Virus record (IMG/VR): IMGVR_UViG_3300035498_000413
Span: 56,611 to 76,610 of that record
Source of the DNA: an uncultured virus (IMG/VR IMGVR_UViG_3300035498_000413)
Lineage: Duplodnaviria; Heunggongvirae; Uroviricota; Caudoviricetes
Reading direction: 5' to 3' (one strand)
DNA: 20,000 nucleotides
In this document: positions 1 to 20,000 of the stretch, in pieces
Numbering within the stretch: position 1 is the stretch's first letter
How the letters are laid out: the number at the start of each line of letters is the position of its first letter
The notes under the pieces: generated by a model
What the model was told of the DNA's origin: nothing
Seen by the model: the letters and a program-made list of their open reading frames with translations, nothing else
The model's database searches: none
Made by a program: the position numbers and the translations under genes

Positions 1-603
1 TTTTGCTTCTTTAACCTGGGTCCAAGGAATTTCCTTCAAAGAAGCCTCATAGTTCTTAGTAGCCATGTAATTCAGCAGAAGATATTCAAGTCGGAACAGA
101 TGGCTGAGACACTTGGAATAATCTTCTCTTCCATCACGGATTCTCTTATGCTCATTCTTGGCCATACCTCGAATATTGTTGGCTAAAGCAAGAGGATGAA
201 GTCTTACAAGATCTTCGCGTGCGGCGGTGAGTAGGTCCCATTCATCCTTATACTTAGGATTCACGATTTTATAATCCGTGAACAAAGTTTCAAGAATCGA
301 GATACTCGGCTTCGTAAGACTCTGATACCAAAGTCTAATGTCCTTAACCACGATATGCCACGTATCATTGGTGGTAGTTTCATAAGTAACCATCTCACCA
401 TTGATAAGCTGGTCAAGAGTAGGAGTTACAAGAAGAACAGTATCAACATCGGACTGCTCAGTATCAAGCCCATAGTTGCCAGAGCCGTAGTAGAACAGCC
501 CTACGATGTTATTCTCTTTTACGCAGCGGTCCGCGCACAGCGCATAAATTTCTTCCATGCGAGCCATAATCCATTCATCAGAGTGAAAATTCTTCATAAC
601 CAT
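1..603 (-). CDS. Pol-beta superfamily nucleotidyltransferase (RlaP/Nuc-transf-like); runs off the window edge
   Basis: Not in the ORF track. Manual translation from ATG at 603: MVMKNFHSDEWIM...GLFYYGSGNYGLDTEQSDVDTVLLVTP...VKDIRLW...ILETLFT. The GSxNYGL...SDxD motif is typical of this family. AAGGA RBS upstream. Confidence 0.75.
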   Translation of the reverse strand, partial: MVMKNFHSDEWIMARMEEIYALCADRCVKENNIVGLFYYGSGNYGLDTEQSDVDTVLLVTPTLDQLINGEMVTYETTTNDTWHIVVKDIRLWYQSLTKPSISILETLFTDYKIVNPKYKDEWDLLTAAREDLVRLHPLALANNIRGMAKNEHKRIRDGREDYSKCLSHLFRLEYLLLNYMATKNYEASLKEIPWTQVKEAK

Positions 604-613
604 CAATCCTTTC

Positions 614-1213
614 TCAAACAATAATAATTGGTTCTACTTCTTGATTCGTGCTTAAAATACAAAAAGGACGTTGTACTCCCTCACATAGCTCTTCTGCTGC
701 TTCAAGAGCGTAAGTAATATGTTCAACTGGAGTTAGCTTATCTTTAAAATGCTTTGTCGTAGTAATTAGACTTGCTAGTGCTGCATTTTCACCACAACCA
801 ACCGCCGCAAATCCAGAATTCGATCGCAAAACAGAATAATCACTTTGAATTTCAAATAGCTTATCTTCTACTCCAAGGAGGAAGTTTCCACCTCGTTCTT
901 CGCTAGGCTTATCAATAATATTTTCTTGAAATAAAGTTATTAGATTAGGAATAAAAGTTTTAACCATATATTTATGGTCAATATCTTTTCCTTTATACCA
1001 ATCAATTTCAGGAAAAAGTTTTTCACTATACTTTAACAAATCCATATGGCGAAACGACCCTGTGCTTCCCATAATGACATTTTTAAATGTATCATGTCTA
1101 AATACTTTTGGCAAAGCTTGTACGTCTTTAGTATAACCATTACTACCTAAGGCATCTCCGCCTATCCAAACCTGATTAGTTTCTTTATCTGTAAATCCAA
1201 CAATGCAAGTCAT
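614..1213 (-). CDS. HslV/proteasome-beta-like Ntn-hydrolase (Thr protease)
   Basis: Begins MTCIVG (Thr becomes N-terminal nucleophile after Met removal); GGD, PKVF and AAVGCG match Ntn protease motifs. TGA stop. Confidence 0.75.
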   Translation of the reverse strand: MTCIVGFTDKETNQVWIGGDALGSNGYTKDVQALPKVFRHDTFKNVIMGSTGSFRHMDLLKYSEKLFPEIDWYKGKDIDHKYMVKTFIPNLITLFQENIIDKPSEERGGNFLLGVEDKLFEIQSDYSVLRSNSGFAAVGCGENAALASLITTTKHFKDKLTPVEHITYALEAAEELCEGVQRPFCILSTNQEVEPIIIV

Positions 1214-1273
1214 TTCTTCTTTCTCCTTTAACTTTCTATAGATATAATACTATATTTTTTCTATAAAATAAAA

Positions 1274-1609
1274 TCACTTATCTTTCACGATAAATATCTT
1301 ACCCTGTTGTTCTAATACTTCATATCTATTTGAAAAATCAATCATAGAAACTGAATCATCTATCATCACTTGATAATGAGTCTCATATACTGGCTCACTA
1401 GTTAAGTACCCAATAGCTTGAATACCAAAAAAACCAAAAATTGCAGAGCATAAAAGTAATACGTATCCTACACCTCCAAGGGAAGTTACTGCTATAGTTC
1501 CAACCGCACATATCATAAGTATAATAATTATAAATCCTATGAATGTTGCTACAGTCCAATTACGTTCAGCGATAATACTAAATTCATTTAGAATAGTTAC
1601 TCCTTGCAT
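1274..1609 (-). CDS. hypothetical membrane protein (2 TM)
   Basis: Two long hydrophobic segments; overlaps the end of the upstream gene. Confidence 0.7.
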   Translation of the reverse strand: MQGVTILNEFSIIAERNWTVATFIGFIIIILMICAVGTIAVTSLGGVGYVLLLCSAIFGFFGIQAIGYLTSEPVYETHYQVMIDDSVSMIDFSNRYEVLEQQGKIFIVKDK

Positions 1610-2076
1610 CTATTCTCAATCCTTTCTGCAATCTCAACGATCTTATCACCACTAGTTTGAATTTCTTCTTTAGCTTGTTCATGCAGCCTCTCGATATCAC
1701 GTTGTACAGATTTATAAATAGCAATCATTGCCTCATTATTCTTAGCTTGAGTTTCAAGTGCTTTTTTATGTTTAACTAATCTTCTAGTAGCTAAAAAATC
1801 TTCAAAGCTCATTCTAACATAATGACTCTCGAAGTTATCTTCTCTATATCTCCACTGAAAATCACGAGGAAGTTCCCATCTATTTGGATTTACTTCATAC
1901 AAATCTTTAAATATTTCATATGTGATAGTTGGTCCATCATATAAACATTCATAATAACGTTTTTTTATTTTTCTTTTTTCTATAAATTTTACTTTATCGT
2001 TTGAGCAAGCATTAGCGAAAAGAATAATACCAATTATGCCTGCTGAAATTAAAATTACTAAAATTATTCCTAACAT
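1597..2076 (-). CDS. hypothetical protein, N-terminal TM anchor and C-terminal coiled coil
   Basis: Hydrophobic N-terminus MLGIILVILISAGIIGIILF; AAGGA RBS; promoter at 2100-2128. Confidence 0.7.
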   Translation of the reverse strand: MLGIILVILISAGIIGIILFANACSNDKVKFIEKRKIKKRYYECLYDGPTITYEIFKDLYEVNPNRWELPRDFQWRYREDNFESHYVRMSFEDFLATRRLVKHKKALETQAKNNEAMIAIYKSVQRDIERLHEQAKEEIQTSGDKIVEIAERIENRCKE

Positions 2077-2099
2077 ATTTATTATTTCCTTTTTATTTT

Positions 2100-2128
2100 A
2101 TTATAACATTTTTATTATAAAAAAATAA
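2100..2128 (-). promoter_or_regulatory. sigmaA-type promoter with extended -10
   Basis: TTATTT-17 bp-TATAAT, with TGT immediately before the -10. Confidence 0.55.
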
Positions 2129-2148
2129 AAGGGAGCCGTAGCTCCCTT
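2121..2148 (-). terminator. intrinsic terminator
   Basis: AAGGGAGC-TACG-GCTCCCTT hairpin followed by a T-rich tail on the minus strand, directly at the TAA of 2147..2446. Confidence 0.8.
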
Positions 2149-2446
2149 AATGACAATATCTATCAATCAAAACCTTAGCTTCCTCTGGGTCAGTTAGACT
2201 AAGCAGCTTAGTATCACTCAGCTCGTCCTTATTAAAAACAACGTTCATAAAAGCGCACGTCCAATCTCCGAGTTCAATCCCCTCAAGATCTACCAGCCGC
2301 GCAAGCATTTCGCAAGCGGGGTCGATGATATCATTGAATGGAGAGTAATAAAGATCGGCAGGATAAAGAACTTCACTAATCTTGTCAAGATAATCGGTAT
2401 ACTCAATAATCTTGTGTGCGTAATCGAGATAAATCTTAGCGTCCAT
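2147..2446 (-). CDS. hypothetical protein
   Basis: 99 aa ORF with AGGAGG RBS and TAA stop. Confidence 0.7.
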   Translation of the reverse strand: MDAKIYLDYAHKIIEYTDYLDKISEVLYPADLYYSPFNDIIDPACEMLARLVDLEGIELGDWTCAFMNVVFNKDELSDTKLLSLTDPEEAKVLIDRYCH

Positions 2447-2461
2447 ACTTAAATATCCTCC

Positions 2462-3934
2462 TTATCGAATCATGTCATACTTCTTTAAAGTTTCAAACAT
2501 CAGTTCTTTACCAGTCTTGCCGGTAAGAATAGAATCCAAAATGACCGGGGAGTAACCACTTACAAAAGAAACACCGTTCTTAGGAGCCTCAGGAATAAGG
2601 TTATGTCTAGCATTGACATTCCAATATACAAGATTAGGCATCTTGTATCCATATTCTTCCCATTTGTTTCTAATAGTCTCCATACCAGAGTAAAGGCCCT
2701 CTAAGCTTCTGTAGTTCGTCATACTATCAAATTCCATATCAGAGATAATGATAATATTCTCAGGAAGTTCAGACTGCGGGAGCTGATGCTTTAAGGCGGT
2801 ATTGAGCAGTAGATTAAATACAGCTTCAATATTAGTGTTATCGCAGAGCATATTATCATAGATATTAATTACCTGACTACAGAAATCTTGTCCAGTAATC
2901 TCTACTAGTTCAGGTCGGCTAGAAAAAGAAATATAATGGTTATAGAAAGGACTCCCAGGATTACACTTTCCAGCGCAATACAAACCTAACGAGATTGCAA
3001 CTTCGATCGGGCGTCCGTACATACTACCAGAAGTATCTACCACTGCAATACCATTGAATTTTGCGCCCTTAAAATAGTCGGTAAGATTTCCCCAATACTT
3101 GTTATATATTGCTCTATCTTCTAAGTCAGTATAGTGCATATCATAATAGCTCTTACCCATAACCTTATGCACTACATCAGCAGGATACAGAGTTCCAGCA
3201 TGGACTTTAGTATTCTTAGACTGAATAAATTCCTGATATCGCTCAGAAGTTTCCTTATTCTTCAAAAAAGCTTTAGAATACTTCAAACCAGCCTTAGAAG
3301 GAACAGCCGAGAAATCAATCTCATCCCATCTCTTATCACTCATAAGACGCTCAAGAACGTTAGAATAATTCCGCAATTCTGACAGAGTCTTACGATACAG
3401 CTTGGGAGTCATATGAAGATATTCTCGAATCTTCTTAGCCTTTCTTCGAGTTTCTTGACTAGAAGTATTTTCACTAGGAAGCCATTTAGCAAGAAGGCTA
3501 ATAGAATCTTCCTTAAGAGCGTTCTTAATATCCATCGCAAGCTGTTCTGCGATAAATTGCATAACCTCAGCTTCAACCGGAGTATCAAACAGCTCGAATA
3601 AATCGTCCCATCTACCAAACTCAGGAATATATCCAAGATTCCGCAGAACTGCATCAGGGTCATAATTAGCCAACCACTTCAAACAAACTCGGAAAAAGGC
3701 TCTTTCGCCCTGGCCTCCGCGCGCATCACGCAAGTAAAACAAGCACTTCAAAGCAAAAGTAGGATTCTCTCGATAAGCAGAAGCAAAAAGTGCAATCGTA
3801 TCTTCTTTACTACGCTCTCTATATGCGCCACCAAGGCTAAAGAGATCGAACACTCGATCTGCAGTAGTAGAATAACTCACGCCGCCATTTTCAGTATAAG
3901 TCTTAGATGCTTCAATCTTTAATTCATTTAACAT
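2462..3934 (-). CDS. DUF2828-family TROVE/Ro60-like + vWA protein
   Basis: Motifs TENG, RDARGGQGER, GRWDDL, AKWLP, vWA MIDAS VVDTSGSM, SDMEFD and VYWN. The start is moved to ATG 3934 (MLNELK) because of an AAGGAG RBS and because the longer ORF overlaps the promoter. Confidence 0.85.
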   Translation of the reverse strand: MLNELKIEASKTYTENGGVSYSTTADRVFDLFSLGGAYRERSKEDTIALFASAYRENPTFALKCLFYLRDARGGQGERAFFRVCLKWLANYDPDAVLRNLGYIPEFGRWDDLFELFDTPVEAEVMQFIAEQLAMDIKNALKEDSISLLAKWLPSENTSSQETRRKAKKIREYLHMTPKLYRKTLSELRNYSNVLERLMSDKRWDEIDFSAVPSKAGLKYSKAFLKNKETSERYQEFIQSKNTKVHAGTLYPADVVHKVMGKSYYDMHYTDLEDRAIYNKYWGNLTDYFKGAKFNGIAVVDTSGSMYGRPIEVAISLGLYCAGKCNPGSPFYNHYISFSSRPELVEITGQDFCSQVINIYDNMLCDNTNIEAVFNLLLNTALKHQLPQSELPENIIIISDMEFDSMTNYRSLEGLYSGMETIRNKWEEYGYKMPNLVYWNVNARHNLIPEAPKNGVSFVSGYSPVILDSILTGKTGKELMFETLKKYDMIR

Positions 3935-4000
3935 ATAAAATCTCCTTTTTGCTGACTTTTCTTTTTTCAAGAAAAGTATCTCTCTTAACTTTCTATATAC

Positions 4001-4029
4001 ATTATACAATTTTTATAATAAAATTTCAA
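4001..4029 (-). promoter_or_regulatory. sigmaA-type promoter
   Basis: TTGAAA-17 bp-TATAAT followed by GTATATAGAAAGTT. Confidence 0.75.
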
Positions 4030-4556
4030 GTAATTTCTTTTCTAAAATAAGTATAAACGCATCGACATGAAGGATGATAAGGAGGAATTTCTTTTATTTC
4101 AGAGACAGGGACTGGAGGTCCGTCAAACGTATCGGCGCAATAACCGCAACAATCCTCGGCATGAAGAATTTCGCCATACATATCAGGAATATCCTTAAAT
4201 AAGTTATAAGCAATTCTATTCACAATAGTATAACACTCATTATCAAGAATCAAAAGACAATGATATAGAGCTAGATTGCGGTCGCCGCAGTTCAGCCACT
4301 CCCGCACTCGAGATTCAAAGGTTTCCATATCATCATAGGTTACTGAAAATACAGCTATGTCGCCGGGGACTTCAATCTCGTATTCTGTAGTAATATATTT
4401 TATACACATAGCTAATACTTTTTCAAAAGAATCGTAGTATTCGTCGAACAATTCTTCACCTTTTCCTTCTGTTTTAAAATATCGAAGGACTGCTTTAGCT
4501 ATTGTGTTCTCTTGTTTTAAGAGATATTTCTCTATTTGTTCAATTAATTCTTTCAT
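4026..4556 (-). CDS. protein with SPP1 gp7/Mu gpF-like Zn-binding C-terminal motif
   Basis: CCGYC...PPYHPSCRC matches the C..C...PPxHPxCRC motif of MuF-type head morphogenesis proteins; short (176 aa). Confidence 0.55.
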   Translation of the reverse strand: MKELIEQIEKYLLKQENTIAKAVLRYFKTEGKGEELFDEYYDSFEKVLAMCIKYITTEYEIEVPGDIAVFSVTYDDMETFESRVREWLNCGDRNLALYHCLLILDNECYTIVNRIAYNLFKDIPDMYGEILHAEDCCGYCADTFDGPPVPVSEIKEIPPYHPSCRCVYTYFRKEIT

Positions 4557-4562
4557 TACTTT

Positions 4563-5153
4563 TCACGAACTGCTAGATGTTTGGCTACAATCTGTAGTAC
4601 AGGTATTTCCGCTTTTACACTTGGAGCTTGTTGTATTACCTGATTTACATAAGTTACAGCCTTTACAGCTATCACAAGTATTGCAACCAGTATTGCAAAC
4701 AGTACACTGATTTTTTTCATAAGTTAAATCATTAGCTTTATTGGCTAAATCTTCAAAATAAGAGCCATAAATATAAGTTTTTCCTGCTGTTGCTCTTTTG
4801 GAGCTTCCCACTAATGCAGCATAATTATTAAACCAAGATGCTTTAACTTCTTTATCAGTTTGTGTTGTAATTCCGCTGGTACTCTTGCCCCCAATACCTT
4901 TAGATCTTAAAGCTTTAACATATGCAGGAAGCCTATTCCAATCGGTAAGTTTAATTAATTCACTTCCAGCAGTTACCCCGCCATTCCATGCAAACTTATT
5001 AGAGCAATCGATACTATAAACTTCTTGAACTTTACAATACGTTTGTGCATCATCACAGGTTGTACAATTACCATTGTCACAATTATTACAACTATCATTA
5101 CAAGTATTGCAGCCATCGCAGTCTTGACAGCTAACACAAGTTTCACAACTCAT
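4563..5153 (-). CDS. Cys-rich (Cxx)n protein, candidate radical SAM substrate
   Basis: Start ATG 5153 (MSCETCVSCQDC) with AAGGAG RBS; 196 aa; 22 Cys in two terminal clusters; overlaps the rSAM stop codon. Confidence 0.75.
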   Translation of the reverse strand: MSCETCVSCQDCDGCNTCNDSCNNCDNGNCTTCDDAQTYCKVQEVYSIDCSNKFAWNGGVTAGSELIKLTDWNRLPAYVKALRSKGIGGKSTSGITTQTDKEVKASWFNNYAALVGSSKRATAGKTYIYGSYFEDLANKANDLTYEKNQCTVCNTGCNTCDSCKGCNLCKSGNTTSSKCKSGNTCTTDCSQTSSSS

Positions 5154-6798
5154 TTTTCTTCTCCTTTCTACAATAATTTTTATAATGACATTCATTATCT
5201 AAATAATCTTTAAAAACTAAGTTATTTTCTTCTACTAAACATTTCATCATATTAACAGCGTGTTTAAACAAAATTTGGTTCCACCTACAAGCTACTTCTG
5301 GATTGATAAAGAAATCTTCATAAGTATCATAGTTAGAAGAAGGACAACCATTGGTCTGGCACACCTGCCGTAAGGGGCAAGTTTTGCAGAGTTCAGGCTT
5401 CTCACACTCATTTATTGCTTCTTTTGTATATTCATCTAACAAAGCTTCATGCTTTTTTCTATCTACGCCATTCCAAATATCACCGATAAAGAAGAAACTA
5501 TTTCCATAAGAATCTTGCTCTTGACAAGCATAAATTCTACCATCATAAGAAATAGAAGCAGAAGTAGTACCAAGGCCGCATCTAAAAGGCTCGCGATGAA
5601 TAGAAACATTATTAAATCTATTATGATAGAACTGTAAATCTCTATTTAATATATCTTCATAAGTTTTATCAATACGAGAGAAAGAAGTAAAAGGTTTATG
5701 ACCCTCAGAAAACTGTAGATACATCAACGCAAAAATCTTCTCTACTTCTTCATCAAGTTTTTGAATATTTTCTTCTGACCAAGTTTCTCTACCATTAGGC
5801 ATTGTAAAGAAATTGCGGAAACCGTGCTCCATAGCGAAAACATACGAGTTAAAAGTGCCATCAACTGTAGCTTGGTCAATGGTTGCTCTCATAGTGGTGT
5901 TTGGAAAATTCTGTAATAAATAGGAAATATTGGAAGCCGCCGCCTCATAACTACTTTGCCCATTCCGCATTGGACGATTTTTATCTTGAACTTCTTTAGG
6001 ACCATCGAAAGAAAGATGGGGATAGATATCATACTTCCGCATAAAATCAATTCTTTCCTTGTCTAGCAGCGTCCCATTAGTGGTCATTGTAAGAGTAATA
6101 GTATCTCCATATTTCTCTCTAATATGCTTAGTCAGCGGCACAATAATACTATCCCACATTATAGTAGGTTCACCGCCAAAGTAAGTAATAGAAGGATCTT
6201 GCTTAATTCCAGTTAATTCTTCCTTTTGTTTAACATTATTCATTAAAAAATCAACGCTTTGTTCTGCAATTTCGTAAGTCATATAGTGGTTACATTGCTT
6301 AACAAAGCAGTTATGAACAGCAAAACCATCTGCAAAATAAGTATGTTCACTAGTCTCAAAATTATAAACCTGCGTAGTTTCAAAAATTTCTTCGACAGAT
6401 TCAATTATAGAACTATATAGCCCTATATCTCCAAATATGTAAGCCACATCGATCCCAGGCTTTAAATCTTTTACCTGGGTCCATTTATTTACTCCAGTTA
6501 AGATAGGATGATTTCCTGTAAGATAAATTTTATGTTTATCCTTCGTAACAATTTTAAATAAAGTTCTAGCTTCTCTTACAAAAATATTAAGAACTTTAGT
6601 TGTTTTTACTCTATGGGGAGCTTCTTCTTCAAACCCCATAACTCTATCAGCGATTTCAATATCTTCAATATTTTTCGTGCTACCATCAGCCATTAAGATC
6701 TTAGTGCCGGCTGGTGCGCAATACTTGCATTCTAGGTTACACGCGTCAGTGAGGTTCAAACACACGCTACTAAAAAACGGGTAATGTTCTTTATACAT
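5143..6798 (-). CDS. radical SAM/SPASM enzyme containing a mini-intein
   Basis: CNLECKY[intein]CF gives CxxxCxxC; also FGGEP, TTNGTLL, SFDG; SPASM region CGLG...DGRIYAC...IGDI...CKTCPLRQVCQTNGC...C. Confidence 0.92.
   Translation of the reverse strand: MYKEHYPFFSSVCLNLTDACNLECKYCAPAGTKILMADGSTKNIEDIEIADRVMGFEEEAPHRVKTTKVLNIFVREARTLFKIVTKDKHKIYLTGNHPILTGVNKWTQVKDLKPGIDVAYIFGDIGLYSSIIESVEEIFETTQVYNFETSEHTYFADGFAVHNCFVKQCNHYMTYEIAEQSVDFLMNNVKQKEELTGIKQDPSITYFGGEPTIMWDSIIVPLTKHIREKYGDTITLTMTTNGTLLDKERIDFMRKYDIYPHLSFDGPKEVQDKNRPMRNGQSSYEAAASNISYLLQNFPNTTMRATIDQATVDGTFNSYVFAMEHGFRNFFTMPNGRETWSEENIQKLDEEVEKIFALMYLQFSEGHKPFTSFSRIDKTYEDILNRDLQFYHNRFNNVSIHREPFRCGLGTTSASISYDGRIYACQEQDSYGNSFFFIGDIWNGVDRKKHEALLDEYTKEAINECEKPELCKTCPLRQVCQTNGCPSSNYDTYEDFFINPEVACRWNQILFKHAVNMMKCLVEENNLVFKDYLDNECHYKNYCRKEKKNEL
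6310..6720 (-). mobile_element. mini-intein (137 aa, no homing endonuclease)
   Basis: Block A CAPAGTKILMADG, block B LTGNHPIL, block F VYNFET, block G HTYFADGFAVHN followed by Cys+1. Confidence 0.92.
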
Positions 6799-6810
6799 AA
6801 TTTCTCCTAT

Positions 6811-6840
6811 AAAAAATAAAGGGAGGTTTCCCTCCCTTTT
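6811..6840 (-). terminator. intrinsic terminator after the suppressor tRNA (possibly bidirectional)
   Basis: AAAGGGAGG-GAAA-CCTCCCTTT hairpin with T tracts on both strands. Confidence 0.8.
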
Positions 6841-6844
6841 AGTC

Positions 6845-6919
6845 TGGCAGAGGCGCTTCAGAATCGAACCAAGACCCGAGGGGTTAGAGCCCTCTGTGCT
6901 ACCATTACACTACACCTCC
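6845..6919 (-). tRNA. amber suppressor tRNA, anticodon CUA (probably Gln-charged)
   Basis: GGAGGTG TA GTGT AATGGTA GCAC A GAGGG CT[CTA]AC CCCTC GGGT CTTGG TTCGATT CTGAAG CGCCTCT G CCA. G73; 1-nt bulge in the T stem. Confidence 0.9.
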
Positions 6920-7020
6920 ATATGTAAGATAGCTTATTTAGTCTTTAGGTTCTTTCTACATTATTTTCTACATTTAATTTTTCCGATTCTTTTCTCTATT
7001 GCTATCTAATTTATATAATT

Positions 7021-7072
7021 GATAAGATTTGTTAAAACATCATCGCCACGAGAAGGCTCTTATCTTGATGAC
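7021..7072 (-). ncRNA. minimal HDV-like (theta) self-cleaving ribozyme
   Basis: P1 GTCATC/GATGAT with a G-U wobble at G1, P2 GATAAGA/TCTTATC, P3 GCC/GGC, L3 TTCTCGT, J4/2 ...TAACAAA. G1 lies 2 nt after the tRNA-Ser discriminator. Confidence 0.85.
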
Positions 7073-7073
7073 G

Positions 7074-7159
7074 CGGAGCGAGAGGGATTCGAACCCCCGT
7101 GTCTCGTAGACACGCTAGTTTTCAAGACTAGGCTGTTATGACCGCTTCAGTACCGCTCC
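7074..7159 (-). tRNA. tRNA-Ser(UGA), no encoded CCA
   Basis: Cloverleaf with CTAGT CT[TGA]AA ACTAG, long variable arm and G73; followed by CGT rather than CCA. Confidence 0.93.
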
Positions 7160-7162
7160 GTT

Positions 7163-7236
7163 TGGAGGTAGATGCCTGAATCGAACAGGCAACAAGATAT
7201 TACAAGTATCTCGTTTTACCATTAAACTAATCTACC
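7163..7236 (-). tRNA. tRNA-Thr(UGU)
   Basis: GGTAGAT...AGATA CT[TGT]AA TATCT...TTCGATT...ATCTACC T CCA. Confidence 0.92.
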
Positions 7237-7359
7237 ATAAAGAGCCCAGGCTACGTTCCACAGCTCGATGGAGGATTTGGGTTCCTCGTTAACCAACCCT
7301 TTTTCAAACACCCATAAAAGTAAACCTTGTTGTAGCTTCGTTCCCTTAACTACAATAAT

Positions 7360-7388
7360 ATTATATGATATTTTTTTTGAAATTTCAA
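7360..7388 (-). promoter_or_regulatory. sigmaA-type promoter driving the Thr-Ser-ribozyme-suppressor tRNA unit
   Basis: TTGAAA-17 bp-TATAAT. Confidence 0.78.
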
Positions 7389-7420
7389 AGATTTTTGTAA
7401 AAAAGATCCTTAAATCTAAA

Positions 7421-7450
7421 GAAAAAAGGGGACTCATAAACGAGTCCCCT
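7421..7450 (-). terminator. intrinsic terminator ending the structural cassette
   Basis: AGGGGACTC-GTTTAT-GAGTCCCCT followed by TTTTT; 4 nt after the TGA of the recoded gene. Confidence 0.85.
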
Positions 7451-7454
7451 AATA

Positions 7455-8639
7455 TCAAAAATCAAACCATGTAACACTATCTAAAGCAGAAGCTACGTCA
7501 TCCAAAGTGGTATTTTTCCCCAATAAATGATATTGAGAACTATAGATAAAGTAAGCTATATCTCCAGCGTTTATTACACCAGCTTTAATAGCTGCTCCGT
7601 TATAGTAAATACTTTTTGCGGTTTTAGAATTAATGCTTAAAGTAGCATTTGCAGGTACATCATAAGTAAATTTAACAGCAACGATGCCTCCAGTAGTTAA
7701 AGAATAGCTACTTAAAGAAGCTGTTTTGGCAGTAGTAGCTGCCGCTGTTGAGCACGTTACATATCCCTATCCCAGTGAAGCATTAGAGTAAGTAGAATTT
7801 GCATCACCAGTAGCCCACCAACCAGTATAAGTAGTTCCATTAATATTTACTCCAGAACGATAGGTTAATGTAACAAGATAATTGGCCCCATAATGCGTAG
7901 TTAATCTTGAAGTTGCCCATCTATAACAATCAATAGCGCCTGTAGTAGTACCATCGTCGAGAGTTAAATTTAAAGTAACATTAGTACTACTCACAGAAGC
8001 ATAAGGAAGCCAATAATTAATACAAAGTCCATCATATAATGCTTTGACACCATGTAAATTACCAGTCCAATCTGCGGTAGAAGCTGTCTGAGTGCCCATT
8101 ACAAAGCGATTATCAGTTAGATTGATAGTAACATTAGAAGAACCATCAAAAGAAGCAGAGCCCGACTCATCGCCGTCCACAGTTATTGTGCGGGCAGTGG
8201 TTAATTTAGGTACTGAGTCTATAGAAGCCCAAGTCGCGTCTCCACGTAAGAACTTAGATTGGCTACCTGCGGAAGGCTAGGGCACTAAACCCCTTGTACC
8301 TGCCGTGCTCGCACTTGCGCCAGTAAATGTATCAACATTATTCTAAACCACAGTCCAGTCTGTTGCTTTATAGGAAGAACTATACGCAGAAACACAAATA
8401 ATCATGTCTCCTGATTCTATACTTCCTATATTTGTTATACTAAAAGAGGCAGAGGCTTTGTAAGTCCAACCAACTTTATAATCCGTTAATCCTGTAATAT
8501 CGGCAGCACTTGAGACTGTACCCTTAAAGATAAGTCCTGATGCGAGGGTCGTCTCAATAATGTCAAGACGATCCCTCGCAGCAGTATCTTTTAGAGTGTA
8601 AGTGGTGCTGCCTACTTTAATATTAGCTAAATCTGCCAC
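7455..8639 (-). CDS. tail-fibre-like protein, 394 aa when TAG=Gln (3 internal TAG)
   Basis: Joins ORFs 8343..8639 and 7767..8180 plus an unlisted C-terminus in one frame, through TAGs at 8343-45, 8277-79 and 7767-69 (DWTVV*NN, GLVP*PSAGSQSKFLRGDATW, SNASLG*GYVTCSTAAAT). Ends at TGA right before the terminator. Confidence 0.88.
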
Positions 8640-8661
8640 TTACTTCACACCGTCCTTTTAA

Positions 8662-9861
8662 TTAGGAAACAGTAACAGTCTTTGTACTCTTTGTCAGAGT
8701 GGGAGTAATAGTATCTGCTGTACCCTTAAATGTACTAGAAACATCAGTAGCTTTAGTATAACTACCACTTACACTGACGTCACCTTCAGAACCACTAAAT
8801 GTAGCAGAAATTGTATTAGTATTCCCTGCGAAAGTGGCAGAATATTTATTACCGGTAAAGGTAGGAGCGGTAGCAGTAGCTGATTCAATACCAGTAACCA
8901 CAGTAATGCCGCTATCAAGAGAAGGTAGAGTACCAGCAGAAAATGTACCATCAGTGAAAGAACCAGCTTTAAAGCCAGTAGAAGTCACAGCGGCACTAGT
9001 AGAAGCAGTACCTAAAGTCAGAGTTTCACCACTCACAGTAGCAGTCACGCCAGAAGTAGCAAAATTACTAGTAGATTCAGATACGCTAGGAGCGGTATAA
9101 GAAGCCGCTGTATAAGAAGGAAGAGTACCCACAGAAGAAATATGCTTTACGGTAGTAGTAGAAGGAGTCACAGTAATTGTAGGAGCTGATACAGTGCCAC
9201 CAAGAGTAACGCCATTAGTATTATCAACAGAGAGTGTCACTTTACCAGAAGGAGTCACGCTACCAGATACCGAACCTTCAGGAGTAAATTTACCAGAAGA
9301 ACTCACAGTACTAGATTCAGTAGAAAGAGTGGTGGAAACAGTACCAGCAGGAGTATAAGAAGCGCCATTGATACCAGTAGTAACTTCAACAGTGCCAGAA
9401 GCTGAATCCTTATAAGCAAGAGCCTTTAAGCCAAGCGCAGATTGTAAAGAAGCTACGCTGATGTCAGCGTCGAGAGCGATATTAGCGATCTTACGGGTCT
9501 TAGGGACATATGCGCCTTCATCACCAAGTTCAGTAAATGCACCATCATAAAAAAGATACTCTTTAGTACCAACAATGATGACATCGCCACTCTCATATGT
9601 AGAAACATCAGTGGGCAACTCATCAAGCTTGCCTTTAAAATGCAGAACACCTGTTAAACCAGCAATAGCAGACTGAACTTGAGCACCTGTGACAAGACCA
9701 TTCTCGCCTTCAGCAACACCGCTAGTAGAAACATCCTTTAAAGAAGCATTACCCAGAGTGTCTAAAATACTACGTGCATCAGCGTCTTTTAATAAATAAG
9801 TAACGCCGCCTAGCTCAATTTGGCTTAGCACAGAGCCAGCAGTATATTCAAAAATTGACAT
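8662..9861 (-). CDS. Ser/Thr/Gly-rich virion fibre/decoration protein
   Basis: YLLKDADAR N-terminal motif, LHFKG module, TPxGxVS and APTFTG beta-type repeats; no TAG in frame. Confidence 0.75.
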   Translation of the reverse strand: MSIFEYTAGSVLSQIELGGVTYLLKDADARSILDTLGNASLKDVSTSGVAEGENGLVTGAQVQSAIAGLTGVLHFKGKLDELPTDVSTYESGDVIIVGTKEYLFYDGAFTELGDEGAYVPKTRKIANIALDADISVASLQSALGLKALAYKDSASGTVEVTTGINGASYTPAGTVSTTLSTESSTVSSSGKFTPEGSVSGSVTPSGKVTLSVDNTNGVTLGGTVSAPTITVTPSTTTVKHISSVGTLPSYTAASYTAPSVSESTSNFATSGVTATVSGETLTLGTASTSAAVTSTGFKAGSFTDGTFSAGTLPSLDSGITVVTGIESATATAPTFTGNKYSATFAGNTNTISATFSGSEGDVSVSGSYTKATDVSSTFKGTADTITPTLTKSTKTVTVS

Positions 9862-9883
9862 AAATTAAAAATCTCCTTATTTT

Positions 9884-10246
9884 TTATTTATAAAAACGAA
9901 TAAGCTCTTGAGAGTTATTCACTTCTACGCTAAATTTATTCTCTAATTCATCGGTAATAACTTTCTAACTTATCGCTCCATCTGTATTAGTTCCTAAACT
10001 TTGATAAAGTTTCATAATACCCGCGGAATCCTCAGATGCCTAGAGGTATGAAAGCTAGATCCATGGAGTAATACCATCACCGATTTTTATTTGTAGACCA
10101 TCTTTAGCGGTATCTACAAAACAAATTTGTCCATTATCAGGGACATAGGTATCTTCATAATTAAAATAATTATCTCTTTTTGAACCCTTATCTTTCATAA
10201 GAGTCCATAGTATACTTACGCCTGATTGGTCTAGGAATTTAGACAC
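9884..10246 (-). CDS. virion structural/fibre-associated protein, 120 aa when TAG=Gln (3 internal TAG)
   Basis: Extends ORF 10055..10246 through TAGs at 10055-57, 10040-42 and 9965-67: KIGDGITPWI*LSYL*ASEDSAGIMKLYQSLGTNTDGAIS*KVITDELENK...RFYK-TAA. This fills the gap to the next RBS. Confidence 0.85.
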
Positions 10247-10264
10247 TTAATTGTCCTCCTTCCC

Positions 10265-11017
10265 TTATACGCAAATAGTTTTAATTTCATCCTCGGTTAA
10301 GGCTTCAGGAATAACAGCCTCGATATCTTTCTTAACTGCTACTTCATGCTCAGGATCATCAGCAACATAATTACCAGAAGCTTTATCTTCTGCATTGTGA
10401 TAGAACATACCTTTTTGATACACGTTTAAACGTGAACCGATCCAGTCGCCATTAACCTCTTTATCAGCATAAATTTGAGCAACCATGCCATTGGCGCCAC
10501 CATCATTTACTCCAACGAAAGATTCAGTACCATCAGTATGAATAAATTTAGCGCCACCGCCAGAAGTTTCATTCCAAACAAGCGACTCGCCATTCACGTC
10601 TTTAATGCTCTAAGTAGTTTTATTATCAAGATCAGACTTAGTAGCATAATTACTCAGATCAATAGAGCCAGCAAGTTTATCCCAAGAATCTCCAGTCCAA
10701 ACAACATTATCACCAGGATTAATACCATTATCTGCGTCTGCATTTATGACATTATAAACGTCTCCAATAGCTGCATCAGCAGGTAATTCAGAATAATTAT
10801 CAATACTACCCTTATAAGTAAATACTCTAGTTACGTCTGTAGTAACTTCTGCAATAGCTTCTTGAAGTTTATCTTCTGTGACATAATCACTTAAGATTTC
10901 AACTAATTCAGAGCTAGTTTTATAGTTAGTTAAAGCTTCAGAAATAGCGTCTGCATTATAGCCCTTAATTTGCGCCCATAATGTAACTAAACCAGCTTGG
11001 TCAAGAACTTTTACCAT
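10265..11017 (-). CDS. virion structural/fibre-associated protein, 250 aa when TAG=Gln (1 internal TAG)
   Basis: ORFs 10610..11017 and 10265..10597 are in the same frame and joined by TAG 10610-12 (DNKTT*SIKDVNGE). Contains an FTYKGS...GDVYNV...WDKLAG module. Confidence 0.85.
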
Positions 11018-11033
11018 TTGATAACCTCCCCTT

Positions 11034-11378
11034 TTAATTTAATATTGAAAGAATTTCCTTTTCAGTTAAAGGAATATTCTTGTCAACCCATTCAAGATTT
11101 CCGTCGCTCCCTTTAGAAGGGATTTGACCGGCGGTCGCTGCACTAAAACCGTATAATTCTATGGCATCGCCGTATAAAGTCAAACTTTTATTATCAATAG
11201 AAATGGATGCTTCTCCCTCGAAGTATTTTAAATCATTCCAAGCAGTAGTGCCATCTCCAATTTTAAGTTTGCCTGTATCTTTTTCATATCCAGGCTCGCC
11301 AGATTCAAGTATTGGATTTAATCGAATCCATGTATTTGCAGAACCACGCTTAAATTTAATTATTGTTGTTTCAGCCAA
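11034..11378 (-). CDS. Mtd_N/hyaluronidase-N-like fibre anchor domain protein
   Basis: IKFKRG...W...NPILESGEPGYEKDTGKLKIGDGTTAWNDLKY is the characteristic motif; TTG start with GAGGAG RBS. Confidence 0.8.
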   Translation of the reverse strand: MAETTIIKFKRGSANTWIRLNPILESGEPGYEKDTGKLKIGDGTTAWNDLKYFEGEASISIDNKSLTLYGDAIELYGFSAATAGQIPSKGSDGNLEWVDKNIPLTEKEILSILN

Positions 11379-11401
11379 ACCTTTTCCACTCCTCTATAAT
11401 T

Positions 11402-11704
11402 TTAGTCTAAGTCGCCACCATCATAGAGATTGTTTTCACCTGAAGAAGAAAAGTTATCATCTAAATCTCCGCCATCATAAGAATTATTTTCGCCTGAAGA
11501 TGAACTTTCATTTCCAGTCGTACTCTACAAAATCCATATTTTTGAACCATTTAAAATATAAACATTAGAGTTTTCAATCACAAAAGCTTTAGAACCAACT
11601 CCACAATCAGTAGGCAAATCAGCTACATCACTTTGATAATCGCATAAGAACTCAGCCATATTATAGAAAGTCTTGCGAATATTATTTGTACTAGCTGTAA
11701 TCAT
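11402..11704 (-). CDS. small putative structural protein, 100 aa when TAG=Gln (1 internal TAG)
   Basis: ATG 11704 with GGGGAG RBS. Reading through TAG 11525-27 adds an acidic tail with two copies of SSSGENNxYDGGDLD, ending at TAA just before the next RBS. Confidence 0.8.
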
Positions 11705-11793
11705 ATGCAAGTCTCCCCTTTTCAATACTATCTCATAGTATTCTAAAAAATTAAAACTATGAATTATATATTTTTGTCCAGGGTTTTGAGCAT

Positions 11794-11827
11794 AAAAGAA
11801 AGGCTTCCCTCGTAAGAAGGAAGCCTT
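11794..11827 (-). terminator. intrinsic terminator ending the large tRNA array
   Basis: AAGGCTTCC...GGAAGCCTT stem followed by TCTTTT. Confidence 0.75.
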
Positions 11828-11831
11828 AAAA

Positions 11832-11872
11832 CTAGATACTACAATCACCAGAAAGTTTGCTGTTGGTATCTA
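11832..11872 (-). ncRNA. ACAGCAA stem element copy 1 (unknown small RNA)
   Basis: TAGATAC-CA-ACAGCAA-loop-GTATCTAG, 3 nt after the tRNA-Ser(GCU) CCA. Confidence 0.6.
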
Positions 11873-11875
11873 CTA

Positions 11876-11965
11876 TGGCAGAGGATAAGAGATTCGAACT
11901 CTTGCGGCCGTAGCCCTATCAGTTTAGCGAACTGACCCCTTATAACCTAACTTGGGTAATCCTCT
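11876..11965 (-). tRNA. tRNA-Ser(GCU)
   Basis: AGAGGAT...TCAGT TC[GCT]AA ACTGA, long variable arm, ATCCTCT G CCA; C at position 33. Confidence 0.9.
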
Positions 11966-12022
11966 ATGTATCCTCTGCGTTTGCGTGGGCTTGGAACCAC
12001 CATCATCGGCCGCATTATACAT
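11966..12022 (-). ncRNA. twister ribozyme (type P1)
   Basis: ATGTA TAA TGC GGCC GATGATG GTGG TTCCAAGC CCAC GCAAAC GCA GAGGA TACAT. P1 ATGTA/TACAT, UAA cleavage loop, P2 TGC/GCA, P4 GTGG/CCAC, T1 TCC/GGA, T2 GC/GC. Confidence 0.88.
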
Positions 12023-12027
12023 CATAT

Positions 12028-12087
12028 TCATCTATTGCTGATAGTGGGAGTCTCATTTCCAAAAATAAAATCATCAATATCGTACAT
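12028..12087 (-). CDS. putative 19-aa peptide MYDIDDFIFGNETPTISNR
   Basis: AAGGAG 7 nt upstream of ATG; TGA lies just before the twister. Confidence 0.35.
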   Translation of the reverse strand: MYDIDDFIFGNETPTISNR

Positions 12088-12116
12088 TCATATTCTCCTT
12101 TCTAAATTTAAAATAA

Positions 12117-12176
12117 CTAGACACAGGCAAAAATTTTATAACATTAAATCTTTAGAATGGTTGCTGTGAGTGTCTA
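12117..12176 (-). ncRNA. ACAGCAA stem element copy 2
   Basis: TAGACAC-TC-ACAGCAA-loop-GTGTCTAG, 3 nt after the tRNA-Lys CCA. Confidence 0.6.
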
Positions 12177-12179
12177 AAA

Positions 12180-12256
12180 TGGTGCGTCAGGTGAGACTTG
12201 AACTCACGCATTTCCAAATTAAAAGTTTGGAGCCTTACCAACTTGGCCACTGACGC
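12180..12256 (-). tRNA. tRNA-Lys(UUU)
   Basis: GCGTCAG...CCAAA CT[TTT]AA TTTGG...CTGACGC A CCA. Confidence 0.9.
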
Positions 12257-12328
12257 GTATCAAGCAGTTTTAAGTCATACTTAGGACTAAAAACACTTGG
12301 AGGCAAGGTATATGTAGCGCTAAGCGCT

Positions 12329-12404
12329 TGGTCCTAGTGTAGGGATTTGAACCCTAGTTTTCCGATTATAAGTCGGAGGCTTTAACCTACTAAGCTACAC
12401 TAGA
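12329..12404 (-). tRNA. tRNA-Ile(UAU)
   Basis: TCTAGTG...TCCGA CT[TAT]AA TCGGA...TTCAAAT...CACTAGG A CCA. Confidence 0.9.
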
Positions 12405-12410
12405 ATATTT

Positions 12411-12551
12411 TCACATTTCTTCTATCTCTTCTTCTGCTTCAAATCTAACTACTTTACCAGAAGTAATAACAGCCGCTGCCGTTCTACAAAACTTAGTATA
12501 AACTAAGCCTTTCCAGCGAAACATACCTCTTTCTAAATCTTTAAATTTCAT
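12411..12551 (-). CDS. hypothetical 46-aa protein
   Basis: MKFKDLERGMFRWKGLVYTKF...EEEIEEM; ATGA-coupled to the upstream gene. Confidence 0.65.
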   Translation of the reverse strand: MKFKDLERGMFRWKGLVYTKFCRTAAAVITSGKVVRFEAEEEIEEM

Positions 12552-12775
12552 CGCATTGCCCTCGCGTATTCAATAACAAGAGAAGAAATGTAAGATGCTT
12601 CATCATCTGTAATCTGATCTAAGAAAATGCCATACTTGCGGCAAACCCGGTCCTGCGCCACTTCATCTCTAGCCCACTCGGGATGCATAGCTAGCTCTCG
12701 CGCAGCCGCATCCGCAGAAACCGCATTAAAATTAAAAGCAGAGTTACAAGTTCCACAATTACTAAAATGAATCAT
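12548..12775 (-). CDS. hypothetical 75-aa protein
   Basis: Start ATG 12775 (MIHFSNCGTC) with AAGGAG RBS. Confidence 0.7.
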   Translation of the reverse strand: MIHFSNCGTCNSAFNFNAVSADAAARELAMHPEWARDEVAQDRVCRKYGIFLDQITDDEASYISSLVIEYARAMR

Positions 12776-12803
12776 TTTTCTCTTGCTCCTTTTTAAATAA
12801 AAA

Positions 12804-12908
12804 CTAGACGCTTTAAATTTTGTTATCCAATCTCCGCAAAGAAAGGCACTACTTTTTGAAAGTACATTAATCAAATTACTTGTTTTAAAAAGTTGCTGTA
12901 AGCGTCTT
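12804..12908 (-). ncRNA. ACAGCAA stem element copy 3
   Basis: AGACGCTT-ACAGCAA-long loop-AAGCGTCTAG, just after the tRNA-Gln CCA. Confidence 0.6.
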
Positions 12909-12910
12909 TA

Positions 12911-12984
12911 TGGCAGCCGATGAAGGGATCAAACCTCCACCACGAGAGTCAAATTCTCGGATGCTATCACTACACCAATCGGCT
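12911..12984 (-). tRNA. tRNA-Gln(UUG)
   Basis: AGCCGAT...CGAGA AT[TTG]AC TCTCG...ATCGGCT G CCA; A19/U56 variant elbow. Confidence 0.85.
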
Positions 12985-13243
12985 ATATAAAAGAGTTCAA
13001 TGTTTTAGGCTTCACAAGTTTCTAAAACCCAAGGTACTCTTAAACCTGAATATACTTTACTTTACTTCTTATATAGCGTTCTCACAATGCCACGTATCTC
13101 CTAAAGCCGGTGGTAGCTTAAGTATTAAACCAATGTAACGCTTTTCGATTCAGTTTTATCTCACCTTTAACGACTATCGAAGCGCCGGATACCATACTCG
13201 TATCTTTACTGCATCTAATAATTAAGCGACGTGCAGCGATCGC

Positions 13244-13321
13244 TGGTGTTCCGAGAGAGACTCGAACTCTCACTGAAATGAACCTAAATCATTTGTCTCC
13301 TGCCGATTGGACTACCGGAAC
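13244..13321 (-). tRNA. tRNA-Leu(UAG) with short variable loop
   Basis: GTTCCGG...AATGA TT[TAG]GT TCATT TCAGT GAGAG TTCGAGT CTCTC TCGGAAC A CCA. Confidence 0.88.
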
Positions 13322-13402
13322 ATCTGTAGCTAACTCCTCAAGAAGCTCATATTTCCATGCCATCTCATCACTCTGAATCTGAGTATCAAAATCGTCAAAC
13401 AT
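13289..13402 (-). CDS. 37-aa acidic peptide overlapping tRNA-Leu(UAG)
   Basis: AAGGAGG RBS; MFDDFDTQIQSDEMAWKYELLEELATDVPVVQSAGDK; first ORF after promoter 13444-13472. Confidence 0.55.
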   Translation of the reverse strand: MFDDFDTQIQSDEMAWKYELLEELATDVPVVQSAGDK

Positions 13403-13443
13403 TTTGCTTCCTCCTTAGTACGCTCTCCTTAATTTCTATAAAT

Positions 13444-13472
13444 ATTATATAATATTTTTTATTAAATTTCAA
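13444..13472 (-). promoter_or_regulatory. sigmaA-type promoter
   Basis: TTGAAA-17 bp-TATAAT followed by ATTTATAGAAATT. Confidence 0.78.
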
Positions 13473-13578
13473 AAGATGCCGAAGTTTATATTATAGAGAA
13501 ACCCTCGGCTTAAACCTCTATACTAAAAAGGAGTTTATATCAGTAAAGAACTAAAATTAGGTAGATTAAAGACTACCA

Positions 13579-13652
13579 TGGAGCGAACGAAGGGAATCAA
13601 ACCCTCATATCTAGCTTGGAAGGCTAGCGTTCTATCGTTGAACTACATCCGC
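13579..13652 (-). tRNA. tRNA-Gly(UCC)
   Basis: GCGGATG...CTAGC CT[TCC]AA GCTAG...CGTTCGC T CCA; A19/U56 variant elbow. Confidence 0.9.
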
Positions 13653-13658
13653 ATATCG

Positions 13659-13728
13659 TGCAGGATAGAGGATTTGAACCTCTATTCTTTGCCTTTTGAG
13701 CAAATACGCTATCTTACGCCAATCCTGC
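13659..13728 (-). tRNA. atypical tRNA-like gene (formal anticodon AAA)
   Basis: Perfect acceptor (GCAGGAT/ATCCTGC), T (AGAGG/CCTCT) and anticodon (TTTGC/GCAAA) stems, but loop TCAAAAG, short GG-less D-loop and no CCA. Confidence 0.6.
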
Positions 13729-13732
13729 ATAA

Positions 13733-13818
13733 TGGTGGCGGTGAAGGGATTTGAACCCTCACGGTATAAAACCAACGGTTTTTAAGACCGTTATGTCTAC
13801 CTGTTCCATCACACCGCC
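13733..13818 (-). tRNA. tRNA-Leu(UAA)
   Basis: GGCGGTG...ACGGT CT[TAA]AA ACCGT, long variable arm, CACCGCC A CCA. Confidence 0.93.
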
Positions 13819-13843
13819 TTATCGAGCTAGTCTTTCCTAGCAG

Positions 13844-14020
13844 TCAACCATCTAAATGGTCATAAGCGACTTCTCCGGTCGAGAGATCGACAATAACGAC
13901 ATTCTCATAGATAAGTCCATGGAGCCTCATTCTATTATATTCATCAATCGCTTCATCGTAGGTATTATACACTCGATGAATTTCATGGTCGTTGCCAGTG
14001 AAATGAATCATTTCAAACAT
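13844..14020 (-). CDS. hypothetical 58-aa protein
   Basis: MFEMIHFTGNDHEIHRVYNTYDEAIDEY...VVIVDLSTGEVAYDHLDG; GAGGGAAGG RBS; below the ORF-track cutoff. Confidence 0.7.
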   Translation of the reverse strand: MFEMIHFTGNDHEIHRVYNTYDEAIDEYNRMRLHGLIYENVVIVDLSTGEVAYDHLDG

Positions 14021-14045
14021 TGCCTTCCCTCAACTTTCTATAGAT

Positions 14046-14074
14046 ATTATATAATATTTTTTATTTTATATCAA
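14046..14074 (-). promoter_or_regulatory. sigmaA-type promoter
   Basis: TTGATA-17 bp-TATAAT followed by ATCTATAGAAAGTTGAG. Confidence 0.78.
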
Positions 14075-14253
14075 AGAATTTTTATCGCTACATTTCCGCT
14101 TCCATCTACTAGTTCAATACTAGTAAACTTTAGTTCCTAGAATTTTCTCAGTTCCCGCTTCAACTTATTCACAATTCGCTGATTAAAGTCACCCTTATTT
14201 TGCAGCAGGTTAATGCGGTTTTCAAGCCGCAGTTTCCGCACATTCTTATCCAT
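14071..14253 (-). CDS. small basic protein: 38 aa if TAG 14137-39 stops, 60 aa if read as Gln
   Basis: MDKNVRKLRLENRINLLQNKGDFNQRIVNKLKRELRKF*ELKFTSIELVDGSGNVAIKIL-TGA; GAGGAG RBS; overlaps the upstream stop. Confidence 0.65.
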
Positions 14254-14485
14254 TTGCTTCGTCTCCTCTCAAGTCACGAATTGCCTGTTCAGTAAGCTCA
14301 AGAACCGTACCTTCAGTTTCCCAGTCCTCAAGACGAATACTACTAAGATATTCAGCCCCATAAAAATCCATCACTTGATCCATAGCTTTATGGTAATCCT
14401 CAGCAGTTACGATACCTTGATAAGATTCAAGTGTTGTGCAAGCTTCCGTAGAATAAACCTTAACTTCATAACTGAAATAACTCAT
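14246..14485 (-). CDS. hypothetical protein
   Basis: Start ATG 14485 (MSYFSYEVK) with GAGGGA RBS, downstream of the promoter. Confidence 0.7.
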   Translation of the reverse strand: MSYFSYEVKVYSTEACTTLESYQGIVTAEDYHKAMDQVMDFYGAEYLSSIRLEDWETEGTVLELTEQAIRDLRGDEANG

Positions 14486-14510
14486 ATCGGTTCCCTCACT
14501 TTCTATATAC

Positions 14511-14539
14511 ATTATATAATAAATTTCTTAAAATTTCAA
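14511..14539 (-). promoter_or_regulatory. sigmaA-type promoter
   Basis: TTGAAA-17 bp-TATAAT followed by GTATATAGAAAGTGAG. Confidence 0.78.
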
Positions 14540-15024
14540 AGAACTCTTTTACGTAGTTCCTCAATTAAAGCCTCAGTAGAAGCAGAAGAAAGCAGTAAAG
14601 CATCCTTTGAAATCATAATGATAGGAGCAACAGGAACAACAGAGTCCCTTCCTATATGAGTAATTCCACCTTTCAGCATTATCGCGCCTTCTTTATCCGT
14701 CCAAGACGTAAATAACAAAGTTTGGATTCGTTTATCATATTTCACTATGATATCTTGATATTTGCGGTATTCATCAAAAGATAGAGGCAAACACAAACCA
14801 GCTCTTCCACTCCTATATCCACCATATAGAGGAGTATTATTTACCTCTCTAAGTTCGGTTACCATGTTTTTAAGAGGAAATGTTTTAAACCAATAATCAC
14901 ATTCCTCTACAATATTAGTATAAGTACTAGTCAGTTCAGAGTTTAAAACCATAGCTTTATAGCAGAATCTATTTTCATCGAGGATAAGGAGTTTATAGCC
15001 CTGAATTTCAATAATATCTTGCAT
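14536..15024 (-). CDS. hypothetical protein (weakly DUF6273-like)
   Basis: Probable start ATG 15024 (GGAGGT RBS, TAATG coupling); LSFDEYRKY motif; C-terminal STEALIEELRKR. Family assignment is tentative. Confidence 0.6.
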   Translation of the reverse strand: MQDIIEIQGYKLLILDENRFCYKAMVLNSELTSTYTNIVEECDYWFKTFPLKNMVTELREVNNTPLYGGYRSGRAGLCLPLSFDEYRKYQDIIVKYDKRIQTLLFTSWTDKEGAIMLKGGITHIGRDSVVPVAPIIMISKDALLLSSASTEALIEELRKRVL

Positions 15025-15206
15025 TAACATACCTCCCAGTTCCACTTTACTTTTGTTTCAGAAATTCCATTGCGATAAGCAAAAGGAAAGATAACAGAGT
15101 TCTTAATGGCATCGGCGGTTTCCGCAGGTTTAGAGAGGTTAATATCGAGGTTGCAAATAGACTGCGCACAAGTCTTAGGGGACTGCATATCAACTTTAAT
15201 CAGCAT
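15024..15206 (-). CDS. hypothetical 60-aa protein
   Basis: AAGGAG RBS; coupled to the downstream gene. Confidence 0.6.
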   Translation of the reverse strand: MLIKVDMQSPKTCAQSICNLDINLSKPAETADAIKNSVIFPFAYRNGISETKVKWNWEVC

Positions 15207-15242
15207 AGCTATATCTCCTTTTAAAAATTTTATTTAAGGAAT

Positions 15243-15611
15243 TTAATGTTTTTGTCCAACACACATTCTTTCTTTAATGTTATTTAGACGAGTCATTTCA
15301 TCTTCAAGTTTAAGGAATTTATTGCAATTATTACTGTAATAATAGATACCCGCGGTCGGCTGCTTAAATTCGTGATAAGGCGAGACCCAAGTTAAGTCAG
15401 CCTCATAGAAATCGTGCAAAGCTACAGCCGCTTCGTCTGTTTCGCAATAGCAATAAACTACAAATTCAAGATAATCGTGGTTTAATGCCAAAGGTTCAAA
15501 ATCTTTGCTATAAAGATGAATTTCATCTTTATATTTCTCGAGTTCGTATTTCTCACAGGCTTCTCTACTTGTAAAATCAGTGCCATCGGGAGCTCTATAG
15601 ATGATTTCCAT
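15243..15611 (-). CDS. hypothetical phage protein, YxAxDGTxF...CxxYE family (paralog 2)
   Basis: MEIIYRAPDGTDFTSREACEKYE; GGAGG RBS. Confidence 0.75.
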   Translation of the reverse strand: MEIIYRAPDGTDFTSREACEKYELEKYKDEIHLYSKDFEPLALNHDYLEFVVYCYCETDEAAVALHDFYEADLTWVSPYHEFKQPTAGIYYYSNNCNKFLKLEDEMTRLNNIKERMCVGQKH

Positions 15612-15643
15612 ATTTTACCTCCTCTACCAAAATCTGGAAATGC

Positions 15644-16075
15644 TCAATCTTCCAGTTTTGTCCACTCTCCATCATTATCAACGTCAAAAATAAAGGAAGA
15701 TCTTCTTGCGCCCATAACTTCAGCATAGCTATCCAGTCTTTCGTATTCTTCTTTCAGATTCTTCCAATCGCCCTCTCTATAGTCATAGAAGAAATATGCA
15801 GGAGCTTCCGCGTATCTCAATTCTTCAGGGATCCAATAGTCCTGAAGGTCATGAATTTGGATAAGTGCTTCAACGGCTCTCGGAGTTGCAAAATGAATAA
15901 AACCAACTTCCTCAAGTTCGACATCTTCATTAGGAGTAATTTCTCCATCGCAATCGTAGAGGAAAAGTTCTCCCTGTACTTCCTTCAATTTAAGACCTAC
16001 TTCATATGCAATACAGGAGTTTTCATCCTCAAAATCAGTTCCATCTTCTGCTCTATAGATTTCAATCTTTTCCAT
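15644..16075 (-). CDS. hypothetical phage protein, YxAxDGTxF...CxxYE family (paralog 1)
   Basis: MEKIEIYRAEDGTDFEDENSCIAYE; AAGGAG RBS. Confidence 0.75.
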   Translation of the reverse strand: MEKIEIYRAEDGTDFEDENSCIAYEVGLKLKEVQGELFLYDCDGEITPNEDVELEEVGFIHFATPRAVEALIQIHDLQDYWIPEELRYAEAPAYFFYDYREGDWKNLKEEYERLDSYAEVMGARRSSFIFDVDNDGEWTKLED

Positions 16076-16286
16076 TTAGAATCTTCTCCTTTTCTTCATC
16101 AGTAATCTCAAGGAAAGTAGAGTCAATAAGCGAAATAGTTACGCTATATAAATCATCTTTGTAGTAAGCATAAAGTCTTTCGCTAACTTCTACTAAAGAA
16201 CTTACATTAGTCATAACAATATTGTCTTTTAGTTCTTCGTTATCTACGAAGAAATGAACAGTACAGACTGCTGTTAAATCACCCAA
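16062..16286 (-). CDS. hypothetical 74-aa protein
   Basis: Probable TTG start at 16286 (MGDLTAVCTVHFF) with GGGGAG RBS; this avoids a long overlap with 16279..16752. Confidence 0.6.
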   Translation of the reverse strand: MGDLTAVCTVHFFVDNEELKDNIVMTNVSSLVEVSERLYAYYKDDLYSVTISLIDSTFLEITDEEKEKILNGKD

Positions 16287-16752
16287 AGTTGATATACTCC
16301 CCTTTCTTTTCTTTAGCTGTAAGGATATTCGCAATGTCGCTCGCGGATTTAAGATGCTTATCATCATAAGAAGCTTCATTCCATCCAAGCAGAAGGAATT
16401 TAAAATGCGGCGGCCACTGCTCAGGGAGGGTTTCTTCTGAGACAATATGCCACCCAATACCTACCGCATATCGTGCATTAGAGAGTTGACACCATTCTTC
16501 ATCTGCTTTAGTGCGGATTCCACGAATAACGAGAATTGGACCTTTAGAGAACCCGCGCACCCGCTTTAAATCTTTAGGTTCTTCTTCCTTGACTTTCTTC
16601 CCGTAATTCTTAGCTACCTCACCCTCAGTATACCAGCGGACGGCGCGTCGATTCTTGGTATTGGGATGCTCGACATCTATGTACATCTTTCCATTTTTCT
16701 CGTATGGGTCAGAAAGACGCTTGTAGTTTGCAAAAGAAGGTGCTGTTGACAT
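16279..16752 (-). CDS. hypothetical protein
   Basis: 157 aa, AAGGA RBS, TGA stop. Confidence 0.75.
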   Translation of the reverse strand: MSTAPSFANYKRLSDPYEKNGKMYIDVEHPNTKNRRAVRWYTEGEVAKNYGKKVKEEEPKDLKRVRGFSKGPILVIRGIRTKADEEWCQLSNARYAVGIGWHIVSEETLPEQWPPHFKFLLLGWNEASYDDKHLKSASDIANILTAKEKKGEYINFG

Positions 16753-16756
16753 AATA

Positions 16757-16993
16757 TCAATCCTTTCTAGCTAAATGGAACCAATAATTTGCGAACTCTC
16801 TACCTTCGGGATCACGGTTTGTGCCATTAACATAGATATTGGCATAATAAGAATCAGAAGGAAAAGCAGCAGGAAGATTCTCTCGTGCATATTTTCCAGC
16901 GATAAGAAGAGCATCTAAGAGTTGCTGCTTCTGCTGCTTAAGTTCTTTAATAGTGCTTAACAAAATTTTTGCATCCTCTTTAGAAATCTCCAT
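16757..16993 (-). CDS. hypothetical protein
   Basis: 78 aa, GAGGAG RBS, first gene after the promoter. Confidence 0.7.
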   Translation of the reverse strand: MEISKEDAKILLSTIKELKQQKQQLLDALLIAGKYARENLPAAFPSDSYYANIYVNGTNRDPEGREFANYWFHLARKD

Positions 16994-17025
16994 GAACTTT
17001 TCTCCTCTCTCAACTTTCTATAAAT

Positions 17026-17054
17026 ATTATAATGTATTTTTTTAAAAAAATAAA
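17026..17054 (-). promoter_or_regulatory. sigmaA-type promoter
   Basis: TTTATT-17 bp-TATAAT followed by ATTTATAGAAAGTTGAG. Confidence 0.65.
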
Positions 17055-17077
17055 AAGCTCTGCATCCGCAGAGCTTT
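17052..17077 (-). terminator. intrinsic terminator
   Basis: AAAGCTCTGC-GGAT-GCAGAGCTTT followed by a T tract. Confidence 0.8.
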
Positions 17078-17093
17078 AAAATCAAAAGAAGAG

Positions 17094-17399
17094 TTAAAGG
17101 CCCAACATCTTTAGAAGAGAATCAACCTTCGCTTGGTCTGCGGCAGTAGGTTCAACTTTCTTCGGAGCAGGGTCATCGGTAGTCCAATCGTTAGGGTTAG
17201 TGGGCTTTGGAGCTTCGGCTCGCGCAGGATCAAATTCAGCTTTCGGCATTGTGATGCTAATAGAAAACTGAATCTTTTCATCTCCGTCATCCGCTACCAC
17301 GTATAGCTTCTTCGCTTCTGTTCCTAAATATGCGTTTCCAAAAGCTTCCGTAATAGTCTTTACAACCTTCTCACGTGCAATATCGCCTCTACGTGCCAT
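17094..17399 (-). CDS. hypothetical phage protein
   Basis: 101 aa, AGGAGG RBS; MARRGDIAREKV...LLKMLGL. Confidence 0.75.
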   Translation of the reverse strand: MARRGDIAREKVVKTITEAFGNAYLGTEAKKLYVVADDGDEKIQFSISITMPKAEFDPARAEAPKPTNPNDWTTDDPAPKKVEPTAADQAKVDSLLKMLGL

Positions 17400-17410
17400 A
17401 AATATCCTCC

Positions 17411-17554
17411 TTAGATAATACTCATAAAATGTAGAATAGCCAGGAAGAAACAGGGAACTGTTCCTACTATACAGTCAGGTCGGCCATTCAGAGAGAGATA
17501 TACATCTACTCCACCAAAGCAAGCCCATACAATGCCCATAATTACATCAATCAT
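17411..17554 (-). CDS. small hydrophobic 47-aa protein
   Basis: MIDVIMGIVWACFGGVDVYLSLNGRPDCIVGTVPCFFLAILHFMSII; fills the gap exactly between its neighbours. Confidence 0.6.
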   Translation of the reverse strand: MIDVIMGIVWACFGGVDVYLSLNGRPDCIVGTVPCFFLAILHFMSII

Positions 17555-18923
17555 TTAATTTCGCCATCCTTTCTTCATAGCAGTGCGGACAGTGGGGTTC
17601 ATCATCCAGCATCTTCATATCTTCAATATCGTATTCTTCTCCACACCAATAACAAAGTTGTACGCCTCTTTCTTCTCGATCAAGTTCTTCCATTTCAAAG
17701 AAACATTCGGCGCAATATTTTTTACCTTTAAATTCTATCAATTCTTCTTTATAAAATTCATCTTTACAATTATCACACAGGTCAAGACCAAGTTCAAATC
17801 TTTGAGCAGCTTCTGCGCAAGAAGTACAGATATAATGTTCAGAATCATCGAGAGTTTTATCACAGCAAGGACAAGGTACTAAAGAGCCTACTTTTACTCG
17901 CAATTTTTCTTTAGTAGCTTTGCGGTCCTCGCGTGAGTAGTTTAAAAGAGTAATACTTCTTGCGTGAGAAAGATAAGGATTAAAATTGTTACAAGCTAAG
18001 ATGTCGTTATAAGCTAAAGTATCGCTTTTATCCTCTACAATATCGTCATAAGAAGTGATAAAACCATTTAAAATAAATCCGGGTACTTGCGGAAAGTGCG
18101 TTCCTGAGTCGTTATCAATCTTGCTGAAACCGGTACATTCAAGATCGTCTTGCTGCGGTCCAGGATAATTGCGTCTAACTTCATCCATTAAAACAGAAGA
18201 AAAGAATGGGTACTGCTTATTGTAATGGATTATTTTCCCAGATTTAGTAATGTGGATTAGCATACGCCAAATTTTGTTATTCCACTCAAGTTCTTCGGGA
18301 AAATACTTAAGATGAGTATCTTCTTCTGTTTTAAGATATACAACAACAGTAGAAGAATCTAGCATATAGGAGAAATTACCCGCACGATAGTCTCCCTCAA
18401 TGTAGTGGCAACTACTCCATCCGCAATTATTCTGGGAAATCGTAATATAATCTAGCGGATGCACTGAGAAACAAAGTTTTCCTGTTACTTTGTTCTGTTG
18501 GATTACTCGCGACGCAATGTCCTGGCACTTCCGTAAAGAATCAGGAGGAAGAACGTATTTGAAGGACTTTAGCAATTTAGCCCCTTCCTTCATATCAGTT
18601 CCTTCGGCCGGATAGGAGACTCGATTCTCGTAAAAGCTAGATTCATTTTTTTCAAGGAACTCGATAAATTTTTCATCGGCGCCTTCGTGAGACATCTGGC
18701 TCAGTAGTTTACTAAACATTTGAGTCTTTTGTTCTTCATTTAATTCAATAGTAATAGAGTTAGGAATTTCATAGATGGGTTCTCCGCCGAAGAGTTCGAT
18801 GAAACGGGCCTTGCGGATTTTCCATAAATTTACAATTTTACCAAAATCTGGTTCCCGCTCCCCAAAATCTTCAACGTTGGAGATAACTGCTTCTATCTGA
18901 TTTGTAATTTCGTTAATATCCAT
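17547..18923 (-). CDS. phage protein of unknown function with C-terminal Zn-ribbon array
   Basis: Core SVHPLDYITIS...WSSCH...G...YMLD; six CxxC pairs (CPCC, CTSC, CDNC, CAEC, CYWC, CPHC). Confidence 0.75.
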   Translation of the reverse strand: MDINEITNQIEAVISNVEDFGEREPDFGKIVNLWKIRKARFIELFGGEPIYEIPNSITIELNEEQKTQMFSKLLSQMSHEGADEKFIEFLEKNESSFYENRVSYPAEGTDMKEGAKLLKSFKYVLPPDSLRKCQDIASRVIQQNKVTGKLCFSVHPLDYITISQNNCGWSSCHYIEGDYRAGNFSYMLDSSTVVVYLKTEEDTHLKYFPEELEWNNKIWRMLIHITKSGKIIHYNKQYPFFSSVLMDEVRRNYPGPQQDDLECTGFSKIDNDSGTHFPQVPGFILNGFITSYDDIVEDKSDTLAYNDILACNNFNPYLSHARSITLLNYSREDRKATKEKLRVKVGSLVPCPCCDKTLDDSEHYICTSCAEAAQRFELGLDLCDNCKDEFYKEELIEFKGKKYCAECFFEMEELDREERGVQLCYWCGEEYDIEDMKMLDDEPHCPHCYEERMAKLND

Positions 18924-18976
18924 AAGGCCCTCCTTCTTTATATAAATATAATATTATATTTTTTATTATAAATAAA

Positions 18977-19747
18977 TTAAGATTGCGACTTAGAATAAAG
19001 TTCCATCATAGCCGCGGACCGCGCACAAGTAGTACAGAATCTACAGCTTTGAGGCGCTTCACGGCACCGCTGCCCGCAGTTTGCTCTTTGTTCTCCAAAT
19101 TCTGCGGGAATGTAGATACTTGGTACCGAAGGTTCTAGGTCATGAATCAGGAGAGAGAGATTGAAGGGAAATGAAGTCTTTTGGTAAAGAGAATAGAAAG
19201 ATTCTTCTTCATCACGATAGATGACATCAAATTCTAGGTAGTCGATTGCAGTGTAGTATTGAAGATCTTCTGGACGGATGTAAAAGTCAGAGATTGAAAC
19301 AGTAGGAAGAAGTGTGGAAGGGTGCGCGGGACGGGCTCTGATGACAATACTGGATTGAGATTTGCGGCGGGCGATGGTATTCATTTGAAAACCTAGGGGT
19401 CCTGCTACTAGAACGTCAGATACACCTGCGGATTCCAGCTGGGAAAAAGTATCCCAGTCTGTGACGGGGAGATTGAGGTAGGCGTTGTTTCCAGAATTTA
19501 CTAGTTTTTGCAGAATATGGAAATCCTTCGTTGCTATTGTATAGTTTGGAGTTAATGCTTTAATTAGAGTTACTTGTTGTAGGAGTTTGTTATAGTCTGT
19601 TTCACTAGATTCTGGAAATAGGATTCTATATCTGCGGTTAGGGTTCTTTTTAACGAGATCATATACGTCTCCTAGCCTGTTCCATCCGCACGTTACTTCA
19701 TCTGCGGATTCTAGGTATTTATTTCCTACAGTTAGAGAATATTTCAT
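18977..19747 (-). CDS. peptidase-U32-like (Fe-S) protein, divergent
   Basis: FYIRPEDLQYY..IDYLEF and C-terminal CGQRC...CRFC..C resemble U32-like proteins. GGAGG RBS. Family assignment is tentative. Confidence 0.5.
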   Translation of the reverse strand: MKYSLTVGNKYLESADEVTCGWNRLGDVYDLVKKNPNRRYRILFPESSETDYNKLLQQVTLIKALTPNYTIATKDFHILQKLVNSGNNAYLNLPVTDWDTFSQLESAGVSDVLVAGPLGFQMNTIARRKSQSSIVIRARPAHPSTLLPTVSISDFYIRPEDLQYYTAIDYLEFDVIYRDEEESFYSLYQKTSFPFNLSLLIHDLEPSVPSIYIPAEFGEQRANCGQRCREAPQSCRFCTTCARSAAMMELYSKSQS

Positions 19748-19874
19748 TCTACGTCCTCCTGTTTTAATAAATTAGAGTTTGTTGTATGAGTTAGTGTTAG
19801 TTGTTTTATACGCCTTGATGGGAATTTTTAATTGTTTCTGTAAATGTGTACACATTGCTTAAAGGTAATATATC

Positions 19875-19901
19875 TTTTTTTTTTTTTTTTTTTTTTTTTT
19901 T
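19875..19901 (+). repeat. 27-nt poly(T) homopolymer
   Basis: Direct count of the uninterrupted T run. Confidence 0.9.
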
Positions 19902-19935
19902 GATGTATTACCATAATACTGCATGGCGGCAACAA

Positions 19936-19968
19936 GGCGGCGAAGCCGCTTATTTATTTGTTCTTTTT
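19936..19968 (+). terminator. possible plus-strand terminator or DNA hairpin
   Basis: AGGCGGC-GAA-GCCGCTT followed by ATTTATTTGTTCTTTTT. Confidence 0.45.
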
Positions 19969-20000
19969 ATCTATTTACCCCTTTATATATTATGTGTATC

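Follow-up and report, generated by a model that had tools for sequence, protein, structure and literature searches.

What does a phage do with a SPASM-type radical SAM (rSAM) enzyme encoded directly beside a protein with Cys at nearly every third residue of both its ends? The pair lies in the window analysed here, a 20,000-nucleotide stretch (positions 56,611 to 76,610) of IMG/VR record IMGVR_UViG_3300035498_000413, whose source is a large gut-type phage with TAG reassigned to an amino acid. A suppressor tRNA 46 nt upstream of the rSAM start sets the translational context; reading TAG through merges tail-fibre ORFs in the window, and the pair sits after these tail-fibre genes on the same strand. 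The initial annotation described three tightly packed genes, and this was borne out: all are on the minus strand, the start of the Cys-rich protein overlaps the end of the rSAM gene by 11 nt, and 6 nt separate its stop from the ATG of a MuF-like gene. The features of the locus are as follows.

6845..6919, minus strand: suppressor tRNA, anticodon CTA (ARAGORN)
5143..6798, minus strand: SPASM-type radical SAM gene, 551-aa precursor, about 414 aa when spliced, stop TGA at 5143-5145 (Pfam, NCBIfam)
4563..5153, minus strand: Cys-ladder protein, 196 aa, RBS AAAGGAG, stop TGA at 4563-4565
4026..4556, minus strand: MuF-C-like protein, 176 aa, ending ...PPYHPSCRCVY... (phrog_4728, Atlas)
614-1213: HslV-like peptidase, five genes downstream of the pair

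At full length the Cys-rich ORF spans 4563-5195 (210 aa). Its start is most likely the ATG at 5153, which has the AAAGGAG Shine-Dalgarno sequence upstream and would yield 196 aa.

The enzyme gene is interrupted by a mini-intein without a homing-endonuclease domain and falls into three parts.

6721..6798, minus strand: N-extein, residues 1-26, with C20 and C24 of the CxxxCxxC motif (sequence, alignment to the intein-less allele)
6310..6720, minus strand: mini-intein, 137 aa, residues 27-163 (Pfam, intein-less allele, PDB)
5146..6309, minus strand: C-extein, residues 164-551, with the third cluster Cys, the rSAM core, the SPASM domain and a C-terminal extension

The intein begins with Cys (CAPAG...), ends in ...AVHN and is followed by Cys at +1. 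The interruption directly precedes the third Cys of CxxxCxxC, which means that the +1 Cys doubles as third ligand of the cluster. In Pfam the intein matches Hom_end_hint at 34.0 bits (cutoff 32.1), with Intein_splicing and Hint below cutoff, and its PDB matches include PI-SceI (E 1.1e-5) and the DnaB mini-intein (E 7e-4). A natural allele (L010/L011) with 97.8% identical exteins lacks exactly residues 27-163 and encodes a 412-aa rSAM with the junction CKY/CFVKQC. Residues 27-163 thus carry every hallmark of an intein of the Hint fold, and splicing is predicted from sequence; the 'spliced rSAM' of the initial annotation is accordingly supported by both a Hint-type mini-intein and a natural intein-less allele. 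In L057/L058 and L093, what looked like long insertions in the rSAM match proved to be second tandem rSAM genes and not inteins. L054 also has a second tandem rSAM gene.

The window rSAM belongs to the radical SAM superfamily (PF04055), with a CxxxCxxC motif and a Radical_SAM score of 54.3 bits (cutoff 29.5); Fer4_12 also matches, at 27.7 bits. The post-intein Cys completes the motif (C20-x3-C24-x2-C), which reads uninterrupted in the intein-less allele and does not vary across 25 homologues. Likewise invariant in 25 homologues are seven C-terminal Cys (C270, C288, C334, C337, C343, C348 and C367, numbered as in the intein-less allele), and alignment A6 also shows G283-x4-C288. We take the seven Cys to be the SPASM pattern for two auxiliary [4Fe-4S] clusters, which are predicted here; the Pfam SPASM model by itself falls below cutoff on the window rSAM (17.8 versus 21.5). 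The wider family comprises 372 proteins at E<=1e-10, and none of the 120 listed has a functional name.

Comparison with curated families points to thioether chemistry. The top NCBIfam model for the window rSAM is PapB (NF047865), at 172 bits against a cutoff of 340, a score short of family membership. The natural intein-free allele scores 189 bits and three further phage relatives 186-203 bits, under the same cutoff. PapB is the top model in all four clade rSAMs scanned, with nearly all of its 330 positions aligned, and is followed by the thioether maturases SCIFF, QhpD and CcpM. With the scores under every curated NCBIfam cutoff, any reaction type assigned to the enzyme is extrapolated. Among solved structures the nearest is CteB (5wgg, E 3.8e-23), of which residues 97-437 align to query residues 10-369; the N-terminal part of CteB is unmatched, and the cluster motif of the phage enzyme begins at residue 20.

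The enzyme might instead modify the Cys-ladder protein by another SPASM chemistry, oxidizing Cys to formylglycine in the manner of anaerobic sulfatase maturases (anSME), or forming sactionine bonds (S to alpha-carbon) or carbon-carbon links. Such a reading would fit the failure to reach any curated cutoff, the matches of the rSAM to anSME, cyclophane-forming and sactipeptide maturase models (60-97 bits) and the anSME structures among its PDB matches. We nevertheless consider it improbable, and the least probable of the alternatives weighed in this study: the top models are non-alpha thioether formers, with PapB first and SCIFF/CteB and QhpD among the next, CteB is far ahead in the PDB (85 bits versus 39 for anSME), and the conserved association of Cys with Asn, Asp, Gln or Glu in the neighbouring protein fits a scheme of Cys donor and side-chain acceptor.

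That neighbouring protein consists of two Cys arrays around a core.

5004..5147, minus strand: N-terminal Cys array, residues 3-50, 12 Cys, mostly CxxC
4707..5003, minus strand: Cys-free conserved core, residues 51-149, with motifs TDWNRL, ASWFN and IYGSYFEDL
4587..4706, minus strand: C-terminal Cys array, residues 150-189, 10 Cys

The initial annotation counted 12 Cys N-terminal and 10 C-terminal to a Cys-free core, and both numbers are exact (residues 17-64 and 164-203 in the numbering of the 210-aa ORF). LTDWNRL, KASWFNN and YGSYFEDL are also present as it stated; they are, however, not internal repeats but conserved motifs of a protein family, in which W72, F108-N109 and Y129-G130-S131-Y132-F133 are invariant or nearly so. 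The array is beyond chance: of the 400 ORFs with 60 aa or more in the virus record (76.6 kb), the Cys-ladder ORF has 15 CxxC/CxxxC motifs and the next ORF (468 aa) has 6, and no other array protein occurs in the record. Asn, Asp, Gln or Glu directly follows 12 of the 22 Cys in the window protein and occupies that position in 76% of 1258 CxxC units from 145 family proteins, compared with about 25% of residues overall. Each Cys thereby has a potential acceptor at +1 and another at +4. Amides (Asn/Gln) account for about half of the family's candidate acceptors.

The family is unnamed, with 143 representative relatives at E<=1e-3 in an exhaustive profile search; its core is conserved and its array lengths vary. 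AlphaFold2 models the core (residues 51-150) as mainly helical with pLDDT 76-94 in 10-residue blocks, and gives pLDDT <50 at residues 1-37 and 154-195 in the arrays. The core values support the suggestion that the target has a folded core rather than being a leader-core peptide. Its N-terminus is not leader-like (the protein begins MSCETC, with the first Cys at residue 3), and the Pfam and PHROG scans of the window agree with the initial annotation in detecting no transporter.

Searches for known relatives gave little. Pfam, PHROG and NCBIfam (the last at E<0.01) had no match for the 196-aa protein, Pfam found no domain in 32 longer family members, and Foldseek of the AlphaFold2 model against the PDB returned nothing at E<=1e-3. 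The BARA domain was rejected as a fold relative, as the best Z in the wide VIA-align comparison (5.5) is within the noise range of the tool; a BFVD fold search peaked at probability 0.85 with uncharacterised 'Myoviridae sp.' proteins and was not convincing. Back-translated pattern searches (one locus and none in viral_contigs, none in metagenome_contigs or genome_contigs) recovered no Cys-family locus outside the window's own lineage, and with three family members as queries, tblastn of GenBank phages yielded Phass-1 alone. No fused form of at least 425 aa appeared at E<=1e-5, itself weak evidence. Positive selection was rejected as the main cause of a divergence hotspot (dN/dS 0.16); with dS raised 4-6 times over the neighbouring genes, the pattern suggests that a diverged allele was exchanged.

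Conservation of the pair was assessed in 80 IMG/VR loci from an rSAM profile search, with 3 kb taken on each side of the rSAM. A locus was scored as linked if a same-strand downstream ORF had at least 6 CxxC/CxxxC motifs or matched the family HMM. Where the rSAM was at least 31% identical to that of the window, 51 of the 53 assessable loci had a downstream Cys-array protein (L077 and L078 did not; L065 was left out because a contig end cuts the locus). Where it was <31% identical, a strong Cys-array neighbour was present in 13 of 26 loci, downstream in 3 and upstream in 10. The order of rSAM followed by a family member also occurs in Phass-1, where the Cys ORF is unannotated, and a relative (L002, L017), as well as in L015/L016, with rSAMs 30-43% identical to the window's. 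The family HMM found no match within 4 kb of five distant GenBank phage rSAMs (24-27% identity). The synteny check proposed for the coupling of the rSAM to the Cys-rich protein thus returned a conserved pair.

Repeated CxxC/CxxxC is the classic ligand spacing of Zn and Fe-S sites, and the arrays could be metal or iron-sulfur ladders, for example binding ions within an oligomeric fibre, with the rSAM unrelated or with the protein serving as a cluster or electron donor rather than a substrate. A pLDDT <50 in the arrays is expected where folding needs a cofactor or partner, Asn, Asp, Gln or Glu stands beside just 12 of the 22 Cys, and the authors who described CrpA, in the main text of PMC13692751, also weigh metal binding as its final function. 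We regard this reading as unlikely. Metal binding alone leaves unexplained why a PapB-like SPASM maturase is next door in 51 of 53 loci, and it does not account for the bias in residues after Cys (76% versus about 25%); moreover, the arrays vary in length and in period (3, 4 or more), which fits a tolerant enzyme better than a fixed geometry. The thioether and metal ideas are compatible with each other, as leftover Cys could bind metal.

The partners of homologous rSAMs in other phages point to the virion. Several match phrog_10993 'Hoc-like head decoration' (E 1.2e-84 to 6.8e-101), and others fn3 and tail-protein PHROGs. By hhalign, the window core resembles the C-terminal domain of an FN3-bearing rSAM partner (88.5%, E 2.7e-6). 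In one case among the loci, L028, the Cys-array protein ends in the fibre chaperone Peptidase_S74 within the same ORF (35 bits, cutoff 22), and hhalign to the core (95.4%, E 1.7e-8) makes it a true family member; the window protein has no Pfam match and so no Peptidase_S74. At L048, L069 and L072, proteins that read as tail-fibre-like and appear to end in Cys arrays adjoin the rSAMs. In-frame TAG codons, which mark mainly late genes in recoded phages according to the available text of PMC10607447, occur in both genes of several related pairs (6 and 10 in L028, 9 and 10 in L030, 8 and 3 in L026, 9 and 5 in L052). Because both genes of the window pair contain none, the late-gene argument rests on these relatives. 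Phages with the rSAM/Cys-array pairing probably staple parts of their own particle chemically.

The remaining neighbours do not seem to belong to the system. The MuF-like protein matches phrog_4728 'head morphogenesis' (E 5.1e-4 over 57 residues), has no Pfam match at E<0.01 and, in Atlas, has 21 of its 30 nearest clusters in the set carrying PF04233. Its proposed membership of the system was not upheld: relatives occur in 3 of 80 related loci, all of the window's own lineage, and different genes come after the pair in two other lineages examined in detail. A DUF2828 gene, also considered as a module member, recurs close to the pair in 7 of 80 loci, which may be ordinary synteny among related phages.

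The pair might alternatively make a RiPP-like product freed at lysis, for example an antibacterial or signalling protein or an array-derived peptide, with the core as a large leader or recognition domain. PapB-like and SCIFF-like maturases normally yield released peptides, a conserved core with length-variable arrays resembles a leader with core peptides, the HslV-like peptidase lies in the same gene string (614-1213), and the family of about 200 aa matches no virion family. Against this, relatives of the peptidase are absent from the 80 related loci (3 kb each side of the rSAM), and neither the window nor the two other lineages showed an exporter, a leader peptidase or an immunity gene close to the pair; the locus differs from a canonical RiPP cluster, with its leader and RRE, leader peptidase and exporter. 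The arrays also stand at both ends of the protein, and proteins of other phages combine them with Hoc-like, FN3, tail-fibre-like and S74 domains. We judge a released product to be distinctly unlikely.

The best explanation of the locus is a two-gene phage module of a PapB-like SPASM radical SAM enzyme and its protein substrate; we give about an even chance to this enzyme forming numerous thioether cross-links within a virion-associated protein. The gene anatomy, the intein, the family membership and the conserved linkage are shown directly, whereas the action of the enzyme on this protein, the thioether chemistry, the acceptor residue and the virion location are inferred. The precursor would first excise its mini-intein, restoring the CxxxCxxC loop for the SAM-cleaving [4Fe-4S] cluster. 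Having no RRE or leader-binding domain, the enzyme would bind the 196-aa protein, probably via the conserved helical core, and proceed along both Cys arrays. The 5'-deoxyadenosyl radical would take a hydrogen from a side-chain carbon of the Asn, Asp, Gln or Glu following Cys, and the neighbouring Cys thiolate would bond to the activated carbon, giving a ranthionine-type thioether. The product would be a folded core with a ladder of small thioether rings at each end that withstand reduction and proteolysis. The partners of homologous enzymes in other phages lead us to propose, by analogy, that this product most likely serves the virion as a fibre-like or decoration component, in a phage of anaerobes, instead of being secreted as a peptide.

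A broader reading, to which we give somewhat less than even weight, is that many phages of anaerobes apply RiPP-type radical SAM chemistry to their own particles. In this tentative extension, a PapB-like enzyme would staple Cys-(Asn/Asp/Gln/Glu) ladders carried by fibres, by head-decoration proteins and by small accessory proteins like the 196-aa one of the window. Equally tentatively, the staples might even join chains, and the intein that splits the cluster motif might gate the enzyme here.

Stapling by thioether-forming enzymes is known for small secreted peptides, and stapling of a whole protein has been shown only very recently (CrpA, 2026). If fibres or decoration proteins are indeed the targets, the modification would be a new covalent virion chemistry beside HK97-type chainmail and disulfides, and a class of post-translational modification so far undescribed in virions. 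It would also explain an unnamed phage rSAM family and offer, as a large natural library, tolerant enzymes that cross-link substrates of protein size. The alleles with and without intein provide a natural control for the need of splicing. Our literature search found no paper on an rSAM/Cys-array system in phages.

Several known systems resemble the pair in part. Compared with CteB and the SCIFF system (5wgg, 5why), the phage enzyme is without the roughly 96 N-terminal residues of CteB, which presumably hold its RRE, and SCIFF peptides have about 45 aa and six Cys, whereas the target here has 196 aa. The CXXX-repeat system (TIGR04115/TIGR04114, PF27846) is likewise a bioinformatically defined pair of an rSAM and a Cys-repeat target. 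The partner in L071 nearly reaches the TIGR04114 cutoff (19.1 versus 20), and in Atlas a weak match (score 0.86) leads to a cluster with PF27846 in 23% of its members. The phage rSAMs, however, score 69-96 bits against a cutoff of 350 (window 69.3, intein-free allele 87.8), the Cys protein has no TIGR04114 match, its period is mostly 3 and it has a conserved non-repeat core.

QhpD, as summarized in the main text of PMC13692751, forms Cys-Asp and Cys-Glu thioethers in QhpC, a subunit that stays in a larger assembly. Its model (TIGR03906) matches the phage rSAMs at 107-134 bits, below the cutoff of 453. QhpD differs in making three links and in its use of an RRE and a leader, and QhpC is an enzyme subunit rather than a repeat array. 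In Methanococcus voltae, according to the same main text, the SPASM rSAM CrpC places ranthionine links on the adjoining 28.8-kDa Cys-rich CrpA, with C-X-X-Q/D motifs, and so resembles the phage pair in acting on a whole Cys-rich protein. The window rSAM reaches only 40.4 bits with the CrpC-type model TIGR04463 and the intein-free allele 52.1, against a cutoff of 525. Further differences are the RRE of CrpC and, in CrpA, a leader-like N-terminus of 47 residues and a repeat of 17 residues (PMC13692751, main text). CrpC/CrpA is archaeal and chromosomal, whereas the window system is phage-encoded; the word 'phage' is absent from the main text of PMC13692751.

The best-scoring model, PapB with its substrate PapA (freyrasin), is similar in combining a SPASM enzyme with tandem motifs of Cys and acidic residues. 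PapB forms Cys-X3-Asp/Glu thioethers and tolerates n = 0-6 as well as in-line and nested arrangements, according to the available text of PMC9413430. The system described here differs in being phage-encoded and in its 196-aa target, which is leaderless and carries an array at each end of a folded core. Its period is 3-4 residues, compared with Cys-X3-Asp/Glu units in PapA, and half of its candidate acceptors are Asn or Gln, whereas the known acceptors of PapB are Asp and Glu.

Every gene in the window lies on the minus strand, and the gene for the SPASM-type radical SAM enzyme (rSAM) is followed by that of a Cys-ladder protein in a string with these features:

614–1213, minus: peptidase of the HslV family (proteasome-type), encoded in this gene string; match to phrog_1040 at E 7.5e-14
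2462–4009, minus: protein of the DUF2828/DUF7788 type, partly vWA-like; match to phrog_850, 'RNA-binding protein', at E 4.5e-117
4026–4556, minus: MuF-like ORF, 176 aa, 6 nt after the Cys-rich ORF
4563–5195, minus: Cys-rich ORF; likely start ATG at 5153, giving 196 aa (4563–5153)
5143–6798, minus: rSAM ORF, 551 aa
6310–6720, minus: mini-intein in the rSAM, Cys27 to Asn163, 137 residues (CAPAG...AVHN), followed by Cys
6845–6919, minus: tRNA with anticodon CTA, just upstream of the rSAM

The ATG at 5153 is preceded by an AAAGGAG ribosome-binding site; starting there, the Cys gene shares 11 nt with the 3' end of the rSAM gene. In the best-supported reading, the arrays of the Cys protein are modified by its neighbour, the rSAM.

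The coupling of the two genes, proposed in the initial annotation, held up across related phages. We built an rSAM profile from 25 sequences and compared the best 80 of 104 IMG/VR loci, counting as a partner any ORF with at least six CxxC/CxxxC motifs or a match to the Cys-family HMM. By this criterion, where the rSAM was at least 31% identical, the pairing was kept in 51 of the 53 loci that could be assessed (locus L065 runs off the end of its contig); in L077 and L078 the rSAM matches are partial and no Cys-array partner is present. The HMM itself matched a same-strand downstream ORF in 23 of these best 80 loci, and 34 distinct partner sequences came from the loci that have six or more of these motifs downstream, whatever the identity of their rSAM. 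Below 31% identity, strong arrays stood beside the rSAM in 13 of 26 loci (3 downstream, 10 upstream); in five GenBank loci with a 24–27% identical rSAM, the family HMM had no match within 4 kb.

The pair also recurs in other lineages. In Phass-1 (GenBank OQ749652; TAG read as Gln), an rSAM is directly followed by an unannotated 174-aa member of the Cys family, with a second rSAM upstream, and L015 and L016 represent a third lineage with the pair, their rSAM being 43% identical. The 174-aa gene of Phass-1 (5997–6521 of its locus; three in-frame TAG) is missing from the deposited annotation, its upstream rSAM (3785–4816; ten in-frame TAG) is represented there by short fragments at most, and the word 'radical' is absent from the paper on this phage. 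Tandem pairs of different rSAM genes adjoin the Cys-ladder protein in Phass-1 and its relative L017, as well as in L054, L057/L058 and L093, pointing to modification in two steps or of two kinds of target.

Other neighbours were less constant. The MuF-like gene, initially taken as a member of the system, was rejected as part of the module: its relatives occur in 3 of 80 loci, all of the window's own lineage. No relative of the HslV-family peptidase was found in the 80 loci, which cover the rSAM and 3 kb to either side. In 7 of 80 loci, spread over at least five lineages, a DUF2828/DUF7788 relative is encoded no more than 3 kb from the pair, a recurrence that may be plain synteny. Downstream of the pair, Phass-type genomes encode topoisomerase subunits, and L015, a 158-kb relative, encodes an SLH-domain protein and Thg1. 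The SLH-domain gene (5933–8266 of L015), the first after the pair, specifies 778 aa with SLH domains (78 bits) and an apparent signal peptide, a hint that the host's cell wall is of the S-layer type.

In this phage, TAG encodes an amino acid. The CTA-anticodon tRNA belongs to an array of 11 tRNA genes, and broken tail-fibre ORFs (7455–11848, minus strand) merge, with TAG as Gln, into products of 394, 250, 148 and 120 aa. In-frame TAG codons occur in both module genes of relatives, and the window's rSAM, Cys-rich, MuF-like and DUF2828 genes contain none.

The initial description of the Cys protein, with 12 N-terminal and 10 C-terminal Cys around a Cys-free core, agrees with our residue count (196-aa numbering): 12 Cys in residues 3–50, none in 51–149 and 10 in 150–189. 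With 15 CxxC/CxxxC motifs, it is the only Cys-array ORF in the 76.6-kb record, in which the runner-up among 400 ORFs has 6 such motifs in 468 aa. It matched no Pfam, PHROG or NCBIfam model. A word-based search returned only 3 relatives, and an exhaustive profile search returned 143 family representatives, 58 of them at E ≤ 1e-10, most being about 200 aa long and matched over their full length. They share the architecture of N-terminal array, Cys-free core (motifs W-N, F-N and IYGSYF) and C-terminal array. Across 145 family proteins, with a mean of 21 Cys per 205 aa, successive Cys were spaced by 3 residues 1,258 times and by 4 residues 743 times; in CxxC units, the residue after Cys was N/D/Q/E in 76% and the second after it S/T/G in 55%. 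AlphaFold2, given a 47-row alignment, confidently predicted a mainly helical core (10-residue block pLDDT 76–94, residues 51–150), with pLDDT below 50 for residues 1–37 and 154–195, which hold most of both arrays. Fold searches with this model gave no convincing match. Arrays of this kind could instead bind metal; the predominance of Asn, Asp, Gln and Glu beside Cys is one of the features that favour our preferred reading, enzymatic modification by the rSAM.

The identity of array-bearing partners elsewhere points to virion proteins. The L031, L048 and L062 partners have, behind an N-terminal array, a match to phrog_10993 ('Hoc-like head decoration'), at E 1.2e-84 to 6.8e-101; those in L035, L047 and L061 carry fn3 domains, and those in L035 and L061 match tail-protein PHROGs. 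Reading sequences by eye, we found a tail-fibre-like protein with a terminal CxxxC array in L048, long tail-tip-like proteins with terminal (CxxC)n arrays in L069 and L072, and a second protein, almost wholly array, in L069, L070, L075 and L076. Because the L035 partner has a C-terminal domain that aligns with the Cys-family core (hhalign 88.5%, E 2.7e-6), this core is a recurrent companion of arrays. L028 encodes a true family member (hhalign 95.4%) whose ORF continues in frame to a C-terminal Peptidase_S74 domain ('chaperone of endosialidase'), a mark of trimeric tail fibres and spikes. The product is thus most likely a virion-associated protein, although the pair could possibly yield a released product.

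Some partners are extreme in composition: 151 Cys in 739 aa (GCT-x repeats; L083, 214–2430), 81 in 369 aa (L081, 4186–5292) and 81 in 277 aa of nearly pure (CxxC)n (L069, 1728–2558). Short conserved leader-like starts (for example, ...DELI.IP.FL... or MALKEDDIKDLG...) precede the first Cys of partners with an N-terminal array in L029, L035, L053, L061, L031, L033 and L048–L051; the window's Cys family has no such start.

Comparison with the close relative L010 set the Cys gene apart from its surroundings. Its DNA was only 67–84% identical, versus 92–100% for the flanks, and its protein, which retains all 22 Cys, 76.5% identical, versus 97.8–99% for four neighbours. Its dS was 1.01, versus 0.16–0.25 for three neighbours, and its dN/dS 0.16, versus 0.04–0.06. 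Small indels shift Cys spacing in the C-terminal array. Judged from these alignments, the gene looks like a swapped-in diverged allele; such exchange is typical of genes for surface proteins or host interaction.

The rSAM itself is interrupted. Hint-type Pfam models cover residues 22–115 (Hom_end_hint 34.0 bits, cutoff 32.1), and the insert, which lacks an endonuclease domain, has PDB matches to the PI-SceI splicing domain and to a DnaB mini-intein; the Cys at its +1 position serves as third ligand in the CxxxCxxC motif. In the IMG/VR contigs L010 (4923–6158) and L011, the rSAM is 412 aa long, with exteins 97.8% identical to the window's and the junction CNLECKY/CFVKQC. Because these near-identical alleles lack exactly the 137 intein residues, the sequences identify the intein as genuine and recently mobile, bearing out the initial mention of a spliced rSAM and supplying a natural intein-less allele. 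The intein is polymorphic, being present in the window and L001 and absent from L010 and L011.

Pfam identified Radical_SAM (54 bits) and Fer4_12 domains in the window's rSAM and a sub-threshold SPASM match; seven Cys in the C-terminal half, invariant among 25 homologues, form a SPASM-like pattern. The family comprises 372 proteins at E ≤ 1e-10, mostly of about 415 aa, on contigs of which the longest are 129–200 kb, and the 120 listed all lack a functional name. Full-text searches, in a collection that covers few subscription journals, turned up no paper connecting rSAM enzymes of phages to virion proteins with Cys repeats.

Among known systems, PapB was the best curated family, followed by other thioether maturases. 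Its scores of 172 bits for the window's rSAM, 189 for the intein-free allele and 186–203 for three other phage relatives all fall below the cutoff of 340, and other SPASM chemistry is possible. The nearest solved structure was CteB (E 3.8e-23), with the alignment starting at CteB residue 97; the phage enzyme therefore lacks the N-terminal leader-binding part. By analogy, the most likely chemistry would be PapB/CrpC-like thioethers from Cys to adjacent Asn/Asp/Gln/Glu side chains: PapB is reported to accept Cys-Xn-Asp with n = 0–6 (PMC9413430), and CrpC demonstrates that an entire Cys-rich protein can serve as substrate (PMC13692751).

What the first reader, a model, noticed from the sequence alone, without database searches (positions are those of the whole stretch)
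7021..7074. Theta (minimal HDV-like) ribozyme trimming tRNA-Ser(UGA) and releasing the suppressor tRNA precursor
Seen: the nested double-pseudoknot elements (P1 with G-U at the cleavage site, P2, P3, L3 TTCTCGT, J4/2 CAAA, no P4) begin 2 nt after the discriminator of the only canonical tRNA here that lacks CCA. Known: theta ribozymes sit at tRNA 3' ends in recoded gut phages. Inference: cleavage leaves tRNA-Ser-G73-C74 with a 2',3'-cyclic phosphate, and a 5'-OH downstream RNA carrying the suppressor tRNA. The ribozyme is therefore upstream of the suppressor, not on it, and could time its maturation.
Basis: partly seen in the sequence, partly recalled or inferred. Interest (0 to 1): 0.8.

Follow-up and report, generated by a model that had tools for sequence, protein, structure and literature searches.

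The report
Leftover ribozyme from homing-endonuclease cassette
A small self-cutting RNA of the published theta type stands in for the CCA tail of a phage serine tRNA, and related phages suggest it is what remains of a selfish ribozyme-plus-nuclease cassette, not a timer for the neighbouring suppressor tRNA.

Summary
The ribozyme fold is real: a complete minimal HDV-like (theta) motif at 7072-7021 (minus strand). It is the only hit in the 76.6-kb contig, 0 of 1000 shuffles match, and it should cut after tRNA-Ser G73-C74. Cleavage is untested. Its P1.1 has one C-G pair plus U·U, a form seen in no published theta row I displayed, yet found in 38 of 57 viral loci sharing the core.

The suppressor-timing idea is not supported. 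Two relatives, about 97% identical around the site, keep the same operon and an identical suppressor tRNA, have no ribozyme, and encode CCA instead.

A third allele, one 151-nt record, carries this ribozyme followed by the ribosome-binding site and start of a GIY-YIG endonuclease gene. Across phages, tRNAs directly before this endonuclease family carry a theta motif in 18 of 49 cases, against 3 of 289 other tRNAs.

Best reading: the endonuclease-less remnant of a mobile ribozyme-plus-homing-endonuclease cassette that displaced CCA and now trims tRNA-Ser. I found no paper describing this link. This scan noted the cassette before on other DNA.

The parts
7360..7388 (-). Sigma-70/sigma-A-type promoter-like site, 11 of 12 consensus matches, 17-nt spacer; likely drives Thr-Ser-ribozyme-suppressor
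   Evidence: 3 sites found, 1.9 expected; this is the only 11/12 site; unchanged in L166/L167
7163..7236 (-). tRNA-Thr(UGU), encoded CCA
7073..7159 (-). tRNA-Ser(UGA) ending G73 (7074) and C74 (7073); no encoded CCA here, full CCA in L166/L167
7021..7072 (-). Minimal HDV-like (theta) ribozyme, 52 nt; predicted cut between 7073 and 7072
   Evidence: family
7037..7038 (-). 3' strand of P1.1: G7038 pairs with L3 C7052, U7037 faces U7053 (U·U); the same two bases can instead extend P1 with C74 and G73
7028..7031 (-). J4/2 with the catalytic-position cytosine at 7031
   Evidence: same four letters in 401 of 13,257 published rows
7008..7020 (-). 13-nt AT-rich tail found only in the ribozyme allele; 7020-7010 is shared with the record in which an endonuclease gene start follows, so 7010/7009 is the inferred deletion junction
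6920..7007 (-). Spacer before the suppressor tRNA, shared with the ribozyme-free allele
6845..6919 (-). Amber suppressor tRNA (CUA) with encoded CCA; identical in ribozyme-free L166
6818..6839 (-). Intrinsic terminator-like hairpin 5 nt after the suppressor CCA

Best explanation
The element is a theta ribozyme that came in as the 5' module of a mobile cassette (ribozyme, AT-rich spacer, ribosome-binding site, SegB-like GIY-YIG endonuclease gene). The cassette sits at the 3' end of tRNA-Ser(UGA) in place of C75-A76. In this genome the endonuclease gene has been lost and the ribozyme remains. Shown from sequence: the fold, the three alleles, and the ribozyme-endonuclease linkage across phages. 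Inferred: (1) the RNA cuts itself at 7073/7072 using C7031 and Mg2+; (2) tRNA-Ser-G73-C74 is left with a cyclic phosphate, which must be opened and removed, possibly by the phage's phosphoesterases or cREC protein, before CA is added, probably by the host enzyme; (3) in the full cassette the same cut frees the endonuclease message with a 5'-OH end, and the endonuclease spreads the cassette by cutting ribozyme-free tRNA regions; (4) the suppressor is a downstream bystander matured by RNase P and host 3' nucleases.
For: Empty allele: L166/L167 match the window at 416 of 426 aligned bases upstream and 221 of 227 downstream (L166) but have CCA plus 13 nt where the window has 65 nt of ribozyme and tail; run X1 shows the same allele. 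Full allele: record 3 of run X2 covers 7010-7094 with 2 differences, then continues into a ribosome-binding site and the first codons of the endonuclease family; that motif marks the gene start in 6 of 318 loci, from 4 contigs. Forward linkage: 13 of 25 tRNA-adjacent U·U-type ribozymes are followed by this gene, against 0 of 20 two-pair loci, none tRNA-adjacent; Pfam calls GIY-YIG in 13 of 14 ORFs scanned. Reciprocal linkage: 18 of 49 tRNAs directly before the gene carry a theta against 3 of 289 others; 12 of 43 against 3 of 260 without seed loci; 0 of 247 CCA-ending tRNAs carry one. One ribozyme occurs with the gene (L061) and without it (L014, L030, L052, where tRNA-Tyr follows). Broken endonuclease genes occur (L008, L027). 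A copy of the old tRNA tail follows the gene in L183 and L202. T4 SegB recognises the tRNA T-arm motif and homes (PMC2330249 abstract).
Against: No cleavage or expression data. The full allele rests on one 151-nt record at depth 6.9, with 30 loose letters shown; it does not bridge to the suppressor. Direction of change is not proven: the gene could have inserted behind an older ribozyme. 31 of 49 tRNAs before the gene lack a strict ribozyme (23 of 49 with two mismatches allowed), 17 of them with CCA, so the endonuclease does not need it. 12 of 25 tRNA-adjacent ribozymes have no gene behind them. The 80 loci were ranked by likeness to a ribozyme-linked gene and are not independent. A clear tail copy was seen in only 2 of 24 ribozyme cassettes and none in the window. 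The repair genes are also present in ribozyme-free L166 (nucleotidyltransferase and RNA-binding protein), so they are not dedicated partners.
Confidence: 0.72

Rival explanations
1. The ribozyme is a stand-alone tRNA 3'-trimming device that moves by recombination between tRNA genes. Endonuclease genes insert behind it later because both favour tRNA 3' ends, so the window allele never held the gene.
For: 12 of 25 tRNA-adjacent ribozymes lack the gene. Ribozyme presence is scattered on the endonuclease tree (16 changes). The same P1 occurs at Ser and Trp tRNAs without a following gene (L169, L170, L184). This is the role proposed in PMC10879173.
Against: Other tRNAs in the same arrays almost never carry a ribozyme (3 of 289). 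The window keeps the cassette spacer up to the base where the ribosome-binding site starts in X2. Tail copies behind the gene span the whole ribozyme-plus-gene unit (L183, L202).
Confidence: 0.13
2. The motif is slow or dead. The weak P1.1 loses to a P1 extension formed by tRNA bases C74 and G73, and host nucleases trim tRNA-Ser anyway.
For: ViennaRNA gives the two extension pairs probabilities 0.95 and 0.87 and about 3.2 kcal/mol (it cannot model the pseudoknot). Upstream mispairing with P1/P1.1 slows human CPEB3 (PMC4836649 passages). The reverse primers of the four thetas tested in vitro read GG at this junction (read by eye).
Against: Every helix is intact. 29 distinct relatives keep the same U·U form with varied P1 and P2 pairs, and none of 62 decoy-pattern loci parses with a non-C. 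A phage HDV ribozyme with U·U in P1.1 cuts at about 4 per minute (PMC13635239 passages). G73 plus retained C74 is the usual register, 15 of 16.
Confidence: 0.08
3. One reading: the cut releases the suppressor precursor and times its maturation, and so the amber code switch.
For: Both lie in one predicted transcript. The phage is amber-recoded. A 5'-OH end could change the precursor's stability (own knowledge).
Against: Two close relatives carry the identical suppressor and in-frame TAG genes without any theta-pattern match in their records (79% and 48% complete). 1 of 38 relatives has a suppressor downstream. Among endonuclease genes, in-frame TAG is as common without an upstream ribozyme (21 of 41) as with one (14 of 27).
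Confidence: 0.07

Closest known systems
Theta ribozymes (tRNA-associated minimal HDV-like ribozymes; Kienbeck et al. 2024, PMC10879173)
   Same: Same topology without P4, same length class, cut within 1 nt of a phage tRNA end, CCA-less tRNA, amber-recoded phage. Serine tRNAs (584 rows) and this J4/2 (401 rows) are in the table of 13,257. The same P3-L3 core occurs in 32 rows, many with one base between tRNA and cut.
   Different: P1.1 has U·U as second pair: all 32 rows with this core have GA (31) or GG (1), and all 30 displayed rows of the non-tRNA table have two pairs. The exact sequence is absent. The main text never mentions homing, endonuclease, GIY or HNH.
HDV-like ribozymes with a weak P1.1: mammalian CPEB3 (PMC4836649) and the Ackermannviridae ribozyme (PMC13635239)
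   Same: One standard pair plus U·U in P1.1, compatible with activity (passages).
   Different: They have P4 and are not described at tRNA ends (tRNA occurs 0 times in PMC13635239).
T4 SegB, free-standing GIY-YIG homing endonuclease of the tRNA cluster (PMC2330249; review PMC2988022)
   Same: GIY-YIG gene directly behind tRNA genes, present or absent among relatives.
   Different: No ribozyme is described with segB (ribozyme 0 times in PMC2988022 main text). Here a self-cleaving RNA replaces the tRNA's CCA, and the window has lost the gene.
Group I intron plus homing endonuclease composites (collaborative homing; passage in PMC2988022)
   Same: A catalytic RNA offsets the damage of insertion and the nuclease gives mobility.
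   Different: One cut, no splicing; the gene lies outside and downstream of the ribozyme.

Membership tests
Minimal HDV-like ribozyme | Nested double pseudoknot order P1, P2, P3, P1.1 with intact helices | tested here: met
   unique in the contig, 0 of 1000 shuffles
Minimal HDV-like ribozyme | G+1 paired as G·U at the cut; cytosine first in J4/2; no P4 | tested here: met
   G7072·U7039, C7031, 5-nt L4
Minimal HDV-like ribozyme | Mg2+-dependent self-cleavage lost on C-to-U change | not testable with these tools
   no RNA holder listed
Theta ribozyme (published set) | Cut within 5 nt of a phage tRNA 3' end | tested here: met
   one base after the discriminator
Theta ribozyme (published set) | Retrieved by the final descriptor, which appears to need two P1.1 pairs | tested here: not met
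   Fails my two-pair version. The requirement is inferred from displayed rows; the descriptor itself is a figure I could not see. Filed as a variant, not a catalogue member.
Theta ribozyme (published set) | Tailed phage of the mammalian gut, often amber-recoded | tested here: inconclusive
   Virus record with tail-fibre-like genes; recoding supported; habitat and host not established
SegB-type homing cassette | GIY-YIG gene next to tRNA genes | tested here: not met
   Absent at this site in the window; its start follows the same ribozyme in run X2
SegB-type homing cassette | Empty and occupied alleles in related phages | tested here: met
   L166, L167, X1 empty; X2 occupied; window partial
SegB-type homing cassette | Endonuclease cuts the empty allele and biases inheritance | not testable with these tools
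   needs an enzyme assay and phage crosses

The most novel reading that the evidence does not exclude
Many tRNA-linked theta ribozymes are the RNA half of a composite selfish element: a self-cleaving, non-splicing ribozyme that lets a SegB-like endonuclease gene land inside a tRNA's CCA end without killing the tRNA, and frees the gene's message. Lone thetas such as this one are remnants of a gain, decay and loss cycle. Their presence in recoded phages is then not evidence for a role in the code switch, and a U·U class missed by the published catalogue makes up much of the tRNA-linked set in these phages.
Probability: 0.5. Interest if true: 0.75.

Novelty: new variant of a known kind. Interest (0 to 1): 0.55.

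Why it matters
Why phages put a ribozyme behind tRNAs that hosts can already trim is open, and the published proposal ties thetas to the amber code switch. This locus offers three natural alleles in one phage lineage (CCA only, ribozyme plus endonuclease gene, ribozyme only) around an unchanged suppressor tRNA. The regulation and selfish-element explanations can therefore be compared directly. It also points to a U·U structural class that the published tables appear to lack. The ribozyme itself, as first reported, is an ordinary kind.

Tried and rejected
Rfam: no HDV-type match at the site.

An 8-bp P1 starting at G73 as the active fold: rejected because it uses up the P1.1 guanine; kept only as a possible inhibitory form.

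Internal promoter for the suppressor at 7035-7008: 9 of 12 matches, chance level, and absent from the ribozyme-free allele.

Looking up six ribozymes from endonuclease loci in the published tRNA-linked table: 0 of 6 found, including the 2 two-pair controls, so absence of exact sequences says little about the descriptor.

Phage CCA-adding enzyme (PF01743): none in G000, G001, G002, which are 45%, 79% and 48% complete; L006 was not searchable. Inconclusive.

RNA evidence: no RNA holder listed; both runs are contigs, so no ends could be mapped. No habitat is drawn from them.

Cultured phages: 30 records, tRNA-sized matches only, none covering 80%.

Genome collection: 5 of 38 matches parse.

Upstream context of 9 other suppressor tRNAs of this type (12 loci less the 3 of this lineage), read by eye: no shared spacer.

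Amino acid at TAG: Gln is the commonest non-TAG residue opposite (6 of 21 site-residue pairs, shadow frames included). Weak support only.

Tree: the quick tree stood in for the unfinished careful one; labels were hand-set, and L217, with too little upstream DNA, was labelled ribozyme-free. 16 changes against a shuffled mean near 21; strongly supported branches force at least 3.

Tail copies of 10 nt or more: 4 of 24, but L192 and L253 match the T-arm only (probably another tRNA) and were not counted.

Literature: no listing (0 hits) showed a ribozyme-endonuclease link at tRNA ends; only listings were seen for most, and subscription journals are largely missing.

Full report
OBSERVATION. On the minus strand, 7072-7021 folds as a minimal HDV-like ribozyme: 6-bp P1 opening with G·U, 7-bp P2, 3-bp P3, 7-nt L3, no P4, and a cytosine at 7031 first in J4/2. 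It follows tRNA-Ser(UGA), whose discriminator is 7074 and whose C74 is 7073. 9 of 11 tRNAs in the window end in CCA; Ser(UGA) and an odd Phe(AAA) call do not. My narrow descriptor finds this site alone in the 76,610-base contig, with 0 of 200 shuffles. A broader one agrees, with 0 of 1000 shuffles; its C-to-A decoy hits the same site in a shifted register. Cleavage itself is untested.

SETTING. The record is a virus contig, 45% complete. Open frames of 100 codons or more cover 72% under table 11, 86% with TAG read through and 75% with TGA read through. Gln for TAG has only weak direct support. A promoter-like site (7388-7360) and a terminator-like hairpin (6839-6818) bracket Thr, Ser, ribozyme, a 101-nt spacer and the suppressor. 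Downstream lie two phosphoesterases, a polynucleotide kinase, a cREC protein, an RNA ligase, a nucleotidyltransferase and an RNA-binding protein. Such proteins are proposed to heal cyclic-phosphate ends (PMC7824862, passages), and an HDV-cut tRNA needs that healing before charging (PMC12381190, passages). No CCA-adding enzyme was found in three incomplete records. A Bacillota host is my inference; 4 of the 5 parsed matches in the genome collection carry Bacillota labels.

A VARIANT FOLD. P1.1 has one C-G pair and a U·U. A scan of viral contigs for this core with GU at that junction gave 57 loci; 38 parse fully, as 29 distinct sequences, and 25 of the 38 sit within 5 nt of a tRNA end. P1 and P2 pairs vary widely among them, though the parse demands pairing. 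The real control is that none of 62 loci from a non-C decoy pattern parses with a non-C; the 4 that parse do so with C. The two-pair form of the same core parsed in 24 of 49 cores, none tRNA-adjacent (the pattern excludes some J4/2 forms). In the published tRNA-linked table all 32 rows with this core have GA or GG, and 30 displayed rows of the other table all have two pairs. The descriptor is a figure I could not see, so its exclusion of U·U is inferred. U·U does not preclude activity: CPEB3 has it (PMC4836649, passages) and a phage HDV ribozyme with it is fast (PMC13635239, passages). Folding predicts that C74 and G73 can extend P1 and compete with P1.1, so the rate may be low. Among 39 distinct tRNA-ribozyme pairs, the cut follows A73 directly in 9 of 9, follows G73-C74 in 15 of 16, and follows U73-C74 in 11 of 14.

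TEST OF THE SUPPRESSOR IDEA. A search with the downstream radical SAM gene gave 3 loci: the window's twin L165 and two relatives, L166 and L167. Both relatives keep Thr, Ser and the suppressor in order. L166 matches at 416 of 426 bases upstream and 221 of 227 downstream, and its suppressor gene is identical. After C74 it has 15 nt beginning with the rest of CCA, where the window has 65 nt. Neither record matches a theta pattern anywhere (79% and 48% complete), and both have genes with in-frame TAG. Only 1 of 38 ribozyme relatives, the twin, has a suppressor downstream within 600 nt. The ribozyme is an alternative to encoded CCA and is dispensable for the suppressor. A small effect on precursor stability is not excluded.

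WHERE IT CAME FROM. 13 of the 25 tRNA-adjacent relatives, and 14 of all 38, are followed within about 35 nt by a ribosome-binding site and a GIY-YIG gene; 0 of 20 two-pair loci are (the profile was built from 10 of these genes). Pfam confirms GIY-YIG in 13 of 14 ORFs; the miss is frameshifted L008. For the reverse test I fetched the best 80 of 520 relatives of the gene. Distinct tRNAs directly before the gene carry a strict theta in 18 of 49 cases, other tRNAs of the same loci in 3 of 289. With two mismatches allowed it is 26 of 49 against 5 of 289; without 7 seed loci, 12 of 43 against 3 of 260. None of 247 CCA-ending tRNAs has one. The loci are related and were ranked by likeness to a ribozyme-linked gene, so I give the P values no weight. 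The pairing spans about eleven tRNA types and is scattered over a quick protein tree. In-frame TAG is no commoner in genes with a ribozyme (14 of 27) than without (21 of 41). Against a strict partnership: 17 of the 49 tRNAs have CCA and no ribozyme, and 12 of 25 ribozymes have no gene.

THE THIRD ALLELE. Laying two runs on 6600-7600, record 2 of X1 shows the CCA allele. Record 3 of X2 covers 7010-7094 with 2 differences and then leaves the window for a ribosome-binding site and the codons M-A-Y-I (read by eye). That motif marks the endonuclease start in L004/L034/L183 (one contig), L168, L195 and L220. So this very ribozyme exists with the gene attached at the base where the window's sequence turns back to the shared spacer. 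It is one 151-nt record and does not reach the suppressor. Parallel cases exist: L061 has the gene behind a ribozyme that L014, L030 and L052 carry alone, and L195 has the gene behind a CCA-less tRNA-Ser with no ribozyme. Following a lead from earlier scan notes, I found a 13-14-nt copy of the tRNA tail just after the gene in 2 of 24 cassettes (L183, where it runs on to CCA, and L202), and none in the window.

MECHANISM. Most likely (0.72) a cassette of ribozyme plus endonuclease gene replaced C75-A76, and the gene was later deleted. The ribozyme stays because tRNA-Ser no longer encodes CCA. It cuts after C74, the cyclic phosphate is removed, and CA is added. In the full cassette the cut would also free the gene's message with a 5'-OH end, which resists 5'-end-dependent decay (own knowledge). 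Homing is inferred by analogy with T4 SegB (PMC2330249, abstract; PMC2988022, passages). In B. subtilis, RNase Z is stimulated by a U within 2 nt of the discriminator (PMC10100781, passages); here the first U is third, which mildly favours reliance on the ribozyme if the host is similar. Rivals: independent arrival of ribozyme and gene (0.13), a slow or dead motif (0.08), suppressor timing (0.07).

KNOWN AND NEW. It works like a theta ribozyme (PMC10879173: parts 1-4 of 7 of the text, term searches of the whole main text, supplement 2 part 1, supplement 9, and searches of the other readable supplements; preprint 10.1101/2023.06.13.544163, passages). It fails the inferred two-pair P1.1 test, so I file it as a variant. 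The paper's main text has no mention of homing or endonucleases; its annotation file was too large to read and may bear on this. Searches listed nothing on a ribozyme-endonuclease cassette at tRNA ends. I reached the cassette reading; two unchecked scan notes on other genomes, seen, say the same and are not counted as support.

VERDICT. Observation confirmed, interpretation partly supported, suppressor timing not supported. New variant of a known kind; interest 0.55.

Noticed in passing
window 11967-12021 (-): Twister-P1-like ribozyme (50.9 bits, E 6.6e-09, below the gathering score of 67.2) ends 1 nt before the 5' end of tRNA-Ser(GCU); kept in L166 with a 3-nt deletion. A second ribozyme class in the same tRNA array; its cut would leave about 50 nt of leader.
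   Followed up: partly
window 6938-6973 (-): An 11-codon open frame with two in-frame TAG codons lies in the suppressor's leader between two 7-nt complementary arms; kept in L166 with a synonymous change. Could sense suppressor level, or be a chance 12-nt duplication; not seen before 9 other suppressors.
   Followed up: partly
window 7237-7356 (-): The leader before tRNA-Thr has two interleaved 5-bp complementary pairs near 7300-7270 that look like an H-type pseudoknot (read by eye); nearly unchanged in L166; no Rfam match.
   Followed up: no
window 12910-12805, 12172-12112, 11873-11832 (-), approximate: Three related hairpin-closed elements with a shared ACAGCAA motif follow tRNA CCA ends; they recall the skipping-rope RNA motif (recalled, no Rfam hit).
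   Followed up: no
L267 1385-2210 versus window 12911-12984: The ribozyme-free relative has a different tRNA-Gln with CCA followed by a GIY-YIG gene where the window has none: the reverse polymorphism at another tRNA.
   Followed up: partly
window 4563-6798 (-): Radical SAM/SPASM maturase-like gene with an intein (absent in L166/L167), followed by a very cysteine-rich 210-aa gene: a possible phage-borne peptide-modification pair.
   Followed up: no
window 13658-13728 (-): tRNA with anticodon AAA, irregular D and anticodon loops and no CCA; also called in L266/L267.
   Followed up: no
G000 5114-6313 (L001): Reverse transcriptase gene with 19 in-frame TAG codons beside a DUF6273 gene, suggesting a diversity-generating retroelement that depends on the suppressor (the label is my inference).
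   Followed up: no
L012, L015, L062, L287: U·U-type ribozymes after tRNA-Cys calls whose cut falls one base beyond an encoded CCA, unlike the CCA-replacing majority.
   Followed up: no

Follow-up and report, generated by a model that had tools for sequence, protein, structure and literature searches.

Code 15 in gut phages and the nearest described systems

Gut phages recoded to genetic code 15, in which TAG is reassigned to glutamine, were described by Borges et al. (bioRxiv 10.1101/2021.08.26.457843), and the hypothesis that recoding times late-gene expression and lysis is theirs. As described there, those phages resemble the source of the present DNA in several respects: in-frame TAG lies in structural and lysis genes and is used variably in replication genes, recoded modules are scattered through a genome of ~130 kb, a suppressor tRNA is encoded by the phage, mostly without a synthetase, and the code may differ among close relatives. 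The Firmicutes-associated Agate and Sapphire clades are nearest in size and layout, a likeness that was drawn from their descriptions and is limited to size, hosts, and the scattering of recoded modules. Two TAG-recoded Agate phages are reported to carry RF2, unlike the present phage, in which none was found. The source phage has a DGR reverse transcriptase, and the term DGR does not occur in the text of Borges et al.

Another near system is phAss-1 (2023, PMC10607447), which the source phage resembles, according to the description given there, in its genome of ~136 kb, in the occurrence of TAG in several genes for DNA processing as well as in virion genes, and in a Gln-type tRNA-Sup-CTA without a synthetase; it differs in having one CUA tRNA on the contig, compared to three in phAss-1. 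When a sibling genome of the source phage (G001) was compared with the first 100 kb of phAss-1, 38 of 130 ORFs of at least 100 amino acids (aa) matched, at 22 to 53% amino-acid identity, and the virion block was collinear. The cassette described below had no blastn match in INPHARED, and no match to its fibre proteins was found there. Given these results, membership in the genus Phassvirus was rejected; the source phage is a distant relative of phAss-1, belonging at most to the same broad group.

Peters et al. (2022, PMC9523058) used metaproteomics to confirm code 15 in crAss-like phages. These phages, as presented in that report, also read TAG as Gln in late genes by means of a phage suppressor tRNA, but they form an unrelated order that infects Bacteroidota. 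The source phage uses code 15 and is a further instance of an already known phenomenon.

The E. coli suppressor supE (glnV amber suppressor) has a body of the tRNA-Gln(CUG) type in which a one-base change gives the anticodon CUA, and it inserts Gln at UAG. The tRNA-CUA reported here is similar in that its anticodon loop is one base from that of tRNA-Gln(CUG) in related phages. Unlike supE, it is phage encoded and dedicated, and its acceptor stem differs from those of the tRNA-Gln genes compared.

A tail-fibre-like cassette interrupted by TAG

The window, a stretch of 20,000 nucleotides (nt), is the final 20 kb of a 76.6-kb contig that covers ~45% of the genome of a large tailed phage, whose genome is about 110 to 136 kb. 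RecJ, whose best INPHARED matches include EF1, matches proteins of Bacillus, Enterococcus, and Geobacillus phages; this is the sole pointer to the host, which is probably a member of the Bacillota. The cassette runs from 11704 to 7455 on the minus strand and consists of six tightly packed, co-oriented genes, four of which are split by eight TAGs (Table 1; TAG positions are given as low coordinates). All eight positions reported in the preliminary description of this DNA were exact. With TAG read as sense, six ORFs tile the cassette with intergenic gaps of 16 to 23 nt, each is preceded by a Shine-Dalgarno (SD) motif, and terminator-like hairpins flank the whole, in agreement with the arrangement from ribosome-binding site to terminator first proposed. 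The first gene could alternatively start at an upstream GTG and encode 148 aa.

Table 1. Features of the cassette and the adjacent tRNA unit, in window coordinates
Feature	Position	Strand	Remarks
Terminator-like hairpin	11800..11827	minus	between tRNA-Ser(GCU) and cassette; 12 pairs, T-run
First cassette gene	11402..11704	minus	100 aa from ATG 11704, SD AAAGGGGAG; TAG at 11525
Mtd_N tail-fibre N-terminal domain protein, 114 aa	11034..11378	minus	no TAG; Pfam PF18454, E 8e-13
Fibre-like protein, 250 aa	10265..11017	minus	TAG at 10610
120-aa protein	9884..10246	minus	TAGs at 10055, 10040, 9965
Fibre-like protein, 399 aa	8662..9861	minus	no TAG; N-terminus common to 394-aa paralogue
Tail-fibre-like protein, 394 aa	7455..8639	minus	TAGs at 8343, 8277, 7767
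Terminator-like hairpin	7427..7450	minus	directly 3' of final cassette gene
Putative near-consensus sigma-70-type promoter	7360..7388	minus	TTGAAA-17-TATAAT, 11/12; consensus match only
tRNA-Thr(UGU)	7163..7236	minus	
tRNA-Ser(UGA)	7073..7159	minus	
Amber suppressor tRNA, anticodon CUA	6845..6919	minus	supE-like (Gln-type), CCA encoded; ARAGORN; Rfam tRNA
Terminator-like hairpin closing tRNA unit	6818..6839	minus	

The six genes form one terminator-bracketed unit of tail-fibre or receptor-binding type. The structural role assigned to the cassette earlier is supported, the cassette being tail-fibre-like by the Mtd_N domain, tail PHROGs, and BFVD matches. Of the 15 PHROG families matched by the 114-aa gene, 10 are in the tail category, and the 394-aa protein matches tail-fibre PHROGs (E 2e-9). 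An AF2 model of the latter (pLDDT 74) had 58 BFVD matches at E ≤ 1e-3; among the 50 matches listed, many are named tail fibre, hyaluronidase fibre, or minor tail protein. PDB support for the fibre fold is weak (top match, Pa193 baseplate/tail fibre, E 3e-3). The 399-aa gene gave a paralogous blastp alignment with a homologue of the 394-aa gene. No family match was found for the 399-, 120-, and 100-aa genes, and the 250-aa gene matched only a PHROG of unknown function, weakly (E 2e-4); these four are termed fibre-like from shared termini and position only.

The stops that interrupt the cassette are all of one kind. In frame 0 the six genes contain 8 TAG, 0 TAA, and 0 TGA, compared to 25 and 25 TAG, 42 and 84 TAA, and 19 and 83 TGA in the other two frames. 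From these off-frame proportions, the fact that all eight in-frame stops are TAG is not due to chance (<1e-4 by our own estimate). On the minus strand of the window, the list of TAG-open ORFs, from which TAG as a terminator is excluded by construction, holds 26 ORFs, 25 of which end inside the window with TAA or TGA, while the 26th crosses the window edge. The earlier statement that long TAG-free ORFs end in TAA or TGA therefore holds. Outside the cassette, internal TAGs occur in window ORFs only at 6910, 16461, and 16771, all in spurious N-terminal extensions, and that at 6910 falls within the tRNA-CUA gene.

A comparison of coding density under codes 11 and 15, which had been suggested as a check, favours code 15. 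When only ORFs of 200 aa or more are counted, coverage of the contig is 0.468 under code 11 and increases to 0.652 if TAG is opened, further than if TGA (0.535) or TAA (0.564) is. At a 100-aa cut-off, coverage is 0.878 with TAA open and 0.862 with TAG open; because the former requires 176 ORFs versus 110, we read its excess as partly spurious. In the 10- to 20-kb bin of the sibling genome, coverage rises from 0.15 to 0.98 once TAG is read as sense.

Glutamine at the TAG positions

Cassette sites were compared at the codon level with 34 IMG/VR loci (designated L). Each of the 30 relatives that lack TAG at site 8343 carries CAA or CAG there, and the nearest carry CAG, which is one transition from TAG. 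Gln codons (CAA or CAG) likewise occur at three further sites: at 9965 in 18 loci out of 21, the others having TAG (two) or Ile (one); at 11525 in five loci, with TAG in four including L004; and at 7767 in four loci, with TAG in three. Gln is also present at site 7767 in 38 of 47 database homologues. At site 10610, the single close relative, L007 (65% identity), has Gln (CAA), and three distant loci have Val. Sites 8277, 10040, and 10055 are variable, with no Gln in relatives save in one HSP (Ala, Gly, Val, or Phe at 8277), and neither favour nor oppose Gln. The expectation that homologues would prefer Gln at the TAG sites is thus clearly borne out at four of the eight and by one close relative at a fifth, but not at the remaining three. 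The motifs WTVVQNN, SNASLGQGY, and GAISQK, which the preliminary description took to be restored by Gln, show a clear Gln preference in relatives at all three. None of the relatives compared terminates at any of the eight sites, and conserved sequence runs on past every TAG in them.

Genes outside the cassette give the same answer. In RecJ, four of six TAG columns are Gln-majority (102, 109, 89, and 120 of 120 homologues), compared to 27 of 586 over all columns. In the reverse transcriptase, TAG residues 234 and 231 are Gln in 147 and 95 of 149 homologues; Gln is the majority in only 3 of 19 TAG columns, and ordinary Gln codons used as a control do no better (1 of 9). When 28 TAG columns from RecJ, the reverse transcriptase, and the 394-aa fibre gene were pooled, Gln scored +35.4 bits in log-odds. 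Together, these comparisons show that TAG is translated here, and that it stands for glutamine.

It is very improbable that TAG specifies another residue (Leu, Ala, Trp, Tyr, Lys, or pyrrolysine). RecJ residues 122 and 375 are TAG columns with a Leu or Lys majority, and ARAGORN labels anticodon CUA "Pyl," which is its default; against this, each of the 19 other residues scored negative over the 28 columns (runner-up Arg, −18.3; Leu, −59.4 bits), and tRNA-CUA is like tRNA-Gln(CUG) and unlike the Leu or Ser types with their long extra arm.

A Gln-type suppressor tRNA and its unit

The tRNA-CUA gene lies ~540 nt downstream of the cassette, within a separate tRNA-Thr/Ser/CUA unit whose putative promoter is conserved in L004 and L005. 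Its Rfam score, 38.1 bits (cut-off 29), is the lowest among the window tRNAs. The T-stem is irregular, and the folding energy does not improve on that of shuffled sequence (z −0.38). Among 190 non-suppressor tRNAs from the window and the loci, tRNA-Gln(CUG) is closest (0.65 to 0.73 identity), with an anticodon loop of CUCUGAC versus CUCUAAC in tRNA-CUA. The acceptor end of bacterial tRNA-Gln is characterized by G73 together with weak pairing at 1-72. G73 is present in all seven CUA tRNAs, and their 1-72 pair is weak or mismatched: G1-U72 in the window tRNA and U-C, C-U, or U-U in those of L007, L020, and L022. We infer that tRNA-CUA is charged with glutamine. Because no phage synthetase was found, a host enzyme presumably charges it, and Gln-tRNA in the host may be made by transamidation instead of by GlnRS.

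The tRNA is identical in L004 to L006. Wherever a CUA tRNA is in the locus (L004 to L007, L020, and L022), the fibre-gene homologues hold 1 to 8 in-frame TAGs, with 8 in L004 and L020 and 1 or 2 in the others. L008 to L019 and L021 have 0 or 1 TAG in these homologues; a tRNA scan that covered L008 to L019, 12 of the 13, revealed none that reads TAG. As exceptions, L023 and L028 have 3 or 4 TAGs and no such tRNA in the 12-kb locus. Within the fetched loci, tRNA-CUA therefore goes with the relatives richest in in-frame TAGs, exceptions aside. The preliminary description did not name tRNA-CUA. Of the code-switch genes for which it proposed a search, no RF2 or other release-factor gene and no gene of the GlnRS/GluRS family was present in four related records. 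No RF1 antagonist gene was found either. We hold with high confidence that TAG is read as Gln by way of the phage tRNA-CUA.

TAG codons across the contig and a sibling genome

The contig contains 91 TAGs in 22 of 55 genes, including the DGR reverse transcriptase (19), RuvC (9), RecJ (6), PhoH (3), the endolysin (2), and GIY-YIG homing endonucleases (9 and 2). The proposal that recoding is concentrated in the structural cassette accordingly stands inside the window but not contig-wide. TAG use among the 55 genes is uneven (chi-square 222.7, df 54, p = 2e-22), with 33 TAG-free genes compared to 14.4 expected. The share of Gln codons written as TAG is 36% in fibre-like genes and 8% in replication genes, most of which have no TAG. 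No late-promoter motif shared by TAG-bearing genes and dividing them from TAG-free genes was found.

G001 is collinear with the contig in blocks of 79 to 97% nt identity, mainly 94 to 97%. Its virion/packaging block has 246 TAG versus 352 CAA plus CAG (41% of Gln codons; TAG in 26 of 29 ORFs) and includes virion genes that hold 24 to 66 TAGs; its replication block has 36 TAG versus 369 CAA plus CAG, and 30 of 42 ORFs are TAG-free. Its cassette has only 2 TAGs, in two of five genes.

Alternative readings and a proposed late-gene gate

As a whole, the data are very likely best explained by a code-15 phage whose own suppressor tRNA decodes the cassette TAGs as Gln. That the four split genes are pseudogenes or the TAGs assembly errors has a negligible probability. 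The genes are split under code 11, and database gene calls in relatives are truncated pieces (290 and 242 aa); this reading was rejected because TAG is the sole interrupter and TAA and TGA never are, the same eight TAGs recur in the independent, 99% identical contig L004, the 91 TAGs on the contig include conserved active-site positions, and a matching suppressor tRNA is present. Some TAGs might instead be leaky stops, at which programmed partial read-through would give a short and a long product with no full reassignment. This would agree with the presumed presence of host RF1, with the failure to find an RF1 antagonist or RF2 gene, with the non-conserved positions of sites 8277, 10040, and 10055, and with one contig gene (C1 6298-6930) in which TAG lies three codons ahead of TAA. 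We consider it unlikely, given that sequence past every TAG is conserved, that TAG encodes a catalytically essential Gln such as residue 234 of the reverse transcriptase, and that the TAG load of the sibling virion genes would demand near-complete suppression.

Under decoding by the phage suppressor, tRNA-CUA would be a tRNA-Gln(CUG) body with a single supE-type G36-to-A change, and it would decode the eight cassette TAGs as glutamine. With too little of it, host RF1 would truncate four cassette proteins, and full-length fibres, like the products of the heavily recoded sibling virion genes, would be made only after tRNA-CUA accumulates. A late-gene gate of this kind, proposed earlier by Borges et al. 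(bioRxiv 10.1101/2021.08.26.457843), is plausible and would fit the strongly uneven TAG distribution; we see an even chance that the unevenness has been selected to act as a timing gate, as opposed to TAG being simply tolerated in late genes. Counter to a strict gate, RecJ, RuvC, and the homing endonucleases carry TAG and are not classic late genes, and the sparse TAGs in the cassette of the sibling indicate that a strict gate on the cassette is not conserved. A real possibility, if slightly short of even, is that TAG means Gln and its distribution is a by-product: in an AT-rich phage, CAG would drift to TAG by C-to-T change in genes translated while the suppressor is abundant, TAG would be purged only from genes needed earlier, and the cassette TAGs would be recent and nearly neutral. 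This is consistent with a cassette load of 8 in the window and L004 versus 2 in a sibling 94 to 97% identical, with the CAG of the closest relatives at site 8343, with the three TAGs at freely variable positions, with TAG in non-structural genes, and with the similar path outlined by Borges et al., in which low GC and loss of the TAG stop precede gain of a suppressor. Both readings predict an identical pattern, so that sequence cannot tell them apart. The distribution is nevertheless far from random, and long replication genes with 20 to 30 Gln codons have no TAG at all, which points to genuine selection against TAG in early genes.

Organization and identity of the TAG-bearing cassette

The six minus-strand genes of the cassette, read through TAG, tile the region, as the preliminary description had proposed. 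They have 16- to 23-nt spacing and a Shine-Dalgarno motif before each ORF, and terminator-like hairpins bound the whole. All eight in-frame TAGs were confirmed (7767, 8277, 8343, 9965, 10040, 10055, 10610, and 11525). They fall in four genes and are absent from those for the 399- and 114-aa proteins. Inside frame 0 of the six genes, these 8 TAGs are the only stop codons, whereas TAG, TAA, and TGA all abound in the other two frames. ATG 11704 is the most likely start of the first gene and is implied by the end coordinate assigned earlier; an ORF from the upstream GTG at 11848 would read across the terminator. Readings of the broken genes as pseudogenes or as assembly errors were both rejected.

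The 114-aa protein contains an Mtd_N tail-fiber N-terminal domain (Pfam PF18454, E = 8e-13) and matches 15 PHROG families, 10 of which belong to the tail category. The 394-aa protein has tail-fiber PHROG matches (E = 2e-9), and its AlphaFold2 model (pLDDT 74, built from 51 sequences) gave 58 BFVD matches at E ≤ 1e-3, many of them named tail fiber, hyaluronidase tail fiber, or minor tail protein. A Foldseek search of the PDB with the same model returned nothing at E ≤ 0.001; the best match was a weak one to the Pa193 baseplate/tail-fiber complex (E = 3e-3). The 399- and 394-aa proteins share an N terminus, the 250- and 120-aa proteins share another, and a C-terminal WFDF motif is common to the 394-aa protein and a TAG-bearing 469-aa protein encoded at the beginning of the contig. 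Given the Mtd_N domain, the tail PHROGs, the BFVD matches, and the common termini, it is reasonable to regard the cassette as tail-fiber or receptor-binding genes, with four of the six proteins (399, 250, 120, and 100 aa) assigned solely by location and common ends. No family match was obtained for the 399-, 120-, and 100-aa proteins, and that of the 250-aa protein was a weak one to an unknown-function PHROG (E = 2e-4). Public gene calls present the 394-aa fiber as pieces of 290 and 242 aa, and calls of this kind are wrong for the lineage.

Features discussed in the text and their coordinates (C1, the 76,610-bp contig; G001, its sibling genome; L numbers, related IMG/VR loci)
Feature	Sequence	Coordinates (strand)
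515-aa protein	Window	2462-4009 (-)
210-aa Cys-rich protein	Window	4563-5195 (-)
Radical-SAM gene	Window	5143-6798 (-)
Hairpin ending tRNA unit	Window	6839-6818
tRNA-CUA	Window	6845-6919 (-)
Predicted promoter of tRNA unit	Window	7388-7360
Hairpin ending cassette	Window	7450-7427
Six-gene cassette	Window	11704-7455 (-)
Hairpin preceding cassette	Window	11827-11800
tRNA-Ser(GCU)	Window	11876-11965 (-)
Twister-like match	Window	11967-12021 (-)
tRNA-Ile(UAU)	Window	12329-12404
tRNA-Phe(AAA)	Window	13658-13728 (-)
Diversity-generating retroelement	C1 (L001)	3028-6313
Variable repeat	C1	3909-4030
Template repeat	C1	4716-4837
Reverse transcriptase	C1	5114-6313
NrdD and DnaB insertions (joint entry)	C1	12269-17305 and 30666-33026
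445-aa secreted protein	C1	46492-47829 (-)
234-aa "sigma factor" gene	G001 (L040)	45968-46672 (-) (5968-6672)
Twister-like match; adjacent tRNA	L005	3173-3224; tRNA at 3226
ROOL RNA	L007	588-1165
tRNA with 8-nt anticodon loop	L008	2588-2661
YrlA-like match	L020	3046-3152

Amino acid specified by TAG

A codon-level comparison was made between the cassette, with X at every TAG, and 34 related IMG/VR loci. No homolog terminates at any of the eight sites. All 30 loci without TAG at site 8343 (WTVV-Q-NN) have CAA or CAG there; of 21 loci at site 9965 (GAIS-Q-K), 18 have Gln, 2 have TAG, and 1 has Ile; and site 11525 is Gln in five loci and TAG in four. At 7767 (SLG-Q-GY) there are three TAG and four Gln, with Asn or Asp in four distant loci, and 38 of 47 database homologs have Gln. 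Relatives thus carry Gln in all three motifs in which it had been thought to fit (WTVVQNN, SNASLGQGY, and GAISQK). The expected Gln preference held at these four sites and, through one close relative, at 10610, where three distant relatives have Val. It did not extend to 8277 (Ala, Gly, Val, or Phe), 10040 (mainly Asp), or 10055 (mixed residues), which are variable positions and uninformative on Gln either way.

Since fibers evolve fast, conserved enzymes of the contig were examined as well. In the RecJ-like protein, four of the six TAG columns are Gln majority (102, 109, 89, and 120 of 120 homologs), against a baseline of 27 such columns in 586. For the reverse transcriptase, 147 of 149 representatives have Gln opposite the TAG at residue 234, and 95 of 149 have it at residue 231. 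In this diverged family, 3 of 19 TAG columns are Gln majority, compared with 1 of 9 ordinary Gln-codon columns. Summed over 28 TAG columns, Gln alone has positive log-odds (+35.4 bits), followed by Arg at −18.3, with Leu at −59.4, and a residue other than Gln was rejected on this basis. We consider it very probable that TAG is read as Gln by means of a phage tRNA.

A candidate suppressor tRNA in its own unit

ARAGORN detected a CUA-anticodon tRNA roughly 540 nt downstream of the cassette. Its Rfam score of 38.1 bits exceeds the cutoff of 29 and is the lowest among the tRNAs of the window. The program's name "Pyl" is its default for anticodon CUA and was rejected as evidence for pyrrolysine. 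Among 190 nonsuppressor tRNAs from the window and the 34 loci, the closest to tRNA-CUA are tRNA-Gln(CUG) genes from related phages (identity 0.65 to 0.73). The anticodon loops, CUCUAAC and CUCUGAC, are one base apart, and this is the difference that makes E. coli supE. tRNA-CUA carries G73 and a G1-U72 pair, with CCA encoded in the gene. In loci L007, L020, and L022, the CUA tRNAs have different bodies but keep G73, and their 1-72 pair is mismatched; G73 and a weak or mismatched 1-72 pair are known features of bacterial tRNA-Gln.

The tRNA-CUA gene is the last of a tRNA-Thr/Ser/CUA unit that starts at a predicted, near-consensus promoter (TTGAAA-17-TATAAT) and ends at a terminator-like hairpin. 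The unit, with promoter match and hairpin, is kept in L004, an independent 99% identical contig, and in L005. No equally strong promoter match was found directly upstream of the cassette. In a flanking-divergence test for selection on the tRNA, the entire 680-nt region proved to be 96% conserved, so identity of tRNA-CUA itself says little about selection. Rfam E-value scans found no self-cleaving ribozyme adjoining tRNA-CUA. The RF2 or aminoacyl-tRNA synthetase genes for which the preliminary description suggested a search were not encountered: neither PF03462 (release factor) nor PF00749 (GlnRS/GluRS catalytic domain) had a match in the related records G000, G001, G002, and G003.

Among the fetched loci, with TAG counts taken from tblastn alignments against the six cassette proteins, a CUA tRNA and in-frame TAGs appear to go together, with exceptions. 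L004 and L020 have tRNA-CUA and 8 TAGs each; L005 to L007 and L022 have tRNA-CUA and 1 or 2 TAGs. L008 to L019 and L021 have 0 or 1 TAG, and none of the 12 loci scanned for tRNAs (all but L021) encodes one reading TAG. L023 and L028 have 3 or 4 TAGs and no CUA tRNA within the 12 kb fetched. Separately, nine loci showing no CUA tRNA (L008 to L012, L014, L016, L017, and L019) all have a conserved tRNA whose anticodon loop is 8 nt long (GUUAAAAG). ARAGORN assigns it the four-base anticodon "taaa," and in L009 it scores 42.5 bits as an Rfam tRNA.

Phage context and reach of recoding

The window (C1:56611-76610) forms the final 20 kb of one 76,610-bp virus record with 35% G+C, no terminal repeat, and a CheckV completeness estimate of 45%; nearly all window genes are minus-strand genes. 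Scans of the TAG=Gln translation against PHROG and Pfam identify a large tailed phage. Its genes include NrdD (anaerobic ribonucleotide reductase; split by homing endonucleases and an intein), NrdG, a PolIII-alpha-type polymerase, a Dda-like helicase, primase, DnaB with an intein, both topoisomerase II subunits, DNA ligase, a RecJ-like exonuclease, RuvC resolvase, RNA ligase, polynucleotide kinase, phosphatase, PhoH, an amidase endolysin, a reverse transcriptase, and 11 tRNA genes. The same scans found no capsid, portal, or terminase gene on the contig. The collinear sibling G001 (136,132 bp; nucleotide identity mostly 94 to 97%, with blocks from 79 to 97%) provides about 60 kb absent from the contig, and G002 (131.5 kb) has direct terminal repeats. 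The closest named relatives of RecJ, at 33 to 36% identity, are in Geobacillus virus E3, SPbeta-like Bacillus phages, and Enterococcus phage EF1, which points to a probable Bacillota host.

Selfish elements are unusually abundant. NrdD is broken into three ORFs by GIY-YIG and HNH homing endonuclease genes, and its first ORF, much longer than the NrdD-matching part, was read as containing an intein. DnaB has an intein-like insert, and HNH genes also interrupt the large terminase and tape-measure genes of G001.

The earlier claim that TAG is concentrated in a structural cassette reflected a view of the window alone; contig-wide, TAG also occurs in nonstructural genes. The contig has 91 TAG and 510 CAA/CAG codons, with TAG in 22 of 55 genes examined. 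The highest count is in the reverse transcriptase (19 of 28 Gln codons), followed by RuvC and a GIY-YIG fusion protein (9 each), a 445-aa surface protein (7), RecJ (6), the 469-aa fiber-like protein (5), the target gene of a diversity-generating retroelement (DGR) (4), PhoH (3), and endolysin (2). The distribution over the 55 genes is uneven (chi-square = 222.7, 54 df, P = 2e-22), with 33 TAG-free genes versus 14.4 expected. The polymerase, helicases, primase, both topoisomerase subunits, ligase, NrdD/NrdG, RNA ligase, and a radical-SAM gene are TAG free. In G001, the virion/packaging block, with tape-measure, tail, virion-structural, and large-terminase matches, has 246 TAG versus 352 CAA/CAG codons (41% of Gln codons), with TAG in 26 of 29 ORFs and as many as 66 TAGs in one gene. 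The G001 replication block has 36 TAG versus 369 CAA/CAG, and 30 of its 42 ORFs are TAG free. The window cassette is thus an outpost of these heavily recoded virion genes and is itself recoded only lightly. Although the genomes are mostly 94 to 97% identical, the cassette has 8 TAGs in the contig and 2 in G001, a fourfold difference.

Timing gate or tolerated drift

Borges et al. (bioRxiv 10.1101/2021.08.26.457843) describe code-15 phages of Firmicutes and Bacteroidetes with alternative code in structural and lysis genes, variable use in replication genes, and recoded modules scattered in larger clades, and propose that recoded-stop proteins cannot be made before the code change. For phAss-1, Babkin et al. 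(PMC10607447) report 41 TAG-bearing ORFs, three tRNA-Sup-CTA genes, and no synthetase. The TAG distribution found here is the pattern that Borges et al. describe, and phAss-1 is reported to be alike. Such unevenness might reflect a selected timing function, in which TAG-bearing late genes would become translatable only after suppressor tRNA builds up; the leading alternative is that genes translated late simply tolerate TAG. Four points go against a strict, selected gate on this cassette. The G001 cassette has its 2 TAGs in only two of five genes; several sites are one transition away from the CAG of close relatives; TAG also occurs in RecJ, RuvC, and homing endonucleases; and no late-promoter motif separates TAG-bearing from TAG-free genes. 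On the last point, no 8-mer was enriched upstream of 33 TAG-bearing versus 21 TAG-free G001 genes (best P = 0.10), and sigma-70-like sites scoring at least 10/12 preceded 2 of the 33 and 5 of the 21, which is not convincing. On these grounds we give a selected timing function even odds.

A more elaborate possibility, which we consider improbable, is that the code switch is layered and still spreading. The tRNA-CUA gene lies in a separate tRNA unit, with a predicted, near-consensus host-type promoter, at the end of an accessory fiber cassette. Given the 8-versus-2 difference in cassette TAG load, recoding may be spreading out of an already saturated virion block to receptor-binding genes in step with their rapid turnover. 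A 234-aa gene of G001 with 4 in-frame TAGs falls in a PHROG "sigma factor" family (E = 1.7e-25), a label that Pfam did not support. If that label is right, translation of a late transcription factor would await the suppressor, placing the code switch upstream of late transcription. If a layered switch is real, the reverse transcriptase would be the most tightly code-locked gene and mutagenic retrohoming would be confined to late infection.

The phenomenon, the mechanism, and the interpretation of TAG=Gln recoding are all already in print, and knowledge of how phages recode is unchanged; the problem of overcoming RF1 without a phage release factor is met again. What is new is the lineage. Neither the cassette (blastn) nor the 394-aa fiber (tblastn) matched any INPHARED phage, and the tie to phAss-1 is only distant: 38 of 130 G001 ORFs of at least 100 aa match its first 100 kb, the part compared out of about 136 kb, at 22 to 53% identity, with a collinear virion block. 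Also new as local detail are the self-contained tRNA unit, the fourfold TAG difference between near-identical genomes, and the heavily recoded DGR reverse transcriptase. The case is well documented and has a clean internal contrast, with a supE-like tRNA that has its own predicted promoter and terminator and with TAG-free replication genes set against the TAG-rich virion block, and with two near-identical genomes that differ in cassette TAG load. This contrast could serve for testing a timing gate against tolerated drift. Annotation, host-range prediction, and receptor-binding-protein mining for these ~130-kb phages must use code 15.

Additional elements

The contig contains a complete DGR. 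Its template and variable repeats (122 nt, 85% identity) differ, as read off the alignment, at template adenines, and the variable repeat is at the 3' end of the 338-aa target gene. The ORF in the Avd position has no TAG.

A type-P1 twister ribozyme match (50.9 bits, below the cutoff of 67.2; E = 2.5e-9) retains the core, lacks one hairpin, and stops 1 nt short of the 5' end of tRNA-Ser(GCU); the pair also occurs in L005. It could be a self-cleaving element for tRNA processing, by analogy with theta ribozymes, which sit 3' of phage tRNAs (PMC10879173); the word "twister" is absent from the text of that paper. The 73%-identity relative L007 has a full-length ROOL RNA (322 bits, cutoff 99.1) between tRNA-Gln and tRNA-Leu; ROOL had no match in the window.

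In the radical-SAM gene, a Hint/intein module interrupts near the Cys-rich N-terminal motif (Pfam Radical_SAM, Fer4_12, and Hom_end_hint). The very Cys-rich 210-aa protein that follows has no family match, and the two may be a peptide-modifying pair. The 515-aa protein has DUF2828 and DUF7788 domains and the PHROG label "RNA-binding protein," and the tRNA region of L020 has a subthreshold YrlA Y-RNA-like match (40.4 bits, cutoff 69). These features and the genes for RNA ligase, kinase, and phosphatase jointly hint at an RNA repair or quality-control module. The secreted 445-aa protein adjoins the endolysin and ends in a sortase-type motif (VPQTG), a hydrophobic stretch, and a basic tail. The tRNA-Phe has the unusual anticodon AAA (A34) and, with tRNA-Ile(UAU), fits an AT-rich phage supplementing host decoding.

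What the first reader, a model, noticed from the sequence alone, without database searches (positions are those of the whole stretch)
11966..12022. Twister ribozyme whose P1 stem ends exactly at nucleotide 1 of tRNA-Ser(GCU)
Seen: the full twister type-P1 core, with T1 as TCC/GGA (CCC/GGG in the rice twister as I recall it), and zero spacer to the tRNA 5' end. Both Ser tRNAs in the window therefore carry a ribozyme, of different classes and at opposite ends. Inference: the phage cuts its polycistronic tRNA transcripts with two ribozyme classes. Cleavage at U12017/A12016 would open P1 and leave a leader of about 51 nt for RNase P. I do not recall twisters described as tRNA 5'-leader processors.
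Basis: partly seen in the sequence, partly recalled or inferred. Interest (0 to 1): 0.8.

Follow-up and report, generated by a model that had tools for sequence, protein, structure and literature searches.

The report
Twister ribozyme abutting a phage tRNA
A genuine self-cutting twister RNA sits flush against the front end of a serine tRNA gene in an uncultured phage that rereads a stop codon, a placement not found in print that offers a testable job for a ribozyme class whose natural role is unknown.

Summary
Window 12022-11966 (minus strand) is a type-P1 twister ribozyme. Rfam RF03160 matches it end to end at 50.9 bits (E 6.6e-9 for the window). That is below the curated cut-off of 67.2, but six other phage twisters I scored also fall below it (49.4-62.8 bits).

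It is the P3-less form common in phages. It fits all 18 pairs (P1, P2, P4, T1, T2) that hold, and in part covary, in 36 distinct sequences. The U-A form of T1 is the commonest one. A 5-bp P1 ends at U11966, and tRNA-Ser(GCU) starts at A11965. Cutting at U12017|A12016 would leave a 51-nt leader for RNase P.

The other serine tRNA is followed by an HDV-like (theta-type) ribozyme candidate (7072-7021).

Cleavage, the order of events and any link to RNase P are inferred, not shown. A tRNA flush to a twister appeared only in this phage lineage: 3 of 105 strict matches in IMG/VR, 0 of 27 in metagenomes, 0 of 1 in genomes. The only relatives are about 98% identical here. The aligned relative lacks the theta element, so the two ribozymes are not one inherited system.

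I found no paper describing twister-tRNA adjacency. Earlier notes of this scan record twister-type ribozymes upstream of tRNAs or tRNA look-alikes in other phages.

The parts
11966..12022 (-). Type-P1 twister ribozyme, P3-less form (57 nt): P1 12022-12018/11970-11966; P2 12014-12011/11979-11976; T2 12010-12009/11990-11989; linker 12007-12002 closed by C12008-G12001; P4 12000-11998/11987-11985; T1 11995-11993/11973-11971
   Evidence: RF03160 50.9 bits, E 6.6e-9, model 1-68/68. Fits all 18 pairs of the structure counted on 36 distinct P3-less twisters.
12016..12017 (-). Predicted scissile bond, between U12017 and A12016
   Evidence: Aligns to the U-A of the model's 'UAA' junction. The review PMC5408937 (passages) places the scissile bond between a less conserved U next to P1 and a highly conserved A. 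Cleavage itself was not tested.
11876..11965 (-). tRNA-Ser(GCU), class II, A1-U72 acceptor AGAGGAU/AUCCUCU, discriminator G11879, encoded CCA 11878-11876
   Evidence: ARAGORN; Rfam tRNA 47 bits.
11800..11827 (-). Intrinsic-terminator-like hairpin (12 pairs, then a U tract) that closes the operon 48 nt after the tRNA
   Evidence: Consensus scan.
12023..12179 (-). 157-nt AU-rich spacer between tRNA-Lys and the twister. It holds AAGGAG (12100-12095) and a 19-codon ORF (12087-12028) whose stop codon lies 5 nt before P1.
   Evidence: Read. No significant fold (z +0.97). No Rfam match. 156 of 157 positions identical in relative G002.
12180..12256 (-). tRNA-Lys(UUU), the gene upstream in the same transcription unit
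13444..13472 (-). Best sigma-70-like promoter match upstream of the unit (TTGAAA-17-TATAAT, 11 of 12)
   Evidence: Consensus match only. No promoter-like site was reported on the minus strand between tRNA-Lys and the twister.
7021..7072 (-). HDV-like (theta-type) ribozyme candidate after tRNA-Ser(UGA): P1 7072-7067/7044-7039 with G1.U; P2 7064-7058/7027-7021; P3 7057-7055/7047-7045; candidate catalytic C7031
   Evidence: Segment-by-segment match to a published theta parse (Kienbeck 2024, supplementary file 5). It is the only hit of my ad hoc descriptor in the 76.6-kb record. There is no Rfam hit. P1.1 has only one Watson-Crick pair. The element is absent from relative G002.

Best explanation
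The element is an intact, probably active, P3-less type-P1 twister ribozyme inside a polycistronic phage tRNA transcript. The likely unit runs from a promoter-like site at 13472-13444 through tRNA-Leu, tRNA-Gln, an ORF, tRNA-Ile, tRNA-Lys, a 157-nt spacer, the twister and tRNA-Ser(GCU) to the terminator at 11827-11800.

As the RNA is made, the twister folds (P1, P2, P4, pseudoknots T1 and T2). The 2'-OH of U12017 then attacks the next phosphate. The upstream RNA ends in a 2',3'-cyclic phosphate at U12017. The downstream piece starts with 5'-OH A12016 and consists of the 51-nt ribozyme body fused to tRNA-Ser.

The 5' strand of P1 (five A/U-rich pairs, about -2 kcal/mol as a duplex) falls away, leaving leader positions -1 to -5 (UACAU) single-stranded. 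Host RNase P then cuts between U11966 and A11965 to make the mature 5' end.

So the twister does not create a tRNA end. It severs the last tRNA of the operon from the RNA in front of it.

Shown here: family membership and geometry. Inferred: self-cleavage, co-transcription with the upstream genes, the order of events, and RNase P finishing the job.
For: - Rfam RF03160 matches full length at E 6.6e-9. It is the only non-tRNA match at E <= 0.1 in the window apart from antisense-tRNA artefacts.
- The sub-threshold score is typical of phage twisters. Six others scored 49.4-62.8 bits, none reaching 67.2.
- On 36 distinct P3-less twisters, 93.4% of cells pair, against 76.0% in shuffles (0 of 500 shuffles reach it). 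P4 is 100% paired with 3 covarying pairs. The free T1 pair is UA 28 / CG 8 and the free P2 pair is AU 29 / GC 7, with no mismatches. The window sequence fits every pair.
- Stems P1, P2 and P4 are the essential ones and P3 is optional (PMC5408937, passages).
- The two changes in relatives G001/G002 fall in variable positions: a 3-nt linker deletion and one junction base.
- No promoter-like site lies between tRNA-Lys and the twister on this strand, and a strong terminator follows the tRNA.
- The P1 duplex is only -2.2 kcal/mol.
- Reviews propose that bacterial and phage ribozymes process polycistronic transcripts (PMC6765202 and PMC3088659, passages).
- HDV-like theta ribozymes are known at tRNA 3' ends in stop-codon-recoded gut phages (PMC10879173, sections 7, 9, 10).
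Against: - There is no experimental or RNA-seq evidence of cleavage.
- The linker is 7 nt, against 4 nt in 32 of the 36 aligned sequences and 5 nt in 3. Activity with it is assumed.
- Nearest-neighbour folding of twister plus tRNA prefers a different structure. A 10-bp helix forms between the twister strand 11978-11969 and the tRNA 3' end 11887-11878 (-41.4 kcal/mol, against -31.9 for nested twister plus cloverleaf). That model ignores pseudoknots and tertiary contacts.
- Fold z-scores are unremarkable (-0.57 and +0.23).
- The arrangement occurs in one lineage only, so the position next to a tRNA could be an accident of phage mosaicism.
- After cleavage, leader positions -6 to -8 remain tied up in T1, which might hinder rather than help RNase P.
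Confidence: 0.6

Rival explanations
1. Licensing model. While P1 is intact it holds leader bases -1 to -5 in a helix stacked against the acceptor stem, so RNase P cannot bind. Twister self-cleavage is then the step that makes tRNA-Ser a substrate, tying tRNA-Ser supply to ribozyme activity.
For: - P1 ends exactly at -1, and this geometry is unchanged in the relatives.
- The P1 sequence varies freely across the family, so it could have been tuned. Here it gives U at -1.
- That bacterial RNase P prefers a single-stranded leader and U(-1) is my own recollection, not from a call.
Against: - P1 is weak (-2.2 kcal/mol).
- P1 is dispensable for twister catalysis (PMC5408937), so it may breathe enough for RNase P anyway.
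- No second lineage shows the arrangement.
- After cleavage the folded core still sits 5 nt from the tRNA.
Confidence: 0.2
2. The upstream product is what matters. A type-P1 twister leaves only six bases on the RNA in front of it. Here it would give the tRNA-Lys trailer / mini-ORF RNA a defined 3' end with a cyclic phosphate. The tRNA merely happens to follow and is matured independently by RNase P, so the 51-nt core is excised as waste.
For: - The cut lies at the 5' edge of the ribozyme.
- A 19-codon ORF with a well-spaced AAGGAG ends 5 nt before P1.
- In other phages the same twister type sits in front of ribosome-binding sites, a RAGATH-33 RNA or another structured RNA rather than tRNAs, so its role is not tRNA-specific.
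Against: - The mini-ORF is unsupported: it is too short to search and has no diverged relatives.
- The spacer has no significant fold.
- This model does not explain the exact abutment with the tRNA.
Confidence: 0.2
3. Alternative-pairing switch. The twister strand GCAGAGGAUA repeats the tRNA's 5' acceptor strand, so the tRNA 3' end can pair with either. The ribozyme fold and the cloverleaf then compete with a misfolded 10-bp helix. This would make cleavage and tRNA maturation depend on folding order, or on a factor that resolves the competition.
For: - A 10-nt perfect complement exists. Runs of 10 nt or more occur in 14 of 5000 shuffles of the tRNA. The best among the other 10 window tRNAs is 8 nt. 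Only 7 of 89 distinct twisters carry GCAGAGGAT.
- The minimum-free-energy structure uses this helix.
Against:
- The AGAGGA part is invariant twister core. An AGAGGAU acceptor also occurs in a tRNA-Ser of an unrelated phage contig with no twister (L147).
- Co-transcriptional folding should favour the native twister and the free acceptor strand.
- There is no independent lineage to test covariation.
Confidence: 0.08
4. Inactive relic or chance look-alike with no present function.
For: - The score is below Rfam's cut-off.
- The linker is unusually long at 7 nt.
- The arrangement is confined to a single lineage.
Against: - E 6.6e-9.
- Every invariant core position and every pair is intact.
- Both sub-lineages keep it, and their differences fall only at variable positions.
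- Other phage twisters score equally low.
Confidence: 0.07

Closest known systems
Type-P1 twister self-cleaving ribozymes (Rfam RF03160; review PMC5408937; the discovery paper by Roth et al. 2014 is recalled and was not held)
   Same: Same stems P1-P2-P4, pseudoknots T1 and T2, conserved loop nucleotides and U-A cleavage dinucleotide. The P3-less form with a U-A pair in T1 is the commonest phage form in my scans.
   Different: It scores under the curated cut-off. It has a 7-nt linker where most have 4 nt. It lies flush against a tRNA gene, a context not mentioned in the passages I read or found by my searches.
Theta ribozymes: minimal HDV-like ribozymes at the 3' ends of tRNAs in stop-codon-recoded gut phages (Kienbeck et al. 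2024, PMC10879173)
   Same: A small self-cleaving ribozyme directly next to a phage tRNA, in a phage that carries a CUA suppressor tRNA and in-frame TAG codons. This genome also has a theta-type candidate (7072-7021) and an RNA ligase gene of the kind that paper found enriched.
   Different: The twister is a different ribozyme class, lies on the 5' side, and its cut is 51 nt away from the tRNA end. It therefore cannot replace the end-forming enzyme, whereas theta ribozymes cut at the tRNA 3' end. That paper's main text never mentions twister or hammerhead.
Hammerhead ribozymes flanking genes in prophages, and the proposal that bacterial ribozymes cut polycistronic RNAs (PMC3088659, PMC6765202)
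   Same: A self-cleaving ribozyme inside a long phage transcript, separating neighbouring genes.
   Different: Those examples separate protein-coding genes. Here the downstream gene is a tRNA that needs a further RNase P step.

Membership tests
Twister ribozyme, type P1 (RF03160) | Stems P1, P2 and P4 in this order, with termini in P1 | tested here: met
   Full-length model alignment 1-68. P1 has 5 bp, P2 4 bp and P4 3 bp, all Watson-Crick.
Twister ribozyme, type P1 (RF03160) | Pseudoknots T1 (loop L4 with the 3' strand of the internal loop) and T2 (GC after P2 with GC in L4) | tested here: met
   UCC 11995-11993 pairs with GGA 11973-11971; GC 12010-12009 pairs with GC 11990-11989. The free T1 pair covaries in the family: UA 48, CG 39, UG 2, none mismatched, of 89. 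T2 is invariant.
Twister ribozyme, type P1 (RF03160) | Strongly conserved nucleotides of loops L1 and L4, and the U-A cleavage dinucleotide next to P1 | tested here: met
   All 28 invariant columns of the 36-sequence alignment are matched; many of these were fixed by my search pattern. Against the Rfam consensus the changes are compensated pair changes in P4 and T1, plus U52 to C, a position that varies in phage twisters.
Twister ribozyme, type P1 (RF03160) | Score at or above Rfam's gathering cut-off (67.2 bits) | tested here: not met
   50.9 bits. The shortfall comes from the missing optional P3. Six other phage twisters, some with P3, score 49.4-62.8 bits, so the cut-off excludes this whole phage group.
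Twister ribozyme, type P1 (RF03160) | Site-specific self-cleavage giving a 2',3'-cyclic phosphate and a 5'-OH | not testable with these tools
   No RNA run was listed. Needs a bench assay.
Theta / minimal HDV-like ribozyme (element at 7072-7021) | Nested double-pseudoknot order P1-P2-P3-L3-P3'-P1'-P1.1-L4-J4/2-P2', with G1.U at the base of P1 and a C opening J4/2 | tested here: inconclusive
   P1 6 bp with G.U, P2 7 bp, P3 GCC/GGC, an L3 identical to a published example, and C7031 in place. P1.1 has one Watson-Crick pair plus U.U. The exact sequence is not in the paper's tables (0 hits for the 22-mer). No Rfam hit.
Theta / minimal HDV-like ribozyme (element at 7072-7021) | Cleavage site within 5 nt of a tRNA 3' end, usually with no encoded CCA | tested here: met
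   G1 at 7072 follows discriminator G7074 and C7073, and no CCA is encoded. Relative G002 lacks the element and encodes CCA.

The most novel reading that the evidence does not exclude
The twister and tRNA-Ser(GCU) form one processing device. Self-cleavage frees the leader held in P1 and so licenses RNase P. The twister's core strand, which copies the tRNA's acceptor strand and can pair with 10 nt of the tRNA 3' end, makes ribozyme folding and tRNA folding interdependent. Together with the phage's own RNA end-healing and ligase genes, this would be the first assigned biological role for a twister ribozyme: gating the supply of a phage tRNA.
Probability: 0.15. Interest if true: 0.8.

Novelty: new variant of a known kind. 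Interest (0 to 1): 0.5.

Why it matters
Thousands of twister ribozymes are known, but their natural function remains speculative (reviews PMC5408937 and PMC6765202, passages). Here the downstream product is a tRNA with a fixed, easily assayed maturation step. That turns the question of what a twister is for into a simple experiment: compare active and inactive ribozyme, and measure tRNA-Ser 5' maturation and abundance.

The case also extends the recent picture of ribozyme-assisted tRNA handling in stop-codon-recoded gut phages. That picture so far covers the HDV-like class at the 3' side. This adds a second ribozyme class and the 5' side.

The relative that swaps the theta element for an encoded CCA shows how readily such modules come and go.

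If the adjacency proves accidental, the finding reduces to one more phage twister.

Tried and rejected
- Distant relatives:
  - blastn against 50,697 phage records gave one 57-nt tRNA-only match.
  - The neighbouring protein (window 11704-11402, TAG read as Q) found 7 loci in IMG/VR. Only 3 belong to this lineage.
  - An exact 27-mer found one contig, which is identical over the region.
  - The relatives are about 98% identical from 12908 to 11705, so they give no covariation test of the junction.
- Wider adjacency:
  - The strict twister pattern in IMG/VR gave 105 matches in 103 loci. A tRNA lay within 250 nt in 3, all of this lineage.
  - The same pattern plus a T-loop word in metagenome contigs gave 27 loci. 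None had a flush tRNA. Three had tRNA-Pro 99-122 nt downstream, behind another structured RNA.
  - In genome contigs the pattern gave 1 locus with no tRNA.
  - The looser search (twister 3' half plus GTTCRA) in IMG/VR gave 17 loci. The flush tRNAs were the same 3. A fourth locus with tRNAs (L147) is not a twister.
  - These scans need exact matches to my motif. They did not cover the P3 and P5 permutations, twister-sister, hammerhead or divergent cores.
- Rfam gave nothing for the HDV-like element.
- Thermodynamic folding gave no significant z-scores. That is expected for pseudoknotted RNAs and I rejected it as a test.
- Earlier notes of this scan, looked up by place and by sequence, returned nothing.
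- Roth et al. 2014 is not held.
- I considered a promoter inside the Lys-twister spacer. None was reported on this strand.
- I considered a chance match. It is rejected by the E-value.

Full report
**What is there**

All 11 tRNA genes of the window lie on the minus strand. They are also all the tRNA genes of the 76.6-kb viral record that holds the window. tRNA-Ser(GCU) occupies 11965-11876 and has an encoded CCA.

At Rfam's curated thresholds only tRNAs are reported. With E-value reporting, the type-P1 twister model RF03160 aligns 12021-11967 over its whole length (positions 1-68). The score is 50.9 bits, E 2e-10 for the 601 nt searched and 6.6e-9 for the full window. Apart from tRNAs and two antisense-tRNA artefacts, it is the only match at E <= 0.1.

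The score falls short of the 67.2-bit cut-off because the model's optional P3 hairpin is replaced by the linker GAUGAU, closed by C12008-G12001.

Six other phage twisters, five of them from other lineages and some with a P3 stem, scored 49.4-62.8 bits. The cut-off therefore excludes this whole group of phage twisters, and a sub-threshold score is no argument against this one.

**Anatomy**

Read:
- P1: A12022-A12018 with U11970-U11966, five Watson-Crick pairs.
- Junction: U12017 A12016 A12015, with the expected scissile bond after U12017.
- P2: 12014-12011 with 11979-11976.
- T2: G12010 C12009 with G11990 C11989.
- P4: 12000-11998 with 11987-11985.
- T1: U11995 C11994 C11993 with G11973 G11972 A11971.

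The next base after P1 is A11965, nucleotide 1 of the tRNA. With Rfam's 4-bp P1 there is a 1-nt spacer. With the fifth A-U pair there is none. G12023 cannot pair with A11965, so P1 stops there.

**Is it a typical twister?**

A strict IUPAC pattern for the core found 105 matches in 103 IMG/VR loci.

From all 133 strict matches (IMG/VR, metagenome and genome contigs) I kept those without a P3 hairpin and removed duplicates. That left 35 sequences plus the window. My pattern fixed many of the columns, so only the free columns carry evidence.

On this alignment the 18-pair structure, including both pseudoknots, gave these results:
- 93.4% of cells pair, against 76.0% in shuffles (0 of 500 shuffles reach it) and 27-42% when partners are slid.
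- P4 is 100% paired, with three covarying pairs.
- The free P2 pair is AU 29 / GC 7.
- The free T1 pair is UA 28 / CG 8, with no mismatch.

Over 89 distinct strict matches that T1 pair is U-A 48, C-G 39, U.G 2 and nothing else.

The one oddity is the linker: 7 nt here, 4 nt in 32 of the 36 and 5 nt in 3. P3 hairpins are inserted at this same site in other members, so length variation there is tolerated by the family.

A review states that P1, P2 and P4 are the essential stems and that P0, P3 and P5 are optional. It also places the scissile bond between a U next to P1 and a conserved A, and reports that P1 is dispensable for catalysis (PMC5408937, passages).

**Context**

The phage carries a CUA suppressor tRNA (6919-6845). 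Four minus-strand structural-type ORFs continue through in-frame TAG codons when TAG is read as Gln, so TAG recoding is likely.

On the minus strand the best promoter-like site is 13472-13444. No such site lies between tRNA-Lys and the twister. A 12-pair terminator-like hairpin follows tRNA-Ser at 11827-11800.

tRNA-Ser is therefore probably the last gene of a unit that also holds tRNA-Leu, tRNA-Gln, a 108-codon ORF, tRNA-Ile and tRNA-Lys.

The 157-nt spacer before the twister has no significant fold (z +0.97) and no Rfam match. It holds AAGGAG, followed 7 nt later by a 19-codon ORF (12087-12028) whose stop codon is 5 nt before P1.

**The second ribozyme**

After tRNA-Ser(UGA), with discriminator G7074 and no encoded CCA, the sequence from G7072 to C7021 parses as follows. 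The bars separate, in order, P1 | J1/2 | P2 | P3 | three parts of L3 | P3' | P1' | P1.1 | L4 | J4/2 | P2':

`GUCAUC|AA|GAUAAGA|GCC|U|UC|UCGU|GGC|GAUGAU|GU|UUUAA|CAAA|UCUUAUC`

The 13-mer P3-L3-P3 occurs 32 times in that file. My 22-mer does not occur, so this exact element is not in their tables.

P1 (with G.U), P2, P3 and the C that opens J4/2 are all in place. P1.1 has only one Watson-Crick pair.

It is the only hit of my ad hoc descriptor in the 76.6-kb record. Rfam has no match for it. I call it a candidate.

**Relatives**

- A 110-kb IMG/VR contig is identical across the region.
- Two others, G001 (84 kb) and G002 (136 kb, estimated 79% complete), each carry one twister in the same Lys-spacer-twister-Ser arrangement.
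- Their twister differs by a 3-nt deletion in the linker and one junction base. Both are variable positions.
- The whole stretch 12908-11705 is about 98% identical, and divergence begins only in the next ORF, at 70%. These relatives therefore cannot show selection on the junction.
- At the other locus, the G002 stretch I aligned goes straight from the discriminator to CCA and lacks the roughly 50-nt ribozyme segment. G001 gave the same match length and identity, but I did not align it.

The two ribozymes are thus separate modules, and the theta-type one is dispensable.

**How general is the adjacency?**

- Of the 105 strict IMG/VR matches, 3 have any tRNA within 250 nt. All 3 belong to this lineage.
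- A targeted scan of metagenome contigs (core pattern plus a T-loop word 55-85 nt on) gave 27 loci. None has a flush tRNA. Three have tRNA-Pro 99-122 nt downstream, behind a conserved RNA with two T-loop-like hairpins.
- Genome contigs gave 1 locus and no tRNA.
- A looser IMG/VR scan (3' half of the core only) gave 17 loci. The same 3 have flush tRNAs. A fourth locus with tRNAs is not a twister.
- Elsewhere the same twister type precedes ribosome-binding sites, a RAGATH-33 RNA or that unnamed RNA.

These scans see only exact matches to my motif. Other permutations and other ribozyme classes were not surveyed.

Earlier notes of this scan report twister-type variants upstream of tRNAs or tRNA look-alikes in other phages (e1-3727006, e1-6036662, e1-6065853). 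I did not re-examine those genomes.

**Mechanism**

A type-P1 twister cuts at its own 5' edge. The cut therefore separates the upstream RNA, which ends at U12017 with a cyclic phosphate, from a 5'-OH RNA made of the 51-nt core plus tRNA-Ser.

The remaining P1 duplex is only about -2.2 kcal/mol. The 5' strand should leave, freeing leader positions -1 to -5. RNase P must still make the mature end.

I rate this generic severing role at 0.6. Two refinements compete at about 0.2 each:
- The defined 3' end of the upstream RNA is what matters.

Nothing here tells them apart.

**An unexplained feature**

The twister strand GCAGAGGAUA (11978-11969) is a perfect complement of the tRNA 3' end UAUCCUCUGC (11887-11878). 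In other words, the tRNA's 5' acceptor strand AGAGGAU is repeated 12 nt upstream, inside the ribozyme core.

- Nearest-neighbour folding prefers this 10-bp helix: -41.4 kcal/mol, against -31.9 for nested twister plus cloverleaf. Pseudoknots and tertiary contacts are not counted.
- A complement of 10 nt or more arises in 14 of 5000 shuffles of the tRNA.
- The best among the other ten window tRNAs is 8 nt.
- Only 7 of 89 distinct twisters carry GCAGAGGAT.
- The same acceptor sequence occurs in a tRNA-Ser of an unrelated contig with no twister.

It may be a folding switch, a trace of how the junction arose, or chance.

**Supporting context in the genome**

Just upstream of the window the record encodes (57 of 58 ORFs of 90 codons or more were scanned, one spanning two loci was dropped):
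- two calcineurin-like phosphoesterases (50885-51454 and 52219-52857);
- an AAA_33 P-loop kinase (51451-52023);
- a 430-residue PF09414 RNA ligase (54644-55936).

Kienbeck et al. report an RNA ligase family enriched 140-fold in theta-bearing phages (section 7). Such enzymes could heal 5'-OH and cyclic-phosphate ends left by ribozymes, or repair tRNAs cut by host defences. This is inference.

**Literature**

Five full-text searches for twister together with tRNA and phage terms found no description of the adjacency. The theta paper's main text never mentions twister or hammerhead. Reviews say the biological roles of twisters remain speculative and suggest processing of polycistronic RNAs (PMC5408937, PMC6765202, PMC3088659; passages). 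Subscription papers, including the twister discovery paper, could not be read.

**Verdict**

This is a real, canonical twister in a new placement. The functional link to tRNA maturation is plausible and easy to test, but so far it rests on one phage lineage.

Noticed in passing
window 7021-7072 (-): HDV-like (theta-type) ribozyme candidate directly after tRNA-Ser(UGA), which lacks an encoded CCA. It also sits in the 5' leader of the suppressor tRNA about 100 nt further on. Relative G002 lacks it and encodes CCA there instead.
   Followed up: partly
window 6845-6919 (-); ORFs 7455-8639, 9884-10246, 10265-11017, 11402-11848 (-): A CUA suppressor tRNA with encoded CCA and its own terminator. Four structural-type ORFs read through 1-3 in-frame TAG codons, so TAG is probably recoded (most likely to Gln).
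   Followed up: partly
window 11969-11978 and 11878-11887 (-): A 10-nt perfect complement between the twister core strand and the tRNA-Ser 3' end. The acceptor strand AGAGGAU is repeated 12 nt upstream (14 of 5000 shuffles reach 10 nt).
   Followed up: partly
window 12028-12100 (-): AAGGAG followed by a 19-codon ORF that ends 5 nt before the twister. A terminating ribosome would cover P1 and the cut site. Too short to search, and there are no diverged relatives.
   Followed up: no
G000 50885-55936 (L160 12885-17936); window 1-621 and 2462-4009 (-): A set of RNA end-healing and sealing genes: two metallophosphoesterases, an AAA_33 kinase and a PF09414 RNA ligase. There is also a weak RlaP-like nucleotidyltransferase (below cut-off) and a DUF2828+DUF7788 protein.
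   Followed up: partly
L109, L118, L122 (also L003, L047, L087, L113): the ~95 nt after the twister: In another phage lineage (contigs up to about 135 kb) the same twister type is followed by a conserved, Rfam-unmatched RNA with two T-loop-like hairpins. Then comes tRNA-Pro or, in L047 and L087, a stretch that to my eye resembles a tRNA, which ARAGORN did not call in either and Rfam did not match in L047 (the only one of the two scanned).
   Followed up: partly
L020 111-235: A twister immediately followed by a RAGATH-33 RNA (125 bits, above its cut-off).
   Followed up: no
Rfam RF03160 threshold: All seven phage twisters scored here (49.4-62.8 bits) fall under the 67.2-bit gathering score, so default Rfam annotation misses this abundant phage group.
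   Followed up: partly
G000 5114-6313; window 11034-11378 (-): Parts of a diversity-generating retroelement: a reverse transcriptase (RVT_1) and a protein with an Mtd_N tropism-determinant domain next to the tRNA operon.
   Followed up: no
window 5143-6798 (-); G000 15734-17305, 30666-33026 and others: Many selfish elements. Hint/intein signatures occur in a radical-SAM protein, in the anaerobic ribonucleotide reductase (split into pieces) and in the DnaB helicase. Several GIY-YIG, HNH and LAGLIDADG endonuclease genes are also present.
   Followed up: no
L135/L136 470-1305 versus window 12911-12984: At the tRNA-Gln position the relatives carry about 830 nt where the window has about 75 nt. ARAGORN calls an 89-nt tRNA-Gln there, against 74 nt in the window.
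   Followed up: no
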